From Macrostomum lignano (lineage: Eukaryota), in assembly GCA_002269645.1 (NCBI GenBank), contig NIVC01004141.1, positions 1 to 58,397 on the forward strand: 58,397 nt of DNA. The letters run 5' to 3'. Position 1 is the stretch's first letter. Each line of letters opens with the position of its first letter. The notes under the pieces are model-generated. The model searched no databases, had not been told where the DNA came from, and saw only the letters and a program-made list of their open reading frames with translations. Positions 1-58,397 of this stretch are shown piece after piece. Both the position numbers and the translations under genes were made by a program.

Positions 1-130
1 TGCTCATCCCCGAAAGACTAGTAACCCTAGCTTTTCAGGGGGTTACTAAATGCTAATACTAATAATGCAAATCAGTAGGCCAGTTGCCATGGTAGCAGCT
101 CTGTTGAAGGCTTGCACTGAGGACTCGGGA

Positions 131-1128
131 TTAGCAATTATTGCTGTATCTTATCGCTGGCCCTGTCCCCCCCAACTGCAATTTCCCAGTTGCTCCACTT
201 GGCTTAGCATGCAGCTCAGTGTGGGATATTCTCCCCTCCTCAGTTTGGGTCATGGGATAAGATTGCGATTTGTGAGTCTTCTTAATGGCCTTGCTCTCTT
301 GAGCCACTATTGCTGTCCCACTAGCTGATGTGCCTCTCTCACTGTGCCGATGTGCCTCTCTCACTGTATCTGATGTGCCTCTCTCTGTATCTGATGTGTC
401 TGTCACTGTATCTGATGTGTCTGTCACTGTATCTGGTGTGTCTGTCTGTCACTGTCAAATGTGTCTGTCACTGTATCTGATGTGTCTGTCACTGTATCAA
501 ATGTGTCTGTCACTGTATCTGATGTGCCTCTCTGTCACTGAGTCTCTGTCTCTGTCTGAGTCTCTGTCTCTGTCTCCCTCTGTCACTTTATCTTATGTGC
601 CTCTGTCACTGTATCAAATGTGTCTGTCACTGTATCTGATGTGTCTGTCACTATAAAATGTGTCTGTCACTGTATCAAATGTGTCTGTCACTGTATCTGA
701 TGTGCCTGTCACTATCAAATGTGTCTGTCACTGTATCTGATGTGTCTGTCACTGTATCAAATGTGTCTGTCACTGTATCTGATGTGCCTCTCTGTCACTG
801 AGTCTCTGTCTCTGTCTCCCTCTGTCACTTTATCTTATGTGCCTCTGTCACTGTATCTGATGTGTCTGTCACTGTACCTGATGTGTCTGTCACTGTACCT
901 GTTTCTATATTGAATGGCAGATTCAAAGGTCAAATAGAAGTTACAAAGTTCTACACACACTTTTCACTCACCCAGCTGAGACCAGTTCGGGCCATAGACT
1001 ATTGCCCTGTACTGCTGAAGCCATTCTGAAACAGGCTGCGGAATCGCTGCTGCTGTGCTTGTTACTGTCACTATGGCAACTGGCCGAGTCGATCTGAATG
1101 CTCTCTGTCATAAGGCAAGCGCACTGAC
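131..1128 (-). CDS. Candidate last two exons (972-1128, 131-320) of an unidentified gene
   Basis: Exon 1128-972 has a pyrimidine tract plus CAG acceptor, one open frame and a GTGAGT donor (ends phase 2). A TAG acceptor at 321-324 gives an in-frame terminal exon to a stop at 131. No recognisable domain. Confidence 0.3.
330..900. repeat. 21-bp minisatellite (CTGTCACTGTATCTGATGTGT)
   Basis: Tandem units read directly; source of the ORFs at 330-913. Confidence 0.95.
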
Positions 1129-1499
1129 CTGCATGGTCAGATAAGTAGAGAGAAAACACATGCAGATTGGTGGGGCTCAGTGTCTATAGTAAATATATAC
1201 CATATAAAACTGTGTCTGTTTGCTGTTTTACGCTGTTCAAGAGTGCGTGTGGTCTTTGAGTTCAGTCTCTCCCTCCCCTCTCTCTACATGCATCGCTTTA
1301 AAGTAATTATATTACACAGGGCGGGTAGCTATAGGAGACAGAAAGGCATGGGTGTGGGGACAGCCAATCCCTGCTGAGTAATGTCAGACTAATATTCGCA
1401 TTTTTGAGTGGTAGGTTTTGCAATTATGCACAGTTCCAAGGTGGTTCTACTTAATCTTTTTAGTCTTTCTTAATATTTTGCATTTCCGCTCTATCATTT

Positions 1500-2200
1500 C
1501 TAGTTTCTGCTTTCTACCCCTCTCTCCTCTCCCTCTCCCTCTTTAATTCTCTCTCTCATTCTCCCTCCCTCTCTCTCGGTCGCCCGCTTAGACTCTCCCT
1601 CTCTCATTCTCCATCTCTTCCTCTCCATCTATTTCCCTCCTCTCCCTCTCCCTCTCTAACTCTCCCTCTCTCTCCCTCTCTCCCTCTCTCTCCCTCTCTC
1701 TCCCTCTCTCTCCCTCTCTCTCCCTCTCCCTCTCTAACTCTCCCTCTCTCTCCCTCTCTCCCTCTCTCTCCCTCTCTCTCCCTCTCTCTCCCTCTCTCTC
1801 CCTCTCTCTCCCTCTCTCTCCCTCTCTCTCCCTCTCTCCCTCTCTCTCCCTCTCTCTCCCTCTCTCTCCCTTCTCTCTCTCCCTCTCTCTACCTCTCTCT
1901 CCCTCTCTCTCCCTCTCTCTCCCTCTCTCTCCCTCTCTCTCCCTCTCTCTCCCTCTCTCTCCCTCTCTCTCCCTCTCTCTCCCTCTTTCTCCCTCTCTCT
2001 ACCTCTCTCTACCTCTCTCTCCCTCTCTCTCCCTCTCCCTCCTCTCTCTCCTCTCTCTCCCTCTCTCTCCCTCTCTCTCCCTCTCTCTCCCTCTCTCTCC
2101 CTCTCTCTCCCTCTCTCTCCCTCTTTCTCCCTCTCTCTACCTCTCTCTCCCCTCTCTCCCTCTCTCTCCCTCTCTCTCCCTCTCCCTCCCTCTTTCCCTC
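1500..2200. repeat. Polypyrimidine 10-bp repeat (CCCTCTCTCT)n
   Basis: Direct reading. Confidence 0.95.
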
Positions 2201-2737
2201 ACCCGTCTTACATGCAGTACCTATCAGTTCAACGTCGAAAATGACGTTTAGGATGACGTCATCTTACTGAACAAAGTCACTGCGGTCCAGAGAATCAGTA
2301 GAGAAAACATCGAAGGCATTTTAAAAGAATTCTACGCAGCAGTCAGATGAAATATTATAATATTGGGAGGCAGTAGAATTAAAGCAGAAAAAACCAAGTC
2401 GATCCAAATGCTCCTTACAAAGAACAAATGCAAGGCAAAGCCAAATAGGCTGAGTGGACCTACTCAAAATTCATTCCTAATCCCCTCTTTTATCCTGCCC
2501 CGTTGTCAAGAGGAGCAACCTGGTAAAAATGAACGCGTGCAGCGGTGAAGAACTCAGCCAAGACTCTTGACTGTTCAAGACGCACGGCTGACAGAAGAAT
2601 ATTTCTAGGAATCTCGAATGGGATTTCATTTTTTGCGCAGAGAGAGTCGGGAATAGGTCAATCGAGGTCAAATTTAGTACTGATAGAGCATGTTTTTAAT
2701 GCTGTGCAACTGGGAGAAGAGATAGTAAAACTGAGAG

Positions 2738-2808
2738 GGAGTGGGAGCGGGAGCGGGAGCGGGAGCGGGAGCGGGAGCGGGAGCGGGAGCGGGAGCGGGA
2801 GCGGGAGT
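2738..2808. repeat. (GGGAGC)n microsatellite
   Basis: Direct reading; gives the poly-SG stretch in ORF 2545-2898. Confidence 0.95.
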
Positions 2809-4128
2809 AGCAGATCAGTCAGAGAGAACAGACAAGGGGTAACCGAAGAGCAGCAGAGCAGAAGTGAACAAGAAGATACTAGAATTCTTCTCAGCTAAAA
2901 AGTGCCGTGATCGCTAACGAACTATCATGTGGCACACTGCGCACAGTAGAGGAAGTCATGACAGCTCCACTAGCTCGTATTCCACTTCGCTGTCTTGCTG
3001 TTTCCTTCGCCTCGGGAGGGGGGGGGTGGGCAGCCGACCCAGCAGTATGTCATCTAATTGGACTTGAATGCGACTTAATTGGGGTAGTTTCCAGCAGCTA
3101 AGGGCTTTCTTCTTCTTAAACTCTTCTTTTAGTTTTATTGGTTAAGCTGGGTCCGGCAAAAATCTTGGGTTTCTTTTGCTGATTCCAAGGCCTTGTCACA
3201 GACTATTTTTGCTGAGTAAAATCTAGGCTGACACAATTCAATTGAAGTACAGTTAAGCCTTCAAATAAATTTGTTCTTTGGTACCCTGTGTACATGTATT
3301 GATACAAATCTGTGCTGAGTCGTGCTCAGGGATCAGGAACTGTCTTCCTATAACTCTCTACCCGAGCTAGCAGAAAGAATTCCTCAGAAATAGATGCTTT
3401 TATTCTCAATACAGCTTGCTGGCAGGGAGGCTTAGAAACGGCTCAAGTAAGAAGCTGAGCAGCCGTGTGAGCCGGCATAATTCAGCTCTCAGATCATCCT
3501 GTCATGCTTTATTTAGAAGTTGCGGCATCATGATATTCGCATTCTGAAATGCCAAATAATACTGCAGCAGGGGCGCTCAGTGATTGCGTAATCATTGCTT
3601 CGCTCTGTGGGAAGCAAAAATGTCATGGATACGAGGAATAATGAGGATATTGAGTCCACTCTCTGAGTTCCACGGATTTATGAGCGATGCGGTGCTTCCG
3701 AAGCTCAAGCAGGTTTGATTAACAACTCAAATCGCTTGTTTGCCTGCCTGACTCTGGTAGCAGTTTTGAACACATGTTTCAGAACCTTTCTGAATCAACC
3801 TTATGTAAAACATCAACCTTCAGAAGAACCTTCATCAAAAGAAATACCTTCTTATCTCTGGGTCGGCTTTCGATAATCAAGCAGTTAAATCTTGTAAAAA
3901 ACTGAAAATACTACTTCAAATAGCTCGATGCGTTTGGTGCTGGTATAAAATATCGGGCAGGAAAATTCAGCCATAATTTACCATCTAATTCCATCGTTTC
4001 GTGAACTGATTCTGAATCAAATTAGATTGTGAGCCATTGGGCCGCTGGCAGCTTCTCGTTGTAACCGAGAGATCGGTGTCTGCACTGAAAACTGAAAGAT
4101 ACGAGTCGTAGCATTTGGTGAATGGGAA

Positions 4129-4500
<372 letters not shown>

Positions 4501-5662
4501 TAGATATATTTGAGTACCACTAAGACAGACGTTAGAGTGTGAAATGGCGGTGCAACCTACTCAGAATGAGTGGTGGCAGCTTCTGAGGTGTGCAGTGATG
4601 GCCCGAGATATTATATATATCTCTTTTTTAAGAAAATGGCATAAATCGTGTGTGGATGTAGCTGAATCCGATGGTACTGCTCAGAACGGAATTAATTGCT
4701 CGGTCGATGCTTTAAGCTGAATTTATTTCTGTCGCGACAAAAACTATTATATTGGGTGAAAAAATAATGGACTCTGTAGTACCACTACAGAGAAAAATAC
4801 TGGAGTCTGTTGTTGGACTATCTTATCTTAATGTTTTTTTGCGCTATATTTCTTTGCGATATAGCGCGGTGAGTCGCTATAGTACGTGTGTAGGCTCCTG
4901 TGTGGGCTTTATTTCAAATATCGCGAAGATATTTTAAGCATATGATTTTAAAAATCTTTTTATATAAGAAATAGCTAAATATTTTACATACATATAATAA
5001 ACTAATTTCACGTTCTGCTTTGATGTTGTACATTTTATTTGTTTTAGCTGCTGTGTATGGTAACTTCCATATAAATTGTTTTATTCTTAGAAGCAGCTCG
5101 GAGATTTAGTTTGGTAGCAGATGTGATTGACGTTGAGCACTTTGCAACTTTTAGGAGTTAGGAGTGAATTAGGCATTTTGTGTAGCCGGGTTTAGTTATG
5201 TTGATCTGATATGTATAATCATTAGTTTTTATGTTTGATTTTCTTTGTGATATGTATGTCATATATGTCAGACTATACTAGTGTAACTAGCCTATGACTA
5301 TGTTTGACTATGGGCATATTTCAATGATTGTGGATTTAAAATTCATGAAAACTGATTTTCGTGATTTTAAAATTGTAGTAGGAAGCATGTCCTTTAAAAT
5401 TAATTTGTATACAGAGAACATGCAACTTTCCAGTATACTTTTCAAATTTTTCTTTTGTGATATTGTGATTTTGTGATATTTATAGGCCTTAGCTCATTGA
5501 CATTGTCATCTATTTTTATATTGTAGGTCTATTGCCTAAGATGTAAGTCTTTATAAGGCATCAACAAATTAATATTTTAGGGTAGCCACTCTGAGTCTTT
5601 CTATTCAAAACTTATGGCTTTTTTATTTTTTTTATATACATATTTTTGTCAAAAATTCACTC

Positions 5663-6067
5663 AAGGGCCATTCCATATAATTATGGTCGTAACATGACAG
5701 ACTATTTTTACTTATAAAATGAAATCTAATAATAGAATATACTAAACCAATATTTTGATATCTGATGATGCAAGTACTATAATTTTATATATGGTTTGTT
5801 TTAACCTTCTAAAGCTTTCTATTTGTTTTTTAAAGGTACATAAACTCAAGGATGTCTTTTGCTTAGAAAATGTCCAATTTTTTTAAAAAAACTTTTTGCC
5901 AATTGATAACATACTAATCTAACATTTTATCATTTATTTATTCTTAGATTGTATACATTACATACAAAAAAGATTTTGTAAAAAAATGGCTGATAAGGCA
6001 ATGACAAGCAAAAATATTGACTTTTTTCTATTTTCCAAATGTGTCCATCTTATATGGAATTGGCCTT
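5663..6067. mobile_element. Putative MITE with 18-bp imperfect terminal inverted repeats
   Basis: Left AAGGGCCATTCCATATAA versus reverse complement of right AAGGCCAATTCCATATAA (16/18). TCAA/TTAA overlaps the ends. AT-rich non-coding interior. Confidence 0.45.
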
Positions 6068-7426
6068 AAATGACTTGCAGGAAATTAGATAAGTGTATGA
6101 GTATACACTCTGTGCCCTTAGGGTTAATCCTGGTGAGCTCTCTACTAATTCCTTTTAATCTAAACTTAGTTTGCAAGCATTTTTATCAGGGTTATTCAAA
6201 GAGTATTGGCAACAGGCTACTAAAATCTAGTACAAGCTCATTATTATAAAAGTAAAGGTTTATAGTCTTTCTATATAGTCTTCGCTATGCTCTATGCACT
6301 TTTGATGCCTCTATAACCACAAATCAAAGGCGCTGCAGTATTCCAATTCAGTGAATGTCTTCAACTCTGAATTGATAGCATGCGCCAGGTCTTGCAGCCT
6401 CTGAAATTGGCACCTAGCCAGCCTTTATTGATGGAGCTTAATCCCCTATCACCTATGCTAAGTCGGCATAGATTTTGGTGGCATTTTCTCCAAGTTAAGT
6501 GCGGATAAAGATGTAGAAATGCATGTTTTCTGAGCTGATATTTTCCATATTTTTTCAAAAGCTGAAACAGGTATGGTTAGGTGTGAATTATGCAATAATG
6601 GGTAAAGCTATTGAGCTGAAAATTTATATGGTGGTCTCAAGCATGTTATTAAAATATCCCTAAAATTTAGTGTGTTTTGCTTGAGCCAAAGTATATCTAC
6701 ATATGCAGTTTCCAAAACTTTTTGAATGCCCCTTGTAGCAGTTATATACTCATTCACTAAAAAATCCTTTTGACCCCATATTTTCAAGCAAATTTGGCAG
6801 AGTTTTTAAAATGTACAAAAATAAACAATTTTTGACAGTCTATATCTTTGTAATTGTATATAAGTACTAAATATGTAAACTATGTGTCATTTGAAATATC
6901 TATTTGTCTATTTTTCAATGAATATAAGAATATTACTATTTTTTAAATATTTAAAAATGTATAGCCATTCAAAGCAAAGACATTTTTTGACCTTTTTGTT
7001 CTTGCATATGCTAAAAATAGGCTTGCTAGACATTAAGGATGTCAATAATGTCCCCAATTAATAATGAATACACATAAAAAGATATATCAAAAGTTCTAAT
7101 CCAAACAAAAAAATTAGCATTTAGGAAAATAGTCTATCTACTTATTTGCCTACTTGCCTATCTTCTGTTTACCTATCTGCTTGCTTGTCTGCTGCCTGTC
7201 TCTATCTATCTATTTGTCTATTTGCTACCTGTCTGCTACACAAAATTTGTCAAACAAAATTTTTGCTTTTTGGATTACAATAAGATGCTACTATCAACAA
7301 TTGAATATCAATTGTTAGCAATTGAAATATGCCTATAGTATAGTCAGCTTGGACAAAGTACAATTAGGTCCACAAGAGGGTCCTATCATATTTTTAAACT
7401 TCAAGCACTTGTAACTTTTGAACTAA

Positions 7427-7688
7427 AATAGATAGAACAAAGCTGCAAAAATCTGTTTAACTTCTAGTTTTATCTTTTTCACATAGCTGCTTATGAATTG
7501 TAAAACAACTGAACACATAGTCAGAACATAAACTATGCTGATGGTCATTTTTTATCACCAAACAACTGTCAGTATAGTTTATGCTCTGCTATGTGTTCAG
7601 TTGTTTTACAATTCATAAGTAGCTATGTGAAAAAGATAGAACTAGAAGTTTGATATATATTTCTTTTTGCAACTTTGTTCTATCTATT
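7427..7688. repeat. Long inverted repeat, about 120-bp arms and about 19-nt loop
   Basis: 7427-7545 is the near reverse complement of 7565-7688, e.g. CTTTTTCACATAGCTGCTTATGAATTGTAAAACAACTGAACACATAG pairs with CTATGTGTTCAGTTGTTTTACAATTCATAAGTAGCTATGTGAAAAAG. Confidence 0.9.
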
Positions 7689-8427
7689 ATGGTATCCTAA
7701 ATATCCTTTTTTTATCCTAAATGCTAATCATTTAATTAAAACATTTTTGTCAGAGTTTATCAAAAAAATTTGAATGATCAAGTGTTCTTACTAGCTGATA
7801 TGTTTTGATAAAAATTAGTTTTGAAAAAACATTTAAAAATGAATAGCAAAGTATATCAAATTGGACTTCTTGAAGTTTAGGTAGATGAATCTCTTAGATA
7901 GACTATGTAAAACTCATATCTAAATATATCTAGCAGCAAATATTCAATTAGCCAAAAAATATTTCTTGGACCAAACCCCATTGCCTTAAATATGTTGTAC
8001 ATAAGTCTGTTAGGTAATTATCCCTAGCAGTTTAACAGTCTAGTAGTAATGCTAAGAGTAGATCTTTTAAAAGTATTCATAAGTATAGTTTTGGAGTTTT
8101 GGTTTTGGATAAGGGATTGCTATATGAACTCTTGGATTCAATGCCCTCACAAAGTACATATAGTTATGTGAATCAAATTTATTTTATCCAGACTATAGGG
8201 TCATGAAATAGCTTGTATCAAATAAAAGTAAAATTTTTGCAGAAAAGGCAAATAGATAGGAAAGAGCTAGATAGCCAAGCATGTGCACAAGGGGGCCTAT
8301 TTAAAAAAGTACCAAAAAAGATCAGTGAAAAAACATTGGTGTATTGCAAGTTTGAACCCTAAATTGCAAAATCTACTGTCAATATTTTAGACGAATTAAA
8401 CCAAGAATTAATTAATCATCAACAAAA

Positions 8428-11400
8428 ATGGTTTCATCTGCAAGCTGGCAGCAGTGTCAATCACTGTCAAAAATGTCAGTTCGCATTGTGGCACTGAGCT
8501 GCATTGCCAGTCTGCTGCTATCAGTATCGCCTGCAGTCAATGCACTGCACATCCGCGGTACATGGGACAGCAGTCGGTTCTACCTGTTCCTAGCCAAGTT
8601 CGGCGTACAGAAGACTGTATTGGAGAGCATGGCGGCCACTCGTGGCTATGTCTATGGCAATGTCACCCTGGCGGGCCAGCGGCAGGCCAGTTCTGGCCGT
8701 CAGAGAGCTCCCGTCACTCTTGTGGTGGTTGACAGCGAATACTTTCAAGTATGCTCTATAGACAGTTGCAGTTGATTTTGCATCATGCAGATACAGTTTA
8801 CAGATTACTCAATCAAATATTACAATTGTTAGAAGGCTTGAAACTCCAAGAATCTCAATAATTATGAAATCACATCTAACCCTGGCCTTGAGGATCGCTG
8901 AGACAATCACCTCTCTAACCCTTGAGAATCGCTGAGACAATCACCTCTCTAACCCTGGAGAATCGCTGAGACAATCACCTCTCTAACCCTTGAGAATCGC
9001 TGAGACAGTCACCTCCCTAACCCTGGAGAATCGCTGAGACAGTCACCTCCCTAACCCTTGAGAATCGCTGAGACAATCACCTCTCTAACCCTGGCCTGGA
9101 GAATCGCTGAGACAATCACCTCTCTAACTTTGAGAATCGCTGAGACAATCACCTCTCTAACCCTGGATAATCGCTGAGACAATCACCTCTCTAACCCTTG
9201 AGAATCTCTGAGACAATCACCTCTCTAACCCTTGAGAATCGCTGAGACAATCACCTCTCTAACCCTTGAGAATCGCTGAGACAATCACCTCTCTAACCCT
9301 GGCCTTGAGAATCGCTGAGACAATCACCTCTCTAACCCTGGAGAATCGCTGAGACAATCACCTCTCTAACCCTTGAGAATCGCTGAGACAATCACCTCTC
9401 TAACCCTTGAGAATCGCTGAGACAATCACCTCTCTAACCCTTGAGAATCGCTGAGACAATCACCTCTCTAACCCTTGAGAATCGCTGAGACAATCACCTC
9501 TCTAACCCTGGCCTTGAGAATCTCTGAGACAATCACCTCTCTAACCCTTGAGAATCGCTGAGACAATCACCTCTCTAACCCTTGAGAATCGCTGAGACAA
9601 TCACCTCTCTAACCCTGGCCTTGAGAATCGCTGAGACAATCACCTCTCTAACCCTGGCCTTGAGAATCGCTGAGACAATCACCTCTCTAACCCTTGAGAA
9701 TCGCTGAGACAATCACCTCTCTAACCCTTGAGAATCGCTGAGACAATCACCTCTCTAACCCTTGAGAATCGCTGAGACAATCACCTCTCTAACCCTTGAG
9801 AATCGCTGAGACAATCACCTCTCTAACCCTGGCCTTGAGAATCGCTGAGACAATCACCTCTCTAACCCTTGAGAATCGCTGAGACAATCACCTCTCTAAC
9901 CCTTGAGAATCGCTGAGACAATCACCTCTCTAACCCTGGCCTTGAGAATCGCGCCTGACAGCCGCACCAAACGCGCACTCCCCAGGACCTGTACACAAAC
10001 TCGTCGCGCCAGCCGCACAATGACGAGTCCTGCCGCAGGATGTTCAACAAGATCGACCGACTGGCCTGGCATCCGCAATGCAGGCAGCAGGGCAAGGAGG
10101 ACTTCTTGCGGTCCGTGCCCTGCCCGACTGGCCGCCTGTGTCCGGAGGAGGACGAGCCGTCCAGGGTGATCCCTGGCTGGCAGCTCACCTATGCCATACA
10201 GGACACGAAGCAGCCCAGATACTGGTATGATTGGGATGGCTTTGAGTGTTGAAATATCTCTGAAGCATCATTGTTAGTGTCAGGTGTAGCATTTTAATCC
10301 CAAAACATCTCATCGGATGTCAAGATGGGTGTTTTAATCCCAAAATATCCCATCGGATGTCAAGATGGGTGTTTTAATCCCAAAATATCCCGTCAGGTGT
10401 CAAGATAAGCATTTTAATCCCAAAATATCTCATCGGATGTCAAGATGGGTGTTTTAATCCCAAAATATCCCATCGGATGTCAAGATGGGTGTTTTAATCC
10501 CAAAATATCCCATAGGATGTCAAGATAAGCATTTTAATCCCAAAATATCCCATAGGATGTCAAGATAAGCATTTTAATCCCAAAATATCCCATAGGATGT
10601 CAAGGTAAGCATTTTAATCCCAAAATATCCCATCAGATGTCTGGAATAACATCGAAAATTCTGAACTATCCGTATGGGATAATTATTGATCTTCCCTATG
10701 GGATAACACCAGTGTGCTTCCATCCGCAGGTACCTCAGCCTGGTAGCCTGCAGTCTCAACCCGGACAATTGCCAATGGGAGGCCACCCACACCGGCTCGT
10801 CCTCCCTGACGCTCGCCTACGATCTCTGGCTGGTGAACGGCGCGCCAAGCCAGCGCCATGTGAACAAGCTGGAGCACCAGTTCTCCTTTGACGAGCACGA
10901 CATTCTGGAGATCTACGGCGTGTTTCTCATGCTGTACGCCGCCCTGGCCGGGGCCGTCCACGCTAAACTGCTGCGCCGGCAGGAGCCCTTCACCTGGGGT
11001 GTGGCGGCGCAGTGCTGGCTGGAGGTGAGCCAATCTAAGCATTTTTGATGAAATATTTCTGGTATAAACCTAGCAACTAAGTTTTGTTGCATTCTCAAAA
11101 TTTGAAACACTCGGAACTGCGAATCCCCATGGAGCTCTAAATAATCTGGAAAATCCCCGGGAATTCCCTATAAAAGTAGTTAATGCAATCTGGGAAATCC
11201 GAGGAATCCCAAAGAAAATTTTCTCGGTAATCCTAAAGGAACTTATCTCGGGAATCCGGGGAATCCCATAGAGTATTATCTGGGAAATCCCGGAAAACCC
11301 TAAGAATATTATCTGGGAAATCCCAAGAATCCCGAAGAATATTATCTGAGAACACCCGGGAATCCTAAAGAACTTTTCTAGGTAATTCCAAAGGAACTTT

Positions 11401-13458
11401 TATGGGGAATCACGAGAATCCCAAAGATGCTTCTCTTGGGAATCCTTTTAATCCCTAAAAAACTTATCCCAGGAATTCTCCCAACACTCGTGACTAATCC
11501 TTGAGAATCCCAAGTCGGCAGTTGGGCAATTTAACGAATCGAATTACATATCCCCACCATCCTATCAAAGGTGGCCGGCGCCTTTCTCTGCTGCGTTCAC
11601 CTGGCCAAATTTGCCGGCGACGGCGTCGGCGCCTCGGGCCTGTGGGCCGCCGGCGAGCTGCTCCGTCGATGGGCGGACGCCGTGTTTATCCTGCTGCTGA
11701 TCCTGGCCGCCAGGCTCGGTCTGCAGGGCCGGCCGGACCCGCTGGGCACGGGCATCCTGCTGGCCTCGTTCCTTACCGTTAGCGCCGGCTTCTACCTGTG
11801 GTCTCTGGCCGAGGTGAGTGGGCTGGACTTCTGAGAATTCATAAATTCTCGAAGCTTTTTATCTGTCTCAGGGTGAGATTCTCGTGTCTTTTATCCGTCT
11901 CAGGGTGAGATTCTCGTGTCTTTTCCGTCTCGGCTGAGATTCTCATGTCTTTTATCTGTCTCAGGGTGAGATTCTCGTGTCTTTTATCTGTCTCAGGGTG
12001 AGATTCTCATGTCTTTTATCCGTCTCAGGGTGAGATCCTCGTGGCTTTTATCCGTCTCAGGGTGAGATTCTCGTGTCTTTTCCGTCTCGTCTGAGATTCT
12101 CATGTCTTTTATTCGTCTCAGGGTGAGATTCTCGTGTGTTTTCTATCCGTCTCAGTGGAGATTCTTAGGGCTTCTCATCAGTCTCAGGGTGAGATTCTCG
12201 TGTCTTTCCGTCTTGTCTGAGATTCTCATGTCTTTTATTCGTCTCAGGGTGAGATTCTCATGTCTTTTATCCGTCTCAGGTGAGATTCTCGTGTTTTCTA
12301 TCCGTCTCAGGGGAGATTCTTAGGCCTTCTTATCAGTCTCAGGGTGAGATTCTCGTGTCTTTTATCCATCTCAGGATGAGATTCTCGAAGTTTTTTGTCT
12401 TAGGATGAGATTCTCGGGCTTTATATCCGTCTCAGGCTGAGATTCTCGTGTCTATTATCCGTCTCAATGTGAGTTTCTCGAAGTTTTTTTGTCTCAGGAT
12501 GAGATTCTCGTGTCTTCTATCCGTCTCAAGGGAAATTCTTGGGGCTTCTTATCAGTCTCAGGATGAGATTCTCGGACTTTATTATATCCGTCTCAGGCTG
12601 AGATTCTCGTGTCTTCTATCCGTCTCAAGGGAAATTCTTGGGGCTTCTTATCAGTCTCAGGGTGAGATTGTCGTGTCTTTTATCCATCTCAAGGTAAGAT
12701 TCTCGTGTCCTTTTTCTGTCTCAGGGTGAGATTCTCGGAGCTTTTTATTCGTCTCAGTTTGAGATTCTCATGATTTTGATCCACACTGCGGTGAGATTGT
12801 CATGTTTTTTCAATCGAAGAATGAGATTCTAATCATGTCTTTTTCCATCTCGGGTGAGTCTCATGCCTTTCATCCGGGTTCTCTTTAGCTGTTATTCTTG
12901 TGCCCAGTCCATGTCTCTAAGATTCTCATTACATCATCTATCACCCTGGGTGAGATTTTCATAATCCCTGCGCACCGCATCCCAGCGAGCCCCAAAATTC
13001 CCCTAACCCAGGTGAGCCAGGTAGAAGATGTTGGCGTATTCGACACGGTGCCCTCCTGTCTGCTGCTGGCCCTGCGGTTCCCCTTGGTCTGCTGGTTTCT
13101 GGCCGAGCTGCCCGGCCGGCCCGGCCGAGATTTCGGCCGAATCGATGTGCTGCAGTTCGCGGCCGGCTTCCTACTGTGGCTGGTGGCCCTGCCCATCCTG
13201 GTGCTGGTGTCGGAGACTCAGGTTTCGGCTCTGTGGCGTCAGAAATGCGTTCTCAGCGTCAGCTATGGCACTAACTTCGTGGCCGCTAGCGCCTTTATCT
13301 ACGCCCTGTTCACCAGCCAGCAGCACGATGGGGCTAAGTATGACTACCTCATGACTGCGGAGGAGTCCCCGGAACACCGGTCACGGCTGAGGGACGGCCC
13401 TGCCGCATCCGGCAATGGCAGCGCCGGCATAGCGGCAGAGGAGGATAAGCTGAACTAA
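8428..13458 (+). CDS. GPR180: GPR180/TMEM145-like (GOST family) multipass membrane protein, 514 aa
   Basis: join(8428..8748,9986..10224,10730..11024,11571..11813,13012..13458); all GT-AG, phases 0,2,0,0 consistent. Signal-peptide-like N-terminus; motifs FLAKFG, GYVYGNVT, EDFLRSVPCP..LCPEED, QPRYWYLSLVAC, YDLWLVNG, EHQFSFDEHDILEIY, FAGDGVG, VSALWRQK fit the family as recalled. GPR180 versus TMEM145 not resolved. Confidence 0.85.
8872..9950. repeat. 34/39-bp minisatellite (GAGAATCGCTGAGACAATCACCTCTCTAACCCTT) in GPR180 intron 1
   Basis: About 30 tandem units. Confidence 0.97.
10290..10637. repeat. 40-bp minisatellite in GPR180 intron 2
   Basis: TTTTAATCCCAAAATATCCCATCGGATGTCAAGATGGGTG, about 8 units. 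Confidence 0.95.
11110..11510. repeat. Degenerate GGGAATCCC-rich repeat in GPR180 intron 3
   Basis: Recurrent GGGAATCC/GGGAAATCC motifs at roughly 30-bp spacing. Confidence 0.7.
11860..12960. repeat. About 32-bp minisatellite (TCTCAGGGTGAGATTCTCGTGTCTTTTATCCG) in GPR180 intron 4
   Basis: Tandem units degrading toward the 3' end. Confidence 0.95.
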
Positions 13459-13859
13459 CAATACTGGTGATTAGTAATGACACCGTTGATTTTTATTTGA
13501 GACCGTCCTAGTCATACATTAAATGTCTCGGGTAGAGATAGGGGTGTCTTGGTAGAGATTGGGTGTCTTGGTAAAGATTGGGGTGTAACTGGCAAAATTT
13601 AACTACGAGTATGTTTTGGTTTTTTTTACCACAGTTTGATGCGTTGCCATCAATTTTTTTCTAATTACCAAACGATATTATAATTCGGAACCGTTAGTTT
13701 TATTTTCAGCTGGTCCGACGGAGCAATTTGCACGTGTTTATTATCAATCTAGTTGTGCTCTGTTCTGGCAGTCTTTCAAGCAGAGTCTGTACTTAAGCTT
13801 AGCAATTTTCTGCTTATCGTCGATTGAAAAAAATGCAAAAGGTTTTTTGCAATAGTTAG

Positions 13860-14650
13860 ATAGGTGTAGGGCGGAGTGAGGTGGATATAAAGCGGAGTGA
13901 GTTGGGTGTAAGGCGGAGGGAGGTGGGTGTAAGGCGGAGGGAGGTGGGTGTAAGGCGGAGGGAGGTGGGTGTAAGGCGGAGGGAGGTGGGTGTAAGGCGG
14001 AGGGAGGTGGGTGTAAGGCGGAGGGAGGTGGGTGTAAGGCGGAGGGAGGTGGGTGTAAGGCGGAGGGAGGTGGGTGTAAGGCGGAGGGAGGTGGATGTAA
14101 GGCGGAGGGAGGTGGGTGTAAGGCGGAGGGAGGTGGATGTAAGGCGGAGGGAGGTGGGTGTAAGGCGGAGGGAGGTGGATGTAAGGCGGAGGGAGGTGGG
14201 TGTAAGGCGGAGGGAGGTGGATGTAAGGCGGAGGGAGGTGGGTGTAAGGCGGAGGGAGGTGGATGTAAGGCGGAGGGAGGTGGGTGTAAGGCGGAGGGAG
14301 GTGGATGTAAGGCGGAGGGAGGTGGGTGTAAGGCGGAGGGAGGTGGATGTAAGGCGGAGGGAGGTGGGTGTAGGGCGGAGGGAGGTGGATGTAAGGCGGA
14401 GGGAGGTGGGTGTAAGGCGGAGGGAGGTGGATGTAAGGCGGAGGGAGGTGGGTGTAAGGCGGAGGGAGGTGGGTGTAAGGCGGAGGGAGGTGGGTGTAAG
14501 GCGGAGGGAGGTGGGTGTAAGGCGGAGGGAGGTGGGTGTAAGGCGGAGGGAGGTGGGTGTAAGGCGGAGGGAGGTGGGTGTAAGGCGGAGGAGGTGGGTG
14601 TAAGCCGAGTGAGGTGGGTGTAAGCAGAGTGATGTGGATGTAAGGCGGGG
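13860..14650. repeat. 21-bp G-rich minisatellite (AGGTGGGTGTAAGGCGGAGGG)
   Basis: About 35 units; source of the ALHPPPS and RRREVGV ORFs. Confidence 0.97.
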
Positions 14651-15527
14651 TGAGAGTTAATCAGATCAAGCCTCAATTAAGTGGACATTCCAAATAATTT
14701 AAAAAAATGACCCATCAATGCTCAATTGAAATACTCCACTATATTTTTGTTTCACAAATAATGCTTGCAATAATGCTTTTATGCGTCGCTAATATCTAAA
14801 CATGTACATAAATACTAGAATCAAGTCAAGAGTCAAACAGTTGCTTATTCCGTGGCATAAAAATTACAACTTAACCAATTATGCTGCAATGTTTGTTATA
14901 TGAAAATTCACTTCCTGATTTAGAAATATACCCGGCTGTCAGAGTCTATACTCCGTAAGCCTATTTTCATTCCAAAGCTTAAATATTGGATAAATGGCTA
15001 CAAACATGCAATTCTTTTTTACTGACCTTCAGAATGGATGCTTTGTTTTTATCAGTCTCAGGGTGACTCGTTTTACTCCTTTCGGTATTATTTATAATTC
15101 GTCTATTAACACTGAACTGGCACCAAATAAAACTTTTATATGATAATTTGCCGATATGTTGCGTTAATAACATAACTGGGCATGGTTTTGCAGGGATTAA
15201 AAATCAGGCAAAAATTTTTGCTGTGCCGGCACTGTGTGGCATATGAATTCTGTATAACTGCTGCTAATTAGCGGTGAATAAATTCCGTTACCGGAAAAAT
15301 ACTTTACGGCTTCATTGACTGAGGTTTGGCAATGCTTGTCTGAAATAATTCTTTAATAAAACAAAAATATTTTCTTTTCACGTCAAATACTTTAAGTAGA
15401 AATAAACGCTTTTTGTCGGAAAAATTTGCCACTTCTGCAATAAAATGCCGCAAATGTAGCAGAAATCGGGTATAAAATGAACTTTATACATCCATGACTG
15501 CGGTGCGGTCCGGAAGGCTTGGTTCGA

Positions 15528-15562
15528 CGGTCTCTTACTGCGAAGACTCAATTTATTGCATG
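15528..15562 (+). ncRNA. Spliced-leader (SL) sequence copy followed by GT; candidate SL RNA gene or SL-headed retrocopy
   Basis: CGGTCTCTTACTGCGAAGACTCAATTTATTGCATG matches the Macrostomum lignano leader as I recall it and ends in ATG as flatworm leaders do. Followed by GTTAAC and a stem-loop (AACTGCGCC...GGGTGCAGTT). No canonical AU4-6G Sm site seen close by. Confidence 0.7.
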
Positions 15563-16227
15563 GTTAACTGCGCCACACCATCCGGGTGCAGTTGCCAAAA
15601 CCTTCATCACATCAAGCCTGATTACTTGACCGCACCTTTTTGCAAGTTTTACCTGCTTTTTAGTTGCCGAAAACTGCACAAAGTGTTGGGGGACGGGTTA
15701 GCGACTGTGGCAGTGGACCAGGCTCGATTCCTAGTAGTTAAGCTAGCTTGGTAATAATATCGCTTCGTGCAATTACGATCTCAAACTAGTCGTGAGTCAT
15801 TACGTTGAATCGGCGTAGGAATTGAATTTTGGCTTAACTTTAACGACAAGAAATTGTTAATACCCGCATGCAGTTTTCTGGTACTCATTTGGTCTCTTAA
15901 CTTTCAATCGTCATTCATTTGCTGGGAGGTGGGGCTGGGGTTTAACAAGCGCTTAGCCTGAACTGCGCAAGGCATCGGGATCGGAATCATGAGTTTGTTT
16001 GTTATTGTATATCATTTCCCACGCCTATACTGTATTATTACTGTAGGTCGCGGGTTCGAGTCCCTTACTATTGATCTGCAGCCGATAATGGAGGCCGCCG
16101 CTTTTTGCAGAAACGTGAATTCATCAGCGAGGTGAGTGCGTTTTCCTGCTTTTAGCGATAAATGCATAATATCTCTCACCTTCTGACCCTTTGTGGAAAT
16201 CAATATTGTGTCTCAGGGCACCACAGT

Positions 16228-16290
16228 GCCTGCGGCGCCAAAATGAGTGCCTGCGGCGCCAAAATGAGTGCCTGCGGCGCCAAAATGAGT
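16228..16290. repeat. 21-bp unit x3 (GTGCCTGCGGCGCCAAAATGA)
   Basis: Direct reading. Confidence 0.85.
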
Positions 16291-17103
16291 GCTAACAACA
16301 CCAATTCTCAAAATAATGCCCACGTGTAGGAACTTAGTCAATCATGTACATGTAGAATTCTTGGTTTTGTCCCGGCCCCCCCCCTACCACCAAAAAATCC
16401 ATGGGCTGGTACGAGCGTACATGGGGAGTACGCAAGCACTGAATGAGGGATTTCGCCATTTGTGGAAAATCCGTGCTAGAAACAAAGCGTACTAAAGAGA
16501 CTGGAGCAACTGAAATTTCGCCTGAACTTAGTCTGCATGCCGGCCTCCATTAATTAGCATTTCATGATTTCATGAGAAAATTACTTGATAAACTTGCGAT
16601 ATTGGGAATTCAGTGCTAAAATAACCGAAGACTTCCTTCTGTTTTATCTTCCCATGACTCACCATATAGTAGGAAATAGCCACAGAATTTGAAAGCTAAT
16701 AATAGCGTCGATAATAACGAGCTGAGAGATTTATCCTTGGTGAGTCACACCGACTGAGCAGCATATCCGGTACCGTCCCAGACTCTCCGCTCCATAATTA
16801 GTCTATTCTCGCAATTTCATCATCATAATTCTAAAAATAGGATCTGTCGTTGAAATTGCAAACAGATTAAGCTTCAGAGCGCGTCCAAATTAGCATGTAA
16901 GTTTTTTCTTTTTATACTTCGTATTTTCGGATAAAATTTACGATTCGCAATGGTTTTAGCTCGTATCAAAGATTTATTCACGTAATGTCAGAATCAAACA
17001 AGCACTCCCTCACTGGGCATGGCATTGCACTTCCCGCATCTTTGTGCGATCTCAAGGTCGAGAAACACACCCCATAAAGCACGAAGTCGTAACCTGCTAT
17101 ATT

Positions 17104-17280
17104 AGTCACGTGATCTCAAGGTCACACACCACACCCCATGCAGGACAGAATGGACATTTCCTGACGCGGCCTTCATTTAGTCACGTGATCTCAAGGTCAC
17201 ACACCACACCCCATGCAGGACAGAATGGACATTTCCTGACGCGGCCTTCATTTAGTCAAGGTCACACACCACACCCCCTG
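17104..17280. repeat. About 75-bp direct repeat x2.5 beginning TAGTCACGTGATCTCAAGG
   Basis: Direct reading. TAGTCACGTGATCTCA reappears at 19336-19351, beyond the foldback insertion. Confidence 0.85.
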
Positions 17281-17305
17281 CAGAACAGAATAGACCTGTA
17301 CACTC

Positions 17306-19318
17306 GGGTCCACGACGTTTGCCTGCGGGACGTTTGCCAGCCGACGTTTGCCTGCGGGACGTTTGCCAGCCGACATTTGCCAGCCGACGTTTGCCAGCCG
17401 ACGTTTGCCAGCCGAAGTTTGCCTGCCGGACGTCTGCCTGCGGGACGTTTGCCAGCCGACATTTGCCAGCCGACTTTGCCAGCCGACTTTGCCAGCCGAC
17501 GTTTGCCAGCCGACGTTTGCCAGCGGGACGTTTGCCAGTCGGAAGTTTGCCTGCCGGACGTTTGCCTGCCGGACGTTTGCCAGCCGACGTTTGCCTGCCG
17601 GAAGTTTGCCAGCCAAAATTTGCTAGCCAATATAAAGCCAGTCAGTGAAAAATTTGATACTGAAATATTCGCAGTTTAGCGGTTTGACAAAAACCATTTT
17701 TACTCCAACTTTTTGACGGTTATTCGCAATTTTGCATATATACAAGTTTGAAATGCAAAATATAAAAATTATGCAATTTATATAGATATAAATTATTATG
17801 CAATTTATATAGATTTACATCTAATATCCAGTTTAACAACTATTTTCTTTGAATGTGAAAATATTGTTTACTTTTGACAATTGTGTATCGTTTTTCCCAG
17901 TTTGAGATGTTTGATTTTTGATGTGCGAAAGAAGACGCGCAGATTACAACGGGATCTCCAGCGATTAAGTTATGAGGCAAACAAAAAGCTGCTGAGCGGT
18001 AATTCTGGCTCATATATTTCTCAGTTCATTGGGAGATCCAAAAGTAAGCATTGGATTCCAATTCTGTTGTATTACTACTCAAGTAAGCCAGGAAACCGCG
18101 ATCTCAACGTACATGTGTAGACGAGTCGAAGGCGGTACGTTTTTATAGTAAGCTATATAGCTGAATAGCCAGACAAGCCGCCAGTAGCAAGCTAGTAGGA
18201 TAGCAAGCGCTAGACACTACGTATGCAAAGCTTAGTCACGCCAAGGACTACTAAAGTAGAAGTACGCAGCACTCGAAATCTATGAAAAATTTTTTGAAGG
18301 CCATAGGGAGAAAGGAAGTTTTCATCTTTTCAGCACAACAATTGTTATTGCTTTCATACGAGGCAAACCCAATGTTCATCTTTTGATATGTTGTGCCAAA
18401 ATCGTTGGTAAACTAGATATTAGACGTTAGACTGATGAACTGCATAATTTATATATTTTGCTTTCAAACTTGTATAGATGCAAATAACCGTCAAAAAGTT
18501 GGAGTAAAAACGGTTTTTGTCAAACCGCTAAACTGCGAATATTTCAGTATCACATTTTTCACTGACTGGCTTTATATTGGCTAGCAAATTTTGGCTGGCA
18601 AACGTCGGCTGGCAAACGTCGGCTGGCAAACGTCGGCTGGCAAACGTCGGCTGGCAAACGTCGGCTGGCAAACGTCGGCTGGCAAACGTCGGCTGGCAAA
18701 CGTCCGGCAGGCAAACTTCGGCTGGCAAACGTCCCGCAGGCAAACTTCGGCTGGCAAACGTCGGCTGGCAAACGTCGGCTGGCAAACGTCCGGCAGGCAA
18801 ACTTCGGCTGGCAAACGTCCCGCAGGCAAACGTCGGCTGGCAAACGTCCCGCTGGCAAACGTCCGGCAGGCAAACTTCGGCTGGCAAACGTCCCGCTGGC
18901 AAACGTTGGCTGGCAAACGTCCCGCAGGCAAACGTCGGCTGGCAAACGTCCCGCAGGCAAACGTCCGGCAGGCAAACTTCGGCTGGCAAACGTCGGCTGG
19001 CAAATGTCGGCTGGCAAACGTCGGCTGGCAAACGTCGGCTGGCAAACGTCGGCTGGCAAACGTCCCGCAGGCAAACGTCCGGCAGGCAAACTTCGGCTGG
19101 CAAACGTCCCGCAGGCAAACGTCGGCTGGCAAACGTCCGGCAGGCAAACTTCGGCTGGCAAACGTCCCGCAGGCAAACGTCGGCTGGCAAACGTCCCGCA
19201 GGCAAACTTTGGCTGGCAAACGTCCCACTGGCAAACGTCGGCTGGCAAACGTCGGCTGGCAAACGTCGGCTGGCAAATGTCGGCTGGCAAACGTCCCGCA
19301 GGCAAACGTCGCTATCCC
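17306..19318. mobile_element. Foldback-type non-autonomous DNA transposon with minisatellite-built inverted arms and 8-bp TSD
   Basis: Left arm 17306-17836 and right arm 18409-19318 are inverted copies (14/15-bp GGCTGGCAAACGTC array plus about 200 bp unique AT-rich segment). Termini GGGTCCACGACG and CGTCGCTATCCC. Flanking direct repeat GTACACTC at 17298-17305 and 19319-19326. Confidence 0.85.
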
Positions 19319-19869
19319 GTACACTCGCAGCCTGCTAGTCACGTGATCTCAGTCGCTGCTATGTCGTAGCACTGCACATATTCCTATTGTGTCTGTATTG
19401 CTCAAACTACATAGAAATTGAAAGCTTAAATTCATTTTTCGTACCGTCGGAATTCATCTGTGAATCGGCACTCATTTTGCACGCAGAGATAGCTTTAGGA
19501 GAAGACAATGCGGGCGTAGGAAGCCACGACGAGTTCCGCTTCGCAGGGTCAACAATCAGAGAAAGTCATTTTAAGTCCAACTGTCGCCCTTCCCGCTGAG
19601 ACACGCAGCTTGTCGGTCTGACTGCGCTTGAGAGGGGGATGTTAAATTTTTCCTTGTTCTTTTTTAACTTAGCCGCACAATTCCTTCCCGCTTCCTGTTG
19701 GCTGTCAAGCCGCCGCTATCGCGTGCGAAAGCAGAAGACTGGATGCTTGCTTTCTCTTTTATGCACTCCGAGGGCATGTAGGAGAGAGGATGAGAAGGAG
19801 GGGAGTGAAGAGGTTGAGATGTTGAGAGGGAAGAGGTATATAGATCGAGTTGAGAAGGGAGTGCTGAGA

Positions 19870-20170
19870 TCCCTCTCATCCCCTCCCCTGCCCTCCCTCT
19901 CATCCCCTCCCCTGCCCTCCCTCTCATCCCCTCCCTGCCCTCCCTCTCATCCCTCCCCTGCCCTCCCTCTCATCCCCTCCCCTGCCCTCCCTCTCATCCC
20001 CTCCCCTGCCATCCCTCTCATCCCCTCCCCTGCCCTCCTCATCCCCTCCCCTGCCCTCCCTCTCATCCCTCCCCTGCCCTCCTCATCCCCTCCCCTGCCC
20101 TCCCTCTCATCCCCTCCCCTGCCCTCCCTCTCATCCCTCCCCTGCCCTCCCTCTCATCCTCTTCCCTACC
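19870..20170. repeat. 24-bp pyrimidine-rich minisatellite (CCCTCCCTCTCATCCCCTCCCCTG)
   Basis: Direct reading. Confidence 0.93.
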
Positions 20171-20661
20171 CTCCCTCCAGAATGAATGCATGTGATTCCC
20201 TTCTCAATTTCTCGCCATTGCAGAAACCCAATATAAAGGCCAAAAATCAGCTTATTCGAGAAGCAATGCAGCGCTGTTTAAAAGTGTACGGGGGGCTTAC
20301 CACGGTTAGCAGGCAGTCGTAAAGAAATATCAAAGGAATTACCCCCCACACTCCCAAAATATTGGGAGCGGAGTCAAATCCCCTGACGTTTTCTTTGCTT
20401 CAGCAAAAGCAGAAGACGAAGCCATTCCGTTTCTACTTACTGGCCTTCCATTTTTAGTCCCTGTAAACAACAGCTGTAGTCCGGACTCCGGAGGTGCCGC
20501 GGGGACTCCAGTGGAATGAGGAGTGGGGGCCGGGCCTGTGAGGCGTGGGTCTGTGTGGGCGTTTCGCTGAGTTCCGTCCCTTCCCCGCCCCACCCCCACT
20601 GCTCCCAAAACCGCCATGGATTTCTATGAAACAATGTGGACTGGAAGCGGACCATAGGCCG

Positions 20662-21190
20662 CTGAGGTCGGCTAACTCCGGTCCGCGGGCCGCATGCGGC
20701 CCACCAGGCCACCAAGCCTTTTATCCGGCCCTCGGGGGGTTCTTTGAAACTTCACAATAGCAATCCGGCCCGGGTTGCTTTCACAAGCTCGAAATTTCAC
20801 AACCTCGAAACCAGTTACTTTCATGAGCTCGAAATTTCATAAGCTCGAAATTTTCGAGGTTGTGAAATTTCGAACTTTTGAAATTTCGAGCTTATGAAGT
20901 TTCGGGTTTGTGAAAAGAAGTGCTTTTCGAGGTTGTGAAATTTCGAGCTTGTGAAGCGACCCCTCCGGCCTGCTCAAGGTTTGTCTCTTTTCAGCTCTCT
21001 TTTCTTTTTTCTCCTCTCCCCTCCCCTCTTATCTCCCCTCTTCCCCTCTCCCTCTCCCCTCTACTCTCTCTCCTCTCCCCTCTTTCCGCTCTTCTCTCCT
21101 CTCCCCTCTCCACTCTCACCTTTCTACCCTCCACTCCCCTCTACTCTCTCATCTCCCCCGTCTTCTCTCCTCTTCTCTCTAGATTCTAGA
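20662..21190. mobile_element. hAT-type MITE copy (degenerate)
   Basis: Begins CTGAGGTCGGCTAACTCCGGTCCGCGGGCCGCATGCGGCCC, a typical hAT-MITE end. Shares TTGAAACTTCACAAT..GCAATCCG and GCTCAAGGTTTGT..CAGCTCTCTT with the copy at 27536. Confidence 0.55.
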
Positions 21191-22239
21191 GAGAAGAGGA
21201 CTTTAGTTGTCCTTGATTCAAATTGTCTCTAGGGGGGGGGGGGAGAAATTCTATAATACGGCTCGTAACGTCAATTCCTTCAAATTCTTGCCCATTTTCA
21301 TTCGCGAAGACAAGCTTCAACTTTCTTAGACTCCCTAGTTTTACGCAAATTCTTTTGCAGCTGTAGAAAAAACTGGATTTCAGTGCCCGTCTATAGGTTA
21401 TAGAATTCCAAACCATGCACCTAATTCACGCATAAAAGTCCCTGAGCTTCCCCACTGGTTTACCATTATTACTTTAATACCGACTCAGTGATATTATAGT
21501 TATACTACCGCCCGACGCCCCCCCCCACACTCCAAATCCTCCCTTATTCCTGCACTGTACAGACTGCGCCTGCCTGCCTGCTGACAAAGGCACACGTTTG
21601 CTACTTGCTGCCTGCCCGCCTCCTTGCAAAAAAGTCCTTAACTGGGCCTTTCCGGAGGCAAGCAGACATTGCAATGGCTTAGTAGGAAGAAGAAGGAGGA
21701 AGCACTGAAAGACGGACAGACAGAGAAACAAGAGAAAGCTAAAGAAGAGACGCGTATTTGCTCAATGCGGCCCAGTGTTCACGTGTAGGAAAGACAATTC
21801 TGCAACATGTCTTGTACCTGGCTCGTTCTGTACAAGCACAACTGCTGTAGGCAAAGTAATGTGAAAGTGGAACAGATGAACACTGGCTAAACCCAAAAGA
21901 TGTTTAATGGGGTAGAAGCCAATGTAAATAACATATTGTTTGGCCTAGTGTGTCGAGTTGGATGGGTCAAATGACTCGGAGAGTCCATGTGTGGGATGCT
22001 GCGGAAAACATGAGACCCTGAGGAACCGTGTGCCTATGCAGAGGCTGTGTGGGGGACAGTAACATGTAGGCTCTAAGGAAGAGTCATGCAAATAATCTGC
22101 GAGTTCGGGGGAGATGCGAGACAGACAGTACACGTGGATAGCGAAATGAGTTTTTTTGCTCAAGTTAAACAGCCAATTTTTGCTTTGCAAGGTTTTGCAC
22201 GTGCTGTGATAAAAATCCTGATCAGATTGATAGCGGTAG

Positions 22240-22590
22240 GATGTCAGATTAGTACTGGTAGGATTTCAGATTGGAACCGGTAGGATGTCATATTGGTACT
22301 GGTAGGATGTCGGATTGGAACCGGTAGGATGTCGGATTAGTACTGGTAGGATGTCGGATTGGAACCGGTAGGATGTCGGATTGGTACTGGTAGGATGTCG
22401 GATTGGAACTGGTAGGATGTCAGATTGGTACTGGTAGGATGTCAGATTGGTACTGGTAGGATGTCAGATTGGTACTGGTAGGATGTCGGATTGGTACTGG
22501 TAGGATGTCGGATTGGTACTGGTAGGATGTCAGATTGGTACCGGTAGGATGTCAGATTGGAACCGGTAGGATGTCGTATTGGTACTGGTT
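22240..22590. repeat. 22-bp minisatellite (GGTAGGATGTCAGATTGGTACT)
   Basis: Direct reading. Confidence 0.95.
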
Positions 22591-23049
22591 GAGCAGGATC
22601 TAGTACTGACATTGCCAAATGCAGCTAATTGAACTAGCAAATAGGAGAGTAAAATTCATTTCATTTCAGTTTACGAGTTCGATGAGCTGGTGTGTGTGTA
22701 GAGTTCGGAGAAGACAAGAAATATGACGCTCATAATTCCATTCATGACTGAGTGGGCGGGCACAGCAGTGCTGTGGAGCGGGTATTTTTGGAAAGCTGAC
22801 TTCCCAGCCAATCCCAGCGGGTATTAGCTGTTGAGTTTGAAAAAAACGGAGAAGAGAATTTGGTTTGAGTAGGGAAGAGCGTGTGGCTTGTCTATAAGAA
22901 GGCAAACGGGTTCGCAATTCTCTAGTGAATGAAATTGTTGAGTTTACAACGAGACATTTGTACCGTGCCGTGTTTTATATTTTACCATTTAGTGGATTGC
23001 GCTTTTCTTCTCGGTGAGTAAACTCGCTTTCAATATCTCTATAGGGGAG

Positions 23050-23662
23050 TACTCTATAGTGAGTGATCTCACAGAGAGTAGTGGAGTGCTCTATAGTGAG
23101 TGATCTCACAGAGAGTAGTGGAGTGCTCTATAGTGAGTGATCTCACAGAGTAGTGGAGTGCTCTATAGTGAGTGATCTCACAGAGAGTAGTGGAGTGCTC
23201 TATAGTGAGTGATCTCACAGAGAGTAGTGGAGTGCTCTATAGTGAGTGATCTCACAGAGTAGTGGAGTGCTCTATAGTGAGTGATCTCACAGAGAGTGGT
23301 GGAGTGCTCTATAGTGAGTGATCTCACAGAGTAGTGGAGTGCTCTATAGTGAGTGATCTCACAGAGAGTAGTGGAGTGCTCTATAGTGAGTGATCTCACA
23401 GAGAGTAGTGGAGTGCTCTATAGTGAGTGATCTCACAGAGTAGTGGAGTGCTCTATAGTGAGTGATCTCACAGAGAGTGGTGGAGTGCTCTATAGTGAGT
23501 GATCTCACAGAGTAGTGGAGTGCTCTATAGTGAGTGATCTCACAGAGAGTAGTGGAGTGCTCTATAGTGAATTATCTCACAGAGAGTAGTGGAGTGCTCT
23601 ATAGTGAGTGATCCCACAGAGAGTGGTGGAGTGCTCTATAGTAAGTTATATCACAGAGAGTG
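23050..23662. repeat. 35/37-bp minisatellite (AGTGGAGTGCTCTATAGTGAGTGATCTCACAGAGAGT)
   Basis: Direct reading. Confidence 0.96.
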
Positions 23663-23984
23663 GAGTCCTTGTGCATTTCTTAATCCTCTGCTTACCTGGA
23701 TTTTAGCTGAAGCGAATGATTGCTACTGCGAAACATCTAAGCTATATTAATTATTCCCTGTAATTAAGATACAGGCACGCTAAATGAGTAAAGAGAAAAA
23801 GAAAATAAAGCCGCTAGCTTTCAGAGGGCATCCCTCCTGAGACTGTCTCTGCTATTGATTTGAATCAGTTCCCTCCCTATTCCGTGGCTGACACGAACTC
23901 TATAGAAAGATTAGAGAAACCTTATTCGATAAAGATTAGGATCCATGATGACTGGTAGCTGAGGTTGGCGCGGATAACATCCCT

Positions 23985-24222
23985 AGCACCTAAATGATAC
24001 TCCTAGTAACTAAAAATTACCCCTAGCACCTAATAAATTACCCCTAGAACCTAATAAAATACCCCTAGCACCTAATGAAATACCCCTAGCACCTAATAAA
24101 ATACCCCTAGCACCTAATGAAATACCCCTAGCACCTAATGAAATACCCCTAGCACCTAATAAATTACCCCTAGCACCTAATAAATTACCCCTAGCACCTA
24201 ATAAATTACCCCTAGCACCTAA
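23985..24222. repeat. 21-bp minisatellite (TACCCCTAGCACCTAATAAAT)
   Basis: Direct reading. Confidence 0.93.
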
Positions 24223-24229
24223 TAATACG

Positions 24230-24360
24230 CCCAGCATAGTCACCGTGCAGGCACGCACTCATGCACTCGCTCACACAGGGTGTACAGCAGCCCTGACTTT
24301 CTAATCATCAGGCATGTACAGTCTCTGTGCCATGGGGGCTGACCCTCATGGCTGCGAATC
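24230..24360 (-). mobile_element. Partial copy of a tRNA-headed SINE-like family (body only)
   Basis: Aligns by eye with 39850-39960 and 44260-44400 (CACGCTCACACAGGGTGTACA..CTGACTTT..TCAGGCATGTACA..GGGGG.TG.CCCTCATG). Confidence 0.65.
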
Positions 24361-24403
24361 GGGCCAGTTGTCAAAATCTCCCGCCGAACCGCCCAGCCTC
24401 CAG

Positions 24404-25772
24404 ATGCTCACCGAAGTGTCCGTAGCCGTCAGCTTCGTCACCTCCTTCCTGTACGGCAAGCTGCCCCGTCGGCGGGTGCTCATGCTTGGCGAGGAGCTGG
24501 ACAAGGCCATCCAGGCCAAGTTCCGGGGTCACTGGTACCCGGACCAGCCGCTCAAGGGCACGGCCTACCGCTGCCTGAAGCTGTCCGGCGACAACCCCAA
24601 CCTGCTGCTGTTCGAGGCGGCGAGGGAGATCGGGCTAGAGGCCGCTGAGATACTTCAGCACCTGCCGGACAGCCTCACCCTGTGGATTGATCCCGGGGAA
24701 GTGTCCTACCGGATCGGCGAGAAGGGTGAGGCCGGCTGTTCAGCCTGTTTTTGGGGGATCCATTTTTCGGAAATCTTCAATCCTTTAATTAATACGAGCG
24801 TAAATCTTATATCATCAAATCCAAAGAAATATTCCATACCCAAACTCCAAATCCCTAAGCTCCAAGTCCCTAAGCTCGAAATCCCAAAGCTCGAAATCCC
24901 AAAGCTCCAAATCCCTAAGCTCCAAATCCCGAAGCTCCAAATCCCTAAGCTCCAAATCCCAAAGCTCTAAATCCCTAAGCTCCAAATCCCCAAGCTACAA
25001 ATCCCAAAACGGACTCCCGCCAGGAGCGGTATCGGTGCTCTACACTGACAAAGGTCACGACGAGTCTCCCAGCGAGTTCAACCCGGAGGCCCAAGACTTC
25101 GTCCCAGCCTCGGAGCAGCTGTTGCTGGCGCAGAACTTCGCCCAGCTGGGGCTCGGCCAGCTGTACAGCTCGCAGCAGCAGCAGCAGCAGGACCTCATCA
25201 ACTACAGCCAGTACATGCTGCAGAAGAGCAGCTCGGCGCCCAATTTCTTCACCGCGGCCGCCTTTGCCCAGACCAAATTCGGCAGCACGAAGCTGCGCCA
25301 GCAGACTCGACGGACGGCCGGCGGTCGATCGAACGGCGGCGGCTTCGGGGATAGCTCCGGTCGTCGGGGTGCCGCTAGTCGAGCTGTCGGTGGCGGCGGT
25401 GGCTTCGGTGCCGTGGCCGGAGCCCCGTTGAACTTCAGCGCGCAGCAGCCACCGATTCAGGCGAGCCTCGGGCGCCACTCAACAGTCGCGGCAGCTTCGA
25501 CGGTCGCCTTCAATCGCTCGGTGTCAATGTCGCCGGGAATTGGCTACTCAAGCGTAGACTGGTCGACCGGCCTTGGAGGTCCCGGAGGCAGCGACGTGGG
25601 CGGTCAGAGGCTGTCGGTGCACATCCCGACCGCTGGCGCCAGCTACCACAGCAGCAACGGTTCCAGCCGGCAGACTTCGCCGGGTGCTGCGGCTGCGGCT
25701 GCGGCTGCGGCAGCTGCTTCTGCTGCGTCAGCGTCTGGACGACACACCGAGCAGCTGCTGCTGGCCAATTAG
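24404..25772 (+). CDS. Tob: Tob-type BTG/Tob antiproliferative protein, 356 aa
   Basis: join(24404..24725,25024..25772), phase-1 intron. BTG domain (LYGKLPRRRV..GEEL..FRGHWYPDQPLKGTAYRC; LTLWIDPGEVSYRIGEKG), PAM2-like SEFNPEAQDFVP, Tob-specific FAQTKFGSTK. The upstream ATG at 24314 lies in the SINE and is unlikely to be the start. Confidence 0.92.
24835..25005. repeat. 15-bp minisatellite (CCCTAAGCTCCAAAT) in Tob intron
   Basis: Direct reading; gives the PKLQI tail of the raw ORF. Confidence 0.93.
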
Positions 25773-25884
25773 AATGTTTTCTTTGGATTAAAATCCACTC
25801 ATGAAACTCGCCTCAAGTTAGTGAACGTTTTTCTTTAGGTGAAAACAAGCTGCTAATTATGGACATAGCACCCCATGACAGGCC

Positions 25885-26150
25885 TCTCCCAGCTCTTAAC
25901 CCAGCAGCCAATCACAGACGCTTTTCTTATCTCAGTTCTACCCCCTCTGGTCCCCACCCCACACCAAGCCTCCCCCAACTCTTAACCCAGCAGCCAATCA
26001 TAGACGCCTTTCTTATCTCAGTTCTACCCGTCTGGTCCCCACCCCACACCAAGCCTCTCCGAGCTCGTAATCCAGCAGCCAATCATAGAACGCCTTTCTT
26101 ATCTCAGTTCTTCCCCCTATCGTTCCTGCCCACCTCACGCCAAGCCTAAT
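25885..26150. repeat. About 86-bp unit x3 downstream of the Tob stop
   Basis: Units start near 25892, 25979 and 26063, each with CAGCAGCCAATCA.AGA.CGC.TTTCTTATCTCAGTTCT. Confidence 0.85.
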
Positions 26151-27169
26151 AAAGCCTCCTCCAAGCCCGCAGCCAATCCGAGAAATCATAGAGAAAGTTT
26201 TCAGGGCCGGCTGCTTAGTTTATTTAAATTGGATGTCATTAAAAATTGTCGTGATTTTTATGACCTACTGCTGCATTCACTACGGTCGTTTATTTTCAGT
26301 TAAACTATTTATCATTACCGAGTCATCCTCTCTCTCTCTCGGGCCCTGGTTTTCCCTTGGACCATATTTTCAGTTTTCATACCATACTGCACTTGCTTTT
26401 GCTTTGGTTTACATTTCACTAACCCGATCTTGTTGCGTGTTCTGTGTCCATTGGTGACGGGAAGCAAAGGGAGTTTATCGTAGATGTTTTTCGTTTTTTC
26501 TATTTAAATTAGTTTTTTTAATTTGTGCCTCTTCAGTTTTGTGGTAGCGGCTCAGACCTGTGTTTTTCCGTCTGTATCTGTAACTTTTGACGCTTAGATC
26601 AGCCTGAATTTTGTAAGCAATGTTCCTGAAGCAAGTCTTTGTTTTTTCTACCGCTCTAGACAATAATCGCTTTCATTCAATTAGCTAAACTCTGCATAAA
26701 AATTGCATTGTCTTTGTTGTTTTTTTCTACAGACTTTGAGTTTGAAACGGGATGACGATGACATTTCAGCCAGTCCTCTAAATTCGGAGTCCATTTCCCT
26801 GTTTTTTAATAATTAAGGTTTGCAGCTGCAGGTGCCTGCAGATGTTGGACTGCAAGTGGGAATGCTAATTAAAGCGCAACTGTGACCTGAGGTTCGTTTT
26901 TTTCACCAATTTTCTAACGTTGTTTGTACCCGTCAGACAATAAATAATACAGTGTTTTCCACTTTTGTTAAGTGTCGGTTCAAGGCAACCATGTTTTGGC
27001 TAAATTGTTTCCGGAATTGTCTTTTTTTAATTACGACTTCTTTAATTTGCTTTGCTTGGCAACACAAAAACTGCAACTTTGGTTAGTGAAACTGAAGGCC
27101 GACATCAATTACGATATCAAAGTACGCTAATAGTTAAAAAAATTGAACCTCCTGAACCGGCTGAGAGCT

Positions 27170-27320
27170 GTGATGATGTTTCCTTCCAGTTGCTTCTAGA
27201 CTACGCGCAGAGGGTCCTTGTGTTTGGCTCACTTCAACTCACTGTTTGAGCGAATCCGTCAGCGTCCAGGTCTCGGCGTTGCAAAGCAGGACGGTCTCGG
27301 CCACCGCTTTTGCCTTCCAG
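27170..27320 (-). pseudogene. Fragment of a non-LTR retrotransposon ORF2 C-terminus (RTE-like), disrupted
   Basis: KAVAETVLLCNAETWTLTDSLKQ* resembles the post-RT motif ..ETVLLYGAETWTLT..L of RTE-type LINEs, followed by a stop and frameshift. Confidence 0.6.
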
Positions 27321-27535
27321 ATGCCGTCCTCTGGCGGTCGGGCAGGGTCTCCAGCATCCTCACAGAATGAAAGGCGACCCAGGCAAACCGCGACGATTCC
27401 GCAGATCCGCCAGGACGTCGAGAACCAGACCGCCGCCATGGAAGAGCTTCTACGGCAGATCAGAGCCACTACCCAATCACAGCAGGGTACAAATTGTATA
27501 CACGTGTCGTACGACCAGTCTACACGAATGTAAAG

Positions 27536-27753
27536 CAGGGGTCGTCAAATTCCGGCCTGCAAAGCCTCTCTATCCGGCCTTTGAAACTTCACAATTGCAA
27601 TCCGTCCCGCTCAAGGTTTGTGTCTGTTCTCAGCTCTCTTCTCTATTCTCTCTTCTCTTCTCTCTCCCCTCTTCTTTCTTCTCTCATCCTCTTCTCTCTC
27701 TACACTGTTCCCTCTCCATTCCTCTCATCTGGCCGATGTTTGCCGACCCCCTG
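27536..27753. mobile_element. hAT-type MITE, 218 bp
   Basis: TIRs CAGGGGTCGTCAAA and TTTGCCGACCCCCTG; interior shared with the 20662 copy. 8-bp flanks do not match, so no TSD. Confidence 0.65.
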
Positions 27754-28937
27754 CTGCAGTAAAAAAACCAAATAGCGGCTATTTATCATCCTGAGGCATT
27801 AGTTTATGCTTACGCAATTTTTGCCAAATCCAAACTGGCCGGACTTAAAATTGAAATTGAAATCATTGGAGCATTCAGTCGGGAGTTCAATCAGCGTTTC
27901 CTATATTTCCCCGAGGACAATTGTCCAGCCCCGCTGCCACTGCCAATAGTTCCTTGGCTGAGAGCGAGTTGTGTCCACACCGCCCACTGAGTCTAGAGCC
28001 CAGCTTAGCACAGCTGATGACCGGTTCACGTGAGTTGAGACGAAATCTCAAATATACTTCCTAACTCCCGCCTACACGGGCTCCACTCTTGGAGTGGACT
28101 CAAAGCTATGGGATCGGCTCTGCTGGGTCCTGCCGTGACGCAAATAAATATGCTTTTTTCCTCGGCCTTCCATACTAATATATTGCCTGCTTGCTTGCTG
28201 AGACTAGCTTTGGGAAGGGTGGGACAGGAGAGGAAAGGCTCGAAAAGGGGACTCACACACACACCGGTGGAAGAGCGTCATCTGCTGACAGCTCGGTCAG
28301 TCTGCTTCCTTATCTTTATTTCGTTCTCGCTTCTATGCAGCGACTTGCCGCAAGCTAACAGGTGGAGCGGACGCTAGGCCTGTAGTTGGAACTCAACTGG
28401 CGTGCAGTGCCATGGCCTCAGTCTAGTCCTGCTCTGCAGCGCATCAGCTGTTCACACAACTGCCCCTGTTCGCTTCCCGATTCCATTGACGCTTAACCAG
28501 AGTGCGAGCTTGCGGCCCCGTTCGCGACTTTCCCAGCTGACTCTGCGCTCTCTACGTAGCGCAATAATCGATCTGCATGGACTGCGGAGTTTTTGGAAAG
28601 GCTCAAGCAGACTGATTTTTTGAGTGAATTCGCTCAGGTCTGCAATCGATCTTCTTGGCGTAGGAGAAACCGGGGGGTTGACGGGAAATCTCCCCGGGCT
28701 CCTATCAGCTTTCGTGCGATTCCCGTATTGAATTACACCTTTACACCGATCTGGCGTGCTGAGAAATCTCTGGCCCAGTTTGCATTCTCTCTGACTGATG
28801 AGCTGAGATTCACCACGTGGACACGACTGCATATCGACTGGTCTGGAGATGCCTGCTCTCTGCGGCAGATTCTATTATATTGTGACCGCCTCCCACGGCA
28901 TGCATATTCATATTAAATATGGATTCTCATCTGTCAT

Positions 28938-29700
28938 AGTGTCTTAGTGTCTAGTGTCTAGTGTCTTAGTGTCTTAGTGTCTCAGTGCATAAGTGTCTTA
29001 GTTAGCGTCTTAGTTAGTGTCTTAGTGTCTTAGTTACCGTCTTAGTTAGCGTCTTAGTCAGTGTCTTAGAGTCTTGGTTAGTGTCTTAGTTAGTGTCTTA
29101 GAATCTTGGTTAGTGTCTTAGTGTCTTGGTTAGCGTCTTAGTTAGTGTCTTAGTGTCTTAGTTAGCGTCTTAGTTAGTGTCTTAGTGTCTTGGTTAGTGC
29201 CTTAGTGTCTTAGTTAGTGTTAGTGTCTTGGTTAGTGTCTTATTGTCTTGGTTAGTGTCTTATTGTCTTGATTAGTGTCTTTAGTGTCTTAGTTAGTGTC
29301 TTAGTTAGTGTCTTAGAGTCTTGGTTAGTTTCTTAGTGTCTTGGTTAGCGTCTTAGTATCTTGGTTAGTGTCTTAGTATCTTTGTTAGCGTCTTAGTATC
29401 TTGGTTAGCGTCTTAGTGTCTTGGTTAGCGTCTTAGTGTCTTGGTTAGCGTCTTAGTGTCTTGGTTAGCGCCTTAGTGTCTTAAATAGCGTCTTAGTGTC
29501 TTGGTTAGCGTCTTAGTGTCTTGGTTAGCGCCTTAGTGTCTTAAATAGCGTCTTAGTGTCTTGGTTAGCGTCTTAGTGTCTTGGTTAGCGTCTTAGTGTC
29601 TTGGTTAGCGTCTTAGTGTCTTAAATAGCGTCTTAGTGTCTTGGTTAGCGTCTTAGAGTCTTGGTTAGCGTCTTAGAGTCTTGGTTAGCGTCTTAGTGTC
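28938..29700. repeat. 8/12/20-bp compound minisatellite (GTCTTAGTGTCTTGGTTAGC)
   Basis: Direct reading. Confidence 0.95.
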
Positions 29701-30469
29701 GTTTGTCTTGCCTGTCTTAAAATAATCACCAAAAGAGATACGATCAGCTCCAGACTGTAGAATGCAACAAATACAGCTCCCAAATTAAAAGCTCGCACAC
29801 ACAATGTATTTCTGCGTCACGTGACTCGATGATCACCGAGCTAATATCGCAGTAAATTTTTTCCGTCCAAGGCTGAACCGGTCAGCGAGTCGAAGACAAC
29901 AGCCGAATTGCATTGATATCGATTGCTAGAGATATAGAGAGAGGTAAAAAGTCTACTCTTGCAACAGATGCTTAGTTACACTTCACTGTGCTTCTTACTA
30001 CTGTCCAATTATGCTGCAAGTAGCGAGTGGAGATCTTTGCAATGGAAACGGGAGAGAAAGATCTAAATTTTGCAATAATTTGAGTAAAATAGGATTGATG
30101 ATTTTTATTGTACATCACTTTACTTGAGTCTAAAAATACGATGGCGCGTATCCAGAGGAGAAGGGAAGTAGGGGAAACGAAAATTCTCTTGGGTTGTCTA
30201 AGAATCCCAAAATTGTTTTCAATGGCTTTAGCACCTTCAATGGGCCTGTCTTAAACCTCTGCCTTTAAGTGGCAACGAAGCTCTATTTAAATCCGTAGAA
30301 ACGGACAGGTGTAGAGATATGTAAGCGTAATAAAAATGACATGAGCTGTGGAAATTATGAGCAACGGGTTTCAGCTAAAAGATGCTTTGCATTGATGAAC
30401 GAAAATTAATGCAGATTTTTTTCAGTATACCTTTCGAGAGCCCACGTACTTAAGCTCAAAATATCACGT

Positions 30470-30757
30470 GACTCTAGTCAGTGCAGTCATCTAACCCTAG
30501 TCCAGCTAATCACGTGACTTCAATCGTCGAAGTTATCTGACCCTAGTCCAGCTAATCACGTGACTTCAATCGTCGAAATTATCTGACCCTAGTTCAGCTA
30601 ATCACGTGACTTCAATCGTCGAAGTTATCTGACCCTAGTTCAGCTAATCACGTGACTTCAATCAGTGAAGTTGTCTGACCCTAGTCCAGCTAATCACGTG
30701 ACTTCAATCAGTGAAGTTATCTGACCCTAGTCCAGCTAATCACGTGACTTCAATCAT
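30470..30757. repeat. 46-bp minisatellite x6, each unit with CACGTG
   Basis: CTGACCCTAGTCCAGCTAATCACGTGACTTCAATCGTCGAAGTTAT. Confidence 0.93.
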
Positions 30758-30901
30758 TGAGGTGAGGTGACACCCCAAATGCTTTCGCGTAACGCTAAGA
30801 GTAAAATTATAACAAAAAACCGGCCCTGAATCTGAACTTTTCCACCTAAACCTATTAAAGATCGGTTGGCTCATCTTTTTTAAAGAACTACAAATTCAAT
30901 T

Positions 30902-32146
30902 CTACTGCTGCGGCTGCTGCTGCTGCTTCATCAGCGGACAGTCGGCCACCAAGTGGCCCATGGAGCGGCACTGATAGCAGGACTTCGGCAGCGGGCCCGA
31001 AGGACAATCCGCCGCCATGTGATCCGAGAACTGGCCGCAGTTGTAGCACCTGGGAGACATGATGTTTGTAAATATTGCATTACACTTTGTTGACAAAAGC
31101 GTCACAAATCGTCAATCGTCAAATTGCAGTGGACTGTTGCTTCTATTTGCGGGCAGTGCCCGAAGCCCCACTGCTTACTAAATTTAGTCCCTTTGAATTA
31201 TTTTAATATAAGAAGTCTCCTTACGAAAGTTTATTTCGATACATATCGGCAAAATGTGTAATTCGCTCTCAATAAAGCTCACCGCATTCGCCGCTTCTTG
31301 CGCCCAGCCGGGCGTCGCTGGCTGCCAACACAGTCGACACCGTTAGGCCCGCAGACGAGCGTTGCTTCTTCGCCTTTATACGTCGTCCTGGACTCGAATT
31401 CCACCCGTTCGCCATCGCCAAGGCTACGAAATCCCGGCATCTGCAGGACTGACTGGAATTTATCAATGCAGACACTTGCACACAGTTATAATTACCAGTT
31501 AATCCTGATCTCGTACAATGGGAATCGTAGCAAAGTGGATATCGCATCGTTCTTATTGTCCAGGAGGACCCGCGTTCGATTCCCGGCTTGACCAAAGAAA
31601 GTTTGGCTGGCAAATTCCAAAGCCCTGCCCATTTGCTTTGGTTCACTCTCCTACAATAGCCGCAGAATAAAATTGGTACATCTGACGACACCATCTTACC
31701 TGGTGCACAAAGACTTCCGGTCCGCCATCGTCCGGCGTGATGAAACCGAAGCCCTTGATGACGTTGAACCACTTCACCCGGCCGAGTCGGCGGTCCACGC
31801 AGCTGCTGGACGGCCCGGGAGCGTTCGAACCGCACGGATGCTGCCCTGAAATTACGCACGGTTTCACAGTCCCAGTCACATATTCATTGTGGGATCACTA
31901 ATAAGAAATTATTGACACAACATATCGGCATATTCCTGATTGCACCCTCTGGACAGCGATAACTGTCAGGACTGGGGAGTGTTTGGTTTCCTTGCCATGT
32001 GGTGTCAAATAATAAGATTTCATTGAGCCACAATTATAGATTAGGTAGCAATACCTGCTTGCCATATCACATACTTGACTCAAAGAGATTCACTCTAGCA
32101 AAGTGAGATTCACAGAGCGGATTCGGCACTCACCGCCAGAGGTCAT
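30902..32146 (-). CDS. lin-28: Lin-28 homolog (cold-shock domain plus two CCHC zinc knuckles), 158 aa
   Basis: complement(join(30902..31049,31283..31452,31700..31845,32134..32146)), phases 1,0,2 consistent. [28 protein letters not shown]|[19 protein letters not shown]..; [15 protein letters not shown] and [14 protein letters not shown]. The 13-nt first coding exon is inferred from ATG plus GTGAGT donor in the required phase. Confidence 0.93.
31520..31594 (+). pseudogene. Degenerate tRNA-like sequence (SINE head or tRNA pseudogene) in lin-28 intron 2
   Basis: A-box-like TAGCAAAGTGG, B-box GTTCGATTCCC, ends CCA; acceptor and anticodon stems pair poorly. Confidence 0.45.
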
Positions 32147-33278
32147 GGACGCCTTGCCGCCTCGCAGCTGACAATCCAAAACTGCCAACACCTGTGAGCT
32201 CGATGAAATACCGCTAAGCAGCTGCTCAACTGAGACCACGGCCGAATGCTCCGAATGCTTCCTCCAACAGAAATTTAGCGCAGTCAGGGTGACAACCTTT
32301 TTTGGAAGCGTGCCAAAAAATGCTAATTCAACTATAAAAGGCGCACAAGGTAAACACGCTCGGTTCAACCGCGGTCGGCGGCTCTCCTTTATTTGTCAGC
32401 CGCTCGCCGTTCTGAATTGGTGGCGCCTGCCGCTCTCCAACCAGCGTTCGACCCAATGGGGGACTCCAGAGCCCTGCGACTCCAACCGCTGCCCCTCTGC
32501 GCCACACCTGGATCTTCTGGTCGACCACCGACATTGCCAACCGAACAACACCCAGTGTAAAGTCGACTATCTTGTGGCATCATAATATCTGTGTTTTGAC
32601 ATCACAATACTATCAAGTCAGTTGCTATCAATCTGAAATCTACTTCGGGTTCATTCCGGCTCCCCCTAATCCCCGAGAGCCGATTTCCTAGACTGTGCGC
32701 ATCCAGTTTTGGCATGCTGCCAGTTTTTACTGAGCAAACTCAAAGCGAATGAGCAGCTTTGCTTGCATTCTGACAATGACAAGCCTCAGCCTCCTGTTGC
32801 GCCTCTTCATCTTCTAAATAACCTGACTAGAGTCGATTGTCCTATTCATAACTACTCAACAGTCAGTGTCGCATCTCATCTGAGCGAGAGAGCCTCGAGA
32901 GTTGCGCTGCGCAAAAATTGCCGAAATTGGAATTGTGCCAAAAATGTAGCTCTCTGACGAGGGAAAATCCGCATGGGGGTGGGGGAGCCGGGGATTACTG
33001 AAGAGAGAGTCTGGAGCGTCAGGACCCCCCCAAGCTGACAAAAATTTGGCCAGAAATAGGCGCATGCTTCACAATTCTTTCAACTGCCGGGCATCTGATT
33101 AGTTAAAGTAAGGATGACTCAGTTTTAAAGTTGCAATAAAGTAGAGATCAGAAGATTTGACAGTCTTCAACTTTTCGAGAAAGCCTAACCAAACCGGTGT
33201 CAAGTCCAGAAAAGACTTATTTCTTTGCCAATCAAGCCATTGGCAGATTTTGAAAGGCAATGTTTACACACTTATCGA

Positions 33279-33996
33279 GGGATAGTGTCATTTGACTGCC
33301 ACATTTTAGATTAGGGTTAGAGTAAGGGATCAGGTTGGAGTAAGGTTTCGGTTTGGCTATCAAATCTCCCTTTGAGATGTCAAATCTCACTGACAGTGAA
33401 ATCTCATTAGCAGTCAAATCTCACTGGCAGTCAAATCTCACTGGCAGTCAAATCTCACTGGCAGTCAAATCTCACTGGCAGTCAAATCTCACTGGCAGTC
33501 AAATCTCACTGGCAGTCAAATCTCACTGGCAGTCAAATCTCACTGGCAGTCAAATCTCACTGGCAGTCTCCAATCTCTTTAGCAGTCAAATCTCACTGGC
33601 AGTCAAATCTCACTGGCAGTCAAATTTCTTTAGCAGTCAAATCTCACTGGCAGTCAAATCTCACTGGCAGTCAAATCTCACTGGCAGTCAAATCTCACTG
33701 GCAGTCAAATTTCTTTAGCAGTCAAATCTCACTGGCAGTCAAATCTCACTGGCAGTCTCCAATCTCTTTAGCAGTCAAATCTCACTGGCAGTCAAATCTC
33801 ACTGGCAGTCAAATCTCACTGGCAGTCAAATCTCACTGGCAGTCAAATCTCACTGACAGTCAAATCTCACTGGCAGTCAAATCTCACTGGTAGTCAAATC
33901 TCACTGGCAGTCAAATCTCACTGGTAGTCCAATCTCACTGGTAGTCAAATCTCACTGGCAGTCAAATCTCACTGGCAGTCAAATCTCACTGGCAGT
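33279..33996. repeat. 17-bp minisatellite (GGCAGTCAAATCTCACT) preceded by an inverted terminal copy; probable truncated foldback-family element
   Basis: Array about 33370-33996. GGGATAGTGTCATTTGACTGCC at 33279 contains the reverse complement of the unit core. Confidence 0.85.
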
Positions 33997-34844
33997 TAGA
34001 TTGCTGCAGTTAATTATCGTGGACTGACTTATCGAAATTTACCAAAAATGCTCGTAAATGAATAAATTCTAAAACTGCAATTAACTTGTTGTTAAGCATA
34101 TAATGGGCAAATTTCATTGGCTCAGTTTCCCAACCAGATGCTTGGATTGAGGCTTCCGCGAGTTGGGACAAGCATTGTAGGCCAAGGGGGTCGTCCTTTC
34201 GTGGGGGGGGGGGGGGGGAGCGTGCAAAGCGATAACGGGCGTGCACGCTATGAAGTAGTGTTATGGCATGAGTCACCCGGCGGCCTCCCCCTCCTCCTCT
34301 CGCCTCCCCTCTCCCCTCCTCTGCTGCATGACACACCCCCCTAGGCCTTCCATTTCCTAAGTCGAGGCTGGCAAGTACGCCCATACATTTGCTGCGGTAC
34401 ACTTATAGGCAATAGCCATGATTTCGACCTTAAAAGTGGGATTGAGGGGAGGAGAGAATTTCCGAGATTTCCGTGAATGAATACAAGAGATGCTAGTAGG
34501 GGGGTTTCCCAATTTTCTTGGTCCCTCTTTCACCGCGGTGCGTGGGTGGAAGACAAACTTCTTCTTTTCGTTTTACGCCTGGCATTGAGCCAAATTGATC
34601 CGAAAAAATTACTAGCTTAGCTAAGTATGAGCTAGTTTCCCTCGATTTAACAAAAAATTGCCTGTTGGATGACACAGCATCGTCTCCGGTGGACGCCTCC
34701 AAAGCAAATTTTCATTACTGTGGACTCGTAGTGGAGTTGCAGATACAAATTTTGGCTTCAAATATCGTTATTTGTTTCTTTTTTCCAACTTTTTTATAAG
34801 GTCATACGAGTATGTCATAAACTTCGAAATTTACCATCCTTTCA

Positions 34845-35452
34845 CAATGCCCAAGCTTCACAATGCCCAAGCTTCACAATCCCCAAGCTTCACAATCCCC
34901 AAGCTTCACAATGCCCAAGCTTCACAATCCCCAAGCTTCACAATCCCCAAGCTTCACAATCCCCAAGCTTCACAATCCCCAAGCTTCACAATGCCCAAGC
35001 TTCACATTCCCCAAGCTTCACAATGCCCAAGCTTCACAATACCCAAGCTTCACATTCCCCAAGCTTCACAATCCCCAAGCTTCGCAATGCCCAAGCTTCA
35101 CATTCCCCAAGCTTCACAATCCCCAAGCTTCACAATCCTCAAGCTTCACAATCCTCAAGCTTCACAATCAGCTTCACAATCCCCAAGCTTCACAATACAC
35201 CATCTCCAAGCTTCACAATACCCAAGCTTCACAATCCTCAAGCTTCACAATCCTCAAGTTTCACATTCCCCAAGCTTCACAATCCTCAAGTTTCACAATC
35301 CTCAAGCTTCACAATCCTCAAGTTTCACAATCCTCAAGCTTCACAATCCTCAAGCTTCACAATCCTCAAGCTTCACAATCTCAAAGCAAGCATCACAATC
35401 CCCAAGCATCACAATCCCCAAGCTTCACAATACCCAAGCTTCACAATCCCCA
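34845..35452. repeat. 16-bp minisatellite (CCCAAGCTTCACAAT plus C/G)
   Basis: Direct reading. Confidence 0.95.
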
Positions 35453-36321
35453 GTGGTTTTGATACGATCTTAAAAAGCTGTTTTGTTACTCGCAAATAAG
35501 CCTGTTTGATACATTAGACTACTGTTAGTAGGTAAAATGCATGTTTAGTAAGATCCTTTACATTAATATTTTGATGTCCTCCTAAAAGACAATTCGCTTA
35601 TGAAATAACCGGTAAGTCTTACAAAATCGATTCGTAAATAGTAGAATCGGAAAACGAACTTCTTTGTTTTGTTTTGAGTTCTTAAATTTTGAAAAACTAT
35701 TCAATTATAACTTTCTTACGAAAACGAATTTTCTATTCAGAAATTCGTTGGTCTACTTTTAATACGAGCTAAACCTTCCTAAAAAGTTCTCATGCCTTAA
35801 TCTAATGAGTAAGGAAAATAACGGTATGCTGGAAACAGCAGACCACCGGCATTCCAGTGATTGTCGGAAAGCCAGTTTTTGAAAGGGACGAGGTCGCCCC
35901 AGGGTGTCGGCCTACTCTCGCCGAATGCCCGCCGGTGTTTGCGATCTTCCCTGCTGTGACACGATCTGTGCTGTGAATAATATTCGCGTCAGTCGTGTAT
36001 TTGTTTTAAGAATCAAACAAAATATACGTATAATTTTAAGCCTTAAAGTTCTTTGCAAATGCTTAACTCCTAACTGATGGATCAATTTCATCGATTAAAG
36101 TGCATGCAGTCTGTACTACTCATGTAACGTATATTTTAAAACGTGCTTGAACTTCTAAAAGCAATATATATTAATTATTGGAAATAAGCGAAAATAAGAG
36201 ATTTGTATGTCAACACGTGTATAGCCAGCACTGCTTCTAGGGCCAGTTCTAAACTGGTGGAAAGAAAAATATATGGGCGAGCAAAGAGATATATTGAATG
36301 GGAAACTTGTGAATTTCGAGA

Positions 36322-36340
36322 AACAGACAGACAGACACTA

Positions 36341-36381
<41 letters not shown>

Positions 36382-36532
36382 CTAAGACAAGCAGGCAGAC
36401 AGACACTAAGACAGACAGACACACAGATAGACAGACAGACACTAAGACAAGCAGGCAGACAGACAGACAGACAGACACTAAGACAGACAGACACACAGAC
36501 AGACACTAAGACAAGCAGGCAGAGAGACAGAC
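36322..36532. repeat. (AGAC)n compound microsatellite
   Basis: Direct reading. Confidence 0.93.
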
Positions 36533-36896
36533 AGGTATGTACATGAACTAGCCAAACAGATCATTTGGAGCATAATAGAAAGACACAGACTGTTCAAACG
36601 CTGGCAAGGTGGAGCAATGGAGGCAAAAATTGTGTACATACGCTCGTATAGTAAAATATACTCAAAATGACAACAGGTCAGCAAAGTGGAATATACTGTA
36701 GTTGCCTGGCAAAGTCACGCATCAACGGCGCCAAGTGTTTTTGTTAACACGCGAAATCTGCGGCTAGAAACGAACCAAACAGGCTCGAACAGTCTTCAAC
36801 AGTAGAGTAGTGGTAGAGCAGTGGAAAGAAAGAACGCATTTTGTGGTTCAACGCGGCCAAAGGCTGTGTGTGGAACGGGTGGGGGAACTGCCAGTT

Positions 36897-39545
36897 TCAC
36901 TCCAGGGAGCCCGCGCTGGCCTGCAGCTCCTGCCGTTTTGACGCCAGCAGCAGTGGAGGCGGGCGCGGCGCCGTCGGGTTCACCGGCACAGGAATGCGCG
37001 ACGCGCCACCGAAGCTGGCCGCCGACAACGACGTCGACTGCAGCGACGCGCGTCGCCCACCGCGGCTGGGCAAAGGCGACTGCGTGGTCTGGGTCTTCCT
37101 CTTCGACGGAGGCGTCGGCGAAGGAGTCGGCTGCTGAGTCCGGCTGAGCGGCCGAAGGTCTCGAAGGTCGGCGAGGCCCTGCCGCTCGACGCCGCCTCGC
37201 GCCGACTTTTTCTGCCCCTCCGCCTTCGCTACCGCCGCAGCCGCAGCCGCGGCCGCGCTCGCCACCTCCGTCATTGACAAAGTTGGCGCGCTCATCTTCC
37301 TCCGCTGCTGCTGCCGCTGACGGTCGCCGTCTGGACGGTCGATAGCAGCGGCGGTCGCAGCAGAGTCTCTCGAGTCATTGTCGTCCTTGACGCCGGCGGT
37401 CGCTGCCGGTGATTGGGTGAGGAGCCGCCTGCGGCGCTCGCGCTCCTCCCGGTGGCCGACTGGCACCCCGGAGCGAAGGCAGCCCGCGGCGGCGTCAGAG
37501 GAAGTCGCGGAGGTCGCAGCGGCCGCCTCCCTCCGGCAGGGGTCGTGCTTGAGCAGCAGGTGCTCCAGCGAGTCCCAGCCGCCGCCTACACGGACCATCA
37601 CGTGATTGCGCAACACCTGAGAGCGTGAATTAGGTTGGGAGTTGCAGTTAGAGGAGATCGTACCTACTGAAGAGTAGTAAGGAAAGAATGTAGAGCGAAT
37701 CTCTTATAGTGCACTGATCTTTAGATAGAAGTTCGAACGTGTGCGTCCCCAGGTGAGGTCCTTTCAATAATTGTAGTGCATCCAAGTAGCCCAGTAAGTC
37801 AAAGTATCGAAGGGTTTTTGAGTTTGACAAACGAAACCGTCCCTAAAACTAACGTTTCCGCTCTTTGGAAAAGAAGCAGAGAGCATTTACCCGAACAAAG
37901 ATGAGCATCTGCGAGTCGCCGAACAGGTACTTGCCCTCGTCCAGCCGTTTCATGGGGAACTTTTCCTCGCAGCCGCACTCGCTGACCAGCTCGCGAACCT
38001 GCGGAGGAGGATGGCGATTCTACAGGAACATTGGCTACGCTGCTTTAACAAGGACGCTGTATAGGTTTCACCTTGAGTTACGTCAGTTACAACCGATACA
38101 GCCTGCCTAGTCTAACTGTAATCCAACCAAAGTTTAAAACTGCTGCTTCCAGAGTCAAATTTTAGAAAGTTCAACCAGGGAAATTCGGCATTAGTATTAG
38201 TATATGTAAGGATCATCTGCTGACTGCATGCTGAATTTTAAGCGTCAGTCTGAATTCAGTCCGGAAGTGCAGGGCAATTTAAAATTATTGCGTATAAACG
38301 CGACTGCAGAATTATTGACGATTTGATCAATTGGATCATCGGACTTTGAATAGTTATCCTGGGAAATAAAATTGATGGATTGCTAATCTAACCAGCATCA
38401 CGGATGCAGGAATGGAATGGATTGCTAATCTAGCCAACATCACGGATGCAGGAATGGAATGGATTGCTAATCTAGCCAACATCACGGATGCAGGAATGGA
38501 ATGGATTGCTAATCTAGCCAACATCACGGATGCAGGAATGGAATGGATTGCTAATCTAGCCAACATCACGGATGCAGGAATGGAATGGATTGCTAATCTA
38601 GCCAACATCACGGATGCAGGAACAGAATGGATTGCTAACCTAGCCTACTAAGAAGCGCCTGTCTATGCTCAGAAAGAGTCATCAATCATCCATGAGTCCC
38701 CCTAACCCAGGCAGAATCCCCGAAGCCGGTCTCACCAGCTCGTCCAGCGATTTCAGGTCGCACTGCCATCTTCTGTTACGTCGTCTTTGAAGCTCCGTGA
38801 CCGGCGCCGCTTCCGACGGAGTTGCCTCAGCGGCTGGCGGCTGCTCAGTCGGACCGTCCTCGACAGACGCCGGCGACCGCGGCTCCTCGGACTGCTCCGG
38901 CACCGACTGCAGGGAGTTGCTGGCCGGGGAGGCCAAGCCGGAGTCTGAGCAGGTCGGGCTGCTCTTCATCAGCTCGGCCTCGATCTCTTGCTCGAAGTGC
39001 ACCAGCTCGGGCACATCCAGGCCGAACCGAGCCCCGGCCCTGGCCAGCTCCAGCAGGCACAGCACCACACTGCGTGGGTTCTTCCTGCCAACCAGGTCCT
39101 CAGTCTCGAACAGGACACAGTTGTGCAGGCCGAGCGCGCGGCACCAGCCGATGAAGCAGGCGATGCTGTCGCGAGCCATGAAGCTGCCGGGCGGGGCGCG
39201 CGGCCGAACCGGTGGCGCCGCGTGCGGCAGGCGGAGAGGCGGCGCCCCGGAGCGCAGCGGTCGGAGCAGGGTTGACGCGGCGGCAGCGCTGGAGCTGAGC
39301 TGGTCAGCGGCGGCTGCCTGCACCATGGCAGCGTGGCGGCACAGCAGCGCGCCGGAGTCCAGGCCGGCCAGGAAGCCCTCCTGGTCGTCGCCGGGGAGGT
39401 CGCAGTCGTGCAGGCAGGAGAGCCAGTCGGCCAAGTCGGCGATCATCGCCTGTAGGAAGGCCTCGCCGCTGCTGAATCCACGCACGCTTGACTGCTGCGG
39501 CGGCGGCGGCTGTTGTGGCAGCGGCTCCGTTGAGTTGGCCGTCAT
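36897..39545 (-). CDS. GAS2: GAS2-family cytoskeletal linker (calponin-homology plus GAR domain), 545 aa
   Basis: complement(join(36897..37616,37891..37998,38736..39545)), both introns phase 0. CH motifs [68 protein letters not shown]; GAR motif [29 protein letters not shown]|[31 protein letters not shown]2 versus GAS2L not resolved. Confidence 0.93.
38376..38645. repeat. 42-bp minisatellite x6 in GAS2 intron 1
   Basis: GGATTGCTAATCTAGCCAACATCACGGATGCAGGAATGGAAT. Confidence 0.95.
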
Positions 39546-39649
39546 GGATGGCGCTGCTGGGATTCAGCCTGGGGGAAACGTCAATGAAATAGAGACAGGA
39601 TTTATTGAGCTCAGTTCCGCGAAGTTTAGTGATCTGCGAACAGATTTCT

Positions 39650-40085
39650 GACACCCTGAAGGGCGAAGGACAATCGCTCTTTCAGGGTGCTCTCTAAGAC
39701 CACTCAGAAAAAAACACTACTCGCACTTGCAGGTGGGCTGCGGGCACCCTGGCGCAACGCCTTCGGCGACATCGTCCCACAGCCAGCGCTTACGGCAATT
39801 CTGCCCATCCCGCTGACTCCTGAACACATGCAAGCGCACCAATACTGTACGCGGGCACGCACTCATGCACACGCTCACACAGGGTGTACATCGGTCTGAC
39901 TTTCCAACCGTCAGGCATGTACACTCTGTGTGTCTTGGGGGTTGGCCCTCATGACTGTGAATTGCATGACAACCCGGCCAAGGCCGGCCAATTTTCGTGC
40001 ACACCAGCCCCAAATGAATCAAATCAGTTTGCGCGCGGAATCGAACCAGGGGTCGTGTCGCGGGAGTCAAAGACCACTCAGTCAC
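39650..40085 (-). mobile_element. tRNA-headed SINE-like element
   Basis: Minus-strand head with TGACTGAGTGGT (A-box-like) and GGTTCGATTCC (B-box), followed by a body shared with 24230-24360 and 44145-44520. Confidence 0.6.
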
Positions 40086-40159
40086 TTCATACTGTAAATC
40101 ACTCAACCAATTTGTCACCTCAGTCATCCTTAAAGGCGCATTTGTGTAGTTATTCTATA

Positions 40160-40778
40160 AGACATTCAGTCACTCTGGAGACATTCAGTCACTCTGCAGA
40201 CATTCAGTCACTCTGCAGACATTCAATCACCCTGCAGATATTCAGTCACTCTGGAGACATTCAGTCACTCTGCATGCATCAGTCACTCTTCAGATATTCA
40301 GTCACTCTGCATGCATCAGTCACTCTTCAGATATTCAGTCACTCTGCATGCATCAGTCACTCTTCAGACATTCAGTCACTCTGCATGCATCAGTCACTCT
40401 TCAGATATTCAGTCACTCTGCATGCATCAGTCACTCTTCAGATATTCAGTCACTCTGCATGCATCAGTCACTCTTCAGACATTCAGTCACTCTGCATGCA
40501 TCAGTCACTCTTCAGACATTCAGTCACTCTGCATGCATCAGTCACTCTTCAGACATTCAGTCACTCTGCATGCATCAGTCACTCTTCAGACATTCAGTCA
40601 CTCTTCAGACATTCAGTCACTCTTCAGACATTCAGTCACTCTGCAGACATTCAGTCACTCTGTAGACATTCAGTCACTCTGCAGACATTCAGTCACTCTG
40701 CAGACATTCAGTCACTCTGCAGACATTCAGTCACTCTGCAGACATTCAGTCACTCTGCAGACATTCAGTCACTCTACA
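40160..40778. repeat. 18/19-bp minisatellite (CAGTCACTCTGCAGACATT)
   Basis: Direct reading. Confidence 0.96.
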
Positions 40779-41334
40779 TCACAGTATGCTGTTTCTCAGT
40801 CTGTTTCACTGATTGAAAACGAGAGAACGCCCTAAAATCCAATGCGAATGACTCAGCGCACCTAAAAGAGTGAAGCATCGCCCTATTTATGAGCAGTGCC
40901 TGAGCACGCAGATGCAGAGCTAGCAAGTTGCACTTCAATACTATGGCTATTTAACTATTAATGAGCTAGTAGGTGCGTGACAGAGTCACTGAGAAGCTTG
41001 GAAACTGACCTCGCACTCAAGGATGCAGTGGGTGGGGCTGCGTTTGAGTCTAACAAAAATTCGGCAAACTAACGGTGATGAGTCATTCCACGAAGGTCCT
41101 GGGTTCGAATTTTCAGACCACTCGTGCAAAATCTTAAGCAGCAAAACACACAGTTTGCACAAGCAGGCAAACGCAGAAACTTACCAGAGAGCCACAACAG
41201 CTTAGCAACTCGCACCCATACAGCAAATCAACCATTTATTGCGCTCGTTCATATTACGGTAAATTTATTACCTATATAATGAAATCTTAGTCAATACATG
41301 CAAATGATGGCCCCGCGCCAGTACCTCATGTATA

Positions 41335-41642
41335 TGTAACGCTATTATATATACCTCTTTATTAGAGCTAAGCCAAGAGAGGGGGGCGGAGAGTACACGA
41401 CAGGGAGCGAGAGGAGATGAGGCGGTTGCGTACAGGCGTCAAGTGGAAGAAGGGGCAGGGAAAGCCAGAGAGGACAGGGGGAGAGAGCCAGTGGGACTGA
41501 GCCTGTTACCATACAAGCGTTCGCCCGGATAAAGTGCACATGGTTATCCCAAGGGCTGTGGAGGCCCTGACAGAGGTGTACACGCTTAGACAGACAGCAT
41601 GAGGTGGGTCTCTGTGCGCCTCTGCCTTGACCCCCCATAACA
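41335..41642 (-). mobile_element. Possible solo LTR
   Basis: Minus strand TGTTA...TTACA ends with AATAAA near the 3' end; no TSD. Confidence 0.25.
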
Positions 41643-41959
41643 GACCAATAACAGCCACCTTCTACAAGCCTATTCTAGAGCTACCCTAGAAATCTCCCAG
41701 TTGCTGGGCCAGGTGATGAGGCAAATAAGAAGTGGCCTGCACGCAAGAAAATATAGCATTCCTTGTTGTTAAAGAGAAGCTGACGGGGGGCCTGATGGGG
41801 AAGGAGGGAGGATAGGAAGTACGTACATGTACAGTTGAGTCCTCGCCTATAATACTGGTAGTATGAGTAGCATATTCCACAGAGACACAGCCAAGATTTA
41901 ATAAAATGTTATAGCGACTTATTGAATAAAACCAGAGACGAGAAATTTCGGGGAAACTA

Positions 41960-43248
41960 GAATCGCTCACTGGAGAATCTCAGGGGTATAGAATCGCTCA
42001 CTGGAGAATCTCAGGGGTATAGAATCGCTCACTGGAGAATCTCAGGGGTATAGAATCGCTCACTGGAGAATCTCAGGGGTATAGAATCGCTCACTGGAGA
42101 ATCTCAGGGGTATAGAATCGCTCACTGGAGAATCTCAGGGGTATAGAATCGCTCACTGGAGAATCTCAGGGGTATAGAATCGCTGCTCACTGCGGAATCT
42201 CAGGGGTATAGAATCGCTCAATAATGGAGAATCTCAGGGGTATAGAATCGCTCAATAATGGAGAATCTCAGGGGTATAGAATCGCTCACTGGAGAATCTC
42301 AGGGGAAAGGAGAATCTCAGGGGTATAGAATCGCTCACTGGAGAATCTCAGGGGTATAGAATCGCTCACTGGAGAATCTCAGGGGTATAGAATCGCTCAC
42401 TGGAGAATCTCAGGGGTATAGAATCGCTCACTGGAGAATCTCAGGGGTATAGAATCGCTCACTGGAGAATCTCAGGGGTATAGAATCGCTGCTCACTGCA
42501 GAATCTCAGGGGTATAGAATCGCTCAATAATGGAGAATCTCAGGGGTATAGAATCGCTCAATAATGGAGAATCTCAGGGGTATAGAATCGCTCAATAATG
42601 GAAAATCTCAGGTGTATAGAATCGCTCACTGGAGAATCTCAGGGGAATGGAGAATCTCAGGTGAATGGAGAATCTATGGGGAATGGAGAATTTCAGGGGA
42701 AAGGAGAATCTCAGGCGTATAGAATCGCTCACTGGAGAATCTCAGGTGAATGGGGAATCTAAGGGGATGGAGAATCTCAGGTGAATGGAGAATCTCAGGC
42801 GTATAGAATCGCTCACTGGAGAATCTCAGGTGAATGGGGAATCTAAGGGGATGGAGAATCTCAGGTGAATGGAGAATCTCAGGGGTATAGAATCGCTCAC
42901 TGGAGAATCTCAGGGGAAAGGAGAATCTGAGGGGTATAGAATCGCTCAATAATGGAGAATCTCAGGGGAATGGAGAATCTAAGGGGATGGAGAATCTCAG
43001 GTGAATGGAGAATCTCAGGGGTATAGAATCGCTCACTGGAGAATCTCAGGGGAAAGGAGAATCTGAGGGGTATAGAATCGCTCAATAATGGAGAATCTCA
43101 GGGGAATGGAGAATCTCAGGGGTATAGAATCGCTCACTGGAGAATCTCAGGGGAAAGGAGAATCTCAGGGGTATAGAATCGCTCACTGGAGAATCTCAGG
43201 GGAAAGGAGAATCTCAGGGGTATAGAATCGCTCACTGGAGAATCTCAG
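41960..43248. repeat. 31-bp minisatellite (GGAGAATCTCAGGGGTATAGAATCGCTCACT) with shorter variant units
   Basis: Direct reading; variant block near 42180 recurs near 42487. Confidence 0.96.
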
Positions 43249-43358
43249 TCACACCTTGGAAGCAACTGAGAGATGGCAGACCAAATCTACATCAAGTCAA
43301 TCTGCAAAACAAAACAAAAAAGCTCACTTCGCAACAAAGCAAAATTGAAACTTCGAGT

Positions 43359-43737
43359 TGTTAAGGCCAGAGGAAGCGGTTATAGCTCGCTAAAAAAGCA
43401 CTGGAGTTCTCGCCGAAGCAGATTGGCGAATAGAAGGCGAAAGAAAAACACAGTTAGAGAGGAGTTGAGCCCTCTTCTATTTAGCAGACGGCCTCTCCGG
43501 CTGGAGCTATGCTATATATAATCTATGCTAAATAGCAAGCAGACCCACGAGGCCAAGCAAGACTGTCTCTCCTCCCTCTCACTTAGCCATCCATTGTTTG
43601 CCAGAGAGGGGAGGCTTCTTTCCGCTCAACGAGCCAAAGAAGGCAGCTGCGGGTGCTGCAGAGTCTCAGGCTCTCAGACCGCTCTCCTCCCCCCTGAGCT
43701 GCCTGCTCTCGAATAAAACACTTACTAAGGTATTACA
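43359..43737 (+). mobile_element. Possible solo LTR
   Basis: TGTTAAG...TATTACA ends, internal TATATATAA and AATAAA 26 nt before the end; no TSD. Confidence 0.3.
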
Positions 43738-44144
43738 ATTGTTTTGTTCGACTTCAAGCTGTTTTTCCTGAACTGCTTTAGAAATGAGCAGTATATATTA
43801 TTATATACCTTAATACAAACCTCAATCCTGACTTTGCGATTCTCACGGTCGTACAGCGACTTCGGCACTGCATTTTTGTTACGCTTGAGTTCATAAATTT
43901 ATGCTCGTAGTTGTAATTTTAGTTTTTTTTTGCTGTCAATTTGTTGCTTTCGGTTTAGCGTTGTAATAATTACAATTATGGTTGGTGCAACTCTGAGCCA
44001 GCTAGTTTGTGCTAGCAGGTGAATTTCACATATGCATGCATATAGTCTCTCCTGCAATATGGAATGAGGAATTGAAGATTAGGAATCCCAACTAGGGAAG
44101 GAATCAGGCCGAAAGTCAGGGCCGTTCGTCGAAGACGCAATTGG

Positions 44145-44520
44145 GGCCCGTGTATCCCAGTGGTCTGGCGCTGCGCTTTGATGTGCCTGCGGCCCAGGCT
44201 CAATTCCAAGTGCAGTCACATTAATTTGGGGCTAGACTGGAATCTCGGCTTGGCTCTGCTCGTGCAATTAACGGCCTTGAGAGCCAACCCCCCAAGGCAC
44301 AGTGCAGTTTACATGCCTAACGATAAATAAGTCAGGGCCGCTGTACACTCCTGTGTGAGCGTGTGCCTGTGCGTACGTATCCGCGCGCTTGTGTGCCTGC
44401 TCAGGGGAGTCGGCGGAATGGGCAGCAATGCCTCTCGCCGGTTGTGTGACAATGTCGCTTAAAGTGCGCAAGGGTGCTCACAGCCCCTGTCTCTGATAAA
44501 ATGGGGTCAAAGACAACATG
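44145..44520 (+). mobile_element. tRNA-headed SINE-like element (same family as 39650-40085)
   Basis: Degenerate tRNA-like head (CAGTGGTCT..GGCCCAGGCTCAATTCC) followed by the shared body. Confidence 0.6.
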
Positions 44521-44799
44521 GCTTATATTTTCGAGCTATTCGAAGTCAGCCTCGCTCCGAACTTGGAGAAACAATGGACACATACCGTTTGGTACAGAGA
44601 ACATTATGTTTATTTTTTTTAAATCGAAGAAAAACACTGATCAATTTGAGTGCGGAAAACTGGCCTGACTAAAGGATTTATGGCTGATGAGGATAATAGG
44701 ATTAGAGTCAGACAGAGAAATTAGATATCGGGGATAGATTAGAGACTAGGGAAAGAGATTAGACATGGGGGACAGGTTAGATACCGGTATGGTGGGAGA

Positions 44800-45285
44800 G
44801 TTTGGAGATTGGGGAGCAAGATTAGTTAATAGGGGGAGAGAGAGAGATTAGATATTCGGAAGAGAGAGATTAGGTATTTGGGAGAGAGATTAGAGATTAG
44901 AGAGAGATTAGATATTCGGGAGAGAGAGATAAGAGATGGGAGAGAGAGATTAGATATTCGGGAGAGAGATTAGAGATTAGAGAGAGATTAGATAATCGGA
45001 AGAGAGATTAGATATTCGGAAGAGAGAGATTAGGTATTTGGGAGAGAGATTAGAGATTAGAGAGAGATTAGGTATTTGGAAGAGAGATTAGAGATTAGAG
45101 AGAGATTAGATATTCGGGAGAGAGATTAGAGATTAGAGAGAGATTAGATAATCGGAAGAGAGATTAGAGATTAGAGAGAGATTAGATAATCGGGAGAGAG
45201 ATTAGATATTCGGGAGAGAGAGATAAGAGATGAGAGAGAGATTAGATATTCGGGAGAGAGATTAGAGATTGGGGAGAGACTAGAG
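44800..45285. repeat. Purine-rich compound repeat (GAGAGAGATTAGATATTCGG)
   Basis: Direct reading. Confidence 0.9.
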
Positions 45286-45967
45286 GTTTTCACAATGGCG
45301 GAGGAAGGGTTGGGGATCTAGCAGATCCAGGGAGACACTAACCAAAAGGAGCAGAGAGCAGGGGCAGTTCAGTATAGAAGAGAGAAAGCAATGATGGGAC
45401 TCAAGTGAGCTGTCGACGCACTGCTGGTAATGCCTTACTGTTAGTAATATAATTCAGATATTGTATTACCACAAGAATAATCATAAGCAGTCAAAGGAAA
45501 ATTCGCATAGCAGTAAAGAATTATGGAATATAAATTGTGAATTATTAGACGAGAGAATTATTAATCATTGATTTGGCTGAATGGCGGTGCGCTTTCGAAT
45601 ATCGCAGCAGTAGGCTGACTACGGAAAAGTACACACAGAGAGAACTGACTTCAGTAACCTGCGCTTATAATTAAACAAAAAAATAAACTTGAATAGTAAA
45701 TAAACTTAATAAATGATGAGGAATCAACTCAATTAACTTGAATGTGCGGCGTCAATCGTCAAGTGTTGGACTATCGAATGCATGAGATCAGCTGTGCTCA
45801 GTGCTAAATAGCTGAGCACAGTAGATATTAGTCACAATGGGGGGCGAAAATTCGAATGGCAGCAGATTAACAAATGTTTTCCTTCATCTTGGAATTGATT
45901 AGCACTTCATATTGGTTAGCGATTGATATTTGCACTGCTGTTGCTGGGTGAACTGTAGAACTGTCTG

Positions 45968-46360
45968 TAAGCCTCAGCTATCGATCTCTAAGCCTCAGCT
46001 ATCGATCAGCTATCGATCTCTAAGCGCCTCAGCTATCGATCTCTAAGCCTTAGCTATCGATCTCTAAGCGCCTCAGCTATTGATCTCTAAGCCTCAGCTA
46101 TCGATCAGCTATCGATCTCTAAGCGCCTCAGCTATCGATCTCTAAGCCTCAGCTATCGATCTCTAAGCCTCAGCTATCGATCTCTAAGCCTCAGCTATCG
46201 ATCAGCTATCGATCTCTAAGCCTCAGCTATCGATCTCTAAGCCTCAGCTATCGATCTCTAAGCGCCTCAGCTATCGATCTCTAAGCCTCAGCTATCGATC
46301 TCTAAGCCTCAGCTATCGATCAGCTATCGATCTCTAAGCCTCAGCTATCGATCTCTAAGA
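45968..46360. repeat. 21-bp minisatellite (AGCCTCAGCTATCGATCTCTA) just downstream of the CELF stop
   Basis: Direct reading. Confidence 0.95.
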
Positions 46361-46400
46361 CTCAGACACTCAGCCGCAGTCAGATTTCATATCGCTGAGT

Positions 46401-48897
46401 TCAGTAGGGCCGGGCCTCGCCCTTGGGCCGCTTGAGCTGCACCTTGAGCCGCTTGGTGCCGATCTGGAAGCCGTTCATCGCCTGGATGGCCGCGGCAGCC
46501 GAGGCCGAGTTGTCGAAGCTGACGAAGCCGAAGCACTTGCTCTGGTTGGTGGCCCGGTCCACGTACACCTTGGCCGAGATCACCGTGCCGAACGGGGCGA
46601 ACATCTGGGCCAGTTCCGTGTCGCCGAACTCCTGCGGCAGGTGGTAGATGAACAGGTTGCAGCCGTCGGGCCCAGTCAGGATGAAATCCTTCGAGCCCTC
46701 CTTGTGCTGCACCGGCATCGTGATGGCCTGCTGGGCCAGCGACATGAACGGGTGCGCGAACGCTGCGTTAAACCCGGCTGCAAAGCGTTTGGAGGGGGGC
46801 GGGGCGTTTCAGGAGTGTGTCTGGGAATCGCTTCAGGAGTGTGTCTGGGAATCGCTTCAGGAGTGAGGCTGGGAATCGCTTTAGGAGTGAGGCTGGGAAT
46901 CGCTTCAGGAGTGTGTCTGGGAATCGCTTCAGGAGTGAGGCTGGGAATCGCTTCAGGAGTGAGGCTGGGAATCGCTTCAGGAGTGAGGCTGGGAATCACT
47001 TCAGGAGTGTGTCTGGGAATCGCTTCAGGAGTGAGGCTGGGAATCGCTTCAGGAGTGTGTCTGGAAATCGCTTCAGGAGTGTGTCTGGGAATCGCTTCAG
47101 GAGTGAGGCTGGGAATCGCTTCAGGAGTGTGTCTGGGAATCGCTTCAGGAGTGAGGCTGGGAATCGCTTCAGGAGTGAGGCTGGGAATCGCTTCAGGAGT
47201 GAGGCTTGGAATCGCTTCAGGAGTGTGTCTGGGAATCGTTTCAGGAGTGTGTCTGGGAATCGCTTCAGGAGTGTGTCTGGGAATCGCTTCAGGAGTGAGG
47301 CTGGGAATCGTTTCAGGAGTGTGTCTGGGAATCGCTTTAGGAGTGAGGCTGGGAATCGCTTCAGGAGTGAGGCTGGGAATCGCTTCAGGAGTGTGTCTGG
47401 GAATCGCTTCAGGAGTGAGGCCAGAAGTGAGGCTGGGAATCGCTTCAGGAGTGAGGCTGGGAATCGCTTCAGGAGTGAGGCCAGAAGTGAGGCTGGGAAT
47501 TGCTTCAGGAGTGAGGCTGGGAATCGCTTCAGGAGTGAGGCTGGGAATCGCTTCAGGAGTGAGGCCAGAAGTGAGGCTGGGAATCGTTTCAGGAGTGAGG
47601 CTGGGAATCGCTTCAGGAGTGAGGCCAAAAGGGAGGCTGGGGATCGCTTCAGGAGTGAGGCTGGGAATCGCTTTAGGAGTGTGTCTGGGAATCGCTTCAG
47701 GAGTGAGGCTGGGAATCGCTTTAGGAGTGAGGCTGGGAATCGCTTCAGGAGTGTGTCTGGGAATCGCTTCAGGAGTGAGGCTGGGAATCGCTTCAGGAGT
47801 GAGGCTGAGAATCGCTTCAGCAGTGTGGCTGAGTAGCGGTCTGGGCAGTCACTCACGCAGGCTCGGGTACATGCTGGGGGACATGGCTGCCGTATAAGCC
47901 TGCTGCAGATGCTCTGAGCCTGAAAGAATCAAAAAGTAAATCATGTTACTCTTGACAAAAATATTCCATTTATTCTACTGACTAGCGCCATAAGTAGCTA
48001 AATAGGCGCATGCGCACAATAATATCCGCAAAAACTAGCGGCTTACCGGCCGTGCCAAGAAGGTGCCCCGGCATGACGCCGGCCGCGTACAGAGCAGCCG
48101 CTGTGGACGCCGCGTCGCCGGCCGCTCCGCCACCGTTGGCCACGGTGGTCGGACTGAGCATACTCGATGAGGAGACAGCCGCGCTGAGCAGCTGCTGACT
48201 CTGCTGGTGCTGCTGCAGACCGCCGCCGCCGCCGCCGCTTTGTAGCTGGAGCGCCAGAGCGGCAACTGGATTGATGTAGCCACCGCTGGGACCGCCGGCG
48301 CCGGCCTGTGAATTTTGGTTGAGAAAGATTACGTTTTTTATCGATACATATCGGCGCTGATATTTTTTCGATAAGTTTTGAAAAAAAAAACAATTTTGAA
48401 CGATTTCGATACATATCGGCGCTGATATATTTTCGATAAGTTTTGAAAAAAAACAATTTGAACGATTTCGATACATATCGGCGCTGATATCTTTTCGATA
48501 AGTTTGAAAAAAAACAATTTTTGAACGATTTCGATACATATCGGCGCTGATATCTTTTCGATAAGTTTTGAAAAAAAACTATTTTGAACGATTTCGATAC
48601 ATATCGGCGCTGATAGCTTTTCGATAAGTTTTGAAAAAAAACTATTTTGAACGATTTCGATACATATCGGCCATAAAAATCAATTTCGATACATATCGGC
48701 GCCAAATCGATTTTTTAAAATATCGGCCCTAAATTAATTTCGATACATATCGGAGACTAATTGGTGCTGCTTTTTGGCTGTGCCTGGACTCACAGTCCCA
48801 TATGTTACGGATCCGCAGGAATAAACGTAGCCAAATTTTCCTTCTGGTATGGCCAGCGCCGCGGCTCCCGCTGGATGATTTTGTCTCATGGGCACCG

Positions 48898-48932
<35 letters not shown>

Positions 48933-51900
48933 GTAGACATTTCTTGTGTTAGCTCCGACATCCCGGTCCTCTCAGTGTCTGTCTTCTATCTCGGGCTCAG
49001 TGTTTTATAATACTGGCTGGCAATCTATTCTCTCTCTCTCCCTTCTGCGCTGGCCTGCTGAACTCTGATTTACTCTCCTGATCCGATTGCCTCCCTTTTT
49101 ACCTCGCAAAGCGTGTCTCGAGGTGAGCCGAGACCAGATACACGCGCCCCCTGCCTCTCCTTATCTAACAGCTGAGGGGAGCTGCGGGATTCGAGCCGTG
49201 AGGGGAAGCGTAGTGTTGCGCACTCCATGCTCACCTCACACCAACCTTTTTACCGAACTTCCTGCTGACTCTCCTCATCCCAGCCGCTACAGTGGCTAGA
49301 AATAGGGCTTCCTGTTTCCTTCTAGGAGCAGGCAATATAAAATTATGCTCTTAAATTTATTGACCACCATTTGCCCAGCGTTGGCAAAATTATTCTCTGT
49401 TGCTTTCGGGTAGCGCCGTTAGCCATTCTTGCAGTTTTCTGACAGATTCGCTGCTGGCTGATACCTGCGCTCGCTCAGAGATTGCTGTTCTCTAAATGCT
49501 CTTTAGTGAAGCCAGTGAGTCAGTGAGTCAGTGAGTCAGTGAGTCAGTGAGTCAGTGAGTCAGTCAGTCAGTCAGTCAGTGAGTCAGTCAGTCAGTCAGT
49601 GAGTCAGTGAGTCAGTGAGTCAGTCAGTCAGTCAGTGAGTCAGTCAGTCAGTCAGTCAGTGAGTGAGTCAGTCAGTCAGTCAGTCAGTCAGTCAGTCAGT
49701 CAGTCAGTCAGTCAGTCAGTCAGTCAGTCAGTCAGTGAGTCAGTCAGTCAGTCAGTCAGTGAGTCAGTCAGTCAGTCAGCCAGTCAGCCAGTCAGTGAGA
49801 CAGTCAGTGAGTCAGTGAGTCAGTCAGCCAGTCAGCCAGTCAGTGAGACAGTCAGTGAGTCAGTGAGTCAGTCAGTGAGTCAGTCAGTCAGTCAGTGAGA
49901 CAGTCAGTGAGTCAGTGAGTCAGTGAGTCAGTGAGTCATTGAGTCAGTGAGTCAGTCAGTCAGTGAGTCAGTCAGTGAATCAGTGAGTCAGTGAGTCAGT
50001 GAGTCAGTCAGTGAGTCAGTCAGTCAGTGAGTCATTCAGTGAGTCAGTCAGTCAGTCAGTGAGTCAGTCAGTCAGTCAGTGAGACAGTCAGTGAGTCAGT
50101 GAGTCAGTGAGTCATTGAGTCAGTGAGTCAGTCAGTCAGTGAGTCAGTCAGTGAATCAGTGAGTCAGTGAGTCAGTGAGTCAGTCAGTGAGTCAGTCAGT
50201 CAGTGAGTCATTCAGTGAGTCAGTCAGTCAGTCAGTCAGTCAGTCAGTCAGTCAGTGAGACAGTCAGTGAATCAGTGAGTCAGTGAGTCAGTCAGTGAGT
50301 CAGTCAGTCAGTGAGTCAGTGAGTCAGTGAGTCAGTGAGTCAGTCAGTCAGTGAGTCAGTGAGTCAGTCAGTCAGTGAGTCAGTCAGTCAGTGAGTCAGT
50401 CAGTGAGTCAGTCAGTCAGTCAGTCAGTCAGTCAGTCAGTGAGTCAGTCAGTCAGTCAGTCAGTCAGTCAGTCAGTCAGTCAGTCAGTGAGTCAGTCAGT
50501 CGGTCAGTCAGTCAGTCAGTCAGTCAGTCAGTCAGTCAGTCAGTCAGTCAGTCAGTCAGTCAGTCAGTCAGTCAGTCAGTCAGTCAGTCAGTCAGTCAGT
50601 CAGTCAGTCAGTCAGTCAGTCAGTCAGTCAGTCAGTCAGTAAGACAGTCAGTCATTCAGTCAGTCAGTCAGTCAGTCAGTCAGTGAGTCAGTGGCCTACC
50701 TGTCCAAACTGAGCAGCCGTGGGCACAGGATTAGCCTGACCAGCCGTGGTTAATCCGGGATTAACGAGACCCAGCGGCCCGACCATCTGCTGCAGCTTGC
50801 GCAGCTGCCTCTCCTTCTCGTTGTCGGCGAATTTCACCACGATGGAGCTGCTGGCGCCCTGAGGAGGAAAAGTGCAACTTTAATTAAATAGTATTAACAT
50901 AAAAAATCGAAGCGTGAATGGCTACTTGTAGTAGGGTGCTAGTTTTTTATTTGCTAGGCCCAAATTGGAAACAAAAGAATACCGGAAAAACCAAATATTG
51001 CGGCAACTTCGCTCTTATAACTGACCTATAATGGATTTAGCAGATCAAACGATACCTATTAAACCATTATCAGATCAAAAGATACCCATTAGCAGATTAA
51101 AAGATGCCCATTCAGTATATCAAAAGATACCCCGTCAACAGATCAAAAGATACCCATTAGTAGATCAAAAGATACCCATTAGCTGATCAAAAGATACCCA
51201 TTAGTATATCAAAAGATACCCATTAGCTGATCAAAAGATACCCATTAGCTGATCAAAAGATACCCGTCAGCAGATCAAAAGATACCCCGTCAACAGATCA
51301 AAAGATACCCATTAGTAAATCAAAAGATACCCATTAGTAGATCAAAAGATACCCATTAGTAGATCAAAAGATACCCATTAGTATATCAAAAGATACCCAT
51401 TAGCTGATCAAAAGATACCCATTAGCTGATCAAAAGATACCCGTCAGCAGATCAAAAGATACCCCGTCAGCAGATCAAAATATACCCATTAGCTGATCAA
51501 AAGATACCTGTCAGCAGATCAAAAGATACCCATTAGCAGATCAAAAGATACCCATTAGCTGATCAAAAGATACCCGTCAGCAGATCAAAAGATACCCATT
51601 AGCTGATCAAAAGATACCCGTCAGCAGATCAAAAGATACCCATTAGCTGATCAAAAGATACCCATTAGCTGATCAAAAGATATCCGTCAGCAGCTCAAAA
51701 GATTAGTAGATCAAACGATGCCCCACTCTGAGATGCGAGTCACAACCGGGACAGGTCACTCACAGCCATAGTCTGACTGCCGTGCAAATTGTTGATGGCA
51801 CTCTGCGCCTCCAGGTGATTGGTGTACTTGATAAAAGCGCAGCCCTTGCTGACGCCGTGCTGGTCGCGAAGGATGGCGCATTCCTCGATGCGGCCGAAGG

Positions 51901-51972
51901 GTTCAAACAGTCGTCTGACATCGTCCTCGGACTGCTGCTTGGAGAGCATGCCGACGAACAGCTTGCGGTCGT
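46401..51972 (-). CDS. CELF4: CELF3-6/bruno-3/UNC-75-type RNA-binding protein, 5'-partial (RRM2, divergent linker, RRM3)
   Basis: complement(join(46401..46777,47857..47919,48047..48305,50700..50858,51764..51972)), phases consistent. [32 protein letters not shown]|[25 protein letters not shown]; [59 protein letters not shown]1 exons not found in window. The symbol denotes the subfamily, not strict orthology. Confidence 0.93.
46815..47820. repeat. 24-bp minisatellite (GGGAATCGCTTCAGGAGTGAGGCT) filling the last CELF intron
   Basis: About 40 units, leaving about 36 nt unique at each intron end. Confidence 0.97.
48338..48755. repeat. About 61-bp minisatellite (TTTCGATACATATCGGCGCTGATAT..) in CELF intron
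   Basis: Direct reading; TTTCGATACATATCGGC also occurs near 31235. Confidence 0.92.
49512..50692. repeat. (CAGT)n/(GAGTCAGT)n microsatellite in CELF intron
   Basis: About 1.18 kb, direct reading. Confidence 0.98.
51040..51720. repeat. 22-bp minisatellite (GATCAAAAGATACCCATTAGCA) in CELF intron
   Basis: Direct reading. Confidence 0.96.
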
Positions 51973-52064
51973 CTGCGTCATGATCGGGGGGTCAGGGAGA
52001 GAGTAAAGAGGATGTTAGTTTAGACTTTTGTAGTGTGCTTTGCTGAGGTGCAGGTGTTTTAGGA

Positions 52065-52762
52065 TGGAGGGGAGGGAGGGTGGTGTGTCGGGGAGGGAGG
52101 GTAGTGTGTCGGGGAGGGAGGGTAGTGTGTCGGGGAGGGAAGGTAGTGTGTCGGGGAGGGAGGGTAGTGTGGCGGGGAGGGAGGGTAGTGTGGCGGCGAG
52201 AGAGGGTAGTGTGGCGGGGAGAGAGGGTAGTGTGTTGGGGAGGGAGGGTAGTGTGTCAGGGAGGGAGGGTAGTGTGTCGGGGAGGGAGGGTAGTGTGGTG
52301 GGAGAGAGGGTAGTGTGTCAGGGAGAGAAGGTAGGGTGTCAGGGAGAGAGGGTAGTGTGGCGGGGAGAGAGGGTAGTGTGTCGGGGAGAGAGGGTAGTGT
52401 GGCGGCGAGAGAGGGTAGTGTGTCGGGAGGGAGGGTAGTGTGGTGGGGAGAGAGGGTAGTGTGTCAGGGAGAGAAGGTAGGGTGTCAGGGAGAGAGGGTA
52501 GTGTGTCGGGGAGAGAGGGTAGTGTGGCGGGAGAGAGGGTAGTGTGGCGGGGAGAGAGGGTAGTGTGGCGGCGAGAGAGAGTAGTGTGGCGGGGAGAGAG
52601 GTAGTGTGGCGGGGAGAGAGGGTAGTGTGGCGGGGAGAGAGGGTAGTGTGGCGGGGAGAGAGGGTAGTGTGGCGGGGAGAGAGGGTAGTGTGGCGGGGAG
52701 AGAGGGTAGTGTGGCGGGAGAGAGGGTAGTGTGGCGGGGAGAGAGGGTAGTGTGACGGGGAG
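52065..52762. repeat. 21-bp G-rich minisatellite (GGGAGAGAGGGTAGTGTGGCG)
   Basis: Direct reading. Confidence 0.95.
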
Positions 52763-54146
52763 TGGAGGCTAAAATAGCAAAATATAATTTATCGCATTAC
52801 GCACGCAATACAACAAATATTTGATGTCCGCCTCTTACCAAAAGGATAAAAATTATTCAATATATCCTTAACCCAGCCAAAGAGACTCATTTCCAGTCTG
52901 AGAGGGAGCCACGCCTAAAATCATCGCAGACTTTGCATTTGTACCGATCTGTACGCGTCTCTTGATTTCGAATACTCGAGCAATAGAAGGCCAAAGTGGC
53001 CGTCAAATTCTAAGACGATTCGGAGAGATTCGATTCGATTCGAAGAGATTAATTAAATCTAAATCGATAACAAAGACGCAATGAAAGCTTCATGGAGAAC
53101 GTTACGAATTGTGATATTTTAGAGTTGAATTGAGAAAATTTCCGGACCTAAGAAAAGTTATCTAATTCTGTTAATCGGGATCCTTACTACTAAAATATAA
53201 TGCCACAGGCGCAGGCGTGTGTTAGTGTTATCCTACTAAACTAAGATGCTGTGGGTAAACGGCGGAGTAACTATCACTATTTTAGTATGCGTAAATACCT
53301 CGCCACCTAATTAGTAGAAACTGCAACACTATAACGAATTTTTGCTTAAGGACACCAAGAAGTTCACGAGCATCAATGAGATATGATTGATAGGATTTAC
53401 CTTCGTGTCCAGGTAGAGTTGCCAAGTGGCGCTGGATCTGTTTAACCTTATCCGTACTATCATGGTTGCTAATACTATTTAGGTGAATCTGCCGAAGTTT
53501 GTCACTGCCAGATTTGGCATCTGCAGGCGGCTCTTCGTGGTGATAGTCGATAATCATGGCTGTCCAGAGGTTATTAGAATACGAATGAAACACAACACTG
53601 AACGGCTGAGGTGTGTCAAAGGTATTGTCTAGTTTTGGTTCTTCTGTAGTGTCTGAATGTTCTGAATGTGGAGCTCCTCTTGTGTGTTCTTTCCAGGGCC
53701 CTGGGCTTGGGGGCCCTTTTTAACACTATTTGTTGGGGCTAAATGTTCATTGGGGGAAAATGGGAGAGGGGAGAAGTGGGGCTGGTGGTGTATACGAAGT
53801 CCCATGTGTGTGAGTGTACATGGGATCCGATGAAGAAGGACACAAAGGCTCGAAGAGTGGGGGCACGGTCAGGCAGTAATGAGAAAGGCCTGAGCGGGTC
53901 TGCCAGGGCCAAGGGTTCCTATTGGCTGGGCTGCTTAAGGCTCTATCGCTCCCTCACTCTGGGAAAAAAGGAAGAGGGGAGACCAAATGTTCCTCTTAGA
54001 CTTGCCTATATGGGCTTTGCAGATTGAGAAAGCTGTATGCAATAAAGACAGAGTTCTAATTTCTCGAATTTTGCGAATATATTATTTGTTGACTTTTTAT
54101 TAAGCTTTGGTTAAGGAGGGCCTGTTGAATTCTGGGACGCGGGTTG

Positions 54147-56203
54147 TTCGATAGTGGCACTTTTCTGTGATCAGTGATTTGATAGTGGCACTTTTCTGTG
54201 ATCAGTCATTCGAAAGTGGCTCTTTTCTGTGATCAGTGATTTGATAGTGGCACTTTTCTGTGATCAGTGATTTGATAGTGGCACTTTTCTGTGATCAGTC
54301 ATTCGAAAGTGGCTCTTTTCTGTGATCAGTGATTTGATAGTGGCACTTTTCTGTGATCAGTCATTCAAAAGTGGCACTTTTCTGTGATCAGTAATTTGAT
54401 AGTGGCACTTTTCTGTGATCAGTCATTCGAAAGTGGCACTTTTCTGTGATCAGTAATTTGTAGTGGCACTTTTCTGTAATCAGTGATTTTTAGTGGCACT
54501 TTTCTGTGATCAGTAATTTGATAGTGGCACTTTTCTGTGATCAGTGATTTGATAGTGGCACTTTTCTGTAATCAGTGATTTGATAGTGCACTTTTCTGTG
54601 ATCAGTCATTCGATAGTGGCACTTTTCTGTGATCAGTAATTTGATAGTGGCACTTTTCTGTGATCAGTCATTCGATAGTGGCACTTTTCTGTGATCAGTG
54701 ATTTGATAGTGGCACTTTTCTGTAATCAGTCATTTGATAGTGGCACTTTTCTGTGATCAGTGATTTGAAAGTGGCACTTTTCTGTGATCAGTCATTCGAT
54801 AGTGGCACTTTTCTGTGATCAGTAATTTGATAGTGGCACTTTTCTGTGATCAGTAATTTGATAGTGGCACTTTTCTGTGATCAGTAATTTGATAGTGGCT
54901 TTTCTGTGATCAGTGATTTGATAGTGGCACTTTTCTGTGATCAGTGATTTGATAGTGGCACTTTTCTGTGATCAGTGATTTGATAGTGGCACTTTTCTGT
55001 GATCAGTAATTTATAGTGCACTTTTCTGTGATCAGTAATTTGATAGTGGCACTTTTCTGTGATCAGTGATTTGATAGTGGCACTTTTCTGTGATCAGTGA
55101 TTTGATAGTGGCACTTTTCTGTGATCAGTGATTTGATAGTGGCACTTTCTGTGATCAGTCATTCAAAAGTGGCACTTTTCTGTGATCAGTAGTTTGATAG
55201 TGGCACTTTTTGTGATCAGTGATTTGATAGTGGCACTTTTCTGTGATCAGTAATTTGATAGTGGCACTTTTCTGTGACCAGTGATTTGATAGTGGCACTT
55301 TTCTGTGATCAGTAATTTGATAGTGGCACTTTTCTGTGATCAGTAATTTGATAGTGGCACTTTTCTGTGATCAGTGATTTGATAGTGGCACTTTTCTGTG
55401 ATCAGTAATTTGATCGTGACACTTTTCTGTGATCAGTGATTTGATAGTGGCACTTTTCTGTGATCAGTCATTCGATAGTGGCACTTTTCTGTGATCAGTA
55501 ATTTGGTAGTGGCACTTTTCTGTAATCAGTGATTTTATAGTGGCACTTTTCTGTGATCAGTAATTTGATAGTGGCACTTTTCTGTGATCAGTGATTTGAT
55601 AGTGGCACTTTTCTGTAATCAGTGATTTGATAGTGGCACTTTTCTGTGATCAGTCATTCGATAGTGGCACTTTTCTGTGATCAGTAATTTGATAGTGGCA
55701 CTTTTCTGTGATCAGTAATTTGATAGTGGCACTTTTCTGTGATCAGTGATTTGATAGTGGCACTTTTCTGTAATCAGTCATTTGATAGTGGCACTTTTCT
55801 GTGATCAGTGATTTGAAAGTGGCACTTTTCTGTGATCAGTCATTCGATAGTGGCACTTTTCTGTGATCAGTAATTTGATAGTGGCACTTTTCTGTGATCA
55901 GTAATTTGATAGTGGCACTTTTCTGTGATCAGTAATTTGATAGTGGCACTTTTCTGTGATCAGTGATTTGATAGTGGCACTTTTCTGTGATCAGTGATTT
56001 GATAGTGGCACTTTTCTGTGATCAGTGATTTGATAGTGGCACTTTTCTGTGATCAGTAATTTGATAGTGGCATTTTCTGTGATCAGTAATTTGATAGTGG
56101 CACTTTTCTGTGATCAGTGATTTGATAGTGGCACTTTTCTGTGATCAGTAATTTGATAGTGGCACTTTTCTGTGATCAGTCATTCGATAGTGGCACTATC
56201 GAA
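54147..56203. repeat. 31-bp minisatellite (GATAGTGGCACTTTTCTGTGATCAGTAATTT), about 66 units
   Basis: Direct reading; ends in palindrome TTCGATAGTG-G-CACTATCGAA. Confidence 0.98.
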
Positions 56204-56379
56204 TTAGGTTTTTTTGAGTCATTTGTAGCCTTCAGAAACGATATAAAATTCTAAAAGCAATCTAAAGTTTTATTGGAGCATTTTTTGTCTTCGTCCCCAA
56301 AAGCCAACAGAAAGTACAAGAGACAGAAATCCACCAAGATCGCCTTAAGAAGGCAGTTTTTACCAAAGGGGATATTGGA

Positions 56380-56381
<2 letters not shown>

Positions 56382-56428
<47 letters not shown>

Positions 56429-56430
56429 TG
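56382..56430. repeat. (CT)n microsatellite
   Basis: Direct reading. Confidence 0.95.
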
Positions 56431-56564
56431 TAAAATCACATTGCAACTTTGCCCAGATCTTCACCTCTGCACCGGATGTCTTGTGCTGAGTTAATCTGTG
56501 AGCTCCAGGTGACCCCAGTTGCTGCAAACTGATTGAACTCACCGCTATGTATTTCTCATTCCTA

Positions 56565-56850
56565 ATCTCACTCCCAATCTCACTCCCATTTTCACTCCCT
56601 TCTCACTCCCATTCTCATTCTCAATTTCACTCCCAATTCACTCCCATTCTCACTCCCAATCTCACTCCCAATCTCACTCCCATTCTCACTCCCATTCTCA
56701 TTCTCAATTTCACTCCCAATCTCACTCCAATTCACTCCCAATCTCACTCCCATTTCACTCCCATTCTCACTCCCAATTTAACTCCCATTCTCACTCCCAT
56801 TATCACTCCCATTCTCACTCCCGTCACTCCCATTCTCACTCCATTCTCTT
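56565..56850. repeat. 12-bp minisatellite (CTCACTCCCATT)
   Basis: Direct reading. Confidence 0.9.
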
Positions 56851-57159
56851 AATTTCACTCTCACCTATAATCCATTCACTCTCGTTCTCCACTTAATTCT
56901 CTCTGTTTTTAAGCGGCCCCGCCAGCCGAAGCAATAAACGAATGACTCCCAATCTCACTGCTGGCAAGAGGGTGTGTACCCAGCAATTACACTGCGGACT
57001 ATTTGCACTGCAATTCCATCTCAATATTGGACTGACCCAATTGTCGGCCATTGACTGGTAGAAAATATTTGTGTCATCAGCTTTTCTCAATTTATTGTTT
57101 TTTACCACCTTATTTTCTGTGATCTCAGTGCCGTATTCTTTATTTCAGTCTCATTTCCC

Positions 57160-57315
57160 CATCTCAATCCCATCTCAACCAGGTCTCAACTCCCATCTCA
57201 ACCGAGTCTCAACCCCATCTCAACCCAGTCTCAACCACCCAGTCTCAACCCAATCTTAACCCCATCTCAACCCAGTCTCAACCCAGTCTCAACCCAGTCT
57301 CAACCCCATCTCAAA
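57160..57315. repeat. 11-bp minisatellite (TCTCAACCCAG)
   Basis: Direct reading. Confidence 0.88.
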
Positions 57316-57959
57316 ATCTTATTTCAATCAAATCCCATCTATTTCTCAGTCCCATCTCAAATTCAATCCTTTTGGTGGTATTTTTTCGAGCTGTCCATCT
57401 TTCCAACTCATGTTATATCCATTGTAAGAGTTGAGTCTTGGTTTATGAATATAAACTGTACTCAATAATCCGCGTAATACACTACTGTCATCAGAGAGTT
57501 TGGATATCCAGCCTCACCGCTAACAAGTCTGCGTTTCGTATAACTGCACTATGAATCTGCTTACAGCCCCATTACAAAAGGGGAAGAATTTCCCCATTAG
57601 GAAACATCTGCACACGAGCAGCATTATAGGCATGCGCGACCATGTGAGATCTATTAAAATTCCAACAATGATGGGAGAATTGACCAGATGCGCGCATATG
57701 ATGCAGGATCCAGATGGAAAGGAGCTGGGGCTGGTCGGGATTGGCACCCATTGACAATGGGTTCCAATTTGGGCACTTGAGAATTGAAGCTGAAAAGACA
57801 GATGGAGAGGGAATTGAAACAGGATCTTATCAAGGGATATTTGCTCCCGGTTCACCTGCAAATCGGTTTTTTTCACCGATTGTTATTCGCGGAGGCTGGC
57901 TTGTATGGACAGATGTGGAGCTGCGGAAGTATTGAGGAGATGGCCAGGGTGAGCTTAAG

Positions 57960-58397
57960 ATGGAGAGTGAAAGTGAGAGAGAGAGTGGCGGAGAGAATCA
58001 GAGAGAGAGTGAAGTGACAGAGAGTGAGGGTGAGGGAGAGAGTGAGGGTGAGGGAGAGAGTGAGGGTGAGGGAGAGAGTGAGGGTGAGGGAGAGAATGAG
58101 GGTGAGGGAGAGAGTGACGGTGAGGGAGAGAGTGAGGGTGAGGGAGAGAATGAGGGTGAGGGAGAGAGTGACGGTGAGGGAGAGAATGAGGTGAGGAGAG
58201 AGTGAGGGTGAGGAGAGTGAGGGTGAGGGAGAGGGAGAGAGTGAGGGTGAGGGAGAGAATGAGGGTGAGGGAGAGAGTGAGGGTGAGGGAGAGAGTGAGG
58301 GTGAGGGAGAGAGTGAGGGTGAGAGAGTGACGGTGAGGGAGAGAGTGAGGTGAGGGAGAGAGTGAGGGTGAGGGAGAGAGTGACGGTGAGGAGAGAG
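57960..58397. repeat. 18-bp purine-rich minisatellite (GAGTGAGGGTGAGGGAGA), runs off the window
   Basis: Direct reading. Confidence 0.95.

What the first reader, a model, noticed from the sequence alone, without database searches (positions are those of the whole stretch)
15528..15754. Genomic copy of the spliced leader followed by GT: SL RNA gene or retroposed trans-spliced RNA
Seen: 35-nt CGGTCTCTTACTGCGAAGACTCAATTTATTGCATG, then GTTAAC, a stem-loop (AACTGCGCC/GGGTGCAGTT, about 15566-15593) and U-rich tracts (about 15634-15664). The leader ATG opens a 64-codon ORF ending at 15754. Established: flatworm leaders end in AUG and SL RNA genes have GT directly after the leader; the identity with the M. 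lignano leader is from memory. Inference: either a (variant) SL RNA gene with a non-canonical Sm site, or a retrocopy of a trans-spliced transcript that happens to continue with GT. No poly(A) tail or TSD was found.
Basis: partly seen in the sequence, partly recalled or inferred. Interest (0 to 1): 0.8.

Follow-up and report, generated by a model that had tools for sequence, protein, structure and literature searches.

The report
Stray spliced-leader copy, not SL gene
This flatworm (Macrostomum) DNA holds one isolated, 5'-shortened copy of the spliced leader that lacks what real SL RNA genes of the genus have after the leader, so it is most likely a fossil of an already trans-spliced RNA copied back into the genome.

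Summary
Window 15528-15562 is an exact, unique copy of the published 35-nt M. lignano leader, followed by GT.

Transcript-derived leaders of three Macrostomum species are 43-45 nt (GCCGTAAAGA + 35-mer). The window keeps only 37 nt (15526-15562).

I recovered two genuine Macrostomum-type SL RNA genes from public contigs (L005, L007). They are 95% identical over 108 nt. Each has the full leader, donor GTAAGACACCG, two further hairpins and the Sm-like site AUUUUUAG.

The window matches them only over 15526-15564 and is unrelated afterwards. A covariance model built from them scores the genes 130-136 bits. It scores the window 26 bits, on the leader hairpin only. Five trans-spliced mRNA contigs score 20-21 bits.

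The donor GTTAAC misses the species consensus GT[A/G]AG. The 64-codon ORF has no homologue.

So this is not an SL RNA gene. The best reading is a relic of a trans-spliced RNA's 5' end. That reading is unproven: there is no poly(A), no target-site duplication, and the parent gene could not be searched.

One oddity remains. A 9+2+9 bp inverted repeat brackets the relic.

Interest is low.

The parts
15526..15562 (+). Leader relic: the 3' 37 nt (GA + published 35-mer) of the 45-nt Macrostomum spliced leader, ending in ATG. The first 8 nt of the leader are absent.
   Evidence: Exact unique match. 100% identity to the SL RNA gene in L005 over 15526-15564 only. Full leader sequence from PMC5173321 and PMC10468722 Table S3. 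No match to the leader's 5' half.
15563..15610 (+). Sequence directly 3' of the leader (GTTAACTGCGCC...CATCAC), containing the hairpin 15566-15593. It is unrelated to the SL RNA intron. Inferred to be the 5' end of the RNA that had received the leader.
   Evidence: Local alignment to the L005 and L007 introns is no better than shuffles. The covariance model stops at 15566. No other copy exists in the window or in loci L001-L007. GTTAAC misses the GT[G/A]AG donor consensus (PMC8629364).
15502..15523 (+). Left arm of the inverted repeat (GGTGCGGTC C GG A AGGCTTGGT). It ends 2 nt before the leader relic.
   Evidence: Fold of 15500-15645: -52 kcal/mol, z = -3.97, 0 of 200 shuffles as stable. Without the arm, z is only -1.97. 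It ranks in the top ~6% of GC-matched windows, and most better ones are tandem repeats.
15611..15636 (+). Right arm of the inverted repeat (ATCAAGCCT GATTA CT T GACCGCACC). It is followed at once by TTTTT (15637-15641).
   Evidence: the weak Rfam hit traced the same long-range pairing.
15637..15664 (+). GCUUUUUAG (15654-15662) shares only the 7-mer UUUUUAG with the genuine Sm-like AUUUUUAG.
   Evidence: The best local alignment to the real intron is that 7-mer alone, score 14 against a shuffle mean of 14.5. In the 195-nt fold the tracts are mostly paired, and the fold is not unusual (z = -0.77).
15560..15754 (+). 64-codon ORF opened by the leader ATG. Most likely not a gene.
   Evidence: No word-sharing homologue in 5.8 billion clusters. 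Not on record as a called gene. No Pfam family. An exhaustive HMMER search gave only 3 hits, all unrelated internally repetitive proteins.
15471..15477 (+). TATAAAA about 25-30 nt upstream of the left repeat arm. It may be a chance match in AT-rich DNA or a promoter element if the locus is transcribed.
   Evidence: Read directly from the sequence. No test of function was possible.

Best explanation
The locus is a non-functional genomic relic of the 5' end of an RNA that had already received the spliced leader by trans-splicing.

Proposed history: a cDNA of that RNA, incomplete at its 5' end so that 8 nt of the leader are missing, was integrated between a GPR180/TMEM145-like gene and a BTG/Tob gene. 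On this reading the GT after the leader ATG is simply the first two bases of the acceptor exon. The locus does not donate leaders.

Shown here:
- The leader copy is 5'-truncated.
- Identity to genuine SL RNA genes stops at the splice junction (+2 nt).
- None of the conserved SL RNA parts downstream of the leader is present.

Inferred:
- The RNA/cDNA origin.
- The 3' limit of the inserted piece.
- Possibly, that a short piece (about 85 nt, 15524-15610) was captured at the apex of a pre-existing palindrome. This would explain why there is no poly(A) tail and no target-site duplication.
For: 1. The leader on transcripts of three Macrostomum species is GCCGTAAAGA + 35-mer. The window has only the last 37 nt.
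2. Two genuine SL RNA genes were recovered from public contigs: L005 615-722 and L007 1589-1695. They are 95% identical over 108 columns. They fold into leader/donor hairpin, hairpin 2, single-stranded AUUUUUAG and hairpin 3. They carry the GTAAG donor described for the 109-bp M. lignano gene.
3. The window matches them only over 15526-15564. Downstream similarity equals that of shuffles.
4. Covariance model R1 scores the genes 135.6 and 129.9 bits. It scores the window 26.2 bits, on model positions 18-49 only. Trans-spliced mRNA contigs L001-L004 and L006 score 20-21.2 bits.
5. GTTAAC violates GT[G/A]AG at positions +3 and +5.
6. Leader-bearing loci that are not SL RNA genes are a described class. 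Partial-leader loci occur in parasitic flatworm genomes and are attributed to reverse transcription of trans-spliced RNAs (PMC12582326). DinoSL relicts are another example (PMC5585692).
7. The left arm of the inverted repeat ends 2 nt before the relic starts. This fits insertion into a hairpin apex.
Against: - No A-rich tract lies between the relic and 23790, and no direct repeat of 9 nt or more flanks it.
- There is no recognisable coding body. The 64-aa ORF has no homologue, and no ORF of normal complexity follows for kilobases.
- No transposon domain is nearby.
- The parent exon beginning GTTAACTGCGCC was not found because no M. lignano genome or transcriptome could be searched.
- The relic is 37/37 intact. 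A young LINE-type retrocopy should therefore still show its tail.
- The GT after ATG is a coincidence under this reading, at roughly 1 in 10-16.
Confidence: 0.55

Rival explanations
1. It is a fragment or pseudogene of an SL RNA gene or of SL RNA itself, broken at both ends: within the leader at nt 9, and 2 nt into the intron. It arose by rearrangement or by capture of an SL RNA cDNA fragment.
For: The identity block includes the intron's GT (15563-15564), which this reading predicts. SL RNA is an abundant RNA. Possible SL RNA pseudogenes are reported in parasitic flatworms.
Against: It needs a breakpoint that falls by chance within 2 nt of the splice site, about 4-5% for a 108-nt gene. The next 9 nt match the invariant AAGACACCG at only 2 of 9 positions. 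Nothing else of the gene is nearby: model R1 finds no further hit in the window.
Confidence: 0.12
2. It is a functional variant SL RNA gene with a weak donor, a longer intron half and a non-canonical Sm site (GCUUUUUAG). It would donate the same 35-37 nt leader.
For: ATG|GT is present. There is a stable hairpin right after the donor (15566-15593). U-tracts lie downstream, and UUUUUAG is shared with the genuine Sm-like site. Upstream regions are uninformative: even the two genuine genes show no significant promoter similarity.
Against: The first 8 nt of the leader are missing, yet transcripts of three species show only GCCGTAAAGA-type 5' ends. The donor misses the consensus. The leader does not pair with the donor region as it does in the genuine genes (versus 34, 59). 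There is no sequence similarity to an intron half that is 95% conserved between two sources. The covariance-model score is in the mRNA range. The fold from the leader onward is not unusual (z = -0.77). The paper on M. lignano reports a single SL RNA type of 109 bp in 8 copies.
Confidence: 0.04
3. It is a transcribed unit of its own. The TATA box at 15471-15477 would drive an RNA starting near 15500. That RNA carries the DNA-encoded leader either inside a ~136-nt stem-closed RNA ending at TTTTT, or as the 5' exon or 5' UTR of a longer transcript. Such transcripts would look 'SL trans-spliced' in RNA-seq. This could be the locus that Ustyantsev & Berezikov describe as Wasik et al.'s mis-assigned SL RNA at the 5' end of Mlig013257.g1.
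For: TATAAAA lies 25-30 nt before the left arm. The 9+2+9 bp closing stem gives z = -3.97. T5 follows the right arm directly. PMC8629364 reports a genomic sequence that contains the leader and maps to the 5' end of an annotated 3.1-kb gene.
Against: TATAAAA and T5 are common in this AT-rich spacer. About 6% of GC-matched windows fold as well. There is no Rfam family; the best hit has E = 2.9. There is no second copy to test covariation. Identity with the scaf577 locus could not be checked.
Confidence: 0.12
4. It is an assembly or library artefact, for example a chimeric long read joining cDNA-like sequence to genomic DNA.
For: None directly. The only pointers are the lack of insertion hallmarks and the known difficulty of assembling this repeat-rich genome.
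Against: The flanks run on without any composition break. The leader is truncated and embedded in an inverted repeat, which a simple chimera would not produce.
Confidence: 0.04

Closest known systems
Macrostomum SL RNA gene. This is the 109-bp gene of M. lignano, 8 copies in the deduplicated genome (Ustyantsev & Berezikov 2021, PMC8629364). Concrete examples recovered here are L005 615-722 and L007 1589-1695.
   Same: 37 nt of the leader ending in AUG, followed by GU.
   Different: The window lacks the first 8 nt of the leader, the GUAAGACACCG donor segment that pairs with the leader, hairpin 2 (GAUCCA/UGGAUC), the Sm-like AUUUUUAGC and hairpin 3 (AGCCC/GGGCU). It scores 26 bits against 130-136 bits with the covariance model.
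Partial-leader loci in parasitic flatworm genomes. These are 867 candidate loci that were discarded, 597 of them next to LTR/LINE elements (Calvelo et al. 2025, PMC12582326).
   Same: A leader sequence is the only SL RNA feature present. [quoted passage not shown]
   Different: No transposon ORF or domain lies within kilobases here. The leader copy is long and perfect rather than degraded. The host is a free-living macrostomid.
DinoSL relict retrogenes of dinoflagellates (Slamovits & Keeling 2008; Song et al. 2017, PMC5585692).
   Same: A DNA-encoded, often 5'-shortened leader marks a sequence that passed through a mature trans-spliced RNA.
   Different: Dinoflagellate relicts sit upstream of recognisable coding genes with identifiable parents, and are often stacked after repeated recycling. 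Here there is one relict and no recognisable gene body.
The sequence published as the M. lignano 'SL RNA' by Wasik et al. 2015. It was re-assigned to the 5' end of Mlig013257.g1 (scaf577:45663-48770) by Ustyantsev & Berezikov 2021.
   Same: It is a genomic sequence containing the leader that does not fold into three hairpins and is not the SL RNA gene. It could be this very locus.
   Different: Identity could not be tested, because the Wasik paper and the assembly are not held in the tools. The window shows no convincing protein-coding gene after the leader.

Membership tests
SL RNA gene (Macrostomum / flatworm) | Encodes the complete leader found on mRNAs (GCCGTAAAGA + 35-mer) | tested here: not met
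   Only 37 of 45 nt are present (15526-15562). The upstream 8 nt differ.
SL RNA gene (Macrostomum / flatworm) | Consensus splice donor directly after AUG (GTAAG; species consensus GT[G/A]AG) | tested here: not met
   GT is present, but the site reads GTTAAC, wrong at +3 and +5. L005 and L007 both have GTAAGACACCG.
SL RNA gene (Macrostomum / flatworm) | Sequence similarity to known SL RNAs beyond the leader (criterion i of PMC12582326) | tested here: not met
   Local alignment score is 14 against a shuffle mean of 14.4-15.7. The covariance-model hit is limited to model positions 18-49, 26.2 bits.
SL RNA gene (Macrostomum / flatworm) | First hairpin contains the donor site paired to the leader | tested here: not met
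   In L005 and L007, CGGUCUCUUAC pairs with GUAAGACACCG. In the window the donor pairs into an unrelated local hairpin.
SL RNA gene (Macrostomum / flatworm) | Sm-like site between hairpins 2 and 3 | tested here: inconclusive
   U-tracts exist, and GCUUUUUAG (15654-15662) shares UUUUUAG with the genuine AUUUUUAG. It lies 92 nt after the donor rather than 29, is not flanked by the conserved hairpins, and is mostly paired in the MFE fold.
SL RNA gene (Macrostomum / flatworm) | snRNA-type promoter | tested here: inconclusive
   There is no similarity to the L005, L007 or U12 upstream regions. The two genuine genes also show none to each other, so the test has no power. The candidate PSE 9-mer GTTGGTCTA is absent for more than 400 nt upstream.
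SL RNA gene (Macrostomum / flatworm) | Expressed as a short TMG-capped, Sm-bound RNA that donates its leader | not testable with these tools
   No expression data are available.
Retrocopy of a trans-spliced mRNA (leader-tagged processed pseudogene or retrogene) | DNA-encoded leader whose identity ends at the trans-splice junction | tested here: met
   Identity ends at 15564, 2 nt past AUG. The locus behaves like mRNA contigs L001-L006 under model R1.
Retrocopy of a trans-spliced mRNA (leader-tagged processed pseudogene or retrogene) | 3' poly(A) tract | tested here: not met
   The first A-rich tract downstream is at 23790.
Retrocopy of a trans-spliced mRNA (leader-tagged processed pseudogene or retrogene) | Target-site duplication | tested here: not met
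   No direct repeat of 9 nt or more links 15440-15530 to 15563-22000.
Retrocopy of a trans-spliced mRNA (leader-tagged processed pseudogene or retrogene) | Identifiable intron-containing parent gene whose exon follows an AG acceptor | not testable with these tools
   No Macrostomum genome or transcriptome is searchable by DNA. Protein searches with the ORF found nothing real.
Leader-tagged retrotransposon copy | LTR/LINE sequence or RT/gag/integrase ORF next to the leader | tested here: not met
   No Pfam domain was found in the ten ORFs scanned between 14982 and 22974. No dispersed repeat of 15000-17000 exists in the window. No repeat library was available.

The most novel reading that the evidence does not exclude
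The locus is transcribed from its own TATA-type promoter. It would then produce RNAs that carry a DNA-encoded leader, either a stem-closed ~136-nt RNA or the first exon or UTR of a longer transcript. These RNAs would mimic trans-spliced messages without trans-splicing. They could compete for leader-binding factors, and they would be mis-scored as 'SL trans-spliced' in M. lignano annotations.
Probability: 0.08. Interest if true: 0.55.

Novelty: new member of a known kind. Interest (0 to 1): 0.2.

Why it matters
The main value is for annotation.

- A 100% BLAST hit to the 35-nt leader is not enough to call an SL RNA gene in Macrostomum. According to Ustyantsev & Berezikov (PMC8629364), such a mis-call has already been published once for this species.
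- Loci like this one can make a transcript look trans-spliced when the leader is in fact encoded in the DNA.
- The two genuine SL RNA genes recovered here, with the covariance model built from them, give a usable discriminator: above 100 bits against about 20-26 bits.
- If the relic proves to be a short cDNA piece captured at a palindrome apex, it would be a small example of RNA-templated insertion in a flatworm. That is of modest interest.

Tried and rejected
- Rfam found no SL RNA family hit. At gathering threshold only U12 was found. At E<=10 there was a chance-level nematode sRNA hit (E = 2.9), which did point to the long-range stem.
- ARAGORN found no tRNA in the window. The T-arm-like strings at 15720-15735 and 16050-16065 are not tRNA genes.
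- Exact look-ups of the 86-aa and 64-aa ORFs in the contig collection found nothing on record.
- Word-based protein search with the 64-aa ORF found nothing.
- Exhaustive HMMER search gave 3 hits. All are unrelated, internally repetitive proteins whose scores add up over 6-10 weak stretches, so I rejected them as spurious.
- I tried to fetch an allelic or homeologous copy of the locus through neighbouring genes. The GPR180-like exon gave no hit. The BTG exon hit M. lignano proteins, but the near-identical one (P0002) has no contig on record. No comparative locus was obtained.
- Promoter comparison (window versus L005, L007 and U12 upstream) is uninformative, because even the two genuine genes do not align.
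- The viral contig scan for the leader gave 0 hits.
- Wasik et al. 2015 is not held, so its 'SL RNA' sequence could not be compared.
- I considered dinoflagellate-style re-trans-splicing at the leader's internal AG (positions 8-9) as the cause of the truncation. I rejected it because no second leader lies upstream.
- I considered hairpin-primed second-strand synthesis as the origin of the inverted repeat. It is unlikely, because the arms differ by a 4-nt versus 8-nt unmatched centre while the leader is perfect. The repeat therefore looks older than the insertion.

Full report
**1. The observation**

The 35-mer CGGTCTCTTACTGCGAAGACTCAATTTATTGCATG is at 15528-15562 on the + strand. It is the only match in the window even with 3 mismatches, and none occurs in shuffles (for the 3' 20-mer).

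It is exactly the sequence that Ustyantsev & Berezikov give as the M. lignano leader (PMC8629364). It is also contained in the k-mer consensus of Grudniewska et al. (PMC5173321).

- GTTAAC after the leader;
- the hairpin at 15566-15574 / 15584-15593;
- the T-rich tracts at 15637-15660;
- the 64-codon ORF ending at 15754.

**2. The leader copy is incomplete**

The leader reconstructed from transcripts is longer than 35 nt:
- CCGTAAAGA + 35-mer in M. lignano;
- GCCGTAAAGA + 35-mer in M. cliftonense and CGTAAAGA + 35-mer in M. hystrix (PMC10468722, Table S3).

The window reads cttggttcGA before the 35-mer. Only 37 nt (15526-15562) are leader. The 5' half of the leader has no match anywhere in the window.

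**3. Genuine SL RNA genes for comparison**

A scan of JGI metagenome contigs for the leader gave six loci. Five of them (L001-L004, L006) have the leader at a contig end and diverge immediately after ATG. They are trans-spliced mRNAs.

The sixth, L005, has the leader inside a 3-kb genomic contig. It reads ...ctctttGCCGTAAAGA + 35-mer | GTAAGACACCGGTGATCCAATTCTGGATCAGTATTTTTAGCAGCCCTTTCATGGGCTTCC.

A scan of the prokaryotic genome collection gave L007. This contig is binned as a Flavobacteriaceae MAG, yet it carries a second such gene.

The two genes are 95% identical over 108 columns, while their flanks are unrelated. L005, folded alone, gives four canonical parts; the same three hairpins recur in the consensus fold of L005 and L007, which however pairs the Sm-like segment with the leader's 5' end:
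- a first hairpin in which CGGUCUCUUAC pairs with GUAAGACACCG;
- a second hairpin, GAUCCA/UGGAUC;
- a single-stranded AUUUUUAGC;
- a third hairpin, AGCCC/GGGCU.

This matches the verbal description of the 109-bp M. lignano gene: GTAAG donor, three hairpins, and an Sm-like motif between the last two.

**4. The window copy measured against these genes**

BLASTN identity to L005 is exactly 15526-15564. That is GA + 35-mer + GT, 39 nt.

From +3 of the would-be intron, the window matches the invariant AAGACACCG at 2 of 9 positions. Local alignment of 15563-15760 (or to 15900) with either intron finds only TTTTTAG, scoring no better than shuffles.

A covariance model built from the two genes (R1) gave these scores:

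| Source | Score (bits) | Model positions matched |
|---|---|---|
| L005 (SL RNA gene) | 135.6 | 1-108 |
| L007 (SL RNA gene) | 129.9 | 1-108 |
| Window 15535-15566 | 26.2 | 18-49, the leader's internal hairpin only |
| mRNA contigs L001-L004, L006 | 20-21.2 | within 19-48 (L003, cut off at its 5' end, is listed as 8-108) |

Further points against an SL RNA gene:
- The donor GTTAAC misses the species consensus GT[G/A]AG at +3 and +5.
- Folded from the leader onward, the sequence is not unusually structured: z = -1.97 for 118 nt and -0.77 for 195 nt.
- The leader does not pair with the donor region.

The locus therefore fails the defining features of an SL RNA gene that could be tested.

The promoter could not be used either way. 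Even the two genuine genes show no significant upstream similarity.

**5. What the locus most likely is**

Perfect identity to the leader ends at the splice junction and is 5'-truncated. This is what a DNA copy of a mature trans-spliced RNA looks like.

Such loci are a recognised class:
- Calvelo et al. discarded 867 of 1,179 leader-bearing loci in parasitic flatworm genomes as not being SL RNA genes. [quoted passage not shown]
- Dinoflagellate retrogenes are defined by DinoSL relicts (PMC5585692).

Under this reading the GT is the start of the acceptor exon. That is a coincidence of roughly 1 in 10-16.

The rival reading is a doubly broken SL RNA gene fragment. It predicts the GT, but it needs a breakpoint within 2 nt of the splice site (about 4-5%) and a second break inside the leader.

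**6. What does not fit**

The classical marks of LINE-type retroposition are missing:
- The first A-rich tract downstream is 8 kb away, and no flanking direct repeat of 9 nt or more exists.
- No coding body is recognisable. The ORF has no homologue in a word-indexed search of 5.8 billion clusters.
- An exhaustive HMMER search of 1.84 billion representatives gave only spurious repeat-protein hits, and Pfam finds nothing.
- No transposon domain lies nearby.
- The stretch 15000-17000 has no other copy in the window.

Because the relic is 37/37 intact, a recent full-length retrocopy should still show its tail.

**7. An overlooked feature and a possible reconciliation**

The relic is bracketed by an inverted repeat. 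GGTGCGGTC-C-GG-A-AGGCTTGGT (15502-15523) pairs with ATCAAGCCT-GATTA-CT-T-GACCGCACC (15611-15636), as 9+2+9 bp with one G-T.

The evidence that the repeat is real:
- With the arms, the 146-nt fold is -52 kcal/mol, z = -3.97, and 0 of 200 shuffles are as stable.
- About 6% of GC-matched windows do as well, and most of those are tandem repeats.
- The left arm ends 2 nt before the leader starts.

The arms have an unmatched centre (4 versus 8 nt) while the leader is perfect, so the palindrome looks older than the leader.

A short cDNA piece (about 85 nt: 37 nt of leader plus about 48 nt of exon) captured at the apex of a pre-existing hairpin-forming site would need neither poly(A) nor a target-site duplication. 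This is inference only.

There is also TATAAAA at 15471-15477 and TTTTT right after the right arm. These leave room for a transcribed unit. Both are common strings in this AT-rich spacer.

**8. Relation to the literature**

Ustyantsev & Berezikov state that the 'SL RNA' published from the ML2 genome by Wasik et al. does not fold canonically. [quoted passage not shown]

That description fits a locus like this one, and the 35-nt definition of the leader coincides with the part retained here. I could not test identity. The Wasik paper is not held and the assembly is not searchable.

**9. Organism and context**

The BTG/Tob exon at 24404-24967 is near-identical to a UniRef M. lignano protein, apart from indel-type differences.

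The neighbours are ordinary animal genes:
- a GPR180/TMEM145-like gene at 9.9-13.4 kb (+);
- BTG/Tob at 24.4 kb (+);
- a cold-shock-domain gene at 31.6 kb (-);
- U12 snRNA at 35792-35952 (+);
- a GAS2/CH-domain gene at 36.9-39.6 kb (-);
- a CELF-like gene at 46-52 kb (-).

Dense tandem repeats run throughout.

**10. Verdict**

- The SL RNA gene reading is rejected with good evidence.
- The trans-spliced-RNA relic reading is the best available (about 0.55), but it lacks proof of a parent and of insertion hallmarks.
- This is a new example of a known kind of locus and may already be known. Interest is low (0.2). It serves chiefly as a caution for SL RNA gene calling and for calling transcripts 'trans-spliced'.

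Noticed in passing
window 35792-35952 (+), with motif at 35747-35755: There is a complete U12 minor-spliceosomal snRNA gene (Rfam RF00007, 88.7 bits). The 9-mer GTTGGTCTA lies at -45 and occurs only once in the window. The same 9-mer sits at -47 of the SL RNA gene in L007. This makes it a candidate snRNA-type proximal element for Macrostomum. A position-blind alignment test does not find it significant.
   Followed up: partly
L007 1589-1695 (JAGQZA010000190.1): A contig binned as a Flavobacteriaceae MAG carries a flatworm-type SL RNA gene with a 45/45 leader and 95% identity to L005. It is probably eukaryotic DNA mis-binned into a bacterial genome.
   Followed up: partly
L005 599-608, 615-722 and 1774-2923 (JGI Ga0302322_100095745): A metagenome contig carries a genuine Macrostomum-type SL RNA gene, a partial duplicate of the leader's 5' end (CGCCGTAAAC) just upstream, and a long downstream ORF (1774-2923) that I did not run through any family search; by eye it looks like a Na/K-ATPase beta subunit. 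A Macrostomum-like flatworm was evidently present in that sample.
   Followed up: partly
L005 615-624 with 692-700; L007 equivalent: RNAalifold pairs the first 10 nt of the leader (GCCGUAAAGA) with the Sm-like segment UAUUUUUAGC in both genuine SL RNAs. This may be an alternative conformer that hides the Sm site. There is no covariation to test it.
   Followed up: no
L001-L004, L006 (JGI Ga0316592 contigs): Five contigs begin with the Macrostomum leader and continue into ordinary coding mRNAs, for example a GAPDH-like start in L004. They look like metatranscriptome contigs from a Macrostomum-like animal.
   Followed up: no
window 24404-25810 (+): This is a BTG/Tob gene. After the BTG domain, its reading frame runs into a tandem repeat (IPKLQ...) and shifts frame relative to the UniRef M. 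lignano model P0002. The public model seems to carry indel errors, or an intron is unannotated.
   Followed up: partly
window 15720-15735 and 16046-16066 (+): Two short strings resemble tRNA T-arms (GGCTCGATTCC; GGGTTCGAGTCCC). ARAGORN finds no tRNA. They may be remnants of a tRNA-derived repeat.
   Followed up: partly
window 13.7-14.6 kb, 17.0-19.3 kb, 46.7-47.7 kb, 54.0-56 kb and many others: The window has a very high density of short-period tandem arrays (periods 8-37 nt), and some recur in inverted orientation 32 kb apart (4.1-4.5 kb versus 36.3-36.5 kb). Many spurious long ORFs come from them.
   Followed up: no
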